This document shows positions 1 to 64,000 of a stretch of DNA of 64,000 nucleotides, piece after piece. The notes under the pieces are model-generated. The model was not told where the DNA came from, did not search any database, and was given only the letters and a program-made list of their open reading frames with translations. The stretch is taken from assembly GCA_050012255.1 (NCBI GenBank), contig JBEKHN010000007.1, forward strand, positions 32,001-96,000. The letters run 5' to 3'. The stretch is from Candidatus Bathyarchaeia archaeon (GTDB lineage Archaea > Thermoproteota > Bathyarchaeia > Bathyarchaeales > Bathycorpusculaceae). Each line of letters starts with the position of its first letter. The stretch's first letter is position 1. The position numbers and the translations under genes were made by a program.

Positions 1-507
1 CGTGTCGATTTCTGTTACTACTACCGATTGTCTACCGATTGCATTCTTAATGGTTATGAACTTCAAATATGAATCAGGGATATGTCTACCACGCGCATTA
101 CGGTTTCCTTCACTGATGTCTCACCGAAATGGAGCTTATGCTAAATATCCCAAAACGAGTGAGCGTGCATGCGCGTTATTGAATTCTTTTTCTGGGTGTG
201 ACAGGGCTGAATGAAGTGTCTCACAGCATTTTTGCGGCTTAAATTATTGTCACCACAAATAAAGTAGGCAAACCCAAAAGAACGGAACCCTTCAGAAAAG
301 CGAATTAGGACCAGGCCAATAGCGGTGAACGCGCGCACTTTGCATCGTCAACGGCAAATGCTTAGGTGACGTGAAAAAGAGAAACCAGTCCACAATCTTC
401 GCCCACCTTAATCTCACGCTCTTGCAGCGGATTAATCTCTAAACTCAAAGAATCTAAACTAGGATTGACATAACTACGATCAAGATGGCTTATTAGGTCC
501 ATGATGG

Positions 508-623
508 TGGTGCCGGGGGCGGGATTCGAGCCCGCGACCTCTGGACATCAGGCGCTCACATGCCCCGTTCTTTGTTCTCCAGATTATGAGTCTGGCGCCC
601 TGGCCAGGCTAGGCTACCCCGGC
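508..623 (-). tRNA. tRNA-Met(CAT), elongator type, with a 38-nt intron at position 45/46 (539..576)
   Basis: Reverse strand reads GCCGGGG...CCAGA-CTCATAA-TCTGG-AG[intron]GTC-GCGGG-CTCGAAT-CCCGC-CCCCGGC-A-CCA. The acceptor stem pairs, CCA is encoded and the mature length is 78 nt. Confidence 0.92.
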
Positions 624-864
624 CGTCCTGCCTTGGCAAATTTGGATTAGCTAAGCCTTGATTTAAGGGTATTTGGTTCCTCACTTTTTCCCGAAACCGC
701 TCATCTATCTTTGCTCAGAGACCGGTTTTGTCCCGTTTGAAGTCATGATTCTTTGGTAGACATTGCTGGCTCCGCAGAGCGTCTCGTAAGGTTTTCTTTT
801 TTGGGAATATTGCGGTTACAGAATAAAGTATTATATATTAAGATACCCTGTATGCCTTAAGAGG

Positions 865-1182
865 GTGAGCCAGATGTTGGAAAAAACGGAGATAGGCGAG
901 CACACCGACCAAGATGAAGAGACCGATATAAGAGAGAAGATAGAAATCACCCTGCGCAGGCTGCAAGAATTGAAAGGAAGAGTGGCGGAACTGAAACGCA
1001 GATGCGAAGAACTCCGACAGATGGAGTCAGAGCGCACGGAAGAAGAAGACGTGGAAAACACGTTGCGGTGCGACAAGTGCGGACGCGCACTGGACCCAGA
1101 GCAGCAAGTTGCGGTCAAAGATTCTGACGGCGTGGAGCGAAGCCACTACCACAAAGAGTGCTTCCAGACATTGTTCAAGTGA
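865..1182 (+). CDS. Hypothetical protein: coiled coil plus C-terminal CxxC...HxxC zinc-binding motif
   Basis: CDKC...YHKEC motif; TATA-like TTATATA at ~830. Confidence 0.7.
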   Translation: MSQMLEKTEIGEHTDQDEETDIREKIEITLRRLQELKGRVAELKRRCEELRQMESERTEEEDVENTLRCDKCGRALDPEQQVAVKDSDGVERSHYHKECFQTLFK

Positions 1183-1209
1183 TAAGGCTCAGTTCGAGAA
1201 CGGAAAAAT

Positions 1210-1917
1210 CTATTTCTTCTTCAGCTTCTCTACGCCAGAACTCTTTCCAATGTACACTATGTCTGCCATTCCAACGAAGAGCCCCGTCTCCACGACTCCT
1301 GAAACAGCTTTTAGGTCTCGTGCCAAGTCAGTAGGCTTGCGTATAAGTCCAAAATCCACGTCGAGGATCACGTTGCCGTTGTCCGTTATGACCGGCCCAA
1401 CTTTTCCCGTCCCTTCCCTGATGATAGGCGTTCCACCGATCTCTTTCAGTATGCGCATCGCGAAAGGCAATGCCAAAGGCAACACTTCTATCGGCACTGG
1501 CTGACCGTTTTCACCGAGTACTCTAACCTTTTTACTCGCATCTGCAACGATGATGTTCTGCTTGGAGGCGCAGGCAACAATCTTCTCGCGCGTCAAGGCC
1601 CCGCCCATCCCTTTGATCAGGTTCAATTCCACATCAACCTGGTCTGCACCGTCAATCGTCACATCCAACACAGGATGCTCATCAAGCGTCGTTACTGGAA
1701 TTCCATGCTTGACGGCAAACATGAAAGCTTGATACGAGGTTGGAACGCCAAAAACGTGCAGTCTCTTGCGTGCAATTTCGCTTCCGATCTCTTCGATGGC
1801 GTAGGCCGCCGTGCTACCGCTTCCCAAGCCCACGATGAAACCGTCTTTCACGTGTTTGACGGCTTCCAAGGCCGCCATTTTCTTCGCCGTTTCAACCCAT
1901 TCGCTCTTAGGATTCAA
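1210..1917 (-). CDS. rpiA: Ribose-5-phosphate isomerase A
   Basis: GLGSGSTA, IDGADQVD, LIKGMGGALTREKI and ITDNGN motifs. Confidence 0.97.
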   Translation of the reverse strand: MNPKSEWVETAKKMAALEAVKHVKDGFIVGLGSGSTAAYAIEEIGSEIARKRLHVFGVPTSYQAFMFAVKHGIPVTTLDEHPVLDVTIDGADQVDVELNLIKGMGGALTREKIVACASKQNIIVADASKKVRVLGENGQPVPIEVLPLALPFAMRILKEIGGTPIIREGTGKVGPVITDNGNVILDVDFGLIRKPTDLARDLKAVSGVVETGLFVGMADIVYIGKSSGVEKLKKK

Positions 1918-2605
1918 TCTCCATCTGCCCCAGCCTGTCTAGAACCTTTTCCACTTCTGACCGGATTTCCTCAATCCTTTTTTCAGCTTCAGTCCTTGGA
2001 CTGGCCTTGGCCGGCGCTTGTTTCTTCTTTCTCTTGGCCTTTTCTTCGGCGCCAGCTTTCTCCTCCGAACCCGGTGTCTCGGCTTCCGCAGTTTTAGGTG
2101 CGATAGCTATCTCCTTTATCGATCTAACCTCTGTTTTGGAGCGCAGTTCGTCGATTTTTGAGGTGAGTTCGTCGAAGCGGTCGCTGAACAGTTTCATCAG
2201 GTCTTCTTGCATGGTTTCAAGCTCATGCAGAGCAACTAGAGACTCGTCCTTCGAAATAGCGTCCTTCACGGTCATCATTCTGGACTTGTACGTCTGTGCG
2301 AGTCTCTCCCTCTCTTCCTCGGTTATTTTTCCTTCGGCATGAGCCTCGTACAGCCTCCGGATAGCGTCGCTTAGGATTTCCCTCTCCAAGTCCAATATTC
2401 GCAGCTCGTCTCTGGCGTGTGAAGCATCTTCTGTTGGAACACTCTTAACGACCTTGAAGGGATAGCCTCTAAGTTCAGGTGGAACCATTGCCTCTTTGCG
2501 GATTCTCTCCTTCTTCGGCCGCTTTCTCATCGCGAAAATCACGATTACACAGGCGATAATTGCCCCTACTGCGATGAGTGTGATTGTTAGGGGATCAAGG
2601 GACAA
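1907..2605 (-). CDS. Membrane-anchored coiled-coil hypothetical protein
   Basis: N-terminal TM helix followed by a basic patch and long charged helices; overlaps the rpiA start. Confidence 0.8.
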   Translation of the reverse strand: MSLDPLTITLIAVGAIIACVIVIFAMRKRPKKERIRKEAMVPPELRGYPFKVVKSVPTEDASHARDELRILDLEREILSDAIRRLYEAHAEGKITEEERERLAQTYKSRMMTVKDAISKDESLVALHELETMQEDLMKLFSDRFDELTSKIDELRSKTEVRSIKEIAIAPKTAEAETPGSEEKAGAEEKAKRKKKQAPAKASPRTEAEKRIEEIRSEVEKVLDRLGQMEIES

Positions 2606-2726
2606 TAACCAATTCCCTCTCTATCTTCATTGCTTACTGTCCATATATAAATTGTTTAATCGAATCGCACGGAAGGTTCCGCCCCGTAACAAAAAAGATT
2701 TCAGCCGAGACTACCAGTTTCTACTG

Positions 2727-2969
2727 CTATTTGACGAGGACGCCGACGAGCTTAACCCTTTCAACAACGTCATCTCCGTGAGGCGCGAGCGCCATCTCTT
2801 CCGTCAAGTCTCTCCCAGCCGCGTGCTCACCCTGATGGTCACCTCCCGTCCAAAGGAAATCATCCGTGACATCGTAGACCTTGCCTTTGTAAGCTACGTA
2901 AGCCGGCCTTCCATCCTTCCCATCATGGTTTTTCAGTTCTTCCAGCGTGAACTTTCTCTCAGCACTCAC
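2727..2969 (-). CDS. Cytochrome b5-like heme/steroid-binding domain protein
   Basis: FTLEELKNHDG...AYVAYKGKVYDVT...HAAGRDLT. Start reassigned to GTG 2969 because the longer ORF overlaps tRNA-Thr. Confidence 0.9.
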   Translation of the reverse strand: MSAERKFTLEELKNHDGKDGRPAYVAYKGKVYDVTDDFLWTGGDHQGEHAAGRDLTEEMALAPHGDDVVERVKLVGVLVK

Positions 2970-3052
2970 GACATCATCACTCTGACGAATTAAACGATTG
3001 AAGGTTATTTGAGATTTGCGGACCGAAGCAGAGAACCGCCATGAAAGAAACA

Positions 3053-3130
3053 TGGAGCCTCGGGCGGGATTTGAACCCGCGACCCCCGCCTTACCAAGGC
3101 GGAGCCCCAACCGAGCTAGGCTACCGAGGC
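3053..3130 (-). tRNA. tRNA-Thr(GGT)
   Basis: GCCTCGG...CCGCC-TTGGTAA-GGCGG...GGTTCAAATCC...CCGAGGC-T-CCA. Confidence 0.95.
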
Positions 3131-3385
3131 ACACGTGCACACCCTATTAGTGACAAACGGTTTCTTATGTTTTGAGGCTTCCAGAACCCTTCAAGTCAAG
3201 AAACGATCCTTGTAGCAGGCGTTGAAAAGAATAATGTTATCGCATTAAGGTTTGGAAGTCATTATTTGCATGTGTTTTGTTGGTGTAATGGTTCAACGTG
3301 TGCCCACTGCTGGATAGAACTTAGTATCAGAATTCTTAAATACAATGAACACGCAGTACTAGTCTAGACGTTGGGAGACGGGAGA

Positions 3386-4981
3386 ATGGACAAGAGAAAG
3401 GCAGCAGTGTTAATAGTGCTCTTTCTCATGGTTCTTTCCCTAGTCAGAATGAACCCGTCTGTTAAAGCCGACCTGGGAACCCCTATCGACAGCGGATGGG
3501 CCTCGCCACCGCCAGTCATAAATGGAAATATCACGGCGGGCGAATGGGCAAATGCAACGGTTCGTGATTTTACAATCCAAATGAGAAGCCGATTAGACGG
3601 TAGTATAAACAAGACACTCAATGGCAGATTGTATGTTGAAAACAACTTGACTTATGTCTTCTTGGCGGTCCAGATTTTCAACGATGACTATGAGGCGCAT
3701 GACTTCGGCGGTCACTGGAAGGGGCTTGCTGTTTTGTTTAGCGATAATGACAGTAGCACTTTAGTCGTAGGCGATAACGGAGAGGGAGTTACCACTTATG
3801 TTTCCTCACCGTTCTATACAAATAACGATCTATATTACACCGGAGGCGGACCTGGCGCCTGGGATGCAGACGTTAGTGCTGGCAAAACCAACGACGGATC
3901 CATGAAATGGTCGCACACTAATGCAACCCAGGGTGCGCTTGGAAACTGGACCTTCGAGATGATGATTCCGCTTGTTGGAAGTGACGGGTCCTCGTACGAC
4001 TTCAACATCACTAGTCTGCCGTATACGGTCGGATTCAAAGTATGGTTCGAAGACAACTTCTACACACTGGATGCAGTTTACCCCGATGATCCGACAATTG
4101 CTAAGAGCATTTATCAAACATCAAATGCCTCGACTTTTGGCGATATTACATTCTATCCCTTATACAATCTAACTATGGTCACGACCATAGGTGGAACAAC
4201 AAACCCAGCTCCTGGACTGCATCAGTACGCCTACAACACAGTCGTCACCGCTACGGCAACTCCCGATCCCTGGTACGCGTTTGACCACTGGGAACTTGAC
4301 AGTGTCAACGTGGGAACAACCAACCCCTACAACGTCACGATGAACCAGAACCACACGTTGAAAGCCTTCTTCCACCCTCTATACGCGCTGAACATCACCA
4401 CAACCGCCGGGGGAACAACAACCCCAGCTCCAGGCACGTACATTTACGACAACGGAACACTCGTCAACGTGACAGCAACAGCGAACCTTGGATACGACTT
4501 CGACCATTGGATACTTGACGGCTTTGACGTGGGCACGAGCAACCCGTACCACGTTTTGATGACTCAGAACCACACGTTGAACGCCGTGTTCGTGATCCTG
4601 CCCTCAGTCACCATCAGCCCCACAGCCATCACTATAACCCTTGGAAACTCTGTCCTGTTTACCTCAATCGTAACAGGGGGAACAGCTCCATACTCTTACC
4701 AGTGGTACTTGGGCACGAGCCCATACCTAGGTGCAACATCCAGCTCATGGACATTCACTCCAGGATCAATCGGCACCTACTACGTGTATCTAAACGTGAC
4801 AGACCTCAGAGGCCGAATCGCCGTCTCCAACACTTCAAAAGTCATCGTGATCCCCATCGCAGTAGGAGGATACACCGTTTCGCTGGAGAGAACAGCGTCA
4901 ACCCTTCCGATCTTCTGCTACGGCGCGCTCATCGCAGCCTTCGGAACTGTAACTAGCATAATTAGACGCAAGAAAAAGTGA
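3386..4981 (+). CDS. Secreted, membrane-anchored surface protein: CBM9/DOMON-like domain, two InlB-B/Flg_new-like repeats, PKD/Ig-like domain, C-terminal TM anchor
   Basis: Signal peptide; PVINGNITAGEW; two ~74-aa GGTTxPAPG...FDHW...NHTL repeats; GGTAPYSYQWY; VGG-TM-RRKKK tail; many NxS/T sequons. Confidence 0.85.
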   Translation: MDKRKAAVLIVLFLMVLSLVRMNPSVKADLGTPIDSGWASPPPVINGNITAGEWANATVRDFTIQMRSRLDGSINKTLNGRLYVENNLTYVFLAVQIFNDDYEAHDFGGHWKGLAVLFSDNDSSTLVVGDNGEGVTTYVSSPFYTNNDLYYTGGGPGAWDADVSAGKTNDGSMKWSHTNATQGALGNWTFEMMIPLVGSDGSSYDFNITSLPYTVGFKVWFEDNFYTLDAVYPDDPTIAKSIYQTSNASTFGDITFYPLYNLTMVTTIGGTTNPAPGLHQYAYNTVVTATATPDPWYAFDHWELDSVNVGTTNPYNVTMNQNHTLKAFFHPLYALNITTTAGGTTTPAPGTYIYDNGTLVNVTATANLGYDFDHWILDGFDVGTSNPYHVLMTQNHTLNAVFVILPSVTISPTAITITLGNSVLFTSIVTGGTAPYSYQWYLGTSPYLGATSSSWTFTPGSIGTYYVYLNVTDLRGRIAVSNTSKVIVIPIAVGGYTVSLERTASTLPIFCYGALIAAFGTVTSIIRRKKK

Positions 4982-5222
4982 CAGCTCCAATCGCCCCAGA
5001 ACGGTGCTGCTTTTCTGGTGAGAACAAACCAAACAACGACGAAGCCCAAATTCCTCAAGAAACCTGTCAACAGCCAACTCATGCGGCACCTTTTTTTATG
5101 GCTGATGATTCTTGATTCTTCAATTACAATACAGACCGTTTCTTGGGCTTTAAAAATTCCTGAACCCCACAACTAAACAAATATAAAAGAAAACACAGTT
5201 TCAACATCTGAAGACCACCATT

Positions 5223-5340
5223 GCGGGGGTGTCCGAGTCTGGCCAAAGGAGACAGGCTTAGGAAAGCGTCGACGATGCACGAGCTTTATGAAACCTGTTG
5301 CCGCAGGGCTGCGTGGGTTCAAACCCCATCCCCCGCACCA
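5223..5340 (+). tRNA. tRNA-Leu(TAG) with a canonical 30-nt 37/38 intron (5263..5292)
   Basis: GCGGGGG...ACAGG-CTTAGG[intron]A-CCTGT, long variable arm, GGTTCAAAC, CCCCCGC-A-CCA; TATA-like AATATAAA at ~5180. Confidence 0.95.
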
Positions 5341-5511
5341 CAATTTCAGCCCTATTTCAAGCTTATTTCAGCTGAACAAGCACAATTCAAGACGTTGTAA
5401 ACGGGCGCGCGTTTCCTTATTAGTTATCTGAGAATGTGAGGTTAAATGTGAAAGTGTTCCCAAACGCCTTTAGCCCTCATACTAAAGTAAGGCATGTGCT
5501 GTCTTTGAGGG

Positions 5512-6255
5512 ATGGAAATGGAAAAACTCGTCAGCTCGATGTATGAACGCTTAGTCTCTCTTATGATTGAAAATCTTGATTTCGAAAGAGCATCGGTCAT
5601 CCTTGAGGTCGGTGCAGGCAGGGGGCAGCTGACAATTCCACTTGTGAGAAGACTCGGGAGAACCAAGGGCGATTTTAGATTGATTGCCCTTGACACTTCA
5701 GCGGGACCATAAAAGGGCGCCTTGGAGACTCTGAAGCGGGATTTGCGAAAAGAAAAACTTGAGGATCTTGTTACGGTCGTCCACGGCGATGTCAGAAACA
5801 TGAGTGCGATGGAAACTGAAAGTACCGACATGATCATTTCGAACGAGACTTTGTGTGAATTGAACAGGGAAGGGCTTGAAAAGGCTGTTCAGGAGTTTCA
5901 CCGAATCCTGAAGCCTTATGGCGAGATGGGGCATGGCGAACTCGTCCCCGTTGCTGAAAACGAAGCATAGAAGCTGGTCATCGATGCGAATGCCAATTCG
6001 ATGGAGACATCGCTGCCGAAGCCAGAATGGTTTTCGCCCTTCTCGGACGAAGTCGTGGTGCTGATGCACAGGACAGGTTTCAAGAACATAAGAACTGCGT
6101 ATCTTGAGACAAGAGTAGAAATGGATTGTGACACGGCAACAAGCAAGTTGAAGGAATGGGCGGTCCATCCGTCGTGGGTTGAGGAGCATCTTAATGACCT
6201 TAAGAGGTTTGGCCTAGAACTTCCAATGGAACACGTCGTCTTCTGCGAGAAATAA
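5512..6255 (+). pseudogene. Class I SAM-dependent methyltransferase interrupted by two in-frame stops
   Basis: Three ORFs in one frame (ILEVGAGRG; HGDV; RILKPYG) separated by TAA 5710-5712 and TAG 5968-5970. Confidence 0.88.
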
Positions 6256-6373
6256 AGCGCGCACTTTTTCGTCTTTCCAAGCAGGATTTGAGAGTGCGAA
6301 GTTGAACGGGAAAGTGGAACATTAGATTTATTAATGTTACCGTCAATGCATTAAGGTTAAAGGCGTATGGAAA

Positions 6374-6730
6374 ATGTCGCTCGGATCCAAGCTGAGGATT
6401 GAGAGCTGGGGGATGTTCGCAACATCTGTTTTCTACGCAATCGTCGGCATAGCATTTCTTGCTCTTTTGCCTCTGAGTGGCTTCCCACCGCACGTTGGGA
6501 TCCTCGGCATACTAAGCCTGATTGCCGCCTATGGCATGTTTAGGAAGAGAGCTTGGTCGTTCTGGTTTATCATAATCTTGTTCTTTACTAGCACAACTTT
6601 CTCATCGTATGTCATATACAGTGTTTTGACAAGAGATTATCTTCTCGGCGTCGGAATGATTTTCTATCTCATTCTAACATGGGTCTTCACGGCATACGCC
6701 GCAAACAAGAGAAAAGTTCTTGAAGAATGA
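6374..6730 (+). CDS. Small 4-TM membrane protein
   Basis: Four hydrophobic segments. Confidence 0.75.
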   Translation: MSLGSKLRIESWGMFATSVFYAIVGIAFLALLPLSGFPPHVGILGILSLIAAYGMFRKRAWSFWFIIILFFTSTTFSSYVIYSVLTRDYLLGVGMIFYLILTWVFTAYAANKRKVLEE

Positions 6731-6793
6731 GGACATCTTTTCTCGTTTTGTGTAATCGCGCCAACATTCGTCTTCTCAAATTCTCTTTGTCGT

Positions 6794-8035
6794 TTACGGC
6801 ATTTTTCGAAAAAGTCGCACCGCGACTTCCTCGTCTGCATCCACGAATTGCACGTTTTCAGGTATCTCGACATAACCATCTGCTCTCATGAGGGTCGTTA
6901 TCGCTCCAGAATCCCCAGCTAGAATAGGCTCGGCCACAGTCCTGTTTAGCCTATCGCGCTTCAGGGCTACCATGACAAATGTTCTTCTTCCCTTTGCCGG
7001 GAACATCCTTACCATTGTTATAGCCTTCACTTCTAAGTCTTCCTCTGCTCTTCTCCCTCCCATTGCCTGTATTATCGGGCGGGCAAGTAGATGGAAAACC
7101 AACAATGCAGATGTAGGATGTCCAGGAAGCGAGAACACTGGTTTATCACGAATCAGCCCTATCGTCGTGGGTTTTCCAGGCTTGATAGCGATTCCAGATA
7201 TGATCGTGCCGGGTTTTCCGAGAGAAGCCAACGCTTTTGGCATAACATCTTTTGGGCCTACCGAGACACCGCCAGATGTTACCACAACGTCGGCGGAGGC
7301 CAAAGCGTGCCTCAACGCTTTCTGAAGCTTGACGAGGTCATCAGGGAAAACGCCGAGAAAAATAGGCTTCCCCCCGCTTTCGATCACAGCTGCGCTCAGG
7401 CTGTACGCGTTGATGTCATAAATCTTCCCATTGAGCAGGCTTCTGCCTGGCTCGGTTACCTCAGCTCCTGTCGAAAAAACTGCTACCCGAGGAACCATGT
7501 AAACCTTGACTCTCGCCATGCCCAAGGCAGCCAGAACACCGACTTCTCTCGAATCCAGCAGTTTGCCAGATTTGAGAACAGTCTCGCCTTTTCCGATGTC
7601 TTGTCCTGCCTTCATTATGTTCTCATGCCTTGCGACTGCGCTGAAGACACGAATACGGTTGGCCTTTCTTTCAGTCTGCTCAACCATGACAACAGCGTCT
7701 GCGCCTTCGGGAATGGGTGCTCCTGTGACTATTTCTGCTGCTTCTTTCTTTCTGACAACTATCTTAGGAGCTTCGCCAACGCGCACTGCTCCGTGGGCCA
7801 TCAGCGCAATCGGTCTGTTTTCCTCGGCACCAAAGGTGTCTTGCGCCTTGACAGCGTATCCGTCAACTGTTGACCGATCAAATGGTGGGATGTCTCTGCT
7901 GGCCGTTATGTCTTGTGCTAGAACACGGCTGCTAGCCTCCAGAAGCGAAATCTCTTCAATGCCCAAATGCCTAGGTCTGAATCGTTCTAGAATGACTTTT
8001 TTTGCCTCTTCAAAAGTCAACAGTTTCCTAAACAT
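6794..8035 (-). CDS. moeA: Molybdopterin molybdotransferase MoeA
   Basis: PPFDRSTVDGYAV, TGAPIPEGADAVVMVE, SGGVSVG, KPGKPT, LPGHP. Confidence 0.96.
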   Translation of the reverse strand: MFRKLLTFEEAKKVILERFRPRHLGIEEISLLEASSRVLAQDITASRDIPPFDRSTVDGYAVKAQDTFGAEENRPIALMAHGAVRVGEAPKIVVRKKEAAEIVTGAPIPEGADAVVMVEQTERKANRIRVFSAVARHENIMKAGQDIGKGETVLKSGKLLDSREVGVLAALGMARVKVYMVPRVAVFSTGAEVTEPGRSLLNGKIYDINAYSLSAAVIESGGKPIFLGVFPDDLVKLQKALRHALASADVVVTSGGVSVGPKDVMPKALASLGKPGTIISGIAIKPGKPTTIGLIRDKPVFSLPGHPTSALLVFHLLARPIIQAMGGRRAEEDLEVKAITMVRMFPAKGRRTFVMVALKRDRLNRTVAEPILAGDSGAITTLMRADGYVEIPENVQFVDADEEVAVRLFRKMP

Positions 8036-9275
8036 AATCTCCAATCGCCTTTAAATCGTCAAACATGTGCACCGAGACAATGTCTCCTTCTTCTAAGCCT
8101 TCTACGTTTTCTGGCACGACGGTATAACCGTTAGATCTTGTCATAGTGGAAATCAGACTTGAACCTCGAGTGCTGATAGGTTCAGCGAGGAAATCATCAT
8201 ACTTTTGAAGAACGCGGACACGAACGAAATTCTTCCTTCCTAGGGTGGTAGCGATTCTCCTAGTCATTCTTGCCCTCAACATGGGTCTCGGCTCTACCCG
8301 TTTAAGCCCCAGCATCCTGCTCACTAACGGTCTGCCAAAAACCTCGAAGCTCAGCATAGCGGCAACAGGGTTGCCTGGGAGTACGATGATGGGCTTGTCT
8401 TTAACGATTGCCAGCGCCGTTGGCATGCCTGGACGCATTGCTACGCCATGAACGATGACGCCTGGCTCTCCAACCTTGTTAACAGTTTCTGGAACGAGAT
8501 CAAGGCCCCCGACACTGGTTCCACCAGAACTGATCACGCCATCAGCTTTCACAAGGCCTAGCCTCAGCTTTTCCGAGATTTCATCTACATCATCCCTTGC
8601 AATGCCCAAATCTAGAGTTTGTGCTCCTAGCTCATTGCATAATGCACATAGAACAGTTCTGTTCGTGTCAAATACCTGTTCTCTTCGCAGTTTACAACCC
8701 AACTCAACAAGCTCATTTCCAGTTGCCAAAATGGCAATCCTGGGCCTTCGAAAGACCTTTACGTCGGCGATGCCAAAGGCAGCTATCAGTCCCAGATGCT
8801 GAGGCTTCAAACGAGTTCCCGCTTCGGCAACGACCTGTCCTTTTCGCACGTCTTCGCCCTTTTTCGAAACGTTTTCCCATCGAGTTAACGGGCTCAACAC
8901 GGCGATCTTGTCTCCACCCAGTTTAGCATTTTCCAGCATCACGACGGCGTCTGTGCGACTGGGAACCGAGTTGCCCGTCCACACCTGCTTTGCTTGGTTC
9001 TCGTTTATCACGTCCTTGTAGACGATCTTGAGAGTTTTTGGTCTATGCTGTGTTGCTTCGGCAGTGCTGTCGGCGTTTACAGCGTATCCATCAACTGCTG
9101 ACCTGTTAGTCCTCGGCAAATCCGTCCTTGCGATTATTTGTTCGGCTAGGACACGATTTAGGGCTAAGTGCAAGGGACTAGACGTTTCTTTCGGTTTGAT
9201 CCGCAACGTTCCAAGAAACGTTTGCAACGCGGTTTCTACTGAGACTAGTTTCTGAAATCCTCTCAATCGAACCAA
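8028..9275 (-). CDS. moeA: Second molybdopterin molybdotransferase MoeA paralog
   Basis: RSAVDGYAV, SGGTSVG, RPGMPT, LPGNP; tandem moeA pair typical of archaea; exact start uncertain. Confidence 0.95.
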   Translation of the reverse strand: MVRLRGFQKLVSVETALQTFLGTLRIKPKETSSPLHLALNRVLAEQIIARTDLPRTNRSAVDGYAVNADSTAEATQHRPKTLKIVYKDVINENQAKQVWTGNSVPSRTDAVVMLENAKLGGDKIAVLSPLTRWENVSKKGEDVRKGQVVAEAGTRLKPQHLGLIAAFGIADVKVFRRPRIAILATGNELVELGCKLRREQVFDTNRTVLCALCNELGAQTLDLGIARDDVDEISEKLRLGLVKADGVISSGGTSVGGLDLVPETVNKVGEPGVIVHGVAMRPGMPTALAIVKDKPIIVLPGNPVAAMLSFEVFGRPLVSRMLGLKRVEPRPMLRARMTRRIATTLGRKNFVRVRVLQKYDDFLAEPISTRGSSLISTMTRSNGYTVVPENVEGLEEGDIVSVHMFDDLKAIGDYV

Positions 9276-9330
9276 AACATGTCCCCTTGAAGCAGCACCA
9301 CAGGACAGTGTAAAAACGTATCGCACTTTC

Positions 9331-10197
9331 TTAACTCTTGTCTAACTCTTCTTGAAGTATGTCACGCATCTTCATTGCGTCCAGATCTAGGATTGGGCTT
9401 TCGCTTATGATGACTGGTTTCAACTGGAATTCAATGATGACCCTTGCAAGCAATCGGAAGTCTGGTCCATAACGTGCTTCCTGCAGCGTGTGATGGCGTC
9501 TTTCACCCTTGTCAGTGAACTCGATCTTTGTGAAGTGACAGTGCAAGTTCTTGAGAGCGTCAGTTCCAAGTCGGTTCTCAATGGCCTCCGCAACCTTGCG
9601 GAAATCCTCAACGCTTCTGAAACGCCCTCTGTCTCTTGCGTGAAGATGGGACCAATCAACAACCATTTGCGTGCGTTCAACTGTCTCGCACAGATTCAAA
9701 GCTTCGTCGAGGCTTCCCAGCTGACAAGTCCTGCCCATCGTTTCTGGTCCTATTCTAACGTTCCTAATCCCCAGGCTCAGCATATTTTCAACAACCTCTT
9801 CCAAGGCTTCTGAACACGTTTTAAGAGCTTCCATCGGCGATTTCCTGCCGTAGAAACCAGGATGGAAAACCACAACATGAGCACTCATCCATTCAGCGGC
9901 CGTTGCACACGCGATCAAGCGTTGTTTGCTTGCTTCAACAATTGTTCTTTCGCCGCAGAAGTTTATGAAGTAAGAACCGTGGAGACTGAGCCAAACGTCG
10001 TTCTGCTTGGCTTCCAGCTCTAGCTTCTGAGCCTCTTCTTTCCTCATTTGGGGCTTCTTTCCCCATTGAACGGCTTCATACTCGAAAGCGTCAAGTCCCT
10101 CTTCGCGTAGAAGTCTGGGAATGTCCGTCAAAGTAGCCTTCATAGACTTGAACAGTGGCGGAACCCCAGCTGGACCGAACCTGGGGCGTCGATCCAT
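9331..10197 (-). CDS. nfo: Endonuclease IV (AP endonuclease family 2)
   Basis: FGPAG, VFHPG, GPETMG, DWSHLHAR, HCHF, ISESP. Confidence 0.9.
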   Translation of the reverse strand: MDRRPRFGPAGVPPLFKSMKATLTDIPRLLREEGLDAFEYEAVQWGKKPQMRKEEAQKLELEAKQNDVWLSLHGSYFINFCGERTIVEASKQRLIACATAAEWMSAHVVVFHPGFYGRKSPMEALKTCSEALEEVVENMLSLGIRNVRIGPETMGRTCQLGSLDEALNLCETVERTQMVVDWSHLHARDRGRFRSVEDFRKVAEAIENRLGTDALKNLHCHFTKIEFTDKGERRHHTLQEARYGPDFRLLARVIIEFQLKPVIISESPILDLDAMKMRDILQEELDKS

Positions 10198-10216
10198 AGA
10201 AATCCCGTGAATCTGG

Positions 10217-11146
10217 CTATTTCTTGTACCGGTAGCCTTTCCCGGTTCGCTCTCCGTAAATGATGATTAATAGCACAGAAACCCAGGCTGCAGCGTTTTG
10301 GAAAAGCAAGAATTTGTCAACATTGCCTAGGGTTGCTATTGGACTGATCAAGCTCCCAAGACCAACTCCTAGATTTCTGACACTTGGTGCAGCAGCAATC
10401 AGGGCGTTGTTTATGGAAGTGCTGATCCAGCCTATGGGCCCCAAAGCTTGGGCCACTCCATTCGCCCAGTTGTTCACCGAGATGACGAAGTTGCGCAACG
10501 AAGCGTCGCTCTGATAAGCGTTCGACACAAACCGAAAGATTGCCTGCGGGTAGGCCAAAAGAGAGAAAAGCAGGGTGAGAGCTGCAAAAGCCAGCAGTAC
10601 AATCAAGGCGCTTCTGACTGTGGCTCTTGCAAAGTGTATTCTTTCGGAAAGGTGAGAAATCCGCTTGATTTTCGGTAGCCTTGACTCTATCCTCCTAAAA
10701 TAGTTCCTTGCGGCGCGACATATTCTTGATGCTAGTCCCCTCTTTTCGACCCTCTGCCTTGGAAAGGTTTCAACCTTTCCTCTTCGTATCTCTCGTCGTC
10801 TCAATGATACCTTCTTGGTGAGGTACGTCCAGCTGAGTGCAAGCATGATTATGACGCAAATGGGGACCAGATGGAACGCTGGGCTTATCGCTATCGTCAC
10901 TGGCCAACTCGTCCCTGGAAAGTTGAAACTCCATTGCAAGACTGACGTGTCCTCAACGCCCAACCTCATGGCGTAGAGAACGACAAGAAACTCGATTAAA
11001 GCTGCCACTGCGAGAAACAGGATCAACGGAGTCAATCCTTTCAGTGTGGTCCAGCGGATCACTCGCCGTTTTTGTTCAGACTGCGTTTGCAAATATTTCA
11101 CCGCATGTTCTTGGCAGCGTTTTGGTTCAATTATGAAGATTCTCAT
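10217..11146 (-). CDS. Multi-pass membrane hypothetical protein
   Basis: Several TM segments with a basic loop; true start probably downstream. Confidence 0.75.
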   Translation of the reverse strand: MRIFIIEPKRCQEHAVKYLQTQSEQKRRVIRWTTLKGLTPLILFLAVAALIEFLVVLYAMRLGVEDTSVLQWSFNFPGTSWPVTIAISPAFHLVPICVIIMLALSWTYLTKKVSLRRREIRRGKVETFPRQRVEKRGLASRICRAARNYFRRIESRLPKIKRISHLSERIHFARATVRSALIVLLAFAALTLLFSLLAYPQAIFRFVSNAYQSDASLRNFVISVNNWANGVAQALGPIGWISTSINNALIAAAPSVRNLGVGLGSLISPIATLGNVDKFLLFQNAAAWVSVLLIIIYGERTGKGYRYKK

Positions 11147-11206
11147 TAAAAAATGTGACTGTGACCCAGCGGCCCCCGTGAATGTGCAGGAGATGACGGT
11201 ACGATC

Positions 11207-11389
11207 TTAGGTTTCGGTCAAAGGGAATTCGTGTCTGCACCTCGGGCATTTTGCCCCTGTGCAGTGCACTGAAGATGAGCAGCCTGAGCAGGCGAAAGCT
11301 CTACCGTAGGTTATGTCAAATGGGAAACCGCATCTTGGACAGCGAACCATTCGTCTGGGACCGGCGCTCACTCTAATCACTTTTTCCAT
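11207..11389 (-). CDS. Small multi-cysteine zinc-finger protein
   Basis: CPRC, CSGC, C, CPRC in ~60 aa. Confidence 0.75.
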   Translation of the reverse strand: MEKVIRVSAGPRRMVRCPRCGFPFDITYGRAFACSGCSSSVHCTGAKCPRCRHEFPLTET

Positions 11390-11521
11390 GTCTCGATCAA
11401 ACAAATTTTAAAAGCTTTCCTGGATATGTTTAAACGAGTGGAACTAGAAATAATCTCTGAAAGGAACTAAGCAGCTCGGTTAACTTGGAGTGGATTGTAC
11501 ACGTCGGGTAAAGCAGAAAGG

Positions 11522-12481
11522 ATGGAACTCTACAAAGATCGAAATACGCAAGTCCTACTGAACAAGTTCTTGAACGGTGAGATAAGCGAACTTCAACCAA
11601 TCTGTGATTCTAAGCTGGGATACCGGTACCCGACGATTGAGATAATTGCTGGAGACGCGTCAAGCGCTGAGTCATTTCTCAAGAAGCTTTACGAAGGTGG
11701 AATACTCGAGAGAATACTCTTTGACAAAGTTATCTTCTGCCCAAAGTGTGATTCAGCAAGTATTTCCATCCATTATTGTTGCCCTTACTGCAAATCTTTC
11801 GACATACGGAAAAGTTCCCTGATCGAGCACGTTAAGTGTGGATACATGGATGTCGAGGAAAACTTTCACAAAGATGACAAGCTCATCTGTCCAAAATGCA
11901 AAGATGAACTGAGAAAACCCGATGCTGATTACAGAAGAGCTGGAATATGGTGCACTTGCAAGGACTGCGGCAAGAGTTTCGACATCCCAGTTGCCGCACT
12001 TTTTTGCCGGGACTGCCATGGAAACTTCACTTACGAAGATGTGAAGGTCAAAGATGTGTACGCGTACAAGCTGAAGAAAGAGGCCAAAGAAGAAGCTGCT
12101 CTGGGCTGGGTTCTGATTGCGCCGATAAAAGAGTTTCTTGCAGAAAATGGGTTTCAGGTTGAAGGCCCCGCCTTTCTGAAAGGCAAATCCGGGGCTAATC
12201 ATATGTTCGACATAGTCGCTCGTAGGGGAGACACTGCAGAGAAAGTGACAGTCATTGATTTGGCAACGTCAACCGACACTGGCGTGACGGAACAGCCTGT
12301 CATCGCATTGTTTGCCAAGATGTTTGACGTTTCGCCAGAGGATGCATACCTTATCGCAATTCCGAAAATAAACGACAACGGAAAAAGAATAGCGGAATTA
12401 TACAAGATTCATCTGATTGAGGTGAAGGACCAGAAAGACGCAACGAAGATTCTCAAAGAAGAGCTGCATACCAAGAAATAG
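11522..12481 (+). CDS. TackOD1-like multi-zinc-ribbon protein with a C-terminal restriction-endonuclease-like domain
   Basis: YP...L..L...G.L....DK...CPKC...CPYC...LIEHVKCGY...CPKC pattern, then GKSG..H.FDIVA. Confidence 0.8.
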   Translation: MELYKDRNTQVLLNKFLNGEISELQPICDSKLGYRYPTIEIIAGDASSAESFLKKLYEGGILERILFDKVIFCPKCDSASISIHYCCPYCKSFDIRKSSLIEHVKCGYMDVEENFHKDDKLICPKCKDELRKPDADYRRAGIWCTCKDCGKSFDIPVAALFCRDCHGNFTYEDVKVKDVYAYKLKKEAKEEAALGWVLIAPIKEFLAENGFQVEGPAFLKGKSGANHMFDIVARRGDTAEKVTVIDLATSTDTGVTEQPVIALFAKMFDVSPEDAYLIAIPKINDNGKRIAELYKIHLIEVKDQKDATKILKEELHTKK

Positions 12482-12498
12482 AAATGTTCAAGCTGAAA

Positions 12499-14448
12499 CT
12501 AGGGGTTTTGCCAAGAGGGTTTGAACACTGAAACGGTTCCTCTTTCAGTAATGACCTTGACAATGGACGCGTTATAGACTAGGCCCATATCGCCGCGAGT
12601 GTAATTGACTGAATCTCCAGCGTTGATGAACAAGTTCATGTCATATCTTTGATGGATTGTTGTGCTATCTGCCCATAGAGAAACCAGATGAGCAGTCACG
12701 GAGCCCTTGTTCTGCAACGTAAACGTTGCTCCATCAACGATAACTGCTCTGACACCTAAGAAGTCAATGTCAACAGAAGTCTGATTAACATCCATTTGCT
12801 CGTCTTGTAATTTCACGTAGATGGTGCCGTTGTTAGTAATGTAGCTGCGGCACTGGTCGGTCAGATTGAGATCGTAAATGTCCCAGCCTGTAGTGGGTGT
12901 ATGACCCGCGGTAGAGTTGAAGCCGTTATCAGAGTATTCCCCCGCTGTCCAGTTAAAGGCTTTCAGATACCAGTTCTCACCTGAGTCATTTGCACGATAT
13001 CTCAATTGGATTTCAACAGTTTGAATGGAGGTGACAGGTATTGTGCCCAAATCGATAGTAAAGGTTCCGACAACTTCTAGCTTCTTGGATTGTCCGCCCT
13101 GAACCTCTTGTGCACCATAAGCAACTAAATTGTCTCTTCCGCTTTCGTAGCTAGCCTTGATCCACGCGTCGCTTCTTGCAACGTTGGAAATCCGCACTTC
13201 ATCAATGATGCCGTTCAAATAGCCTCCTGAATAAAAACAATAAGCGAGGTAAAGAGGTGCTGAATTGTAAACGATGTTTCCAGTCACTGTGTGAGTTGAG
13301 CCCACTTGCTGAGCATCTACAATATCCGTAATCTTTGAGCCGTCATATGTAAAAGTCCAATAATACCATGTGTCTGTCTGGAAAGGATAATTCTCATCAT
13401 TGGCCCCTGTCCACCCATCGGCACCGTCTGTTCTCACCAAGTTTCTTATGGCGTGTGAGTTTATGAAGCCAATCTGCCACTGATTGTCCTTTCTTGCAAT
13501 AACCGTTTCGGTGGTTGGCAAAGAGCTGAGTTTTACCCATGCTTCGATCGTGAGTTGGCTGTTTGTGAAGTCGATGCTTGGGCTGTCCTGTAACTGAACT
13601 CTACCATTTGTCCCGTTAAACGCGTCCGCACCGTCTATTTCGCCGGAAACGCCCTGTGTTACCCCACCTTGGGGAACCCCAACGTTGCTGTTCGAAGTCG
13701 AATCTTGATGAACGCCGCTGGACTCAGGCAGATGCAAGACAAGCCTAAAGTTGCTGTCCCACACGTTCATGGCAGCAGTTGAGGCTGCATCTCCCACATG
13801 CGCAGTATTGTCAGCTTGATTCTTGTCGTAATACAAATACAGTAGAGTGTCTTGTGAACTGCTTATACTGGGAACTTTGGTCCACAGCCACGCTTCTCTG
13901 TTGGTGGCATCCCATCTTTCAATCTCTACGAAGCACTGAGTTATGCCATCGTTTGTTGTGATTGCAATTTTCTTCCTGTTGTCGGCACTTTGCAACTCAT
14001 CGAACACGTAAGAAACGTCATTCCTGAACCTGCCAGAAGAATTGCTAAGGTATACCATTACCGGGAAATCGTTCAGCGGATTAACGATTTTACTGTGGTC
14101 AATTGTGATCCTAATTCGTTTGCTCCAGCCTCCTAGCCAACCTCCTCCAGAATAGCTTTCCCTGAACGTTTCGTAGTGACCATCAATGGCTTGAGTATCC
14201 ACATAGGACCCGCTTACGTGACTGCCAACATTAACGGCATATTCATTTTGAGCTACCGACCAGGAAGAACTGTCTGTTTTGGCTACGTTAACGATTTCAA
14301 CATTTTCTTGCATTCTTTCCCAGTCGAATTGATTCATCTGGTAACTCCACAAGATCACGTTAGAAACAATGATCACGACTAGAACCAGGCTTAGCATGAC
14401 GACTATCACGTTGCTTATTCCATGCTTATCCAGTCTAAGGCGCTTCAT
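12499..14448 (-). CDS. Large pilin-like adhesin with class III signal peptide and DUF2341 + LamG-like domains
   Basis: KHG/ISNVIVV cleavage motif; FPVMVYL...EIERWD...WTKVP...LYLYY; GIIDEVRISNVARS; C-terminal VKVITERG pilin-like strand. Confidence 0.85.
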   Translation of the reverse strand: MKRLRLDKHGISNVIVVMLSLVLVVIIVSNVILWSYQMNQFDWERMQENVEIVNVAKTDSSSWSVAQNEYAVNVGSHVSGSYVDTQAIDGHYETFRESYSGGGWLGGWSKRIRITIDHSKIVNPLNDFPVMVYLSNSSGRFRNDVSYVFDELQSADNRKKIAITTNDGITQCFVEIERWDATNREAWLWTKVPSISSSQDTLLYLYYDKNQADNTAHVGDAASTAAMNVWDSNFRLVLHLPESSGVHQDSTSNSNVGVPQGGVTQGVSGEIDGADAFNGTNGRVQLQDSPSIDFTNSQLTIEAWVKLSSLPTTETVIARKDNQWQIGFINSHAIRNLVRTDGADGWTGANDENYPFQTDTWYYWTFTYDGSKITDIVDAQQVGSTHTVTGNIVYNSAPLYLAYCFYSGGYLNGIIDEVRISNVARSDAWIKASYESGRDNLVAYGAQEVQGGQSKKLEVVGTFTIDLGTIPVTSIQTVEIQLRYRANDSGENWYLKAFNWTAGEYSDNGFNSTAGHTPTTGWDIYDLNLTDQCRSYITNNGTIYVKLQDEQMDVNQTSVDIDFLGVRAVIVDGATFTLQNKGSVTAHLVSLWADSTTIHQRYDMNLFINAGDSVNYTRGDMGLVYNASIVKVITERGTVSVFKPSWQNP

Positions 14449-14851
14449 AGTAAGCAACAACCTGTGTCCCCCTTGTGGTTAAAACATCAATGTAGTACAG
14501 GCTATGTGGAACCCAATTTTGGGAAATGTTCAGCCACTGGTGTTCGCTGATTTCCAGCCTTAAAGGGTTGGTGAAAGATTGAGAGGCGTTGTTGACATAG
14601 ACTGCAAGAATGTATACTGCAACCTTTCCAACATTTCGAACATAAATGTCAATATTATTGGTGTAATTGTTGAACCATACATCTTCCACGATTACGCGTT
14701 CACTCATGTTTTCACGCAGATTAGTCGTTATGACGTAAGTTGCTGATGTAGCAATCGCCATTGCAGCAACAGCGACGACTGTGAGCAAGAGATTGCTCAG
14801 AACAGGGGTTATACCCCGTTTATCGCTGAAGATCTTAAACAATCTCTGCAT
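14435..14851 (-). CDS. Archaeal type IV pilin
   Basis: KRG/ITPVLSNLLL class III signal peptide; YVRNVG; TTRG. Confidence 0.9.
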   Translation of the reverse strand: MQRLFKIFSDKRGITPVLSNLLLTVVAVAAMAIATSATYVITTNLRENMSERVIVEDVWFNNYTNNIDIYVRNVGKVAVYILAVYVNNASQSFTNPLRLEISEHQWLNISQNWVPHSLYYIDVLTTRGTQVVAYYEAP

Positions 14852-14861
14852 TTTCTTACCT

Positions 14862-15689
14862 CTACAAGAAGAGTTTCAATGCCAGGTAACCACAGATCAT
14901 CAGTATTAAGCAATGTTTCAACCCAGCGTTGATTGTCCCCTCCCCCATTTTTCCAGCTACAAGTCCTCCGAAAAAGGCTTGAACTAATGTCATGTGGAAG
15001 AACATGCGCCTCATTTCTTCAGGCGCCATAAGCGCTGTTCCCAGCGTTGGCAACTGTTCTATGCTTACGAAGAACGACTTAAAGAGTAGCAGTATTGTGA
15101 AGATGAAAACGAAGAAGGCCACGTAGACTATTGCTATGTAGGGTCTTGCTTGAATCTTGCGCTCCTTGTCGAGTAGAAGCGTTGTCTGTATGAATTTTCC
15201 CATCGGTTCAAAGACTTTTTCAACGTGTCCTCCAGAACGGCTTGCCTCGAGTATCATGGGCACTGTTCTTTGCACTAGTACTGTGCTGACACGTTTTCCC
15301 AGGGCCACAAGAGCATCTTCAAAACTCATTCCCCACGAGATTTGCGCGGTCATTTTTCTCAACTCTGCAGTAAGCGGTCCATAGTCTCTTTTTGCAGCTT
15401 CCTCTAAGGCTTGAGGAAGCGTCATGCCTGTTTCTTGCGCTTGAACTATTGTTCTGAACAGGTCTGGCAAGTGTTCATCTATGGCCTTTCTCCACATGTA
15501 ATCAACGTAGGTCAGGATTGCAGGAGGAAAGATGCCCACAGTGATCGCGAAGAACACTAACTCGTCCAATGTTGCGGTTCCCCAGAATACGAAAACGCCG
15601 AATGAAACTATGGCTATGGCTAGCGCAGCTGAGACTATCCATGTGATTTGCTTCACCTTTGTCCTTATTTTTGGCATTTTCACTACCAT
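14862..15689 (-). CDS. Type II secretion system F-family pilus platform protein (TadC/PilC-like)
   Basis: LPDLFR...GMTL..AL; YGPLT; GLVAGKMGEG...GLKH. Confidence 0.92.
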   Translation of the reverse strand: MVVKMPKIRTKVKQITWIVSAALAIAIVSFGVFVFWGTATLDELVFFAITVGIFPPAILTYVDYMWRKAIDEHLPDLFRTIVQAQETGMTLPQALEEAAKRDYGPLTAELRKMTAQISWGMSFEDALVALGKRVSTVLVQRTVPMILEASRSGGHVEKVFEPMGKFIQTTLLLDKERKIQARPYIAIVYVAFFVFIFTILLLFKSFFVSIEQLPTLGTALMAPEEMRRMFFHMTLVQAFFGGLVAGKMGEGTINAGLKHCLILMICGYLALKLFL

Positions 15690-16693
15690 TTCGGTGATGT
15701 CGCATCAAGGATAATTAGGAATATTACAGAGCCTAACGGTATTCCTACGTACGTGAGCAGGCTCAGTAGGACGTCTGGGCTCAGGAATCCCAGGCTGCTA
15801 TTACCAAGCATGGCCATTACTGTCAACATGATGACTAGCATCAGGGGGCCTGTGAGAAGAACGGCCACGTAAAACTCTGACAACATTGACAAGGTGTCCG
15901 CATATTTCTTGAGACCTATCCTCTTCAGCTTCATGTACTGCGCGGATTTTTCGCGCAGGTAACTCGCTAAATTGCCGCCAGAGTGAATCATCGAGATAAA
16001 TCCTTCAATCATCTCGCGGAATCTTGCGGAAGGTGTTCGTTTCGAGGCGTCTTCGAGGGCAGAGATTATGTCGCAACCAAATAGGTTTACGTCTCTTACA
16101 ACATCTTTGGCCTGCGCGGAGACGGCTAGAGCAACGGGAAGATTTGCGAGAGAGCTGAAAATGTTCTCAGGAGAAACGCCTGCGCTTGTGAGGATCGCCA
16201 TGTACCCCGTCGTGAATGGTAGCTCGTCTTCTAACTGTCTTTTTGTAGCGTCTGCACGATAAATGGGGTAACCGTAGAATCCTATGGTTGTGAGGGCAAT
16301 TGCTAGAAGGCTGCCACCTAGTCCGAACAGAATGGCTGGTATGAGGCTCACGTTGAGTAGAAAGAAGAGTAGGCATGGAACAGCAGTCAGGATTGCAAGG
16401 AAGAGCGAGATCGTGCAAAACACTGTTAGAGTGACGTAAGCTTTGAAGTTGACCTTCAGCCCTGATCTTTGCAAGTTTGTGTCAAGATCCTTGAAAAGCG
16501 GCAAGATACGTCCTGTCTTTTCTCCGAAGAGTTCGTAAGCTATCCTTTGGAGGCTGCCCAAGGTCAGCTTGACCTTTGCTTGCGGGGTATCGGATGTGTT
16601 ACTGGGCACCTTGAAAGCAGAAGGTCTTAGTCTTGCTTTGAGCCAATTGAAAACTGTCTTGACTCTTTCTAAAAGAGTGTGTGTCGTTTTCAT
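15683..16693 (-). CDS. Type II secretion system F-family pilus platform protein (TadB/C-like)
   Basis: ELPF...MAIL..AG; G.DII.ALE...RTPS; SGGNL. Confidence 0.92.
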   Translation of the reverse strand: MKTTHTLLERVKTVFNWLKARLRPSAFKVPSNTSDTPQAKVKLTLGSLQRIAYELFGEKTGRILPLFKDLDTNLQRSGLKVNFKAYVTLTVFCTISLFLAILTAVPCLLFFLLNVSLIPAILFGLGGSLLAIALTTIGFYGYPIYRADATKRQLEDELPFTTGYMAILTSAGVSPENIFSSLANLPVALAVSAQAKDVVRDVNLFGCDIISALEDASKRTPSARFREMIEGFISMIHSGGNLASYLREKSAQYMKLKRIGLKKYADTLSMLSEFYVAVLLTGPLMLVIMLTVMAMLGNSSLGFLSPDVLLSLLTYVGIPLGSVIFLIILDATSPKW

Positions 16694-18258
16694 TTGAGGC
16701 CAACTCTGGCTTTTTGGAAAACCCTCTCTGGATTAGCGTAATACTCTCTGATTATGTTTGCAACGTCGGTGTATCGTCGAATGCCTTCACGGGTCGCCCA
16801 GTCCAGAACCATCTGTCTTCGGTTCAGCTCGCGCTTAACATCTTCTTGATTGATGCCCAACTTGTTCATGTGTCTCTCTAGAAGGACGCTGTTGCCGAGA
16901 GACGAGAACTTATCAAACTTGGGATTCCAACTGAACATCTCTTTCGTTGAAATATTGCTTTTTTCAGGGTTCAGTTCAACGACTTCTGCGGTTGCGCTAG
17001 CTCTTCTTGCTGGTCTTCCGTCAATCTCTGTTCTGGTCATGACCATGATCACGCTTGTCATTGCAATAAGCGGTTTCGGAATGTTCATCGGTTCAGATTC
17101 AAGCCGGTTTATGGCAGCTTCAACCGATTCTGCATGTATTGTAGACATTCCCAGGTGTCCTGTTGCCATCGCTTGAAAAAGGGTGTATGCCTCGTCTCCA
17201 CGAACCTCGCCCACGATAATGTAGTCGGGTCTCTGTCTAACAGCAGCTTTCAGGAGATCGAACATGGTTATCGTACCGCTTCTCTTATCTTCATGTCCAA
17301 AGCCTAACCTTACAACTGATGGTATCCAATTTTCGTGTGGGAGATTGAGTTCTTGCGTGTCTTCCACACTCACTACTTTCATTTCAGGTTTTATGAACAT
17401 TGACAGACAATTGAGCATGGTTGTTTTTCCAGAGGCCACACCGCCCGCCACGAGCACTGAGGCTCTGTTTTCTATTATGTACCACAGGTATGCAGCCATT
17501 TCCGAAGAAATGGTATTGAACGCGATTAGGTCTGAGATTGTCAACGGGTCTACCCTGAAGCGGCGAATAGTGAACGTTGACCCTCTTCTTGTGACCTCTT
17601 TCCCATACGTTAGCTGAATTCGGCTGCCGTCTGGAAGCGAAGCGTCTAGCATTGGTGATGCTATGGAAACGTTCTTCCTAGATAGGTATGCCAGACGAAC
17701 TATGAATGAGTCCAGTTCTGATTCTTCTTTGAATATGATGTTTGTTGGTATTGATTCATACATTCTGTGCCAGACATAGATCGGTATGTTCACGCCGTCC
17801 GCGGATATGTCTTCAATGAGATGGTCCTTCATTAAGGGGTCAATTCTTCCATAGCCTATGAAGTCCCTTACGACGTAGTAAACTAGCTTGTCGACCGCTT
17901 CTGGCACGATCTTCATTCTGTACTTCTTTACTATTCCCTTTGTCCTTTCTCTAAGGTAATCTTCTGCTTTGTCTTTAGTTTCTATTTCATTCGAGTTTAC
18001 GTCAACTTCCTGCATCAAGAAGCTCTTCAGCTCTTTCAGTTGTTTCTCTTCTTCTTCTTGAAGTGTTGGCTCTATGATTTCGTAACGCACTTTCTGAGTT
18101 TCTGGGTCTTTGATTATTGCCGCGTACACGTATGGTTCTTGTATTGGATAGGCCTCTCTAAAGACAGCCAGCTTCTTTGCTTGGCCCTCTATGATGACGC
18201 CTGGCGACGCTTCCTCTCGACTGTTTGAGGGCTTTGCCTGTTCTGTCGTAGTTTTCAC
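16690..18258 (-). CDS. Type IV pilus assembly ATPase (TadA/PilB/ArlI family)
   Basis: GGVASGKTT Walker A, VSVEDTQE, RQRPDYIIVGEVRG, ATGH...TIHA; start inferred from TATA at ~18295. Confidence 0.95.
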   Translation of the reverse strand: MKTTTEQAKPSNSREEASPGVIIEGQAKKLAVFREAYPIQEPYVYAAIIKDPETQKVRYEIIEPTLQEEEEKQLKELKSFLMQEVDVNSNEIETKDKAEDYLRERTKGIVKKYRMKIVPEAVDKLVYYVVRDFIGYGRIDPLMKDHLIEDISADGVNIPIYVWHRMYESIPTNIIFKEESELDSFIVRLAYLSRKNVSIASPMLDASLPDGSRIQLTYGKEVTRRGSTFTIRRFRVDPLTISDLIAFNTISSEMAAYLWYIIENRASVLVAGGVASGKTTMLNCLSMFIKPEMKVVSVEDTQELNLPHENWIPSVVRLGFGHEDKRSGTITMFDLLKAAVRQRPDYIIVGEVRGDEAYTLFQAMATGHLGMSTIHAESVEAAINRLESEPMNIPKPLIAMTSVIMVMTRTEIDGRPARRASATAEVVELNPEKSNISTKEMFSWNPKFDKFSSLGNSVLLERHMNKLGINQEDVKRELNRRQMVLDWATREGIRRYTDVANIIREYYANPERVFQKARVGLK

Positions 18259-18406
18259 TGCCCTTTTGGGTTTACAGTCTATAGTGGTGTTGAATATATA
18301 TTGTGTAGTGAGTCTTAATAAGTTATATGCACGCCCAATCCTTAGCACACTTATCGCAGGTCAACCTTAATAGAAGCAGAGCGCACGTGTTGTTTTAGGG
18401 CTTCGG

Positions 18407-18730
18407 ATGACTGGGGTCACAGAAGACGCCGAGCGCGTGCGAAGACCAAAGTTGCCAAAGCGAAGATTGCTCAGAAGGCAGAGAAAGAGGCTCAAGTGTG
18501 CCCATGACGGTGGACAAGAGATCAAGCCAAAGCGGACTGGTTACAAGCGAGGCATGTTGTTTTGTCCGCAGTGTGGTTCAACGAATCTCTTCTGGGCTTC
18601 TGGCCTGCCGCATCTTTGGTCCATCTGGGAATGCAAGAACTGTGGATATCGCGGAGCTTTCATTGTCAGAAATGGCAAGCTTGCAGAGAAAGTCAGAGAG
18701 AACTATGGGAAAAGGACCGCAAAAGAATAG
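18407..18730 (+). CDS. Small zinc-ribbon protein
   Basis: FCPQCGS...WECKNCGYRG; true start may be downstream. Confidence 0.65.
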   Translation: MTGVTEDAERVRRPKLPKRRLLRRQRKRLKCAHDGGQEIKPKRTGYKRGMLFCPQCGSTNLFWASGLPHLWSIWECKNCGYRGAFIVRNGKLAEKVRENYGKRTAKE

Positions 18731-18875
18731 AGCTTACTGTGCTTTGATGCGAGGTTTCGAGTTTTTGTTCTGTTGTTGTGTGTCTGCGCTTCAGGTCTTC
18801 CTCGGTTCGTCTAAGCCGACGGCGCCCTCTCCTCTGCTGCTGCTGACCGTTTCGATTGGCTAATCGAAACACCCT

Positions 18876-19703
18876 TCACGCAAGAGTTAAGATTGAAAGC
18901 TTTGTGGCTCCAAGAGTTCTTCTTAGGAGGTCGTATACTGATGGAATTCCTACGAATAAGCGAACGTAGACTGCTGATACCAAAATTATGATCGTTAAGA
19001 TTATGAGGATGAAATCGCCCCTGTGCATTCTGAGCACGTAAAGGTTGGTGCGGTTTTTTGTGGCTCCCCAAGCGCGGGATTCCATGGCTTCGGCTAATTC
19101 CAAGCTTCTACGGATCGCGCTTACGATCAGCGGTATGAGGATCGGAATGTAGTTTCTGATCCTTTTTAGAAAGTTTCCGCGTTCAAGCTCCAGTCCTCTT
19201 GCTTTTTGGGCGTCCATGATTGTCTGTGCCTCCTCAGCCAGCACTGGGACAAAGCGTACTGCGGTTGTGAAGGCGAAGACGAACTCGTAAGGCACGTGTG
19301 TCTGTTCCAACGCTAGACCCAGGTGGTCAGGCGAGGTCGTCAGGAAGAAGACTGAGAATGACTCAACAAGCACTATGAAGCGGAGAGTCAGGGCTATGGC
19401 CCCTTCGGCGTTTTTAGGTGTGACTGTGTAGCCGGCTCCGATGAATGAGAAGATGAAGTTTGTGAGGAAAATCACGATGGCCAAGAAGGCTGCTCCGCGC
19501 ATTGAGCGCAGCCACTCGCGTCTGACGCCTGCAAGAATTACGAATGGGACCTGGATCAGGAAGAGCACGATTAGAGGTAGCAGTTCCCAAAAGATGATCG
19601 CGGCGACGAAGATTGCGCAGACGTAGAGAAACTTTATCCTCGGGTCTAGGCTGTGGATGGGTGAGTAGATTTTTCGAAACTTGAGTCCGGTGAAAACGCT
19701 CAT
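18876..19703 (-). CDS. ecfT: ECF transporter T component
   Basis: LDPRIK, AVRFVP, AQKARG, AMESR motifs. Confidence 0.95.
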   Translation of the reverse strand: MSVFTGLKFRKIYSPIHSLDPRIKFLYVCAIFVAAIIFWELLPLIVLFLIQVPFVILAGVRREWLRSMRGAAFLAIVIFLTNFIFSFIGAGYTVTPKNAEGAIALTLRFIVLVESFSVFFLTTSPDHLGLALEQTHVPYEFVFAFTTAVRFVPVLAEEAQTIMDAQKARGLELERGNFLKRIRNYIPILIPLIVSAIRRSLELAEAMESRAWGATKNRTNLYVLRMHRGDFILIILTIIILVSAVYVRLFVGIPSVYDLLRRTLGATKLSILTLA

Positions 19704-20524
19704 GTTGCGCGTTTCTCCAGAATCCGAAGGAGGATTCTCTGCGCCTCGTAGACGTCGATCACGTTCTTCGGAAGGCCTAGACCAGGCAGGTCCAAGAAAA
19801 TTTGAGCTATTTGCGGTGGCACGATTGATGCTCGTTCCAAGGTTTGCGCATCGGTCAGGATTTTTCCAGCCTCTCCGTCAGCGATGATTTTTCCGTCCAG
19901 CATCAGCACGACTCTTGGGTTGCATTCAGCCACAAACTCGACATCATGCGTAACGATGATCGTTGTTTTCTTCTGAGTTTTCATTTGCAGGATGAACTGT
20001 CTCAGTTTCTCCTTCTGCTCATAATCCTGTCCTATCGTTGGTTCGTCTAGTATCAGCGTTTCAGGGTCCCAGGCTAACACTGAGGCCAAGGCCACACGTT
20101 TTCTTTCTCCGCCGCTGAGCATGAAGGGTGAGGTTTTTCTGTACTGGGTTAGGCCTAGAAGGTTAAGGGCCCAAGTTATCCGTTTTTCAGTTATGTTTTC
20201 GTCAAACCCGAAATTTCTCAATGCGAAGGCGATTTCTTCTTCCACTGTTTCACTGAAGAGCTGATGATCTGGGTTTTGGAAGACGAAGCCGACGTTTCGA
20301 GATAGCTTTGCCACGCTTGTTTTTGCAGTGTCAACGCTATCAACGAGCACACTTCCTTGACTTGGTTTGAGTAAGCCGTTGAAATGCTTCACAAGTGTCG
20401 TCTTGCCAGCGCCGTTCTGCCCCATGATTGCCAAAAAATCGCCGTTTTCAATCTTTAAAGATACGCCTTTCAATGCTTCCACGCCGTTTGGGTACGTGAA
20501 ATGGATGTCGTTCACTTCGATCAT
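19700..20524 (-). CDS. ecfA2: ECF transporter ATPase
   Basis: GQNGAGKTT, FQNPDHQLF, LSGGE, LDEPT. Confidence 0.93.
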   Translation of the reverse strand: MIEVNDIHFTYPNGVEALKGVSLKIENGDFLAIMGQNGAGKTTLVKHFNGLLKPSQGSVLVDSVDTAKTSVAKLSRNVGFVFQNPDHQLFSETVEEEIAFALRNFGFDENITEKRITWALNLLGLTQYRKTSPFMLSGGERKRVALASVLAWDPETLILDEPTIGQDYEQKEKLRQFILQMKTQKKTTIIVTHDVEFVAECNPRVVLMLDGKIIADGEAGKILTDAQTLERASIVPPQIAQIFLDLPGLGLPKNVIDVYEAQRILLRILEKRAT

Positions 20525-21372
20525 CCGATTTTGAGAGCCTCCAGGAGCATCGTTGCCATTTCTTCCGAAGACAGCGGAAGTGTGCCGCCCAGTTTCACTC
20601 CGGCCTTTCGTAGCATCTCATAGAGACGCGTTGCTTTTGGAATTCCAACTCCGATCAGACGTGTTTCTTCTGACTGCAGAATATCGTGAGGGTCGCCGTC
20701 GGAGACGACCTTTCCCTCGTTCATTATGATTATGTGGTTCGCAAACCTGGCTGTCAAATCTAGCCTGTGTTCCACCAGCACCACTGTTATTCCCAGAGTT
20801 CTGTTCAGCTGGTGGATCGTCTCGAATATTCTTCTTGCGCTCAAGGGGTCGAGGAAGGAGGTTGGTTCATCCAGCACTATCACTTCAGGCTGCATCGCAA
20901 GGACGGAGGCTATCGCAACGCGTTGTTGCTGTCCGCCTGAAAGCTCGTGCGGAGCTCTCTCCCTCAGATCGTAGATCCCTGTTAACTCGAGGGCCCAGTC
21001 CACTTTTTTGCGCATTTCTTCCCTTGGGACTCCTAGGTTTTCAAGCCCGAACGCCACGTCTTTTTCGACGGAAAGCGCGAAGAGCTGGTTCTCCGGGTTT
21101 TGGAAGACAAGCCCTGCGTGTTTAGCTAGCTCATAGATCTGGTGGTCAGCAACGTTCAGGCCAGCGAGAAAGACCTGGCCTTTGATTTCGCCTTGGTAGA
21201 AGTGAGGGATTAGGCCGTTGAAGCATCGGCAGAGGGTTGTTTTTCCGCAGCCGCTTGGGCCGGTGATCAGTGTGAACTCGCCTTTCTCTATTTTTATGGA
21301 AATGTCTTCGATGGAGTGTCTTGTTGCGCCTGGGTAGGTGTAAGTAAGTTCTTTTGTTTCGATGAGGGCCAT
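20521..21372 (-). CDS. ecfA1: ECF transporter ATPase
   Basis: GPSGCGKTT, FQNPENQ, LSGGQQQR, LDEPT. Confidence 0.93.
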   Translation of the reverse strand: MALIETKELTYTYPGATRHSIEDISIKIEKGEFTLITGPSGCGKTTLCRCFNGLIPHFYQGEIKGQVFLAGLNVADHQIYELAKHAGLVFQNPENQLFALSVEKDVAFGLENLGVPREEMRKKVDWALELTGIYDLRERAPHELSGGQQQRVAIASVLAMQPEVIVLDEPTSFLDPLSARRIFETIHQLNRTLGITVVLVEHRLDLTARFANHIIIMNEGKVVSDGDPHDILQSEETRLIGVGIPKATRLYEMLRKAGVKLGGTLPLSSEEMATMLLEALKIG

Positions 21373-21428
21373 AGAACCGGTGCCTGCCTGTCTTGAAGCG
21401 GGTTTTCGGCTCATTTAAGAGTAGCTAC

Positions 21429-22424
21429 TTAATTGTGGCTACCCAGCCTTTCCTTAAGAAGGGAAAAGCACCATTTAAGCCCGATCTCTATGTCTCCCTC
21501 ACCGTTTACTCCAGCGGCCGTGGCGTGTCCTCCGCCCATGCCGTGGAGGTGTTCGCCCAGCGGTTTCGCTATGTCTCTTCCCAAGTGTATGTTGGTCTGT
21601 TTGTGGAACTCAAGGGAGCTACGTAGGCTGATTTCGATCTTGCCGTTTTTTGTTCCCGCGACGGCTGCGACGTGGGCGCCCAGTTCGATGAGGGCTCGGG
21701 CTGCTGAGGCTTCGTAGGCGCTGACGTGGGAGAGGGCTATTATCCATTCGTTGATCTTGAAGAGTTTGGTTCTTCGCGAGGCCTTGAGTCTCGCTACTCG
21801 TTCGGAGAAGTCCATCGGCAGAGAGAGCATCGCTATGGTTTCCTGCGCGTTCACGCCGGCGTCGATGAGTTCTGCGATGTTTTTCAGTGTCGTCGAGCTG
21901 GCTAGGACGAAGTGCCGCGTGTCGAATGTTATGCCTAGGAACAGTGCTTTGGCTTCGGTTTCGCCGAGCTTTGCGCCCGTTTCCTTGTAGAAGTTGTAGA
22001 CGATTTCGCATGTTGATGATGATTCTTCGTTGATTATACAGATTCTTGCGAGGCTTTCTGTTTCGGGGTGGCTTGCGTGATGATCGATCACTATGATTGG
22101 CGCTTTTGAGCCTTTCACTTTTTCGGAGAGGCTGTCCAACTGCTGGATCGTGTTGGTGTCGAGCAGCACGATTACGTCTGCTTTCTCGACGCTGGGTTGT
22201 GGTTTAACGTTTATGGGCAAGTATTGTAGAAGATGTTTTGAGAGTCTGCTTATTCCTTGGGCGGCTCCGACCTCAATCTCTGTTTGCGGGCACGTCTGTT
22301 TGAGCAGGCTTGCGAAGGCGTACGAGGAGCAGATTGCGTCCGGGTCAGCGTTGTGGTGGCACAGAAGGACGACTAGTCTTGCATCCAGTGTTTCGAATAG
22401 TTTGGCTATTTCCGCGTATGGCAA
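21429..22424 (-). CDS. DHH/DHHA1 family phosphoesterase
   Basis: HHNADPDA, LLDT, IDHH, GGGHATAAG. Confidence 0.93.
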   Translation of the reverse strand: MPYAEIAKLFETLDARLVVLLCHHNADPDAICSSYAFASLLKQTCPQTEIEVGAAQGISRLSKHLLQYLPINVKPQPSVEKADVIVLLDTNTIQQLDSLSEKVKGSKAPIIVIDHHASHPETESLARICIINEESSSTCEIVYNFYKETGAKLGETEAKALFLGITFDTRHFVLASSTTLKNIAELIDAGVNAQETIAMLSLPMDFSERVARLKASRRTKLFKINEWIIALSHVSAYEASAARALIELGAHVAAVAGTKNGKIEISLRSSLEFHKQTNIHLGRDIAKPLGEHLHGMGGGHATAAGVNGEGDIEIGLKWCFSLLKERLGSHN

Positions 22425-22708
22425 GCCAGTTCCCTCAGGTATTTTTCAGCCGAGGCGAATGCTTCTCTCACGGCTTCGTCAGCGAGTTTTTGTACGTCAA
22501 GACTTTCTGCGCGTGTTGACAGCTGGATGTCTACGTCGACAGCTAGTCTCAGGGGTTTTGTGCGGTCTGCTTCAGCGCTTATGTTCAGGGTTTCTATCAA
22601 TTTTGATGGGACCCGTCTTAAAACGTGCTTCCTCGCTACTTCTTCCGCGGTCGAGCACAGTTGCTCGACCTGTTCGCTGGTTAAGTCTGGCAGGCCGAGC
22701 CCTTCCAC
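22406..22708 (-). CDS. DUF3194-like protein
   Basis: Position after pfdB in the exosome superoperon; GLPDLT.EQ start. Confidence 0.75.
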   Translation of the reverse strand: MEGLGLPDLTSEQVEQLCSTAEEVARKHVLRRVPSKLIETLNISAEADRTKPLRLAVDVDIQLSTRAESLDVQKLADEAVREAFASAEKYLRELACHTRK

Positions 22709-22728
22709 GTTTTCACCCGTTTTTGCGG

Positions 22729-23097
22729 CTAGGCGGGTGGGGAAATGGGGTTCAGGTCTTGTTGAAGCTTGGTTTGGACGTCTTTCAGTTGACCTCGTAA
22801 GCGCTCTTCCTGCTTTCCGAGGACTGTTACTCGCGTTTTGAGCAGTTCTTTTCGTTCGTTCAGGTCTGTTGTTACCCTGGTTTTTTCAGATTTAACTAGA
22901 AGTGAGCCTGTTGCCTTGTAAATGACTGCGTCGTCGGTCAGTTTTTGCAGTTCATTCAAGGCTTGGTCGATCTCCATCAGTTCCAGTTCCACTTGCTGCT
23001 TCTGCCCCAGGACTGATTGGAGCGTTTGTTGAAGCTGCTGAAGTCTCAGCAGACGCTCTTGAACTTGGAGCGGAAGCGTTGACTCTTCATCACTCAC
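22729..23097 (-). CDS. pfdB: Prefoldin beta subunit
   Basis: Coiled coil with VIYKATGSLLVK hairpin. Confidence 0.95.
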   Translation of the reverse strand: MSDEESTLPLQVQERLLRLQQLQQTLQSVLGQKQQVELELMEIDQALNELQKLTDDAVIYKATGSLLVKSEKTRVTTDLNERKELLKTRVTVLGKQEERLRGQLKDVQTKLQQDLNPISPPA

Positions 23098-23215
23098 CTT
23101 TATTCCTTCGATCTGGACTGCAATAAGCCGAGCTGTTAATTAACATTTTCTCAGCGTTCCATGAAGCAGCGCTGTCATTGCTGTTGCCCGTGTTCGCGTT
23201 TTAGCGGAAGGCTTA

Positions 23216-23390
23216 ACATCCCTGTATTCGCGTTTTCACCTCGTCTATTTCACCCTCCCCCCTAGGGTGTTAGTACTGCAGACGGTCGTTGGTGAGGGCC
23301 TTTCTGACTTTGTGCGGGCTGGAAAGCGGGCGCGTGATGAGGGCTGGGCAGAAGGTTTTGGTTAGGGCTTAGAAACCGTTCGGTGCGCTC
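23216..23390 (+). repeat. Dispersed intergenic repeat, copy A (core 23216-23280)
   Basis: Near-identical core with 59907-59977 and colinear similarity for ~100 bp beyond it. Confidence 0.9.
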
Positions 23391-23462
23391 TACAATCCCT
23401 TCGTCTTCTACGCACACTTGTTCATTAGGGTCTGAACAAGTACTTCTCAATGGAGGGTGAGA

Positions 23463-23720
23463 TTATCGTGCTTCTAGAACTTCGAGGACGTTCAAGATGG
23501 AGTTTATCCATCTGAGGTATGCGTTCAGAGACGCGCGCAACGCTACGGTGTCGTCGGCTTCAACACTCAGAACTAGGGACCTGTCTTCTTGCTTCAGGAG
23601 CGTTCGCGCTCGAGTGGTGGCCGGGTTTTTGGCTTCTGGCTTCAAGGAGTTGAGAACCGTTTGTAACTTTTCTTCTGAAGAGAACTTTAAACGTACGGTT
23701 GCTCTTGTCTTCACTGCCAA
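23463..23720 (-). CDS. pcc1: KEOPS complex subunit Pcc1
   Basis: SLKPE...A.DTVALRASLNAYLRW. Confidence 0.92.
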   Translation of the reverse strand: MAVKTRATVRLKFSSEEKLQTVLNSLKPEAKNPATTRARTLLKQEDRSLVLSVEADDTVALRASLNAYLRWINSILNVLEVLEAR

Positions 23721-23780
23721 GCTTCAAACCCACTGTTAATCGTAAAAACGGTTTTGGACAGAATAGTGAAGTGGGAGAAA

Positions 23781-24086
23781 TTAGGCGGCTTCTGTTTCTT
23801 CTTCTGCTGTTTTCATCGTCTCTTCGGCTGGTAATCCCTTGGCTGAACGTTTCGCTACTACGCCGAGTTTTGTGACTGGCGTGTAGGCCCCGCCCGTGTA
23901 GGTGAACCCGCACTTTCTGCACTTCCAGACGCCGACGCTTTCTCTCTTGACTCTGAGGAATCCGCATTGTGGGCACCGGTGAGGTTTTCTCATTCCTTCC
24001 ATTACTTTGATGTAGCGTTTTCTCACCGTGGAGCCGTAGCGAGGTCCCAGGCCTCGTGCGAGTCCGACTTTCTTAGTTCTCGGCAT
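23781..24086 (-). CDS. rpl37ae: 50S ribosomal protein L37Ae (eL43)
   Basis: GPRYGSTVRK, CPQC, GVWKCRKC, GGAY. Confidence 0.97.
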   Translation of the reverse strand: MPRTKKVGLARGLGPRYGSTVRKRYIKVMEGMRKPHRCPQCGFLRVKRESVGVWKCRKCGFTYTGGAYTPVTKLGVVAKRSAKGLPAEETMKTAEEETEAA

Positions 24087-24094
24087 GTGGGGTG

Positions 24095-24886
24095 TCACCA
24101 GTTCAGTTTCTTGCGCATTTCCTTGACCTTTTGTTCAATTATCTTCGCTGCTTCCAGCACTTGGCTCGGTTCGAAGTACCCACTGCCGCCCTTCTGTATC
24201 GCGCATATGTGCCCATCGTCATCAATAGCCATTGAAATCCTTGCGTCCATGACCTGTTCCTCTTCTAGCAGCGGGTCAACGAGGAGCTTGTTCCCTATCT
24301 TCGCGACGGTAACTGTTATCGGCCGCTTGTTTATTGGAAGTTTTTCGTAGCCCGGTTTGATTTTGACTTCTCCTTCTTTGACTTCGTAGTTGGCCATTTT
24401 CGTGTTAAGCAAGGCGGCCACTGCGGCCAACGCTGACGCGTCTATGAGGTTTCCATCGTGGTTGAGAACGTAGATGTCCACGAAGACTACGAAGACCTTC
24501 TTTCCGGCTTCGATGACGAGTTTGTCTGTGTCGATGGCCTTTGACTCTCTTATTCCCCTGTCAACGATTCTTGCAAGTTCTATGGAGTCCTCGTCTGGTG
24601 GTCCTGCCTCGAAAGCCGGTGAGGCTATTGGCGTGAGTTCCGCGTTGACTGTCAAGACGCCTTCGTTAGGCGTGTCTGGAAACGGTTCGCCCATTTCGAT
24701 CTTCACTCCGACCACGACCTCTGTTTTGCCGAGGAGTACCCTGGCAGAGCCTTCAGCGCGTTCGATGATGCCTTGCTCGATTTTCATCTCGCGATAATCT
24801 GTCAGGTCGCGGCCGTCCATGCGTTTTTCTTTGTCTATCATTTCTGTAATCTGCTTCTGCTTTACACGCGTGAGGATTTGGGCCAT
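24095..24886 (-). CDS. rrp42: Exosome subunit Rrp42
   Basis: RMDGR..YR, AEGSARV.LG.T, DGNLIDA. Confidence 0.96.
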   Translation of the reverse strand: MAQILTRVKQKQITEMIDKEKRMDGRDLTDYREMKIEQGIIERAEGSARVLLGKTEVVVGVKIEMGEPFPDTPNEGVLTVNAELTPIASPAFEAGPPDEDSIELARIVDRGIRESKAIDTDKLVIEAGKKVFVVFVDIYVLNHDGNLIDASALAAVAALLNTKMANYEVKEGEVKIKPGYEKLPINKRPITVTVAKIGNKLLVDPLLEEEQVMDARISMAIDDDGHICAIQKGGSGYFEPSQVLEAAKIIEQKVKEMRKKLNW

Positions 24887-25635
24887 TAATCTTCAGCCTC
24901 CTCCTTGATGTCTTCGCTAACGTTGACGTACTTCGTCTTCAGAGCCTCCTTCTGCATGGCGTAGATCTTTCTGCATCCCTCAAGGGCCATGTTAACAGCG
25001 GTCTCGAACTCTTCACGCGTCAGTAAGCCGTCCATCTGCAGAAGTGTCACAGCGTTCAGGTTGGGCATCAGAGCCACCGGGACGTCTGCAGAGCCCACTT
25101 TGTCCTCCGTGTCCATCAGGTCCAGCACCACCGTGTTGTCGATCTTGCCCGCTGCGCACGCTACGACGAGGTCCCTCATGGGAATTCCTGAATCGGCAAG
25201 GGCTAAGGCCGCGGCTGTTATGCTCGCGCATCTTGTTCCCCCGTCAGCCTGCAGCACTTCTATGAAAACATTTACCATTGTTCGGGGGTAGTACTCCATG
25301 AAGACGGCGGGTTCAAGAGATTCTCTTATCATTTTTGAGAGTTCAATTTCCCTTCTTGAGGGTGCTGGCGATTTGCGTTCTTGCACAGAGAATGGTGCCA
25401 TGTGATAGCGACACTTTAAGACTGTTCGGTCTTGAAGTGCTAAGTGTTTAGGATGCACTTCTCTCGGGCCGTACACGGCTGCCAGAATCTTGTTTTTTCC
25501 ATGTTCAACGTACGCTGAGCCGTCGGCGTTCGATATGACGCCGACTTCAAGCTTTACAGGCCTCAGCTCGTCTGGTTTTCTGCCATCCAGTCTTAGGCCT
25601 TTTTTGTCGATTAACTTTTCAGGTTTATCATTCAT
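24886..25635 (-). CDS. rrp41: Exosome catalytic subunit Rrp41
   Basis: [27 protein letters not shown]. Confidence 0.97.
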
Positions 25636-26339
25636 TTCTTGTTTTCCTCCCTTTTTGATTTTTCTTCTCGAAGCATCTGGGTTATGCGGTCTGTTAGGCC
25701 GCTGGTATGTGACTCCTGTTCAATTTTAAGGATCGCTCTCAGCGCGAGCTCTTCGTCTTCTAATGTTTTCCCGGTGATCAGAACGACTCCGTTGAGTCCC
25801 AGGATTATGTTGCATCCCGTTTCCTGCTTTATCATGGATATCATCGAGCCTTTTCTTCCGATCACACGTGGGATCTTCGTCGGTGTGATTTTGACTATTT
25901 GTCCACGGGTGATCTTTCCCAATCCTGGTTCTGCAACGGTCAGCTGCGGGTCGTGTGTTCTGTCATAGGAGACTATTTTTGCAACCACAAGGTCTCCCGC
26001 GTCGAGCACTTGCGGCAGGTCGTCCTTCTGAGGCTTGAAAGGCCTGCTGAGGACGTCTGATGCTCTCAAGAGGGCGATGTATGGTGAGTTTATGTCCACT
26101 GTCCACCCGTTGAATCCGACCTCTGTGATCGTTCCTATGACTATGTCTCCCGCTCTTGGGATGTAGAAGGCTTTTAGGGCCACTACGTCCACTCTCTTGT
26201 TTTCGATTTCAATTATTCCGACGCGCGCTGCGTAGATTTTGTTGTTTTCTACGAACGTGTTCTCTCCGGCGATGTACTCGCCTTCTGCGATCAAGTCTCC
26301 AGGGGTCACAAGTTGTTTTCTTTCCAAAAGTATTGGCAT
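25632..26339 (-). CDS. rrp4: Exosome RNA-binding subunit Rrp4
   Basis: VTPGD, S1 domain, KH motif [11 protein letters not shown]. Confidence 0.96.
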
Positions 26340-26367
26340 ATTCTACACCTGACCGTTCATAAAACTC

Positions 26368-27057
26368 TTAGCGAACTATTCTTGCTTCCCCGCTTCCTTT
26401 GGTTACTTCACCGAGTTTATCTAGGAAGGGGGCGTAGGTACCTGCGGGCATCTCCACAATGCCGTACCATGAGCCATCTGGGCGCCATTCTTCGTGTTTG
26501 ATCGTTCCGAAGCCCTTGATAGACCCGTAAGCTCTTACTGAGTACGCTGCCGGAATCGTGACGCCCAGCGATATTTGCTCCATTTTAAGTGGCAGAATAG
26601 CTCGCAACGCCTTGATTATCTCCTTTGCCTGCTCTTCCACGGGCTTGAATGGATCTATCGAATAGCGCACCTGTTCCATGGCGTTTTCTATCCGTGCAGG
26701 CGGGTGCGGAAGGTTTGTCTTGGGGTCAACGCTCTGCCTCGATATGAAGTCGACGATCTGTTTCCTCTTGTCCTCGATCATCTTTCTCCGTTGCTCTGTC
26801 GTAAGCTGCAAAGTTCCCTTGGTCAGTATCACTTCTGCTATTTTCAAGGCGTCAGTCGTGTCAAACGCTTTGCGCAGGTTTTCCTCTGAAGCCCTCGTGC
26901 CCTTGTTCGCGTCTGAAAATATCGTTTCGGCAGCCAAGACCTCGGTTACCGAGGCCGTTTTCCCCATGCGGTAGTCTAAGGCCTTCTGGGGTTTAACGAG
27001 GACCTCAAAGTGTTCGTTGTCCTTTGTCATGCGTGCAACGGTGTACTTATCACTCAT
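26368..27057 (-). CDS. sdo1: Ribosome maturation protein SBDS/Sdo1
   Basis: FEVLV, QLTTEQRR, PHPPARIENA. Confidence 0.96.
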   Translation of the reverse strand: MSDKYTVARMTKDNEHFEVLVKPQKALDYRMGKTASVTEVLAAETIFSDANKGTRASEENLRKAFDTTDALKIAEVILTKGTLQLTTEQRRKMIEDKRKQIVDFISRQSVDPKTNLPHPPARIENAMEQVRYSIDPFKPVEEQAKEIIKALRAILPLKMEQISLGVTIPAAYSVRAYGSIKGFGTIKHEEWRPDGSWYGIVEMPAGTYAPFLDKLGEVTKGSGEARIVR

Positions 27058-27064
27058 CGATGTT

Positions 27065-27793
27065 TCACTTGCCCACGCCTAGCTCTTTCATGATGGCATC
27101 GACTTTCTCGTCGCCCAGAATCTCGATCTTCTTGGTCTCCAATGGGATCACTGCTACTTTCACTCTTGGAGGAAGCTGCCTTGCTTCCAGGGCTTTTGCT
27201 AGGCATTTCACGGCAAGCTTTGTGGCTTCTTTGAGGTCCATTTCTTCCTTGTACTCTTCTTTCAGTATGTTGAAGACTGTTTCTCTTCCAGCGCCCTCTG
27301 CTCTTGCCTTGTATCCTCTGTACGTTCCGCTTGGGTGGGTTCCGAACACGCGGCTTCCAGTCTTGTCGACACCAGCAAAGATCATAGAGACTCCGAAGGG
27401 TCTCACGCCCGCGTGTTGCGTGTAGAGCTGTTTTATGTCACATATCCTCTTGGTCACGACTTCCGTGTCGATCGGCTCGTCGTACGTAAGCTTGTTCGAT
27501 TGAGCGTAAACCCTGGCCTGGTCAATCAGTATGCGCGCATCTGAGCTCAAGCCCACTATGCCCGCGCACACGTGGTCGTCTATCTTGAAGATCTTCCAAG
27601 AGTATTCTGATTCTTCAAGGGGGTCCACAGTCTCTTCCGCTCCCAAAACGGCTCCCCCTGAGCAGCGGACGGCTAAAATCGTAGCTCCACGGTTGACCAA
27701 CTCCATCGCGTATTCAACTTGAAAAAGCCGGCCGTCTGGTGAAAAAACAGTTATGGCACGGTCGTATGCGCCTGGTGCTGCAAATACGGACAT
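27065..27793 (-). CDS. psmA: Proteasome alpha subunit
   Basis: YDRAITVFSPDGRLFQVEYA, RPFGVS. Confidence 0.98.
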   Translation of the reverse strand: MSVFAAPGAYDRAITVFSPDGRLFQVEYAMELVNRGATILAVRCSGGAVLGAEETVDPLEESEYSWKIFKIDDHVCAGIVGLSSDARILIDQARVYAQSNKLTYDEPIDTEVVTKRICDIKQLYTQHAGVRPFGVSMIFAGVDKTGSRVFGTHPSGTYRGYKARAEGAGRETVFNILKEEYKEEMDLKEATKLAVKCLAKALEARQLPPRVKVAVIPLETKKIEILGDEKVDAIMKELGVGK

Positions 27794-28183
27794 TCATGCA
27801 TTCCTCACAATCTATCCTAATCTATTGCAGTCTTTCATACGACAACTAAACTAAAAACCTTTCCTATCTGAAACTCTTTTAATCTGAGTCCATATTTCAG
27901 CCTTCGAACGATCCTGCTTCATGTTGCCAAAAGCATGTTATGCGCGCAAAGACCGTATTCTTGTCGACTTGCTGTTCTTTCCGCGAAAGAACGCGATTTC
28001 TGAATCGGTTCTCTGGAGTCCATGAAAACTGGGCTCCATCTAAGCGTGAACGCGAGCTACGTCTTCCTTTTCTTGATTTTCCAAACCAGTGGTATCCTAC
28101 TCAATGATCGAGGTGCGTGGGCTCTGAGCCGATAAACAAAGTGTATAAGCAAGATTTGTCTGTTTGTTCTTTCAGGGAAGGAG

Positions 28184-28510
28184 TTGGACAGGAAGGCTAG
28201 GTTCTGGTTAGGTTTCCTTTTTGTCGTTGTCATGTATTCGCTTCCCATTGCCGGTTTTGCGTATGCTAGATGGGTTTGGCCCTTGGCATTTGTCCTAGGG
28301 GCCTTCGGCTTTTCGATTTACATGGTGTATCGGATGACGATCAAGAATATCAGACTGAAATATCCCATTGTGTCCCCTGAAGGGCACCCGGACATCTATA
28401 CTGGACGCATGCCTAGACCCATATACGAGGACATGCAACGATTCCCTTGGTTCTTCAAGAAGAAGCGAACCAAAAAACTCGGCAGCAAAAAAATCAAAAA
28501 GAAAAAATAA
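28184..28510 (+). CDS. Small 2-TM membrane protein with a basic tail
   Basis: Two TM helices, Lys-rich C-terminus, SD-like GGAG upstream. Confidence 0.7.
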   Translation: MDRKARFWLGFLFVVVMYSLPIAGFAYARWVWPLAFVLGAFGFSIYMVYRMTIKNIRLKYPIVSPEGHPDIYTGRMPRPIYEDMQRFPWFFKKKRTKKLGSKKIKKKK

Positions 28511-28526
28511 CGCTTACTCTGGCGAA

Positions 28527-29753
28527 CTATTCTCTCCAGTCCAGAAGTCTCTTCTCGCCCTCAAGCTTCTTTATGTCCGTCAAGTCCTGTGTGACTTCCA
28601 TCGTTCCAAGATATTTTCCGCTCTTATCTCTAACCGCGAAGTATCTGATGTGAACGAAGCGACCGCCCATCGTGATCCAGAATTCAGCAGAATCTTTCCT
28701 GCCTTTTTTGAAGGCATCCACGATCTTGTTCACTATGTGGACGCTTTTCTGCGGGTGGCACATCTGCACTTTTCGGCCGATGACGGCCTTTGTGCGCACG
28801 AAGATCCTCTTTTCAGCCTTGTTGAAGTACTTCACGCTGTCATTCCTGTCAACGAACGATATGTCTACGGGAAGCGAGTCAAGAATAGCCTCAACTTCTT
28901 CTTTTGAAAGGCTTCCGGTCTCAAACTTCAGTGTTTCCTCAGTCAAGGGTTCCGCTTTGCCTCTTGGCTCTTCTACCTGCATTCTCACCGTTGCGGCTGG
29001 AGGTGTGAAGCAGCAGTAGCCTATCTCGTCGAACTCTTTCCTAGCCTCTTCCCACTCTTCGATCGAAACTGATTCCAGAGCCGCTGGGAACAGTATGTTG
29101 TTTTCTTTGTAAAAGTGAGATGGAAGCAGGCTGCATAATGGTTTCGTCGCGTCGCTCAGTCTTTTCTTGAACTCTTCGTAAGTCATGGTGTTCCATTTTT
29201 CAACAAGGTTGGTGAACTTCTTCTTGACCTCTCTTATCTTGTCGTGTTCCATCCACATGATAGCCGGAGGTTCTGTGATTCCGTGCTTCTCTACCATGGG
29301 AAAGAGGACGTTCTCCTCCCTCAGGTAATGTTTTTCCGAGTCCTGAAATTCCTTTGCTATGCTTTGCAGTTCAGTCAAGACGTCTCCAACGTAAACGGAG
29401 TCGCACGCCTCTTCAACCATGCCCAAAAGCGTCTCCAGTCTCTCAGCGCGTTGAAGCATAATACTGTGCTCTTCAATGAGAATGCTGATGGGGTGTCCAC
29501 GCGGAATGTGCAACTCCTGCTCCTGCAGTTGTTCGCCGAAGATTGCCATGTGTATGTCACAGAGCTTCTGCAGTTCTTCGCGTGGCATTCCTTCCTTGAC
29601 AAGTTCCTGTTCAACCTTGACGATGTCCTCGGAGGTTACGCCCTTGAGGGCTTCTCTGAACTTTTCTTTTACCTCCTCCGGCCGTGCTCCTCCCGGTAAC
29701 TGCTTGATTATCTCTTTCAACAGCTTTTTCTTAGCTTCATCCATCCCACTCAT
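28527..29753 (-). CDS. DUF438 + hemerythrin + PAS domain protein
   Basis: LCDIH, GHPI..L.EEH, HYLREENVLFP, MWMEHD, HFYKENNILFP, C-terminal PAS (CHPQKS). Confidence 0.92.
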   Translation of the reverse strand: MSGMDEAKKKLLKEIIKQLPGGARPEEVKEKFREALKGVTSEDIVKVEQELVKEGMPREELQKLCDIHMAIFGEQLQEQELHIPRGHPISILIEEHSIMLQRAERLETLLGMVEEACDSVYVGDVLTELQSIAKEFQDSEKHYLREENVLFPMVEKHGITEPPAIMWMEHDKIREVKKKFTNLVEKWNTMTYEEFKKRLSDATKPLCSLLPSHFYKENNILFPAALESVSIEEWEEARKEFDEIGYCCFTPPAATVRMQVEEPRGKAEPLTEETLKFETGSLSKEEVEAILDSLPVDISFVDRNDSVKYFNKAEKRIFVRTKAVIGRKVQMCHPQKSVHIVNKIVDAFKKGRKDSAEFWITMGGRFVHIRYFAVRDKSGKYLGTMEVTQDLTDIKKLEGEKRLLDWRE

Positions 29754-29823
29754 ACTGTTTGCACCTTCTCAGAATGCTAGATTCACTCATTACGGGTATT
29801 AAAACGATAGCGGCCCAGATCTT

Positions 29824-31011
29824 CTAGTCTTCTTCCTTGATTTTCTTTGCAAGAATCTTCCCATACTCGACTATCTTGTTGATGTCGGTTTCTGTCGGTG
29901 GACCATTGATCTCTAGTGTTCCAACGATTTCCATTTTTGTTGGTCCCAGCGTTTCCTGAATGTGTTTTATCGCCCCTCCGCTCCAGCCATACGAGGTGAG
30001 CACGACCGCAAACTTTGTCGGTGGACGAAGGACCCTTGCCAAGTACGTCGCGTACATAGCTAGCGGGTGAGCGCCGCCGAGCACTGTGGGGGCGCCTAGG
30101 ACAATTGCTCGAGAGTCAACCAAGTCTCTTGCCAATTCACCTATGTCTCCAACGGCCAAGTTGTGCTTTGCCACTTCTATTCCTTCAGAGGCTAAGGTAT
30201 CTTCAATCGCTTTGACCATTTTCTCTGTGCTGTTCCACATGGTCGCGTAGACTATGATCGTCTTCTGTCTGGTTTCTCCGTTCACCCATTTTCGGTAAGC
30301 AGACAGAATTCGTTCTGGGTTTCTGTGTATGGGCCCGTGGCTCGGTGCGATCATGTTGATCTCTAGGTCTTTGATTTTTTCCATGCCTTTTTGGGCGTTG
30401 AATCTGAAGGGCATCATGATTTCGCCGAAATACTTCTGGGCGAATACGAGTAGATCTTCTATTTCATCGTCGAACAGTCCCTGTGCGACGTGTGAACCGA
30501 AGAAGTCACATGGAAACAGGGTCTTGTTCTCTGGAAGGTAAGTGAACATTGTTTCGGGCCAGTGAAGCATCGGGGCCTCGATGAACCTCAGCGTCTTGCC
30601 ACCAAGATCCAGCGAATCTCCGTTTGCAACGGCCTTTATCCTGTTTTCAGGCACCTTGTAAAAGACGCGTGCCATCTTTGCCCCCTGACTCGTGGTAACG
30701 AGAATGGCCTTGCTGTTGATTGACATAATGTGCGGAATTGAGCCTGCGTGGTCAGGTTCGGCATGGTTCATTATAACGTAGTCGACGTCAGCAGGGTTCA
30801 CAACTTTGCTGATTTTTTCTTCCCATTCCTTTTCAAAACCCGGATTGACAGTGTCAATCACCGCCTTTTTTGCAGTTCCGATCACTAAATATGAATTGTA
30901 TGTTGTCCCTCTGGGAAGCGGAATCAACGCGTCGAAGAGTCTTCTGTTATAGTCTCTTATGCCTACCCAGTAGACTTCTTTAGAGATTTCAGCAACGTTT
31001 CTCCAACTCAT
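29824..31011 (-). CDS. fprA: Flavodiiron protein (A-type flavoprotein)
   Basis: GTTYNSYL, NHAEPDHAG, HWPE, CDFFG, PSHG, flavodoxin domain SYGWSG. Confidence 0.96.
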   Translation of the reverse strand: MSWRNVAEISKEVYWVGIRDYNRRLFDALIPLPRGTTYNSYLVIGTAKKAVIDTVNPGFEKEWEEKISKVVNPADVDYVIMNHAEPDHAGSIPHIMSINSKAILVTTSQGAKMARVFYKVPENRIKAVANGDSLDLGGKTLRFIEAPMLHWPETMFTYLPENKTLFPCDFFGSHVAQGLFDDEIEDLLVFAQKYFGEIMMPFRFNAQKGMEKIKDLEINMIAPSHGPIHRNPERILSAYRKWVNGETRQKTIIVYATMWNSTEKMVKAIEDTLASEGIEVAKHNLAVGDIGELARDLVDSRAIVLGAPTVLGGAHPLAMYATYLARVLRPPTKFAVVLTSYGWSGGAIKHIQETLGPTKMEIVGTLEINGPPTETDINKIVEYGKILAKKIKEED

Positions 31012-31092
31012 TTTTTCACCTTCAAGTGGATATGACGATTGTAATAAAGTATATTTATGCCTTTCTACAACTACTAGTCGGAAGCCTCGTCA

Positions 31093-31491
31093 ATGTCTGT
31101 TCCATGCGAAGTTGCCGTCAAATGCGTCTTGCCAGTAGTCCGCGCCATGATAGCCAAGGAGCTCATGGCCAACTACGGGCTTAGGCAGGTTGAAGCGGCC
31201 AAGCTCCTCGACGTCAGCCAGCCAGCCATAAGCTTGTACTGCAGAAACATCAGGGGAAAGGCCATCGATTTGGAGAATGACCGTGACGTTAAGCGTTTGG
31301 TGGCCAACATGTCCGCGTCATTAGTTAAGGAAAGTTCTTCGCATCGGGACTTGATCGTCATGTATTGTGGAGTGTGCAGGACGATCAGGGCAAAGGGTTT
31401 GCTGTGTAAGCTGCATAAGACCTTTGACCCGTTGGTCGACATTGAGAAATGTGAGCTTTGCGTGGCCAGCGAGTCTGTTAGGTGTGTCTAG
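31093..31491 (+). CDS. HTH transcriptional regulator with PCE motif and Cys-rich C-terminus
   Basis: PCE....LP..R..IA.EL....GL.Q..AA..L.VSQPAIS.Y; divergent from fprA. Confidence 0.88.
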   Translation: MSVPCEVAVKCVLPVVRAMIAKELMANYGLRQVEAAKLLDVSQPAISLYCRNIRGKAIDLENDRDVKRLVANMSASLVKESSSHRDLIVMYCGVCRTIRAKGLLCKLHKTFDPLVDIEKCELCVASESVRCV

Positions 31492-31555
31492 CGAAGCGCG
31501 CGCCATTTGAATGAACTGCAAATCTTATATGGCGATCCTTCTCAAGTTGTAAGCG

Positions 31556-33295
31556 ATGATTTCCATGTTGAAACGAGACGGCGCTTTGAAGAATTGGGTT
31601 GATATCCTACGTCATGTTGGTTTTGTCCTGCTTGCATTATCACTGGCAGTCTCTCTGATATTCTGTTTTTCATCAAGGTTTTCTGTTAGCGCGCAGACCG
31701 ATGAGGCCTTGGCAGTCATGTATTCGCCGGTTCTCCACTTCACGCAGAGCTAGAAATTCTATCCTACGACTGTTGATTAAATCATTTCTAGGTCTATGCT
31801 CGTACGCCATTCAGACATGGTCGTCATTAACAGCGCCCCTACAGCTGGCACTTTGGGGCTTGACACTTCCTCAGACCTGCTCCTGAATAACACGCTGGGA
31901 ACGCTGGATGCGATAGCAGCAGATTATGCTTTGGAAGCGAAAAACAGTGGGTACTACGCCTACGTTCATGTTGTCACCAGCGGCTCATCAAAAGTGATTC
32001 AGTACTGGCTGTTCTATGCTTACAACAACGGTCCTTTGAATGACCATCAGGGAGACATCGAAGTCATAGAATTGTTCTTGAATTCTAGCACCCCGCAGAC
32101 TTTGCTGTGTTCTCAGCACTTTGCCGGTGAGAACGCGGGTTGGGGTGACGTGGGAAAAGTAGACAATCATCCTGTGGTTTACGTTGCACAGGGTTCCCAT
32201 GCAAATTACTTCAGACCTTACCAAGGTAAGATAGGGCTTGAGAACGACAATGTAGGAGGTGATGGCATCACCGTAACCTTTAACGCATCTACACTTGTCA
32301 TGTTGCAAAACTAGGGCTGGCTGAATTTTGCTGGAAGATGGGGCTACTGGGGCACAGCAGAGGAGGTTGCCCTCGGAATGGCAGGTCCCTTAGGACCTGT
32401 TTTCAACCAGGACATGATCAGATGGGCTCAGCCTGATACCTACCTCGGCATGACTTTTGGTGTCGGTGGCCTCTACTTCATGCTTGCTTGGCTAGTCGCC
32501 AACTTCCTCTTGCTGTTCATCATCTACGTTGCAGTCAGAGGCGGATGGAAAACCTACGGCATAGTAAAACTGAAGAGAAAGGGTGGCCTGCTTGTGAAAA
32601 AGTTCTTGAAAAGCCGCGGTGGCCCTTCGATGATGCTGGGGATCGCCGCGATAGTGATAACTCTCATAGCGCTTTTCCTGCCATGGTACACAATAAGTGC
32701 ATCGTCGGACACGAGTCCTCTGGCTAAACAAGGCGGTGTAACGCTCATGACCATCAACGGAATCAGCGGCTTGCAGGTAAACATGTTCATCGGCAGCGGT
32801 GAATCAACGTCTGGCTTCAGAAACTTGTTCTCCGCACAATTTCCGTTCTTACTGATATTCCTAGCCGGCCTCGTTCTGTTAACCCTCGACATCATAGGCG
32901 TCAAGAGCTACAAGAAGCTCGGGAACAAATTTATCTTTGGAGCGATCACGTCGCTTTTTCCGTTCATACTGATCTTTGCTTTCATAAAGATTCTGCCGAC
33001 GTTCCTGCCTTGGGCTTCAGCCCTGGTGCCGGGTCAGCAAATTCCGCCACAAGTCGACACGACGGTTCATGCAGTAGCAGAAAATCCGATCTATGGAACA
33101 AACAGCCAAACCTTCCCAGTCGTCGGCTACACAACAGTGTCTTGGGGTTTCGGCATAGGAGCCTACCTCTTCCTAGTCGCGGGCTTCATAATGCGAAGCA
33201 CCTCTGAACTTCAAGCAACGCCTACACAACCGTCTCCGCCCCCAAAGTCTTCGTCACCTTCGCCTCCTCCTCCGCCCCCTCAGCCGAAGTCCTAA
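31556..33295 (+). pseudogene. Membrane-anchored Vps62/NPP1-like domain protein broken by three in-frame stops
   Basis: Single frame with TAG 31751, TAA 31778, TAG 32312; YSPVLHF...FYP, IQYWLFYAYN...HQGDIE, VYVAQGSHANYF, FAGRWG motifs; Pro-rich tail. Confidence 0.85.
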
Positions 33296-33378
33296 TCCAA
33301 AATGATCAATGTCGAAGGCCAGTTTCAGATAGAATTTTATCCTCCAAAAGAGTTTCCGAAGGTTAGAGTGACCGAAGA

Positions 33379-33936
33379 ATGAAGGTCGTGGGCATAGTTG
33401 GTAGTGCAAGGCTGGGAGGAAACACTGAGATTTTGACTCGTATAGCGCTGGAGGAAGTGCAGAAGGAGGGGCTTGAAACGGAACTAGTGAGCTTGGCAGG
33501 AAAGAAAATAGAGCCTTGTGATGGGTGCAGAAGTTGTTCGAAAACTGGCAAATGTCACATCAGAGACGATTTTGAATCCATCTTCAAAAAGATGAAAGAA
33601 GCCGATGGGATCATACTTGCCACTCCAGTCTACTTCGGTGCAGCCACGCCGCAAATAGTCAGCCTGATCAGCAGATTCTACAGTGCACGCGGAAAACCGT
33701 TGAAAAACAAGGTGGGCGGACCGATCGTTGTCGCCCGTCGAGCTGGGCACAATTTCACTCTTGCGCAGCTCATGTTCTTCTTCATGATCTCTGAAATGAT
33801 CGTTCCCGGCTCATCATATTGGACCGTGGCCTTTGGCCGCTCAAAGGGAGATGTTCTGAAAGACGAGGAAGGAATTAACACGGTCAAAGACTTTGGGCAA
33901 AGACTTGCTTGGCTGATAAAGAAGATCAATGCGTAG
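33379..33936 (+). CDS. Iron-sulfur flavoprotein (flavodoxin-like fold)
   Basis: GSAR..GNT, CDGCRSC....C...DD, TPVYFG. Confidence 0.93.
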   Translation: MKVVGIVGSARLGGNTEILTRIALEEVQKEGLETELVSLAGKKIEPCDGCRSCSKTGKCHIRDDFESIFKKMKEADGIILATPVYFGAATPQIVSLISRFYSARGKPLKNKVGGPIVVARRAGHNFTLAQLMFFFMISEMIVPGSSYWTVAFGRSKGDVLKDEEGINTVKDFGQRLAWLIKKINA

Positions 33937-34082
33937 AGTACGTTTCGGTCGCACTTTCGATCACAGATTGATGTGATGAGCAGTACATTGTTTCCGAGAT
34001 GTCGCCAATGTTATTCACATGTAAGAACGTCGAAGAAGCGCGTGCGTTGAGTTCTTGTCTCGAAATGGTCAATGCCGAGTTG

Positions 34083-35381
34083 TCATATCTCGCCGTGGAG
34101 CATGCCGAGCAGGCGGCTCAGCACCTTGTCGCCGTCGGCGCGTAGGCCGTCATGTTGGTATTCGCTGGTGACCCATAGTTTGATCCCTCGAATGTTTCGG
34201 GCAGTTTCTTCTGAAAGGGCGCGCTCAACGTACATGTCGTTGTAGTAAATAGCCGCTGCGCACGGAACAGTGTTCGATTGCAGTGTTGATTTGTCGTACA
34301 GGTGCGGCCAGCCGTCGTATGCCGCCAGAATCTTCGCAGCTTCTTTCAACGGGCGGAGGTACCTGTACTCATCGAGCATCCACGGGTACACCATCTCGCC
34401 CGTGAAGAACACAGGCTGACCAGGCGTGACCTCGAATTCCGGGTATTCCGAACGGACACGCTGGGCCGACCAATTCGACGCAACCCTTTCGCAGTAGATT
34501 GACTCGTGCAGGATCGCGTAGATCGGGTTTGTTTCAAACCAGAGAGAATTTTCGAAGCCGCGCAGGAAAGTGTAACTAATCTCTCGGCTGGTTGCGCCTT
34601 GCAGAAACGCGTCTTCAAGCAAATAGTGAACTCGCTCGAAACCGGTGCTAATCCCGAAGGCTATGCCGAGTTGTTGAAACCGTCTCGATGAGACGCGGTC
34701 ACCGTTGGGCAGGTTTACCTCGTGAGATGCTAAATGGTCGACGATTTCGCGGGTACGCTCAGCGTCATCGGGGTAACGCTCGTAGTAGAGCCTGTTCCTT
34801 TCGCTCACACATCGATAAGTAGCGCGGTAAACATCGTCTGGAGGTCGATTCAGAGGCGGTAAACCACCGGTTATTATCGCTTCTTTCAAGCCGTCTGGTG
34901 CAACGGACAAATAATGCGTTACGCAGAAGCCGCCGTAGCTTTGCCCCAGCACTGTCCAGCGCTTTTCCGCTCCGACTAACTTGCGTCGGATCAGTTCAGC
35001 GTCGCGGACCATGGAGTCGGCGCGGAAGTTTTTCAGGTAATCTGCCTGCATTCTAGGCGTGGCAAAGCGTGCCAACGTCTGGTAGTTGATGGGTGAGCTG
35101 CGACCCGTGCCGCGCTGGTCGAGTAGCAACACGCGATATTCTTGCAGTGCCCGTTTCAGCCAGCCACTCTTGTCTTCTGGGCGCGGCGCTGACGAGCCAG
35201 GACCGCCTTGAAAGAAGATTAGCCAGGGCTGATCCTGTTTTTCCTTGTCAGTTGCCACCACCTCACGCGCAAACACATTAATTATCTCACCCTCTGGCCG
35301 GGCGTAATCGAGTGGCACGTTGAATTCGTGGTCAACTAGTACCAAACCGGGCAAACGGTGAACACAAGCACTCACTCGCAT
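34083..35381 (-). CDS. pip: Proline iminopeptidase (alpha/beta hydrolase, large bacterial type)
   Basis: FQGGPG, LDQRGTG, GQSYGG nucleophile, DMYV, HDGLR. Confidence 0.9.
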   Translation of the reverse strand: MRVSACVHRLPGLVLVDHEFNVPLDYARPEGEIINVFAREVVATDKEKQDQPWLIFFQGGPGSSAPRPEDKSGWLKRALQEYRVLLLDQRGTGRSSPINYQTLARFATPRMQADYLKNFRADSMVRDAELIRRKLVGAEKRWTVLGQSYGGFCVTHYLSVAPDGLKEAIITGGLPPLNRPPDDVYRATYRCVSERNRLYYERYPDDAERTREIVDHLASHEVNLPNGDRVSSRRFQQLGIAFGISTGFERVHYLLEDAFLQGATSREISYTFLRGFENSLWFETNPIYAILHESIYCERVASNWSAQRVRSEYPEFEVTPGQPVFFTGEMVYPWMLDEYRYLRPLKEAAKILAAYDGWPHLYDKSTLQSNTVPCAAAIYYNDMYVERALSEETARNIRGIKLWVTSEYQHDGLRADGDKVLSRLLGMLHGEI

Positions 35382-35506
35382 ACCTCCCGCAGACCGCGAT
35401 CGGCTTAATGGTTACTAATGATCAGGATATAAAATCTGGCACAGAAGAGACGGCTGGTGGTTTCAGTACGAAGACTTAGATGTACCATGGAGTGAAATGT
35501 ACTACA

Positions 35507-35632
35507 GTGACACGGTTGGAACACGAGGCTGTAGTAACCAGGAAAGGTCAGACCACGATTCCAGCGCGACTCCGTGAGAAGTACAAGATTGAAGAGGGAA
35601 CGAGGCTTCAGGTCATCGAAACCTGTTTTTGA
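35507..35632 (+). pseudogene. Truncated AbrB/MazE/SpoVT-family antitoxin or regulator
   Basis: Own translation: VTRKGQTTIPARLREKYKIEEGTRLQV, ending after 41 aa. Confidence 0.75.
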
Positions 35633-35733
35633 ATATTGACAGTGTATTCATAATTGTTTAATCAGCTAGAAGCCTTCTAACATGTTGTTGATGATGCGTA
35701 TACGTGTAATGGTAAGTATGAGGGGTATCGTTC

Positions 35734-37515
35734 ATGGTTGAATCTGTGGTTCCGTCTGCAACTGAGATAGTCCTGGGTTCTGCCGAGATGGTAAAGTTGC
35801 GTGTTTTGCAAGTTGATGATGAGCCCAAGGCCAAAACATTGCTTGAAAACCTTCCGCAGAAAGTTTTCTTCAAGGATAGAAATTCGGTTTATATATTCTG
35901 CAATAAGAACTATGCTCAAGACCTAAAAATCAGGAGCGATGAGATTAAAGGCAAAACAGATTTTGATTTTTATCCTAAGGAGTTGGCCGAAAAATACAGA
36001 GCCGATGACAAGAGAATCTTGGAGTCAGGGAATACTGAGGGCACAGATGAGGAATATGTCCAGGATAAAAAAAGAGTGTATGTGCACACGGTCAAAACAC
36101 CTGTAAAAGATGAAAAGGGCAATGTTGTTGGCATACTGGGCACTTTCTGGGATATTACCGATCGAAAGCAGATGGAAGATGCTTTGCGAGAAAGCGAGGA
36201 AAACTACCGGAACATATCCAAAAAGATGTCTGGTTTGATGAAAAGCTCTGCCGTACTGCTCAGCTCAGCGGATCTCCACAAGCGACTCCAAACGATTCTA
36301 GAAGTTGTTTGCGAGCAGGGATGGAGAAGAGCAGTCATAACCTTGAAGGACGAAAACCTGGAAACGACAGATATTGTGGCAGCAGGATTGACCAAGGAAG
36401 AAGAAGAACATCTGAAGGGTCATCAGCCACCTGGCAAAGTGATGCGTAAGCGTTTGAGTTCTATGTTTGAACATTATCGCTTAGGCGAATTCTACTATCT
36501 GCCTTGGAGCGACCCGCTTGTTCAAGAGCAGTTCAAGTATGCAGTTCCGAGCAAGATGCAGAAAAAGGATGCTTTTGACTGGAACCCTGACGACCTGTTG
36601 TACATACCATTGCGACTGCCCGGCGGAAGAGTTGTGGGCATAATGAGTATGGATGATCCGCAAGATGGCCGGAGTCCGACGAGAGCGTCACTTGCTCCCC
36701 TTGAACTGTTTGCTCATCAAGCTGCCATAGCCATCGAAAATGGGAAACTGATACAACAGGTCAGGGAATACGCGCAGCACTTGCAGGAAAAGGTGGAGGA
36801 GCGAACCAAACAACTGAAGGAGGCTCAGCAGCAGCTTGTCAAGTCTGAGAGACTTGCTGCGATCGGCGAGTTAGCAGCCATGATTGGCCACGACCTGCGC
36901 AACCCGTTAACGGGCATCGCAGGTGCCGCTTACTACCTGAAGGCAAAATGCAGCCCGAAAATGGACGGCAAATTGAAAGAGATGTTCAAGGTTATCGAGA
37001 AGGATGTTGAATATTCGAACAAGATCATAAACGACCTCTTGGAATACTCAAGAGAGATAAAGCTTGAGTTGAATGAGAGCAACCCTGGATCAATGGTGAA
37101 GGAAGCCTTATCCGCTGTTAAGATTCCCAAAAGAGTTCGGGTAGCAGATCTAACAAGAGACAAGCCGGAGATAGAAGTTGACACAGACAAAATGAAGAGA
37201 GTGTTTGTGAACATGATCAGAAACGCTGTCGACGCCATGCCCAAGGGCGGCACACTGACGATAGAAAGCAGAGAATCAAACGGTGACTTGGAAATTGTTT
37301 TCTCAGACACAGGGGTTGGTATGTCTGAGAAAACTTTGAGAAATATTTACAGGCCCCTTTTCACCACCAAAGCGAAGGGAATGGGTTTCGGCTTGCCTAT
37401 CTGCAAGCGCTTCGTTGAGGCACATGGCGGCAAGATCCATGTCAGAAGCACTGTTGACAAAGGAAGCACGTTCATTGTAACGCTTCCCATTCAGCCTTGC
37501 CTTGAGGAAAGATAA
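35734..37515 (+). CDS. PAS-GAF sensor histidine kinase
   Basis: PAS (GKTDFDF...DITDRK), GAF, H-box GHDLRNPL, N-box NAVDAM, DTGVG, TTKAKGMGFGL; likely start 35788. Confidence 0.95.
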   Translation: MVESVVPSATEIVLGSAEMVKLRVLQVDDEPKAKTLLENLPQKVFFKDRNSVYIFCNKNYAQDLKIRSDEIKGKTDFDFYPKELAEKYRADDKRILESGNTEGTDEEYVQDKKRVYVHTVKTPVKDEKGNVVGILGTFWDITDRKQMEDALRESEENYRNISKKMSGLMKSSAVLLSSADLHKRLQTILEVVCEQGWRRAVITLKDENLETTDIVAAGLTKEEEEHLKGHQPPGKVMRKRLSSMFEHYRLGEFYYLPWSDPLVQEQFKYAVPSKMQKKDAFDWNPDDLLYIPLRLPGGRVVGIMSMDDPQDGRSPTRASLAPLELFAHQAAIAIENGKLIQQVREYAQHLQEKVEERTKQLKEAQQQLVKSERLAAIGELAAMIGHDLRNPLTGIAGAAYYLKAKCSPKMDGKLKEMFKVIEKDVEYSNKIINDLLEYSREIKLELNESNPGSMVKEALSAVKIPKRVRVADLTRDKPEIEVDTDKMKRVFVNMIRNAVDAMPKGGTLTIESRESNGDLEIVFSDTGVGMSEKTLRNIYRPLFTTKAKGMGFGLPICKRFVEAHGGKIHVRSTVDKGSTFIVTLPIQPCLEER

Positions 37516-37581
37516 AAAGTCTGGGCGAACATGCCTGAACACCTGTTATCGGCAGACAGTACATAAAAGTGGCACATTGAA

Positions 37582-37597
37582 GGTGCGGGGGATGGGG
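37582..37597 (-). other. 16-nt copy of the tRNA-Leu 3' end (att-like scar)
   Basis: GGTGCGGGGGATGGGG is the exact reverse complement of 5324-5339. Confidence 0.55.
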
Positions 37598-37678
37598 CCC
37601 CCACTCAAATTTGCCGACAAGCACGCGCAAAAAGTTTAAACATCTATCTGAATTAATGTTATTCTTGTGACGTCAATT

Positions 37679-38152
37679 ATGGTCGACGTTATAAAACTCC
37701 TAGAATACAACGAGACCGTGAGACAGAGATATTTCGAAACTCTCTCTAGGCTATCTTGGAAAGAACTCATCAAGAACAGGGAAGCGAGCTTTCACTCGAT
37801 TAGGAACATATTTGTCCACGTTCTAGGCGCGATAGACTACTGGCTGGATTTCCTGCAAAAGCAGAACCTCCATTCGAAGAAGGATTATGACAGATACGGA
37901 ACTTTTGAAGAAGTTAGATCTTACATGGAGCACGTTGAAGAACGAACGCATCAATACTCCAAGTCATTAACTGCACAAGGGCTAAAGAAAACTTATTCGG
38001 TCAAGAAAGGTGGCGGCACAACCCTCAGAATCACAGCCGAAGATGTCTTAATCCATCTGTTCGAAGAAGAAGTCCACCATCGAGGCGAATTGAATGCGCT
38101 TCTTTGGCAAATGGGCATTGATCCACCATCCATGGGGTGGAAGGGACTCTGA
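37679..38152 (+). CDS. DinB/YfiT family protein
   Basis: SIRNIFVH, HLFEEEVHHRGEL. Confidence 0.92.
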   Translation: MVDVIKLLEYNETVRQRYFETLSRLSWKELIKNREASFHSIRNIFVHVLGAIDYWLDFLQKQNLHSKKDYDRYGTFEEVRSYMEHVEERTHQYSKSLTAQGLKKTYSVKKGGGTTLRITAEDVLIHLFEEEVHHRGELNALLWQMGIDPPSMGWKGL

Positions 38153-38303
38153 ACGCGCCACTGAAGTCAAGGGTCAGTCCCTAGCCATCTACTCAGCTGC
38201 TTGCGTCCGCGTTGCGGTTCAAAAGTGTGAAGGATCGGTTTTCGCATTTAACCCCCTCACACTTCTTCGTTGAGCCAGATTAGGTTTCGCAGAGGCCCTC
38301 TGG

Positions 38304-38947
38304 TCATTTGACGGCCACTATCTTCCAGTAGTTCGGTTTGTCTTCTAGAGAAGTCACGTCCATTTTGGAAAAGAGACTCAGCAATCTGAGAGCTTCGCCC
38401 CTTGTAAAAAAGTGATGCAGTTCTCCAAAGCGTTTCTTTTCATAACCCTCCAAAATCCAAAAAGCATTCTTCTCCAGCATTCGACCTGTTCCATATCGCG
38501 GATCGTTTACTGAAGCCAAGTTTGCGACAAACCAACCATGCTGAGGATTCTATAGACTTCGCTTATGCTTTTTTACAATATCCTTCTTGAGCGCATGATG
38601 CATGACGCTGACACTGACAACAGCCTCTAGACAGCAATCATTTATTGGAATGTTGGTCATCGTTGCGCAAACAAGGGCTACATCTTCTGTCTCTCTCTTT
38701 GAACCCACCGCCTCGCCATTTTCAACGCGTTCTTCGAAATGTCCATACCGATAACTTCAAAACCACTGCTCGCAAGCAAGACGCAGTGTCTACCAACCCC
38801 AGAACCCAGGTCGAGGACTTTCTTGACTTCGTGTTTTGTCAAGTCAGGTACAGCATCTGCAATGAATTGAGCGGTCTTCTTCAGTCTTTTTGGCATTCGC
38901 TTTAAAGTTGAATAGTCTCTATCCCAGTTGGACCGCGTCTTGATCAA
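38304..38947 (-). pseudogene. Class I SAM-dependent methyltransferase with about three frameshifts
   Basis: VLDLGSGVGRH, then other frames give ATMTNIP...VMHH, SEVYRIL and GWFVANLAS. Confidence 0.85.
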
Positions 38948-39135
38948 TGTTTACTTCCGATTAAGCCCGCGCATGGTTTCTTTTCTAGGTAATCGTAATA
39001 TCTCTTTATGCCCTGGCGTTAACATAAATGAATTCAATGTTGAAGGTTTGGCAGCCTTACGGAATTTTTAATATTAGGTGACTGTCTACAAGTGGTAAGT
39101 ACAGAAAGAAATGTCTGGCAAGCGGATGAAGACAG

Positions 39136-40035
39136 ATGAGCTATCGTGAGCTTTTTGTTTCGCCTTCAAACATCTTTAGCGGTTTTCAAAAACCATTTGA
39201 CAAGGCAGACTATGCGATACTGGGAGTGCCGTTTGATGTCACTAGTACATACCGCACTGGAGCCAGGTTTGGACCCACCTCAATTCGGCAAGCGTCGCTT
39301 AACATAGAAACCTACAGTTTTCGCACGGGCGTGGATGTAGAAGACTTGAGTCTCCACGATCTGGGTGATTTGCAAGCGTCTTCTGACACAGCGAGAACCT
39401 TGGAAATGCTTGAGCTTGTCATTGGGGACATCCTGAAAACGGGGAAGGTTCCGGTAACGATTGGCGGGGAACACACCATAACCTTTGGCATAGCAAAAGG
39501 CTTTGCAAAAATGGCTTCCACAACAGCAATAGTAAGCTTCGACGCCCACCTTGATATGCGTGACGAGTTCTTGGGACTAAGAATGTCGCACACGACCTTC
39601 ATGCGCAGAATAAATGAGGAAGTGAGACCCGCAAAAATCGTCGAGGTCGGCACACGGGCAGTCTGCAGAGAAGAGCTAAGGTACGCAAGAAAGGCAGGAA
39701 TAGAGTTTTTGACGACGCAGCAGATCAGAAAAGAAGGAACCAAACGTACATTAGAACAGTTGAGGGAAACGCTGGCGAGTTACAAGAACGTCTACGTATC
39801 GGTCGACATGGACATTCTTGACCCGGCTTTCGTGCCTGCCGTACAGAACCCAGAGGCTGACGGTTTAGAAATGCGCTCTCTGCTTGACATTCTGGCAGGC
39901 GTATGTGATAAGCGTGTAGTCGGCTTTGATGTCCTAGAGATTGCGCCTGACTACGACCGAGGAATCTCTGCGATCCAGGCGGCAAAAGTCATTTTCGAAA
40001 TGCTTTGCCAAATAGAAAAGTCAAGGACAGCCTAG
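39136..40035 (+). CDS. speB: Agmatinase
   Basis: GVPFD, GARFGP, GGEH, DAHLD, SVDMDILDP. Confidence 0.95.
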   Translation: MSYRELFVSPSNIFSGFQKPFDKADYAILGVPFDVTSTYRTGARFGPTSIRQASLNIETYSFRTGVDVEDLSLHDLGDLQASSDTARTLEMLELVIGDILKTGKVPVTIGGEHTITFGIAKGFAKMASTTAIVSFDAHLDMRDEFLGLRMSHTTFMRRINEEVRPAKIVEVGTRAVCREELRYARKAGIEFLTTQQIRKEGTKRTLEQLRETLASYKNVYVSVDMDILDPAFVPAVQNPEADGLEMRSLLDILAGVCDKRVVGFDVLEIAPDYDRGISAIQAAKVIFEMLCQIEKSRTA

Positions 40036-40239
40036 TCGCAAATGAAAGAAGTCAAAGAGTGCCGCGACGGGAAGTCGGAGGATACGAAAGGAGACCTATG
40101 CCAAGAAGGATTATCCTCAAGAACTATTTGACAGAATACTTGAATATGAGCTTGCTTTGTGTAAGAAACTCGATGCCCTGACATTAGCAGAACACTTCTG
40201 GGAAGGAACACGCAAGCCAAGCCTTTCTAAATGGGCTCT

Positions 40240-41602
40240 TCAATCCTTGCTTTTCACAAGCTTCGCTATGAACAGGCCGCTACACTGATGAACGTGCGGA
40301 TACAGTCTCTGACACTTATCAAGTCCTCTTAAGCCTCCTAAACCTATTCTCGGCAGTATTTCGGTCAGCGAAAACTGAGGATGCCATTTCAGAAACCTTT
40401 CAACGAGCATCTCATTTTCTTCAACTGTTATGCTGAATGTGGAATAGACCAATGCGCCCTCAGGCCTGACGTATTTCGAGCAGTTGTCCAACATCTCCCA
40501 TTGAATTTGAGCCATTCTGTCCACGGAACTTGGCGTCAGCCTCCATTTGAACGAGGGCAATCTACCAAAGATGCCTGTTCCTGTGCACGGTGGGTCCAAC
40601 ACCACCAAGTCTGCTTCTACGTCGAAAGGCAATGGGCTGCGAGCGTTAGCGATGATTGGCTCGGCAATCTTCACGCCCATGCGCTTCACCTCGCTCTTCC
40701 AAGAGACCATTCCTGCGCCTAGAATAGTCCACAGAAAGGATACGGCCATCGTTTTGCATCAGCCGCCCCAGGTATGGCGTCTTTCCTCCGGGAGCGGAAC
40801 AGACGTCCAAGACGGTCATACTTGGAGCTGGATTTGCTGCTTCAGCTGCAAAAGAGCTTGCTTTGTCCTGGATGTAAACAAGGCCTTCTTTGAAGCAGGA
40901 GGTTTCTGTTACGGGTTGTCTTGCATTCTTGACCTCGTACGCAAACATTAAATCTTTAACCTTATCAGCCTCAACCCCGTCTTCAGCGAGCTTCTTCAGA
41001 ATTCCGTCTCGTTCAGAATTAAGCGTGTTCAACCTTACGTAAGTTGGCATGGGCGATCTGTTCGATTCCAGCATCGCTATGGCGTCTCTTCTACCAAAAA
41101 GCCTGAAACAGTATTCGACAAACCATGTCTAGTGAAAAGTGCACAGTGCGACTCGAGCTTCATCATTTTTCTGCTCTAGGACCACCTCAGGTCTTTGCGT
41201 TAGCAGCATGCCTAGAATAGGCTCGATGGATCGCAAGGTTTTCCATCCTAGAACGGAGCGTGCCAGTTTGGCTATGTTTTCAGCCTCTTCAACGTCAATT
41301 TCAGACCAGCGCTTCGCTATTCTGGTTTGATACACGTAAAGCCGCAGGAAAGCTTGAACGCCAAGGCTGAATTGACCTAGGTCTGCAGGCTTAATGGCGT
41401 TGTTTACAAAAGCATCTATGAAGTTCTGTCTCCGAACAGTTTCGTACACAAGCAAGCGAGCAAGGCGGACAGCATCTGGGTCTCGCATTCTCAGCTGTTT
41501 AACGGTCCTCGCCAAAGCTGAAGATTCCTTCAGTCTTCGCATTTGCATCCAGCTGAGAGTCTCAATCGCAACCGTCCAAGCTTCCCTGAGCAAAGTGTCC
41601 AC
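40240..41602 (-). pseudogene. RsmB/Fmu (NOL1/NOP2/Sun) RNA m5C methyltransferase, inactivated
   Basis: In-frame TAG 41129-41131; +1 frameshift near 40711; IQDKAS, DVCSAPGGKT and LDPPCTGTG present, but the catalytic YSTCS reads YSTFS. Confidence 0.9.
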
Positions 41603-41823
41603 ACGTCAGATATATGTAAGATTCTACATAAAAATTGAAGGCGACATTCATTCCGCGTCCGGCTTGAAATCAATGTTCTTAGAGAACAGGCGCGTGACCG
41701 TTGCTGAGGCTATCGGCGAGGCTAAAAACTATTCCAATTATGAGAAACGATGTGGCCTACAGCATCTAGGGACAAGAGATTTTAAGCAATCCAATTCATA
41801 AAAATAGTCAGGTCAAGACCTAG

Positions 41824-44511
41824 ATGACACAGAAACACCTGGAGGATTTTCCGCCCAAGGAACAGAGACCTTCGACTGAAAAGAAAGTTGACTCTGGGCC
41901 ATTGGCAATCGGCGAGCTTGGAATGGGAGAAAGGAGAAAGCGCGTCTTTCCCCCGCTTGCTCCTGAGAACTTACCATGCTCATACTTTGTCTCAGCCACC
42001 TATGACGGGAGGGCTGGCAAGGCAGTAATCAAACTCTATGAACCAATTTCGGGCCAGATCTACTTCTGGTATGACAACACAGGCCACCAACCGTACTGTC
42101 TCACAAACCTTTCGCAGTATGAGCTTGAAAAAATCAGCCGTGTAATTCAACACCCAGGCTTCGACCGTTTTGAGATTGTGGAAAAATTTGACCCGCTGCT
42201 AGACAGGAAGGTGAAGGTCACGAAAATAGTGACCAAAGATCCGTTGGCTATCGGCGGCCGACCTACGGGATGTATTAGGGACATAATTCCAGAGGATTTC
42301 CCAAATGTCTCGGACTCGCCGGTTGCATCGCAAGATATCAAAGTCTGGGAGTCAACGATAAAGTACTACCAATCCTACATTTACGACCGGCAACTTCTGC
42401 CTGGAATGATTTACGAGGTAAGAGACTGTAACCTCGTCCTGAAAAGGCTGGAAGAAGCCGACAAGACCGTGGACCAGATTCGAGGAACCTTCAAGGACGC
42501 GACTGATGAAGAGTTGGAATTCATCGAAGAATGGGCAAGACTGCTGGAATACCCTGCTCCCAAGTTTCGCCGCGTGGCCCTCGACATAGAAGTGTTGGCC
42601 CCAATCCCTACAAGAGTACCTGACCCCCGCGAAGCAGCTTGCCCGATTATATGTGTTTCACTCTACAGTTCAGATGGACTAAAGAAAGTCTTGCTCCTGA
42701 AACGCGAAGGAGTCCGCGAGGGAACGGAGCACCTGTCCGCGGATGTGAGGCTTGAAAGTTTTGATTCAGAGGAGAAACTTGTAAGGTCTGTTCTTGACGC
42801 GTTGTGGGACTATCCTTTCGTCCTAACTTTCAACGGGGACGACTTTGACCTGCCATATTTGTTCCACCGCGCGCTGAACCTTGGCATCAGACGAAACGAG
42901 ATCCCAATAGAAGTTGGCAAAAGATCCTGCTCGCTGAGTTACGGAGTTCACGTTGACCTGTACAAGTTTTTCTTCAACCGTTCAATTCAGATTTACGCTT
43001 TCAACAACCGTTACAGGGACGTGACGCTGAATGACATTGGAAAAGCTCTGATCGGACTTGAAAAAGTGCCGCTCGACAAGACTCTAGGCGAGTTAACTTA
43101 CACCGATCTTGCCGAGTATTGCCTCAGAGACTCTGAAATCACTTTCAGACTTACAAGTTTTGAAGACGAACTCGTCATGAAGCTGATCCTCGTTCTTGCA
43201 AGAATCAGCAGCATGCCGATGGAAGACGTGAGTCGACAAGGCGTCTCTCGCTGGATAAGAAACTTTCTGCAACGGGAGCACCGCAAGAGGAACATGCTCA
43301 TCCCGAATCCCATAGACATACTCGCAACGAAGGGCAAAACCGCAACGAAAGCAATCATAAAGGGCAAGAAATACAAGGGAGCAATAGTCGTCGAGCCTGT
43401 GCCAGGAGTGTACTTCAACGTCGCTGTCATGGATTTTCCAAGCCTGTACCCGTCAATCATCAAAGTGTGGAACCTAGGCTACCAGTCCATATTGTGTCCA
43501 CATCCCGAATGCCGCGGCAACGTCGTTCCAGGCACGCCAAACTGGGTTTGTACCAGGAAACGAGCGTTAGAGAGCCTGTTGATCGGTTCGTTGAGAGATC
43601 TGCGTGTGCAGTGGTACAAGCCTAAGACGAAAGACAAGTCTCTCAGCACAGATTTGAGAAGCTGGTACAACATCACTCAGGGAGCTCTTAAAGTCATCCT
43701 GAACGCGAGCTACGGAGTCTTCGGAGCTGAAAGCTTTGACCTCTACTGCCCACCAGTGGCTGAGGCAACAGCAGCCATCGGAAGACACTCAATAACACAG
43801 ATACTCAACAAAGCAGAACAGTTGAGCATCCAAGTGCTCTACGGAGACACGGACAGCCTCTTCCTGAAAAACCCTTCAAAACAGCAAACTGAAGAACTGG
43901 CACACTGGACAGAACACGAACTTAAAATGAGCTTGGACGTTGACAAGGTTTACAGGTACGCAGTTTTCAGCTCCCGCAAAAAGAACTATCTCGGAGTCTT
44001 TGAAGAGGGAACGGTTGACGTCAAGGGGTTGACAGGAAAGAAGAAACACATTCCAATTCTCATCAAGAAAGCCTTCGACAAAATGAAGGACCGCCTCGCA
44101 CAGGTCAAAACTCCGACAGATTTTGAAAGGACAAAGAAGAACATCGGCGAAATTGTCCGCGAATGCTACATGCAGTTGAGGAGGCGAGAATGGGAGAACC
44201 TCAACGAATTAGCGTTCAACGTGGTCCTAGGCGAAGAAATCGGACACTACACAAAGACAACTCCCCAACACGTTAAAGCCGCAAAGATTCTACAGGAGAA
44301 TGGTGCGGAGCTGAGAGCCGGGGACCTCATAAGCTTCGTCAAGACGACCAGGGAGCCACACGTGAAACCAGTTGAGTTGGCGACTAAGAACGAGGTCGAC
44401 GTTGACAAATACGTAGCCTACCTGCATTCGACGTTTGACCAAGTCCTAGATGCGTTGGGTCTGGACTTTGACGAAATAATAGGACTGACGAAACTGGAGA
44501 GATTCATGTAA
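41824..44511 (+). CDS. polB1: Family B DNA polymerase, crenarchaeal PolB1 type
   Basis: ExoI DIE, FNGDDFDLPY, DFPSLYPS, KVILNASYG, YGDTDS; N-terminal YDG...KLY...DNTGHQPY. Confidence 0.96.
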   Translation: MTQKHLEDFPPKEQRPSTEKKVDSGPLAIGELGMGERRKRVFPPLAPENLPCSYFVSATYDGRAGKAVIKLYEPISGQIYFWYDNTGHQPYCLTNLSQYELEKISRVIQHPGFDRFEIVEKFDPLLDRKVKVTKIVTKDPLAIGGRPTGCIRDIIPEDFPNVSDSPVASQDIKVWESTIKYYQSYIYDRQLLPGMIYEVRDCNLVLKRLEEADKTVDQIRGTFKDATDEELEFIEEWARLLEYPAPKFRRVALDIEVLAPIPTRVPDPREAACPIICVSLYSSDGLKKVLLLKREGVREGTEHLSADVRLESFDSEEKLVRSVLDALWDYPFVLTFNGDDFDLPYLFHRALNLGIRRNEIPIEVGKRSCSLSYGVHVDLYKFFFNRSIQIYAFNNRYRDVTLNDIGKALIGLEKVPLDKTLGELTYTDLAEYCLRDSEITFRLTSFEDELVMKLILVLARISSMPMEDVSRQGVSRWIRNFLQREHRKRNMLIPNPIDILATKGKTATKAIIKGKKYKGAIVVEPVPGVYFNVAVMDFPSLYPSIIKVWNLGYQSILCPHPECRGNVVPGTPNWVCTRKRALESLLIGSLRDLRVQWYKPKTKDKSLSTDLRSWYNITQGALKVILNASYGVFGAESFDLYCPPVAEATAAIGRHSITQILNKAEQLSIQVLYGDTDSLFLKNPSKQQTEELAHWTEHELKMSLDVDKVYRYAVFSSRKKNYLGVFEEGTVDVKGLTGKKKHIPILIKKAFDKMKDRLAQVKTPTDFERTKKNIGEIVRECYMQLRRREWENLNELAFNVVLGEEIGHYTKTTPQHVKAAKILQENGAELRAGDLISFVKTTREPHVKPVELATKNEVDVDKYVAYLHSTFDQVLDALGLDFDEIIGLTKLERFM

Positions 44512-44524
44512 GGCTTTGCAGTCA

Positions 44525-45079
44525 TTAATTCTCTGAAAGCGTTTTCAATCCATGTGATTTCAGTGGTTCAATGATGCTGGGTCTGCTCAGTATTCGCAGA
44601 ACCGCGTAACCTATCACTGCGATAGCGACGAGACTGCTGACCAAAAGGCTGATCAGCGTCGTGATCCAAGCTGGCAAGAACGCGAGCTCTGCAGGTTGAT
44701 AAGGAAAGGATATCCACAGATACCCGCCCCCAACGATGATTCCTATAGGCGAAGCACCTGCGATGCATGCTAGCAACTTATGCTTCTTCAGTAACAATAC
44801 GAGGCTTGCCGCCATAAGATTGGCTAGGGAACCGAAGACTACGTCAATGAACCCTATGGGTCCGAAAACATTAACAACAGCGCATCCGGCAGTGACTCCA
44901 ATAACGACAGGCAATCCTAACAAAGCAGCTAATGCGATCAGAAAGTCTGAGAGCCGCAATTGTATAGGTCCATAGATTGAAGGATTTCCGAAAGGAGAAA
45001 ACGACTGTGCCAAGTTGATCGTGGCGTACAATGCTGCAAAAACGGCTGTCAACGCCAAGTCTCTACTGTCAAATCTTAT
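44525..45079 (-). CDS. queT: QueT-family (COG4708) transporter S component; probable ATA start
   Basis: AVFAALY...SIYGPIQLRLSD...GVTAGC...N...G..DVVFG; GGAGGTGA lies 4 nt before the in-frame ATA at 45079. Confidence 0.85.
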   Translation of the reverse strand: MRFDSRDLALTAVFAALYATINLAQSFSPFGNPSIYGPIQLRLSDFLIALAALLGLPVVIGVTAGCAVVNVFGPIGFIDVVFGSLANLMAASLVLLLKKHKLLACIAGASPIGIIVGGGYLWISFPYQPAELAFLPAWITTLISLLVSSLVAIAVIGYAVLRILSRPSIIEPLKSHGLKTLSEN

Positions 45080-45146
45080 CCTTTCACCTCCTGCGCCGGG
45101 ATTTCTATGGCGGAACGGGTGGAGGTCCACTCACCCGCCTTGCACC
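45080..45146 (-). promoter_or_regulatory. Structured 5' leader of queT (riboswitch candidate)
   Basis: GCGGGT/ACCCGT hairpin with ACCTCC in the loop, complementary to the SD GGAGGT; CGCC/GGCG hairpin before the SD; TTTAATAA box ~26 nt upstream. Confidence 0.55.
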
Positions 45147-45289
45147 TAAGAAGACCACAGATGTTTATTAAACATTGCTGAGACTCGCATACTAGCATTC
45201 ATCGCATGAGCGTTCAGGATAGAAAATCAGGCTGAGGCCATCAAGCAGACTTCACAAGCAGTCGCCGAAGACCGCATCACAGTATTTGC

Positions 45290-45351
45290 TGCAGAAAAAA
45301 ACCGAGGGGGGTAGACGTGTTAGACGAGTAAAAACGCGAAACAGGGAATGT
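45290..45351 (-). repeat. Dispersed intergenic repeat, copy C (degenerate, inverted)
   Basis: Reverse strand CATTCCCTGTTTCGCGTTTTTACTCGTCTA...C-run...CTGCA. Confidence 0.75.
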
Positions 45352-45429
45352 TAACGGATCGATGGAGAAACGCGTAGCAAGAAGTAACCGTGGGACATCA
45401 ATAAGCGCCGTGAAAACACGTTTCAAACA

Positions 45430-46305
45430 CTATTTCAACATTAACAATCTGAGAACGAGAGCAACAGAAGTTGACGCTGCGACCAAAAGCGAGACCAGCA
45501 ACACCACCTGCCGCTCGGTCAAGGAACGATGAAACGTGAGAAGGGTGACCAAGCTTCGCCTGTGATCTGAGGACAGCTTTTTCCCATCAAAAGAGACAGC
45601 GGCCTTGGCTCTATAGATGAAGAAAGTCAGCAATATCAACGCAGAATTGAAGATGTAGGGCAGAACAGACACGACCAGGTCCAACTTCAAATCCGATATG
45701 ACCCCGAAAGAAGCCAACGTCATCCCTATGGTGAAAGACCCCGTGTTGCCAACGAAGATCTTCCCCTCAAAGTTTAGAGCAGCAAGGATAAGCCACACGA
45801 CCAGAGGAACGTAAAGCAATACTCCATTTGACCCTGACATAGCCATCAACCCGATCATAATTATCGCTGGACAGACTGTCTCCAAACCGTTCAACCCGCC
45901 CAGCTGATTCACCGTATTCGTCACTATCGTCACAAGCACCGGAACTATCACAAGGTAGTACCACACTCCGAAGTCGACCGTACCCAACAATGGAATTGCG
46001 ATATACGTACGAACTAGGGGAGTGTGATACGCGAAGGCAGCAAGAGGCATTGCAGCAACCAGAGGAAGAAACGCTTTGAAACGCCACTTTAGATCTATCC
46101 AGTCATCCAGCAATCCCATGAAGCCTCCGAACAACACGCACACGGCCAGCGTCAAGGGCGGAGAAACCCCGTTTGAGACTTTGACAATGTCTAAAGAGTA
46201 CAGGAGAAACAAGTACACAACGCTGATCAGGACGTAGAAGATACCGAGGCCGTTAGAAACCAAAGGCTTGTTTGGTTTGTGCAGGTCAGGAGCCTTAGGA
46301 AACAA
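45430..46305 (-). CDS. Glycosyltransferase family 4 (AglH/GPT/MraY-like polyprenyl-phosphate HexNAc-1-P transferase)
   Basis: DLHK, GLLDD, N.VN.LGGLNGLE, KIFVGNTG; adjacent to aglB. Confidence 0.85.
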   Translation of the reverse strand: MFPKAPDLHKPNKPLVSNGLGIFYVLISVVYLFLLYSLDIVKVSNGVSPPLTLAVCVLFGGFMGLLDDWIDLKWRFKAFLPLVAAMPLAAFAYHTPLVRTYIAIPLLGTVDFGVWYYLVIVPVLVTIVTNTVNQLGGLNGLETVCPAIIMIGLMAMSGSNGVLLYVPLVVWLILAALNFEGKIFVGNTGSFTIGMTLASFGVISDLKLDLVVSVLPYIFNSALILLTFFIYRAKAAVSFDGKKLSSDHRRSLVTLLTFHRSLTERQVVLLVSLLVAASTSVALVLRLLMLK

Positions 46306-46317
46306 GGACGTTCCCCT

Positions 46318-48582
46318 TTAAGCATTCGGATAATCTTGGTAGTATTTTTGCCAGTCGATCTTGTAGAGACACACAAGTGGAACAAGCCCGCTGTAACTGC
46401 TCTGTGAGTCACTGGGCGTCAAAGTCTCCCCTGAGAAGAACTCTTCCTTGAAGTATATGGGCTGCGTAACGTTGGCCGCATCAGGGTCTGTAACGCCGTT
46501 GACCTGACACCAACGGTCTTTGCCCCAACTCATAAGCTCATAAACCGTTGAGTTTAACCCAACATTGTTCCACTGCCATGCGTTGGTCGTGTTGCTGAAT
46601 GAACCGAAGGAAGTCTCATTCTGCCAAGAAGAGGCCTTGTCAATAAAATTGTTATCTATGAATCGCTGCTGCGCGTTTCCGGAGATCTTTGCCATCCAAG
46701 TCCATTTTCCGTTGTCGCCGCCCGCCCAGTCAACCCAGCCTCCTTGATAATTAGCAGTGACGAACACGAGTATGTATTCCGCTCCGTACTGCTTCAACAT
46801 ATTCATCGAATAAGTCTCGTTTGCCATAAAAACGAACCCAGCATTTTCTATCTGTGTAGTGTTAATCGTGGCGTTGTCCGTAAGCGTGGTGACATTTCCT
46901 AGGATGCTTAGCCAGTACCCATAGTCCCACCAACTGACCACAACAGTAGAAGAGCTATGGAAATCATTCACGTATTTCAGCATGTCGAACCACTCTGTCA
47001 CAGGCCGATTGGGCGCTACCGACATACTGCCTCCTGTGATCGTAACTGGCGTGTAAGCTTGTCTGTAGACTATCGGCACCCCGCCAGATTGCGGCGAAAA
47101 TGCCAGGTTTGTCATCAAAACTAAGAAAATCAGGAAAATGGCAGCCCCGCTGAACTCTTTTCCCACATGCTCCAGCGCTTTCCTTTTTCCAGTCAATCTC
47201 AGCGGTTCCTTCAACAGCGTCACAAACGGTTTGGACAGACTCACTATTCCGATGGCTGCCACAAGAGCGAACGCCGGGGCCAGAATGACCATTACACGCA
47301 CCATGGATGCAGCAAAGTAGACGGATGTTAAAGCGAAGAGTAGCATGAAAAGATTTTTGGTGGTGAGGTTTCTTGCAATGAAGAATAGACCCACGAGGAA
47401 GAAGAGTATCGCTATGCCAAGGTCGTAGTATATTGAACCCCAAGTAGACATTCTATGTTCAGCCACAGACTCTATTAGAGGGTTAGTTCCCCGCAGAAGT
47501 GGATTAATGACAACCCAGAACTTTGCCCCTATGGCTCCTAAGAAGCCCGTCACCGTGAGCACGATGAAGCTGCCGATTATCCCGGCCACGAAGGCTACGA
47601 TAAACATGAACTTTTCTCTAGCAGAAGTCAAATTGTTCACGATCTCGTTCAGACAAAGGAGAACAAAGACTCCTGCAACGGGCAAGATAGCAGAGGAAAC
47701 AACGAAAGCGGGTCCGACTTCAGTTCGGGTGCTTATGGCAAAGAGTAAACTCGGCCCAAAGGTCAAACCGTACACTAAGAAAAGACGTCTCGAGTATCTC
47801 TTGACCAGAAGTAAAACGAAAACGAAGAGGGCGGCCAAATCAATTATATAGTATGATGCGCCCCATCCGAGAACGAAGTATGTTAAGACAGCAGCCGACC
47901 CAAGTGAGTAGCCAACCGTTGAATTGATCGGCCTTTCTTCTTCAACGGCTCTGAGGAAAAAAAGAATGAAAGCTGGAAGTGCAAAGATGCCAACGTTTTC
48001 GGTCGTAAAGAAGCCCAGCGTAATCTTCGTGATAACGGCTGGGCTTATCGCCAAGAAAAGTGCTGCAAGCAAGCCGACAGGTTTTCCCCCTAAGTCTTTT
48101 CCGAGGAAGTAGAGCGCAAAGGCTCCAAGGGCAACCATTAATGGAGGGATCATCGCAAGAAAGGCCATCAAGTCGATGTTGAAGCCCAGGAACCTAACGA
48201 TGTCGTAGGAAACAGCCGCAACAAATACCAATGCTGGATAGGAGTTCCCCATGTTTATTCCGCCTGGGAACCAGCGCTGCGTGTCAACCCATTGCGTAGG
48301 CCAGTAGGGCGATAGCAGACCTTGCTCCGTCATTCGTTTCACCAGACTGTACTGGTAGTACGGGTCAAATTCTGAAAGATGGATTGCGCCCGCCTGTATC
48401 TCCCAACGCAGTGGCAGTACGCGTATGGTGAATGCCAAGAAAACGATGAGCAGCAAGGCTGAAGACGTCAGGATTGAACTGTGGTTCACTTTGAGTCTTA
48501 GTTTTCCCAGACTCTTTATGCCGTTGACAAAACTCTCCTTGGATAGGACGCTGCTGAGCTTCACTTTCGGTTCATCTCTCAC
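46318..48582 (-). CDS. aglB: Oligosaccharyltransferase AglB (STT3)
   Basis: EFDPY, SVAEH, WWDYG, DNAT.N. Confidence 0.97.
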   Translation of the reverse strand: MRDEPKVKLSSVLSKESFVNGIKSLGKLRLKVNHSSILTSSALLLIVFLAFTIRVLPLRWEIQAGAIHLSEFDPYYQYSLVKRMTEQGLLSPYWPTQWVDTQRWFPGGINMGNSYPALVFVAAVSYDIVRFLGFNIDLMAFLAMIPPLMVALGAFALYFLGKDLGGKPVGLLAALFLAISPAVITKITLGFFTTENVGIFALPAFILFFLRAVEEERPINSTVGYSLGSAAVLTYFVLGWGASYYIIDLAALFVFVLLLVKRYSRRLFLVYGLTFGPSLLFAISTRTEVGPAFVVSSAILPVAGVFVLLCLNEIVNNLTSAREKFMFIVAFVAGIIGSFIVLTVTGFLGAIGAKFWVVINPLLRGTNPLIESVAEHRMSTWGSIYYDLGIAILFFLVGLFFIARNLTTKNLFMLLFALTSVYFAASMVRVMVILAPAFALVAAIGIVSLSKPFVTLLKEPLRLTGKRKALEHVGKEFSGAAIFLIFLVLMTNLAFSPQSGGVPIVYRQAYTPVTITGGSMSVAPNRPVTEWFDMLKYVNDFHSSSTVVVSWWDYGYWLSILGNVTTLTDNATINTTQIENAGFVFMANETYSMNMLKQYGAEYILVFVTANYQGGWVDWAGGDNGKWTWMAKISGNAQQRFIDNNFIDKASSWQNETSFGSFSNTTNAWQWNNVGLNSTVYELMSWGKDRWCQVNGVTDPDAANVTQPIYFKEEFFSGETLTPSDSQSSYSGLVPLVCLYKIDWQKYYQDYPNA

Positions 48583-48695
48583 ACAATTCTGAGGTGTTTT
48601 ATTTTCCTTGCGATTAGTTAACGTCTAGGAAGTGCTGACAAGAGAAACGCCGTTCATATATACCTTTCCAATGTTTAAACAACCTGAAACAGACA

Positions 48696-49844
48696 CTACG
48701 CTCGTTGAATTTTCCGCTTGTAACCGTATTTTTCAGGGTCGTAGAGCGGAAATGCTTCTATCTTGCCCTTCATCATCCTGCCGCGTATGTTCACTTCTAC
48801 CAGTGCCCCTTCTTGGGCATGCGATGTTTGAACGTATCCCATACCTACGCCGCACTTGAGAAGTGGTGAAAAAGTACCACTCGTAATCTGACCAATCTTT
48901 TCCCCTGTAGCTGAGTGAATTTCGAAACCTGGCCTAGGTATTCCTTGATCTGTCATTTCTATTCCAACACGTTTTCTTTTCCATCCCTCAGTTTTCTGTT
49001 TAAGCAACGCTTCTTTTCCAATGAACTCCCCCTTCTGCAGCTTCACGACAAAGCCAAGCCCTGCCTCTAGAGGCGTTGTGTTCTCATCGATGTCGTTTCC
49101 GTAGAGACACAGGCCAGCTTCAAGTCGGAGTGTGTCTCTGGCCCCTAGGCCGCAGGGTTCTATTCCGAAGTTCTTGCCGGCTTCAATAATGGCGTTCCAC
49201 ACTTTCACTGCCAAGTCTGGCTTCTCCAGTGAAGCGTTCCATACGAAGACTTCGAAACCGTCTTCGCCACTGTAGCCTGTTCGAGAAAGAAAAACGTCCG
49301 TGTCTGCCAGACTCGGATGACCACACTTGAACCTTCCAATTTTGCTCAAGTCTTCACTGGAGGTTTTCTGAAGTGTTTTCTCTGCGTTCGGACCTTGAAC
49401 TGCAAACATGGCCACGTTGCCAGACAAGTCCTCGATCCTCACGGTGAAGCCCTTCGCATTCTTGATAAACCAGTCGTAATCTTTCTCACGATTGCTCGCG
49501 TTGAAGACTACTAGGAACTTCTCTGTTTCCAGCCGGTACACGACAAAGTCGTCTACTATGCCGCCGGTTTGAGTGCACATGACCGAATACTGGGCACTGT
49601 TCGGTGAGAGGGTTGAGACATCGTTCGTTATCACGTGGTTCAGAAAGCGCTCTGAATCAGCGCCCGTAACGATCACGCGTCCCATGTGGCTGATGTCAAA
49701 AATGCCGACGCTGTTGCGAACAGCCATATGTTCAGGTGCTATGTCTTTGTAGTAAACTGGCATTTCAAAGCCTGCGAAGACTGTTAGTTTAGCTGTTTTC
49801 AGGTGCACTTGGTACAGTTGTGTTCTGCGGGTTGTTTCGTTCAA
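48696..49844 (-). CDS. gcvT: Glycine cleavage aminomethyltransferase T
   Basis: FAGFEMP, FDISHMG, RTGYSGEDGFE, GLGARDTLRLEAG. Confidence 0.96.
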   Translation of the reverse strand: MNETTRRTQLYQVHLKTAKLTVFAGFEMPVYYKDIAPEHMAVRNSVGIFDISHMGRVIVTGADSERFLNHVITNDVSTLSPNSAQYSVMCTQTGGIVDDFVVYRLETEKFLVVFNASNREKDYDWFIKNAKGFTVRIEDLSGNVAMFAVQGPNAEKTLQKTSSEDLSKIGRFKCGHPSLADTDVFLSRTGYSGEDGFEVFVWNASLEKPDLAVKVWNAIIEAGKNFGIEPCGLGARDTLRLEAGLCLYGNDIDENTTPLEAGLGFVVKLQKGEFIGKEALLKQKTEGWKRKRVGIEMTDQGIPRPGFEIHSATGEKIGQITSGTFSPLLKCGVGMGYVQTSHAQEGALVEVNIRGRMMKGKIEAFPLYDPEKYGYKRKIQRA

Positions 49845-49864
49845 GCCTCTGTCCTCTTTGAAAA

Positions 49865-50029
49865 CTACTTGAAAGGCTTCACGTCCACGTCAATGGGTAC
49901 GAGGGAGAGCTTCTTCCCGCACTTGGGACATTTTCCCTCGAGCTCGTGCAATATTTCATCAGGAGGCCGCAGTTCGGCACCTGCGTACAATACGTGACCG
50001 CATCCTTCACAAGCAACTCGTTGAGGCAT
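49865..50029 (-). CDS. 54-aa zinc-finger protein (absent from the ORF track)
   Basis: Own translation: MPQRVACEGCGHVLY...PPDEI...GKCPKCGKKL; AGGAG upstream. Confidence 0.8.
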   Translation of the reverse strand: MPQRVACEGCGHVLYAGAELRPPDEILHELEGKCPKCGKKLSLVPIDVDVKPFK

Positions 50030-50212
50030 GACAACTGTGCTCCTTGTGGTGACAAAAGAACTAAACGACCATGACGTATTTATCGGTTGCTGGGCAAGAA
50101 ACTCTGCACTGTTTTAAGAAGGATGAAAACGTGCCAGCCCGCTGGCCAGCGAATGTGATCCCATCCAATATCAGCATAGGCGGCTCAGGATGCCTGACTC
50201 TGTATAACACGC

Positions 50213-50280
50213 ACGTTCCCCGTATTCGCATTTTCACCAGTCCATTTTGCCTTCCCACCTCCACCTAGGCTTTTTCTGCA
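50213..50280 (+). repeat. Dispersed intergenic repeat, copy D
   Basis: CCCCGTATTCGCATTTTCACCAGTCCATTTTGCCTTCCCACCTCCACCTAGG...CTGCA. Confidence 0.8.
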
Positions 50281-50627
50281 GCTGGCACTGATGACACGGC
50301 CTCAGGGGGGACAATGGTGAAGTCTTCTTGTTAGTTGAGTTGCCGTTCTAACCATTAAGGTCGAACCGTGTGCTACTTTGCCATCTTCAATGGCTTCCTG
50401 CAACAGGCAAGGAGGCTCGCAGCTTCCAAACCTTGACCTTGTTACTGTATGTTTCACGCCGACAAACTCACGTAATTTCGCCATTTTTCAGCCTTCTTGA
50501 CTCGTGCCAGTCTCCGAAAAAGACGCCATCGAATAATGAAGCCGCCAGCGCAGGCAAAATCTTAATTTCCTCTCAACCTTTACTTCAAACAAGATGCGGG
50601 AAGAAACATCAGCGGCTGGTACTACGT

Positions 50628-52706
50628 ATGGATAATTACACTCTGGTCATAACGGAGAAGCCGGATGCTGCACAAAGAATCGCCCTGGCCCTCGACAAAG
50701 GGGAAAAGCCTAGGAAACTGTCGGAAAATGGCGTGCCCTACTACGTAGCTAAGCGCAACGGCAGGGAAATAGTCGTAGTTCCAGCTTTGGGTCATTTGTA
50801 CACGATTGCTGCTGAGCGAAAGGGGAGAAACTACTACCCGGTTTTCAGTTTTAAATGGGTTCCGCGATACGTTGCCGACAGAAAAGCAACTCGGATTCGC
50901 AGCTGGCTTCAGACTATCACGACATTGGCAAAGAAAGCTGGAGCTTTTGTCGACGCTTGTGACTTCGACGTGGAAGGGTGCGTCATAGGATATTGCATAC
51001 TTAAATATGCTTGTGGCGCCAAGGAGCATGAATCCAAACGCATGAAATTCTCGACTCTAACTAAGCAGGAACTCGAAAAAGCCTACGCTGAACCGTTACC
51101 ACAGCTAGATTTCGGCCTGATAGAAGCCGGGCTTACGAGGCACGAAGTCGATTGGCTGTGCGGTATAAACCTTTCAAGGGCCCTTACTGTCGCAACCAGA
51201 AAATGGAGCGGGAAGTACGCAACATTAAGCACCGGAAGAGTTCAGGGCCCAACTCTAAAGTTTCTCGTTGTAAGAGAAGAGGCCATCAGAAGCTTCGTGC
51301 CGACGCCATACTGGAAAATCAGAGCCCAAGTCGAAAAGGACGGCCGAGTGTTTGAAGCGAGATACGTGAAGGAAAGAATTGAGAACAAGAAAGAAGCGGA
51401 GACTATAGCAAATTCCTGCAAAGATAAGAAAGGACAGATTGAAGAAATCGCCATCAGAGAATTCAAGCACCCACCACCGTTTCCATTTGACCTGGGCACT
51501 TTGCAAAGTGAGGCCTACAACCTGTTCAGCTTTGCGCCTCGACGCACCTTGAACTTAGCACAACAGCTGTACCTGGACGCGCTGATCTCTTATCCAAGAA
51601 CCGACAGCCAGAGGCTTCCATCGACTATAGACTATGCAACGATACTGAAAAACTTGGGAAAAGCCGAAGAGTATCACAAGCTTACGTCAGAACTTCTCTT
51701 GAAGCAGACACTCAAACCTAACGAGGGATACAAGGAAGACCCAGCACACCCAGCCATCTATCCGACTGGAAACTTGCCACGACGAGCTCTTGAAGCCTCC
51801 AAAAGGAAAGTCTGGGATCTAGTCGCCCGGAGGTTCCTAGCAGTTTTCAGCGAACCCGCGGCAAAGCAGAACATGAAAGTTTACGTCAAGATCAATGGCC
51901 ACCGCTTTCACTTCAGCGGAAGACGAATATTGGTCCAGGGATGGATGCGCTACTATGAACCTTACGTTAAGTTTGATGAAGTGCTCCTACCGCCAACAAA
52001 AAAGGGACAGATCGTCAACGTCAAAAAGATAATCCTAGAAGAAGTGTTCAATGAACCACCTACACGGTACAATCCAAGTAGTCTGCTCAAGGATATGGAA
52101 GAAGCAAGAATTGGCACGAAAGCGACCAGAGCCGACATAATGCAAACGCTCTATGACCGGAGATACATTGAAGGCGAAAGAATAACTGTGACCAGCCTGG
52201 GGTTCGAAGTTTTTGATGTCCTAGAAAAACATTGTCCACAAGTCGTTTCCACAGCTTTGACGAGAGAACTCGAAGAAAAGATGGACAGAATTCGAGAGAA
52301 CAGGGAAAAAAGGGAAGATGTTCTGACTGATGTCATCAGAATGCTTCACCCGTCGTTAGCAGCCTTCAAGCAAGAGGAGGAGGTCGTAGGTGAACAACTA
52401 AACGATGCTTTGGAAAGGTCAAAGCTAGAAGAAAGGATCATTGGCACTTGCCCGGTGTGCAAAACTGGAAAACTCATTATAAACTACTCAAGGAAAACTG
52501 GCAAGCGTTTCGTCGGCTGCACAAGCTATTTTAAAGGGCTGTGCAAAACCTGTTTCCCGCTACCACAGAGAGGCACAGTGGGGTCAACTGGGAGAAATTG
52601 CCCTGCATGCGGTTGGCCAACTGTTGAAGTGCGTATGAAGAGGCGCCCGTGGGTTTTGTGTTTCAACTCTGAATGTCCGTCGAAAACAGGAAATAAAAGA
52701 AGTTGA
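50628..52706 (+). CDS. topA: Type IA DNA topoisomerase with C-terminal zinc ribbons
   Basis: ITEKP, GHL, ACDFDVEG, STGRVQGP, ISYPRTDS, GTKATR. Confidence 0.96.
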   Translation: MDNYTLVITEKPDAAQRIALALDKGEKPRKLSENGVPYYVAKRNGREIVVVPALGHLYTIAAERKGRNYYPVFSFKWVPRYVADRKATRIRSWLQTITTLAKKAGAFVDACDFDVEGCVIGYCILKYACGAKEHESKRMKFSTLTKQELEKAYAEPLPQLDFGLIEAGLTRHEVDWLCGINLSRALTVATRKWSGKYATLSTGRVQGPTLKFLVVREEAIRSFVPTPYWKIRAQVEKDGRVFEARYVKERIENKKEAETIANSCKDKKGQIEEIAIREFKHPPPFPFDLGTLQSEAYNLFSFAPRRTLNLAQQLYLDALISYPRTDSQRLPSTIDYATILKNLGKAEEYHKLTSELLLKQTLKPNEGYKEDPAHPAIYPTGNLPRRALEASKRKVWDLVARRFLAVFSEPAAKQNMKVYVKINGHRFHFSGRRILVQGWMRYYEPYVKFDEVLLPPTKKGQIVNVKKIILEEVFNEPPTRYNPSSLLKDMEEARIGTKATRADIMQTLYDRRYIEGERITVTSLGFEVFDVLEKHCPQVVSTALTRELEEKMDRIRENREKREDVLTDVIRMLHPSLAAFKQEEEVVGEQLNDALERSKLEERIIGTCPVCKTGKLIINYSRKTGKRFVGCTSYFKGLCKTCFPLPQRGTVGSTGRNCPACGWPTVEVRMKRRPWVLCFNSECPSKTGNKRS

Positions 52707-52936
52707 AATGTGCAATATGCGACAGAAAATCGCGCACAGGCAAGTATTGTAGGTCGCACGAGAAAGCATGCGAAAACATCGTTAGAAGTTATGAGCAGTG
52801 GAGAAAGGCATTAGAGATTTCTTGGAAAGAGTATTTAAGTCAGATTGCCAACAATCCATTAACAGGAGAATGGACGGTAGAAGTCGTCCAACATCTGTTG
52901 AAAAGTGGAGAGCAGTCAAATGTCAAGAACGGTTAA
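52703..52936 (+). CDS. Small CxxC...CxxH zinc-binding protein coupled to topA
   Basis: CAIC...YCRSH; 4-nt overlap with the topA stop. Confidence 0.75.
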   Translation: MKCAICDRKSRTGKYCRSHEKACENIVRSYEQWRKALEISWKEYLSQIANNPLTGEWTVEVVQHLLKSGEQSNVKNG

Positions 52937-53345
52937 GAAAAGCATCTCTTCGTTGTCATTTTCACTAAACAAACTTTATAGGATGATCTCGACGACAAGA
53001 CCATCAAATCTCTTAATTCCACTGCTCTCGATAGGTTTTGCCGTGTTTTTGTTCGGAGGCGGGCTGTACGACTTGATAATGAAACCGCTTCCAGCAGTCT
53101 ATTATGGTGGGCGATTCCTGTTTCTCTACCCGTCGCTTTCCGAGCAGTTCATAGGCGACAGCATCGTTTCCATAACTGTCTACGCCCTTGGAATAATCGG
53201 CTTGCTGGCAGTATATCAGAGCACCAAGTATGTGTACAAGCCAAGACAAGCCTACATGATGTTGATCATAGGAATCGTTCTTGTGCTGTTGGCATACATA
53301 TTTCTTGAAGCCTCAATACACTTTAAGTTGACCGGAGGCGCATGA
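52920..53345 (+). CDS. OST3/OST6/OSTC(DC2)-like 3-TM protein
   Basis: FLFGGGLYDLI..P...Y...SEQFIGDS.......LG..G resembles the OSTC GG..YD...P...Q...EG pattern. Confidence 0.65.
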   Translation: MSRTVKKSISSLSFSLNKLYRMISTTRPSNLLIPLLSIGFAVFLFGGGLYDLIMKPLPAVYYGGRFLFLYPSLSEQFIGDSIVSITVYALGIIGLLAVYQSTKYVYKPRQAYMMLIIGIVLVLLAYIFLEASIHFKLTGGA

Positions 53346-53362
53346 GAGTACATCGCCAAGCA

Positions 53363-53860
53363 TTACCAAGGATTACTTTTTAGCCTCAACTTGTACGCAG
53401 CGAAGTTTGTTAACAGATGAATGGGAGGAGTAATGACTAGAACTGTGACACACAGCTCCCAACTCCACGCCATGGAAAGAGGAAACGAGAAAAGAATCGC
53501 GCCTAATATGAAGTCTAGTTGATCCACAACTGGCAACCGCCCGCCTGGAGGAATGGCAAGTCTCCGCTTTACAAAGGCTCCAGCCAAGTCTCCAAACAGA
53601 GCGCCCAAAGACAGCAGCAAACCAAACATGATGTGATAATTGAAGACCAAACTCTCTGCCAAACCTGCCACCGTTCCGACAGCCAGCCCGGCAAAAAAAC
53701 CTCGAAAAGTCTTGTTTTTCCCGAACACAGGTCTTCCATCAGGAAGCTTTTTCCCAAAATCCATAGCTGGCCCACCACCAGCAAGTACAGGAACGGCATT
53801 CGCACAATACGCAGGAAATATAAACTCTAGCGCTCGAACGACTATCTGAACTAAGTCCAT
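53363..53860 (-). CDS. carS: CDP-archaeol synthase
   Basis: PAYCANA.PV, D.G....DG...FG..KT.RG, GDL.GAF.KRR, DQLDF. Confidence 0.95.
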   Translation of the reverse strand: MDLVQIVVRALEFIFPAYCANAVPVLAGGGPAMDFGKKLPDGRPVFGKNKTFRGFFAGLAVGTVAGLAESLVFNYHIMFGLLLSLGALFGDLAGAFVKRRLAIPPGGRLPVVDQLDFILGAILFSFPLSMAWSWELCVTVLVITPPIHLLTNFAAYKLRLKSNPW

Positions 53861-53889
53861 TCTCCATACTCCGTTTAATAAGGCTGATA

Positions 53890-54573
53890 CTAGTGTATTC
53901 CACGTTCTTCAATTCTTAAGTTACAAGTCATTGGAGGAAGCTTTGCCGGGTTCTTTTCTACAGTTGCCTCGATTGCCTGGGGGTTTTCAGTGAGCTTCAT
54001 AGCAAGAACCGTGTCGGCCCAGAACTTTACGACTCTCGTGGCAACAGGCGCGATGCTCACAGGAACTTCATTCAGAACGCTGTGAACCTGACTGGTCAAC
54101 AAAACCACAATTCTCTGGGTCCTGGCAGCCTGTGCTAGGCTTGCCAACTGTCTGTTCAGTTCTCGGTTAAGCTCAAACGTTTTTGACGGAGACTCTGCAA
54201 TCCTAAGGCGATACAGTGACGTTACGGTGTCGAAGACGACGAGCTTGAAATTCTGGTTTACATAATCAGTCAACTGATCTACGACCATAGTCTGCTCACG
54301 AAAATCATTCGGCCTGACTAGAATTATCAGTTCCGGAACTTCTTTGGACTGTTCAGGAACGATCTGAGAAAGCCTTTGAGCTGAAAATGTTCTGTCAGAA
54401 TCCACAAAGAGCGTTTTGTAGCCTTGCCTCCCACAGTTTGTGGCACACTGCATGGCTAGTGTTGTTTTTCCAGTTTCAGCTTCGCCATAGATGAGGGCAA
54501 CGGTGTCAACTGGGAAACCCCCTTTTAGGAACTCGTCAATTGGTCTGCAATTTGTTGGAATTTTTTTAAGCAT
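53890..54573 (-). CDS. radB: DNA repair protein RadB-like RecA-fold ATPase
   Basis: YGEAETGKT, FSAQRL, FDTVTSLYR. Confidence 0.8.
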   Translation of the reverse strand: MLKKIPTNCRPIDEFLKGGFPVDTVALIYGEAETGKTTLAMQCATNCGRQGYKTLFVDSDRTFSAQRLSQIVPEQSKEVPELIILVRPNDFREQTMVVDQLTDYVNQNFKLVVFDTVTSLYRLRIAESPSKTFELNRELNRQLASLAQAARTQRIVVLLTSQVHSVLNEVPVSIAPVATRVVKFWADTVLAMKLTENPQAIEATVEKNPAKLPPMTCNLRIEERGIH

Positions 54574-54654
54574 GTCCGTGCACGTCAACAGATATAAACG
54601 GCCGAATTATAATGTGTTTTTGTGTTCAAAAGTCCTGAGCGCCCGGATAGTTGT

Positions 54655-55308
54655 ATGAAAGCGAAAATAGCGGTGGCAACAGTTTCAGGGAAAGCCTACT
54701 TTCTTATCGTAAGCGAGCTTAAGAGGAGGAATGTTTCTTTTCTAAGCTTAACTCCATGCGAACCTGTTCCAATAGAGATCAAAGTTGTCATAACCACCGA
54801 AGGGGAAAAGGAATTGATAAACCATGAAGAAGTACTGGCCTACAAGAATGGAATGGAGACAGCAGCATTCATAAACGAAGCCCTGCAAATTGTTCAGGGA
54901 AAAGGATCGTTTGAAAAAGTGACTATAGGTGTCGACCCAGGTGAGGTTTTTGGACTAGCAGTTCTAGCAGATGGCAGAGTGGTTGAAACAGGAAACTGTT
55001 ACAGCGTAGAAGAGACTCTGCATAAAATAGAGACGATAATCAGGGGCCTCAAGAACACTCCAGTCTCAACGATTTCAGTAAAGGTCGGCGATGGAGTTCC
55101 TGCGTGCAAAGAAAGACTCTTGCGAGACTTGGACAACGCACTGCCCCCCAACGTGGTGCTAGAAAGCGTAAGAGAAGCTGGTACAAACCGTCGTCTCAAC
55201 GAAGCGAAACACAGAAGAGGCTTAAGAGATATTGTTTCGGCGATTCAGATAGCAGGGAGAAACGGACATTTGTTTCAAAGGAGGAAGCCAGGTGAATCGC
55301 ACAGTTGA
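54655..55308 (+). CDS. YqgF/RuvX-like RNase H-fold protein with an extra N-terminal domain
   Basis: IGVDPG, VKVGDG, VREAGT, DIVSAIQI. Confidence 0.75.
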   Translation: MKAKIAVATVSGKAYFLIVSELKRRNVSFLSLTPCEPVPIEIKVVITTEGEKELINHEEVLAYKNGMETAAFINEALQIVQGKGSFEKVTIGVDPGEVFGLAVLADGRVVETGNCYSVEETLHKIETIIRGLKNTPVSTISVKVGDGVPACKERLLRDLDNALPPNVVLESVREAGTNRRLNEAKHRRGLRDIVSAIQIAGRNGHLFQRRKPGESHS

Positions 55309-56608
55309 AAATGGCAGGACTCTTCTAGTTGACGGCCCGGCCTCGGTCACTCTGAGTTCAGGCAAAGTAGAAGTTTTCGGGTCAGCGATAAGTGAAAAGG
55401 GTAAAGTTGTTATACGTGAAGGCAAGAGGCTGCCTTTTGCAGTTCAGGAAAGGGCTGTTCTTGACATTTCATTAGGAGAAAACGCAGCAGTCGAAGAAGT
55501 TGATGGCAACACTATCCCCTCATCCTGGATTGAATCAGCTCAGGAGCTTCTGGACCTGCAAACCAGACCTGTAACGGCGATGATCTTCGGGAATGCGGAC
55601 TCTGGAAAAACAGGTTTTTGCACGTACCTATTGAACAGAGTCTTACGTGAAAAACGTAAAGTCGCAGTTTTGGACGGAGACTTGGGTCAGTCAGACGTTG
55701 GGCCACCGTCAACTGTCGCCTACGCTTTTGTGAATAAAGCAGTAACCGACCTCTTCAACCTTCAAGCAAAAAACGCGTTCTTCATTGGCGAAACGTCACC
55801 AGGCAACGCTGTAGACAAGATGATCGAAGGTCTTTCCTTGCTGAAGAAAGAGATCATGGCTACCAATCCTGAGTTCTTGGTCATAAACACTGACGGCTGG
55901 GTCGAAGGAGAATGCGCCGTTGCGTACAAACTCAAACTTGCTGAGGAACTTGAGCCTGGAGTGATTTTTTGCATCCGCCAAACAGATGAACTAGCACCGC
56001 TCCTGACCGCCCTTGAAAAATTCAAAAAAGTCACTGTTGAATCTCCTGTCGCAATAAGGCGAAGAGACAGCGAAAGACGCAAGACCCTTCGCGAACTCGG
56101 ATACAAGAAATACTTAAGAAACCCAAGAGTTCAGTCACTTTCGTTGAGCTGGCTGAAAGTTGAGGGAAACGATTCTTTTGGCTTAACTAAGCCTCACATG
56201 AACAATAGGGAAGCAAGAAGAATATGCGATCTCCTCGGAATGAAGCCCTTGCAACTATCAGAACTAAGTGATAGAATCAGCATAGTCATTGGTAGAAGAC
56301 GCTGGATCAGCTCGGACAACATAAAGAAGGTTGAGCAGGCAACCAAAAAGAGGGTTGTGGTAACCAGAAAAGGCGAAGAAGAAAGGTTGCTCGCAGCTTT
56401 GTATGACGACAAGAGAAGATTTCTCGGCATCGGCATCTTGCAGGAAGTCGACTACCTTAGGAAGGCCTTGAAAGTTATCACCCCTGTGTCTGAAGAAGCG
56501 TCAATCCTTGTCTTGGGAAAGGTGAAGCTTGACAAGAACATGAAAGAGATTTCCCTGACTGCTGAAGAAAACAACTTAGACTTTTCGTCTTTCAAGAAAC
56601 TTTTTTAA
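55292..56608 (+). CDS. Clp1/Grc3/Nol9-family polynucleotide 5'-OH kinase
   Basis: GNADSGKT, DGDLGQSDVGPP, INTDGWV, RKTLRE. Confidence 0.92.
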   Translation: MNRTVENGRTLLVDGPASVTLSSGKVEVFGSAISEKGKVVIREGKRLPFAVQERAVLDISLGENAAVEEVDGNTIPSSWIESAQELLDLQTRPVTAMIFGNADSGKTGFCTYLLNRVLREKRKVAVLDGDLGQSDVGPPSTVAYAFVNKAVTDLFNLQAKNAFFIGETSPGNAVDKMIEGLSLLKKEIMATNPEFLVINTDGWVEGECAVAYKLKLAEELEPGVIFCIRQTDELAPLLTALEKFKKVTVESPVAIRRRDSERRKTLRELGYKKYLRNPRVQSLSLSWLKVEGNDSFGLTKPHMNNREARRICDLLGMKPLQLSELSDRISIVIGRRRWISSDNIKKVEQATKKRVVVTRKGEEERLLAALYDDKRRFLGIGILQEVDYLRKALKVITPVSEEASILVLGKVKLDKNMKEISLTAEENNLDFSSFKKLF

Positions 56609-56896
56609 AGAAATACGATGGCCAGAACGTTCAGAAGCCGTAGAAAACTGAATTCTTTTTCGACTGGCATGGCCTTAAGCCAAAGCGCGCGCTATTACGT
56701 CTGGATCGAATTTGGTTCGCCGAGCTGGGATATGGGTGATTCCTGGACCGTTTTGGGGCCAGTCGACGTCATGCGGTACGATAGCACGCGCGTTCTCGCG
56801 GATAAGAGCGGCGAGGTCGATTCCAAATTGGGTCCCTTGTTGTTTTGTCGACGGTTCTGCTCCGAAGAAAGAACGCGCGCCCACAAGCGTCTTGTT

Positions 56897-57559
56897 TTAG
56901 CTCCATAGATGTCTCGATGGGCAAAGCCTGGCTAAAGGGCATTCCTTGCACAGCGGAGTTTTTGCTTTGCAGTACTTTCTCCCGTGTAAAATCAACAATG
57001 TGTGAACAGCCAGGTAGTCTTTTGGATCGTAGATCGACTGAAGAGCTCCACGCACAGTTTCGTAGTCTGCCACTCGAGGAGCCAGGCCCAGCCGTTTGGA
57101 TACTCTGTTAACGTGCGTATCAACGGGCACTGTTGGTTTTTTGGCGCTGAACAGCAATAAAACGTCTGCTGTTTTGGGTCCGACGCCGGGAAGTTGCAAC
57201 AGTCCTTCTCTTGCCTCATCGAGAGGCTTCGACAAGATTTATGCTAGGTTACCGTTGTATTTCTTGAGTATTATCCTTGAGACTTGTTGTATCGCCCGAG
57301 CTTTGTTGTGGTACAGGCCAGCAACTTTCAAGCAGTTTTCGATCTGTTTGATTTCAGCGTCTGCGAGGGTTTCGGGAGTTATTCGGAACTTGTTCGAGAG
57401 GTTTTCGAAGGCTCTTGCGGTGTTCTTGTCGTTGGTGTTTTGTGAAATGATCGTTGCAATCAACGTTGCGAAGGGGTTCCGAGTCGCGGTCGTCCATGTT
57501 GCCATCGCAAACGTGGTGCGAAGTATTCTGAGGATTGTTTCGGCACGACGGTCGGCCAT
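56897..57559 (-). pseudogene. nth: Endonuclease III with an in-frame TAA at 57239-57241
   Basis: LIATIISQNT, AGLY..KA, then after the stop LPGVGPKTAD, VDTHV and C-x6-C-x2-C-x5-C in the same frame. Confidence 0.9.
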
Positions 57560-57632
57560 TAGGGAGCCCCGTGTTTTGAAAGTAATAAATAGTGAGTGCT
57601 CGAAGCTACTAATAAGCAATGGAGAGGGAAGG

Positions 57633-58004
57633 TTGGAGCGGGCAAGAGTCTTTAAGGACGAAATAACTGAGCAGAGCACGCGTTTTCTTGCGGTCTATGT
57701 GGAAGCGAAGAATTCATGTTTGGTAATGCTGAGTGAGAGGGAAGACAAGCTTGGGACGCTTGCAATCGCTGTTCCAAGACCGAAGGATTTGCTCGGCCCC
57801 CCATCGTCATCAGTTCTCCTCGGGGACAAGAACGCGATTTCAGCCCGCATGTTCGCGGAATACTTGGCTGCAAGAAAGGAGAAGATTGCCTTGGTCTCGG
57901 TTTATCTTGAAACGATGGATGAGACACAGGCGCAGTCAATCTTTAAACGCTTGATAGAGAGGGTTGCCCACGAGCAGCCGCAGAAGGAGGCATCTGGCGC
58001 ATGA
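57633..58004 (+). CDS. Conserved protein, possibly proteasome assembly chaperone PAC4-like
   Basis: N..LV.LSE....LGTLAIA.P...SS.LLG......AR..A..LA......VSV; overlaps the ubiD start. Confidence 0.55.
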   Translation: MERARVFKDEITEQSTRFLAVYVEAKNSCLVMLSEREDKLGTLAIAVPRPKDLLGPPSSSVLLGDKNAISARMFAEYLAARKEKIALVSVYLETMDETQAQSIFKRLIERVAHEQPQKEASGA

Positions 58005-59347
58005 GCCTCAGAGACTTTCTCAAACAAATGGAAAAAGAAAGGGAGGTTTTGCACGTAAAGGATGAGGTCTCGTCACGCTTTGAAATGGCGTACGTCATGA
58101 AGAGCTTTGATGTCGAAGGTCCAATTCTGCTTTTTGAGAACGTGAAGGATCATGCGATGAGGGTTGTTGCTAACGTCTCGGGGACTAGAGAGAGAATTTA
58201 CAGAGCGCTCAATGTTGGCCATGATGAGCTTTATGGAAGACTGACGGCTGCTTGGCGCTTGCCGAGTAAACCCAACAAGGTCAAGAATGCTGCAGTTAAA
58301 GAGTGTAAAGAGAAAGATGTTGACTTATCGAGGATTCCTGTTCTTACTCACTTTGAGAAGGACGCGGGGCCTTACATCACTTCGGCAGTTGTGCATGCTA
58401 GAAGCCTCGAGGGAGAGGTCGAGAACGTGTCAGTGCATCGCCTTCAGGTCTTGGACAGAAAGCACTTGGCGATTCGTCTGGTGCCCCGGCATCTCTTCAA
58501 ATTGTGGCGAATGGCAAAAGAGGCTGGAAAAGACCTTGACGTAGCGATCTCTGTCGGCGTTCACCCAGCAGTTTTGCTGGCAGCTTCTTGTCCTCTGCCC
58601 TTCGGCGTGAGCGAGTATGGCGTTGCAAACGCCTTGTTGGACAACAACCTCAAGCTGACTGAGTGTGAGCAAGTGAACGCTTGTTCCCCAGCTGAGGCTG
58701 AACTTGTCTTGGAAGGAAGAATCTCGGCGACGAAAGAGGTTGCGGAGGGCCCGTTTGTCGATGTCACTGGAACTTATGATGTGCAGAGAAAGCAGCCGGT
58801 TGTAGACATCGTAGGTCTTACGCACAGACGGGAATATGTGTATCAAGCGCTTCTCTCCTCTGGAGCTGAGCACAGGCTTCTGATGGGGTTGCCTCACGAA
58901 GTGCTGATCTGGGAAGCAGTTTCGAAGGTTGTACCGAGGGTTTGCGCAGTAAACCTGTCAGCCGGTGGAAGTGGGTGGCTTCACGCTGTGATCTCTGTTG
59001 AGAAGCAACTGGAAGGTGATGGGAAGAACGCTTTGTTGGCGGCCTTTGCGGCGCATCCGAGTTTGAAGCATGCGGTAGTCGTGGATTCTGACATTGACGT
59101 GTGTGACGTTTCAGACGTGGAGTGGGCTGTTGCGACGCGTTTTCAAGGAAGTGAAGACTTGATCGTGATGGAGAACGTGCGCGGTTCAAGTTTGGACCCT
59201 TCAGCGGATCAGGAGAGGGTCTTGACTGCGAAAGTGGGCTTCGACGCCACTAAACCTTTGGGGAAGCCGAGAGAGAAGTTTGAAAAAGCGAGGATTCCGG
59301 CTGGCGATAGCGCTGAAAAGATCGTTCGCAGGTTGCGTCGAGCATGA
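58001..59347 (+). CDS. UbiD-family prFMN decarboxylase (probably anhydromevalonate phosphate decarboxylase)
   Basis: DAGPYITS, SVHRL, AELVLEG, EGPFVD.TG.Y, VVDSDID, GSSLDPS. Confidence 0.88.
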   Translation: MSLRDFLKQMEKEREVLHVKDEVSSRFEMAYVMKSFDVEGPILLFENVKDHAMRVVANVSGTRERIYRALNVGHDELYGRLTAAWRLPSKPNKVKNAAVKECKEKDVDLSRIPVLTHFEKDAGPYITSAVVHARSLEGEVENVSVHRLQVLDRKHLAIRLVPRHLFKLWRMAKEAGKDLDVAISVGVHPAVLLAASCPLPFGVSEYGVANALLDNNLKLTECEQVNACSPAEAELVLEGRISATKEVAEGPFVDVTGTYDVQRKQPVVDIVGLTHRREYVYQALLSSGAEHRLLMGLPHEVLIWEAVSKVVPRVCAVNLSAGGSGWLHAVISVEKQLEGDGKNALLAAFAAHPSLKHAVVVDSDIDVCDVSDVEWAVATRFQGSEDLIVMENVRGSSLDPSADQERVLTAKVGFDATKPLGKPREKFEKARIPAGDSAEKIVRRLRRA

Positions 59348-59392
59348 GTGGAGGTGACTTGTTTGGCGGGGGAGAAGAAGAGGGAAGGAGAC

Positions 59393-59851
59393 GTGTCTCT
59401 TAGAGTTGAGGACGTCATGGTGAAGGAGGTCATCACCATAGACGAAGACTTGACTGTGAAAGAGGCTGCGGAGATCATGAACAAGTTTGAGATCGGCTGC
59501 GTGATCGGCGTGAGAAGAGGGAAGGCCATGGGAATACTGACTGAACGAGACGTGCTGAAAAGGGTGGTTGCAGAGGGCAAAGATGCTGGTAAGATTAAGG
59601 TAAGAGATGCCATGACGAGTCCTCTGGTTATCGCTGAGCCGGGCATGGACCTCGGGGAAGCGGTGAAGCTGATGTTTCAGATGAAGATCAAGAAACTGCC
59701 CGTGGTTGATGGAAAACGCCTCGTGGGCTTGGTGAGTCTGACGGATATAGCTCGTTTTCAGCCTCAGATGATCACTATACTGAAGCAGCTTGCAGCGAGA
59801 CAGACACCACCGAAAAGCATGCAGAAAGTCATCGACCGCTACGTTGTATAG
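59393..59851 (+). CDS. CBS-pair protein
   Basis: VEDVM...GILTERD; VRDAMT...LPVV...GLVSLTD. Confidence 0.93.
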   Translation: MSLRVEDVMVKEVITIDEDLTVKEAAEIMNKFEIGCVIGVRRGKAMGILTERDVLKRVVAEGKDAGKIKVRDAMTSPLVIAEPGMDLGEAVKLMFQMKIKKLPVVDGKRLVGLVSLTDIARFQPQMITILKQLAARQTPPKSMQKVIDRYVV

Positions 59852-59906
59852 ACAAACGCTCATGGTCTCTGTTCCGATTCCAAGCGAGCGCGCGCACATG
59901 AGCGCT

Positions 59907-60085
59907 ACATCCCTGTATTCGCGTTTTCACCCCGTCTATTTCACCCTCCCCCTCCCCCCTAGGGTACTAGTACTGCACGTAGGCTTTCGTGAAGGCCCTA
60001 GTGGATTTGTATGGGCTTGAAGCTGAGCGCGTGCCGAGCGCTCAGCAGAGGGTCTGGGAAAGGGTCGTAACTTTTCAATGCACTG
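59907..60085 (+). repeat. Dispersed intergenic repeat, copy B (core 59907-59977)
   Basis: Near-identical to copy A core, colinear beyond it. Confidence 0.9.
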
Positions 60086-60293
60086 TCTTGAAGTTGCCTT
60101 CTGGTTTCACGATCCAGCTGAGACCTTGCCAAGACGCACGTCACTGCCGCCTGAGGTGCGAGACTTCCCGCGCAGGTGTTTGACAAGAGCTCTTTATGGT
60201 CGAATATTTGCCGCTTGGACGATGAAGTGCCTGAGCTTTTCAGGTTTCTTTCGGAAAGAAGTTTAAATGCGCAGTTTTCACTTTATGGTTTGG

Positions 60294-61352
60294 ATGAAGA
60301 AGACAATAACGCTGAAAGTGGACCCTCAGGAACCCGACATGGAAAAGATTCGCATAGCGGCGGGTTTCGTTCGAAGAGGCGGGTTAGTGGCTTTTCCCAC
60401 CGAAACCGTGTATGGTCTTGGGGCGGATGCCTTGAACACGAAGGCTGTTCAGGCCCTTTTTGAGGCGAAGAAGCGTCCACTCGACAACCCTCCGATCGTG
60501 CATGTAGGTCATGTAAGGGATGTTCGCAGGTTGGTTGAAGACGTTTCCTCTGACGGGGAGAAGCTGATGAGAGAGTTCTGGCCTGGACCGCTAACGTTGA
60601 TTTTCAGACGCTCGAAGATTGTGCCGGACGTGACTGTTGCTGGGTTGGACACGATTGCGATAAGAATGCCGAGGCACAATGTTGCTTTGGCCCTGATCAG
60701 GATAAGCAACTGCCCAATTTCGGCGCCGAGCGCAAATCTCGCGGGAAAGCCGAGTCCAACGTTGGCAAGGCATGTTTTAGATGACCTTAACGGTAGAATA
60801 GACGCCGTTTTGGATGCTGGACCGACAAACATAGGAGTGGAGTCTACCGTTCTGGACTTAACTGTTAACCCGCCCCAGGTGCTGCGTCCAGGCGGAACGC
60901 CTTTTGAATTGTTGAAGAAGGCTCTTGGCAGAGTGGAGCTTAATCCAGTCGTCACAGCTGAGAAGCAGTTGCCAGTTGAGAAGGCTCGTTCGCCAGGGGT
61001 CAAGCATAAGCATTATGCTCCTGACGCTGATGTTGTGGTTGTTGAGGGGGAATTGCCCGCTGTAGTTGAAGAAGTTGTCGAGTTGACGAAGTTCTACAAG
61101 CGCAGAGGGAGCACGGTCGGCGTTCTTTGCACGGATGAGACCACTCAGTACTACGATGCAGATGTTGTGAAGTCTCTCGGGAGCAGAAGCGATTTGGCCA
61201 GCGTCGCTCGGAACCTGTTCAGGCTTCTGAGGGAGTTTGACCTGGAAAAAGTGGACGTGATCGTCGCGGAAGGCTTGCCACTTGAAGGGTTAGGGCTTGC
61301 TGTCATGAACAGGCTTCGCAAGGCTGCCGGATACAACATTGTCAAAGCATAA
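60294..61352 (+). CDS. sua5: Threonylcarbamoyl-AMP synthase Sua5
   Basis: AFPTETVYGLGA, FWPGPLT, APSAN, PG.KHKHYAP, AVMNRL.KAA. Confidence 0.97.
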   Translation: MKKTITLKVDPQEPDMEKIRIAAGFVRRGGLVAFPTETVYGLGADALNTKAVQALFEAKKRPLDNPPIVHVGHVRDVRRLVEDVSSDGEKLMREFWPGPLTLIFRRSKIVPDVTVAGLDTIAIRMPRHNVALALIRISNCPISAPSANLAGKPSPTLARHVLDDLNGRIDAVLDAGPTNIGVESTVLDLTVNPPQVLRPGGTPFELLKKALGRVELNPVVTAEKQLPVEKARSPGVKHKHYAPDADVVVVEGELPAVVEEVVELTKFYKRRGSTVGVLCTDETTQYYDADVVKSLGSRSDLASVARNLFRLLREFDLEKVDVIVAEGLPLEGLGLAVMNRLRKAAGYNIVKA

Positions 61353-61406
61353 ATTCTTTTCAGGAGAGCGCAGCAGACTGTGAACTGCCCAAACCTGAGA
61401 CTTCCC

Positions 61407-63068
61407 CTACTTAAGCATGGGCATCTTGATGCTCTTCTCTTTGGCCATCTTTTGCGCGTTCTCGTAGCCCGCGTCTGCGTGGCGAACTATGGCCAACCCT
61501 GGGTCGGTCGTCAGCACAGTGACCAATCTTTTCTCCATTTCCTTAGTTCCATCCGCAACCAAGCACATGCCAGCGTGAATACTGTAGCCTATTCCAACAC
61601 CCCCACCGTGATGTACGCTTACCCACGTGGCGCCGCCGACAGCGTTTATCAAAGCGTTGAGTATAGGCCAGTCGGCGATTGCGTCACTGCCGTCTTTCAT
61701 GCCCTCGGTCTCGCGGTTTGGTGAAGCCACGCTTCCGCCGTCCAAGTGGTCGCGGCCTATCCAAACGGGCCCCGAGATATCTCCGTTCGCCACCATGGTG
61801 TTGATGGTTTTTCCAAACCTTGCGCGTTCACCGAAGCCGAGCCAGCAGACCCGTGCTGGTAAGCCTTGAAACTTCACCTGTTCTTTGGCTTTTCTTATCC
61901 AGCGGCACAATTCTTTGTTGTATGCGAAGTCTTTCAGAATGATGTCATCGAGCTTGTAGACGTCGTCTTCGCTGCCGACGAGTGACGCCCAACGGAACGG
62001 GCCCTTGCCCTCGCAGAACTTGGGCCGTATGTATCGCATCACGAAACCCGGGTACGAGAAGGCATCTTTATAACCGGCTTGGTAGGCCTGTTCTCGCAGG
62101 TTGTTGCCGTAATCAAAAGTAACCGCTCCTTTGCGCATCATTCTGACCATGGTCTCAACTTGCAGACGCATGCTTGAACCTGCACGTCGACAGTATTCTT
62201 TCGGGTCGCTCTTTCGCAGCTCGTCTGCATCTTCCTTGCTCAGACCGGCGGGGTAGTAGCCGTTCAGCGGATCATGTGCGCTAGTCTGGTCAGTCAGGAC
62301 GTCAGGTATGATGCCTCGTTTCAAAAGTTCAGGATGCACCTCCGCAGCGTTGCCCAGCAGGCCGATGCTTCTTGGAACGCCCTGTTTCTTCGCTTCCAAG
62401 GCAAGGTTCACAGCTTCGTCCAGGCTGTCTGTCCATGTTTCCAAGTATTTGTGCTTGCACCTGCGGTCAATTGCGCGTTTGTCTATCTCAACGACGAGCG
62501 CAACGCCCTCGTTCATCGTGACCGCCAGAGGCTGAGCTCCGCCCATCTCACCCAGGCCTGCCGTCAACACAAGCTTTCCGCGCAGGCTTCCACCGAAGTG
62601 TTCTTTGGCGACTTCCGCCAAGGTTTCGTAAGTGCCCTGAAGGATGCCCTGCGTTCCAATGTAGGCCCAAGACCCCGCCGTCATCTGCCCATACATGATT
62701 AAGCCTTTCTGCTCCAACTCGTAGAAATAGTCCCAGTTGGCCCACTTTGGCACGAGCATAGCGTTGACTATCAGGGCCCTCGGAGCCCACTCGTGCGTCT
62801 TGAAAACCGCCACAGGCTTGCCGCTTTGGATGAGCATCGTTTCATCGGTTTCGAGTTCGGTTAACGTTTCGACTATGCGGTCGAAACACTCCCAGTTCCG
62901 AGCAGCCCGACCGGTTCCACCGTAAACAATAAGCCTGTCAGGGTCCTTGGCCACGTCGGGGTCAAGAACGTTGCAGAGCATCCGCAGAATTCCTTCGATC
63001 TGCCAGTTCTTGCAATGCAGCTCGTGCCCAGTGAGGCATCGAATAGGTCTAGTGAGCTTGATCAACAT
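61407..63068 (-). CDS. hutU: Urocanate hydratase
   Basis: [43 protein letters not shown]. Confidence 0.98.
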
Positions 63069-63152
63069 GGTTCACCAGTCTCCAAAATATGTAACCGCAC
63101 TTTAATTCTTTGCCCAGTCCTCTCAAGCCCTAAGGGCTGAGGGCGTTCACAT

Positions 63153-64000
63153 TTACTGTTCTTCTAAGAGGCGGAATTCGCTTCGACTTGCCTCCTTGTC
63201 GACGACGAGCCTGCCGTTCTTGATCACTTTGTCAACCAAGTTCACGCCGAAGCGGTACCCTAGGAACTTGTGGTTTGGCACGTCCAGAACGATTATGTCG
63301 GCCTTCTTGCCGACTTCTAGGCTTCCAATTTCGCCCGCTCTGCAAACAGCGTGTGCAGCGTTGATCGTTGCCGCTGTTATGGCTTCAGCCGGAGTTAACT
63401 TCATGAAGTGGCAGGCGAAGGCGATGACCAACTGTTGGTTCTCAACCCAGCAGCTTGGGTTGAAATCGGTGCCCAAAGCCACGGGAACGCCTGAGTTGAT
63501 CATTTTTCGAGCATCCGCGTAACGACCGCTCATCAGGCTGAAGGCCGCTGCAGGCAGCAAAGTGGCCAAGACTCCTTTCTCAGCCATGGCCTTGATGCCT
63601 TTGTCGGAAGAAAAAAGCATGTGGTCCGCTGAGACCGCTCCGATGCTGGCGGCAAGTTCTGTCCCTCCCAGCAGACTGATCTCGTCAGCGTGCACCCTGG
63701 GCTTCAAGCCTGAGTTCTTGCCCGCCACCAGGACTCGCCTAGCTTGGTCAAGAGTGAAGACTCCTCGTTCGCAAAAAACGTCGCAGAACTCTGCGAGTCC
63801 CTTCCCAGCAACTTTGGGAATCATCTCGCTGATGATCAGACTCACATAGTCTTCTGGGCTGTTTGAAAATTCTGGAGGAACGGCGTGTGCTCCGAGGAAA
63901 GTTGGAACCAAGTCAACCGTGTGCATCTCGTTAAGACGCTGGATGGCCTCCAGTATCTTTAACTCGTCCTTAGTCGTCAGCCCGTAGCCGCTCTTAGCCT
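63153..64000 (-). CDS. hutI: Imidazolonepropionase (5' end outside the window)
   Basis: KSGYGL, TFLGAH, FCDVFCE, HADE, GTDFNP. Confidence 0.95.
   Translation of the reverse strand, partial: AKSGYGLTTKDELKILEAIQRLNEMHTVDLVPTFLGAHAVPPEFSNSPEDYVSLIISEMIPKVAGKGLAEFCDVFCERGVFTLDQARRVLVAGKNSGLKPRVHADEISLLGGTELAASIGAVSADHMLFSSDKGIKAMAEKGVLATLLPAAAFSLMSGRYADARKMINSGVPVALGTDFNPSCWVENQQLVIAFACHFMKLTPAEAITAATINAAHAVCRAGEIGSLEVGKKADIIVLDVPNHKFLGYRFGVNLVDKVIKNGRLVVDKEASRSEFRLLEEQ

Follow-up and report, generated by a model that had tools for sequence, protein, structure and literature searches.

The queT locus and its leader

The stretch of DNA analysed here (the window) comprises 64,000 nucleotides from a genome of Candidatus Bathyarchaeia archaeon. 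On its minus strand, a leader of about 56 nt (45139-45084) separates the start of a QueT gene from a TATA-like box, and the neighbours of this gene encode a family B DNA polymerase, a GT4 glycosyltransferase and an STT3/AglB homolog. The features of the locus are compiled in Table 1. All of the sequence strings quoted in the initial annotation of this region were found on the minus strand, including a CGCC/GGCG hairpin and the segments GGCGG (45139-45135) and CCGCC (45113-45109), and the TATA-like box that it had placed upstream of the leader is present there. Its assignment of the downstream gene to QueT agrees with the Pfam match, and a check of the sequence confirmed that the loop ACCUCC (45126-45121) is the exact complement of GGAGGU (45091-45086) in the Shine-Dalgarno (SD) segment. 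The open reading frame list had queT begin at a GTG at 45130, a choice that is less well supported: the ATG, GTG, TTG or (in some cases) ACG starts of the orthologs align instead with an ATA codon, which backs the ATA named as the start in the initial annotation. As a single sequence the region folds unremarkably, with a minimum free energy z-score of -0.25 and 69 of 200 shuffled sequences folding equally well, so that the window alone would prove nothing.

Table 1. Features of the queT leader region, with positions in the window
Feature	Position	Strand	Remarks
TATA-like box TTTAATAA	45172-45165	-	25 nt to the first G of GGCGGG (45139)
Spacer, 25 nt	45164-45140	-	between TATA-like box and leader
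P1 5' strand, GGCGG plus G8	45134-45139	-	partner 45114-45109; outer pair covaries
Junction U9-R10-R11 (UGA here)	45131-45133	-	U invariant; purines GA, AG, AA or GG (alignments A1, A2)
P2 hairpin, GUGG-ACCU-CCAC	45119-45130	-	anti-SD CCUCC at 45125-45121, across loop and 3' strand
J2/1, CCGUU	45114-45118	-	C24 C25 G26 would form the 5' strand of PK1; possible pair of U28 with G8
P1 3' strand, CCGCC	45109-45113	-	covariation of P1
A-rich linker	45101-45108	-	variable length, conserved AAA at its end (alignment A1)
Conserved CCCGG	45096-45100	-	C44 G45 G46 would form the 3' strand of PK1
Shine-Dalgarno GGAGGUGA	45084-45091	-	partner of the anti-SD
Spacer, 4 nt	45083-45080	-	between GGAGGUGA and ATA
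ATA, probable near-cognate start codon of queT	45077-45079	-	7 nt past GGAGG; from alignment with orthologs
queT, 184 aa from ATA	44525-45079	-	predicted 7-deazaguanine transporter S-component; PF06177, E 2.2e-24

Conservation and distribution of the leader

Leaders of queT were collected across archaea, as had been proposed with the initial annotation, and the leader proved to be conserved among orthologs. A search with the QueT protein gave matches in 51 of 61 related genomes, and at 28 of the best 30 QueT loci the same leader lies directly upstream of queT. At the other two of these loci, L025 and L030, it is located about 1.2 kb upstream of queT in front of a first QueT paralog, the order being QueT paralog, an open reading frame with a QueC-like C-terminus (recognized by eye) and then queT. 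At 25 of these loci, all picked on protein homology only, identity to the window reaches 88% in the 44-nt core, as compared with 63% in the 45 nt upstream of it and 65% over the initial 330 nt of the gene. This conservation across orthologous loci indicates that the leader is more than a chance arrangement.

An IUPAC pattern of the core was scanned over one genome per prokaryotic species and matched at least 120 stretches. Among the 80 stretches listed with names, 50 belong to Bathyarchaeia or Bathyarchaeota (carriers of the motif include Ca. Bathyarchaeum tardum), 11 to Nitrososphaerales, Nitrososphaerota or Thaumarchaeota, one to Methanomethylicota and two to genomes recorded only as archaeon, with the remaining 16 in Bacteria, mostly of high GC content. 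Of 120 such stretches, 99 were accepted as genuine copies, 89 of which passed an automatic filter while 10 were restored on inspection by eye; 21 matches from high-GC genomes were rejected as chance, scoring at most 25.9 bits with covariance model R1 against 75.6 for the window. By these sequence matches, the leader is common to three classes of Thermoproteota, namely Bathyarchaeia, Nitrososphaerales and Methanomethylicota. Searches with R1 detected the motif in 52 of the 61 relatives. A sample of 151 genomes from across the phylum yielded it in 28, and several families of this sample had no copy among the genomes searched (0 of 19, 0 of 13 and 0 of 13, for example). Within the 61 relatives the motif and QueT occur together in 50 genomes, QueT alone in one (G054), the motif alone in two (both times before queT2-queC) and neither in eight. 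Two weak R1 matches, at 23847-23896 of the window (11.7 bits) and on contig C11 of the window's genome (15.5 bits), were treated as noise.

Secondary structure of the leader RNA

The structure was derived from an alignment (A1) of 122 distinct sequences, from which seven duplicates had been dropped. RNAalifold applied to A1 independently predicts the stem P1, GGCGG(G)/(U)CCGCC, with the hairpin P2, GUGG-loop-CCAC, nested within it. Together with PK1 (below), these helices have pairing nucleotides in 98.0% of the alignment cells, and 19 cells carry a double change, a number that none of 500 shuffles reached (2.9 in shuffled alignments), although the relatedness of the sequences means that such tests overstate significance. 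The outer pair of P1 is GC in 103 of the 122 sequences, GU in eight, UA in five, AU in two and CG in two; pair U13-A22 of P2 is UA in 112 sequences and CG in six, and an extra P2 pair occurs as GC (36), GU (9) and AU (4). Covariation thus supports a P1 stem of 5-6 bp enclosing the small hairpin P2. Residues C24, C25, G26 and U28 are invariant in A1, in part by construction, since 92 of the 122 rows were gathered with a search pattern that fixed many core positions, these among them.

We propose in addition a pseudoknot helix, PK1, modeled between the CCG of the junction and the CGG of the 3' tail; its nucleotides can pair in 98.9% of cells, and it never varies and therefore has no covariation. 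An observation on the adjoining columns U27 and C43 (45115 and 45099 in the window) is that C43 is changed to A only where U27 is A as well, a joint change that occurs in two separate lineages of A1 (L016/L020 and L036/L090). These two residues would adjoin each other at the end of the proposed PK1 helix.

The arrangement drawn in the initial annotation was different, with a first hairpin GCGGGU/ACCCGU, a second small hairpin CGCC/GGCG before the SD and a GGCGG/CCGCC pairing described as an alternative to both. The first hairpin can pair in 97.8% of cells and excludes P1 and P2, but it has no double change, and thus no compensatory evidence for a conserved stem. The second is present in the window, but pairs in only 79.2% of cells, with one of its pairs unpaired in 66 of 121 sequences, and its residue C33 covaries with G3 of P1. 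The GGCGG/CCGCC pairing is present and does compete with the two hairpins, as had been stated; it is not the alternative, however, but the conserved stem P1, the outer pair of which covaries. In the window, P1 and P2 together have a calculated energy of -16.1 kcal/mol as compared with -12.2 kcal/mol for the two hairpins. With P1 and the nested P2, the topology would be nearer to that of an H-type pseudoknot into which an anti-SD hairpin is inserted, with docking as in preQ1-III, than to the one resembling preQ1-II that had been suggested.

Co-variation of the anti-SD and SD sequences

The pairing of the hairpin loop with the SD, which was also part of the initial annotation, is supported by the way in which the two segments vary across the copies. 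The anti-SD, formed by the loop and 3' strand of P2, is supported by the aligned sequences as changing together with the SD: where it reads CCUCCC the SD is GGGAGG in 31 of 38 cases, as compared with 5 of 57 for plain CCUCC, whereas CCUCCU is accompanied by AGGAGG in 6 of 6 and CACCUCC by AGGAGGUG in 8 of 10. In rows with enlarged loops the complementarity extends to 8 bp, as in UCACCUCC/GGAGGUGA and CCACCUCC/GGAGGUGG. The mean duplex energy is -12.93 kcal/mol for matched segments and -11.73 kcal/mol (sd 0.15) for permuted partners, and none of 2000 permutations reached the observed energy, a significance that is again overstated for related sequences. In the window, the duplex of the anti-SD with the tail is calculated at -12.8 kcal/mol and P2 alone at -3.5 kcal/mol, so that the former can outcompete P2 alone.

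More distant copies found with R1 have other complementary segments in these places. Copies L175 and L176 have UUCCG/CGGAA, located directly before the AUG, and copies L177 and L178 have CCACC/GGUGG; in these last two the QueT core starts about 150 nt past the motif, and the paired segment may not be the ribosome-binding site. Copies L179 and L180 have lost P2 and the CGG, and a CCCUCC segment abuts CCGUU opposite GGAGGG. From these sequences, PK1 and the anti-SD helix appear to be merged into a single helix in L179 and L180, and PK1 as such is absent.

Genes following the leader

In 120 distinct copies the first gene downstream encodes QueT in 114 (106 by Pfam and eight by tblastn), a QueE-like radical-SAM protein in four, QueC in one (by Pfam), and an unknown 285-residue membrane protein without family match, followed by QueC, in one. 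For ten first open reading frames to which Pfam gave no family, tblastn or inspection of the frames served as a second check, and two more loci, outside the 120, were too short for their first gene to be classified. For the QueE-like proteins the top five NCBIfam matches are all QueE models, at E-values of 1e-25 to 1e-31, and these matches stay below the equivalog cut-offs. The leader is therefore tied to genes of 7-deazaguanine metabolism, and the operons that it precedes include queE-queC (L051, from Nitrososphaerales, and L117), queE followed by an amidotransferase::QueC fusion (L113), queC-queT (L085) and queT2-queC (L183, L184 and the window's own genome).

Two of these loci contain unusual proteins. 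At L113 (5240-6691, plus strand), a 484-residue protein in which QueC (TIGR00364, E 1.8e-45, residues 257-460) is fused to an N-terminus resembling glutamine amidotransferases is encoded 3' of the motif-controlled QueE-like gene; it presumably resembles the GAT-QueC proteins proposed for archaeosine synthesis. At L073 (5727-6581, minus strand), the motif stands before the 285-residue membrane protein noted above; searches of Pfam and NCBIfam assigned this protein to no family, and it could be a different 7-deazaguanine transporter. At a further locus, L028 (G027:C2:90851-91453), queT is split by an in-frame TAG and the leader is degraded, with broken pairs in P2, a G.U pair in P1 and a score of 57.5 bits as compared with about 75 for a typical copy. 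Here the gene and its switch seem to be decaying together.

The window's genome itself contains a second copy of the motif (locus L151; G000:C1:32833-32895, minus strand; 79.2 bits), which precedes the gene for a 159-residue QueT paralog (PF06177, E 7e-17) followed by queC (PF06508, E 7e-66). In this genome, which is 98.5% complete, tRNA-guanine transglycosylase (TGT) is present, and searches for PTPS/QueD (PF01242) and for QueE found neither. One weak QueE-like match was set aside as the activase that adjoins an anaerobic ribonucleotide reductase gene, an identification made by eye on the translation. Given the presence of TGT and QueC, QueD and QueE not being found, and queT2-queC lying under the motif, the gene content suggests that the organism probably scavenges preQ0, and perhaps 7-carboxy-7-deazaguanine (CDG), as opposed to synthesizing 7-deazaguanines de novo. 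PreQ0 is 7-cyano-7-deazaguanine, the free-base precursor of archaeosine.

Putative promoter and transcription start site

TATA-like hexamers were matched 108 times in the 121 distinct upstream regions, and 92 of these matches end 20-31 nt before the first G of the motif. Archaeal TATA boxes are usually located at -26/-27 from the transcription start site, and from this distance and the observed spacing the start site is predicted to lie a few nucleotides upstream of P1. Metatranscriptome contigs from two studies, which are 90-95% alike to the window, cover queT (44500-45129), and both stop at 45129 without a loose end. The available data are contigs only, the ends of which cannot define RNA ends, and the common stop is taken as a weak hint against a long upstream leader; as a true 5' end, for which it would likewise be a weak hint, position 45129 would lie 10 nt inside the motif and P1 could not form. 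A further metatranscriptome run (X18), with contigs from other organisms, covers the conserved core only and has loose ends on both sides.

Comparison with known preQ1 riboswitches

No Rfam 15 family matches the leader in a search of positions 44400-45800 of the window at E<=10, including preQ1-I (RF00522), preQ1-II (RF01054) and preQ1-III (RF02680), and the same was true of 14 other motif loci at E<=1. This agrees with the view in the initial annotation that the sequence is distinct from the known preQ1 classes. A match to sR30 at 45613-45686 of the plus strand (13.9 bits, E 1.4) was dismissed as chance.

There are nevertheless points of likeness to all three classes, as these are described in the relevant parts of a review (PMC11625349). 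The preQ1-I aptamer is a small H-type pseudoknot, as is proposed for the leader, and it consists of a P1 of 5 bp, a 3' linker rich in A and a further short helix to which the 3' tail gives rise; genes of the queCDEF type and transporters are under its control, and it also binds preQ0 (PMC11625349). Unlike the leader, it is about 34 nt long and lacks an inserted hairpin, and where preQ1-I has a ligand-reading C before the 3' strand of P1 the leader has an invariant UU, so that the junction residue adjoining P1 is U28 and not the C that reads preQ1 in known classes. The preQ1-II motif (COG4708/queT) is likewise found upstream of queT, with the SD fully sequestered in the pseudoknot (PMC11625349), but it is restricted to Bacillota, its conserved nucleotides differ from those of the leader, and its extra hairpin before the SD (P4), for which a counterpart was drawn in the initial annotation, is not conserved here. 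In preQ1-III from Faecalibacterium, a 3' SD docks on an anti-SD in the loop of a scaffold hairpin (PMC11625349), which is also the arrangement proposed for the leader, and this class exerts translational control over genes of the 7-deazaguanine pathway, as is proposed here. However, preQ1-III is a bacterial class whose aptamer, a pseudoknot of the HLout type, has about 100 nt, whereas the leader has about 56 nt in what would be an H-type-like arrangement and its anti-SD overlaps the 3' strand of the hairpin. By analogy, the fold resembles a preQ1-I-like H-type pseudoknot that carries an anti-SD hairpin in its first loop, with a docking like that of the P4 loop and SD in preQ1-III.

Proposed mechanism and alternative explanations

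Taken together, the alignments make a strong case for a functional structured leader. It is a conserved 5' leader with a covarying structure, it precedes genes of a single metabolite pathway across lineages, and its putative expression platform overlaps the aptamer. We interpret it, with a probability of roughly 0.7, as a cis-acting riboswitch of a new structural class that probably responds to preQ0, or to a closely similar 7-deazaguanine, by shutting off translation. Transcription would begin a few nucleotides before the motif, and P1 (GGCGG/CCGCC, plus the G.U pair) would close a junction that holds P2. The 3' tail, comprising the A-rich linker and CCCGG, would then fold back so that its CGG pairs with the CCG of the junction, forming PK1 and hence an H-type pseudoknot. 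Docking of the tail would set the SD beside the anti-SD of P2, and a second helix, PK2, would form at the expense of P2. The ligand, bound at the junction of P1 and PK1, would stabilize this docked state and block ribosome binding; in its absence the tail would be free, and queT, or elsewhere queC or queE, would be translated.

The case for preQ0 as the ligand is good but indirect. The bacterial preQ1 riboswitches control queCDEF, queT and yhhQ, according to the passages on their genes (PMC11625349, PMC5372724), and archaeosine is described as being made in archaea from preQ0 and not preQ1 (PMC5372724, PMC4770233). From the likeness of the gene set and the archaeal use of preQ0, feedback by preQ0 would be the most economical reading. 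The same RNA switch could instead respond to another ligand of the pathway, namely CDG, preQ1, archaeosine as base or nucleoside, or guanine. The gene content of the window's genome, with QueC and TGT present and QueD (PF01242) and QueE not found, and the copy controlling queT2-queC would fit the import of CDG, and the invariant U28 in place of a C leaves the mode of recognition undecided. Against this, copies of the motif control the steps before preQ0 (queE, queC) together with import, as is common where an end product exerts feedback, the free end product in archaea is given as preQ0 (PMC5372724), and no queF was noted among the genes linked to the motif; another ligand is accordingly judged unlikely.

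Other explanations do away with a ligand-sensing RNA altogether. The leader might be the site of an RNA-binding repressor protein that locks the anti-SD/SD helix, and such strong sequence conservation would also fit recognition by a protein. In the operons examined, however, no conserved regulator gene lies beside the copies, the gene neighbourhoods of the motif differ widely across the three or more classes in which it occurs, and a small pseudoknot with an A-rich linker is typical of aptamers of the preQ1 and SAM-II types, as far as these are treated in PMC11625349, all of which makes a repressor protein quite improbable. A constitutive mask of the SD, an RNA thermometer or a stability element would need no ligand either; pairing of the anti-SD and SD could in itself lower translation of a membrane protein, and the 17 copies with a near-cognate start codon point to low expression as well. 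We consider this very improbable, since about 25 invariant unpaired nucleotides would be needless in a simple mask and since such a mask would not be confined to the leaders of queT, queC and queE. Archaeal repressors often bind right after the promoter, and the position of the motif downstream of the TATA box is what a DNA operator for a transcription factor would have. On the other hand, G.U wobbles and one-strand compensatory changes preserve its pairs, the loop varies together with a partner at the ribosome-binding site, at a distance of 30 nt, and the motif is without dyad symmetry of the operator kind, so that an operator is the least probable of the explanations considered.

The riboswitch reading has a more specific form, which we favor by slightly better than even odds: that this would be the first riboswitch class confined to archaea and the first with preQ0 as its natural ligand, acting on salvage (through two QueT paralogs) and on synthesis (queE, queC) by means of an SD/anti-SD pseudoknot, widespread in Bathyarchaeia, Nitrososphaerales and Methanomethylicota, and governing the scavenging of CDG or preQ0 where QueD and QueE are lacking. 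Searches of the main texts of openly accessible papers found nothing on a preQ1 or preQ0 riboswitch in archaea. A 2017 survey lists very few riboswitches in archaea (TPP, fluoride, and occasional FMN, Mg2+-I and guanidine-II), all of classes first found in bacteria (PMC5473149), and where a 2024 review deals with the classes of the preQ1 family it mentions bacterial phyla alone, with no occurrence of the word 'archaea' counted in its text (PMC11625349). From its sequence and structure, the leader looks like a new structural class of 7-deazaguanine riboswitch that hides the ribosome-binding site, and few regulators of this kind are found in archaea. If it is a compact and abundant class restricted to archaea, these organisms would have evolved or kept metabolite-sensing RNAs of their own, and the leader would represent a fourth fold for the sensing of 7-deazaguanines. 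It could then serve as a genetic marker for salvage of preQ0 or CDG in uncultured Bathyarchaeia and as a small ligand-controlled translation switch for archaeal genetics.

Start codons of the genes following the motif

Among 123 distinct leaders, the following gene starts with TTG, GTG or ATG in 96 (45, 29 and 22, respectively), and inspection by eye gave ATA in three, ACG in eight and CTG in six. Near-cognate starts thus seem to be frequent in the motif-controlled genes, at 7-9 nt past the SD; in addition to the window, they were noted at loci L014, L016, L024, L027, L048, L072, L078 and L095 as well as L096, L105, L117, L125, L127, L143 and L149. At two of these loci, L072 and L149, a stop codon stands directly before the CTG start.
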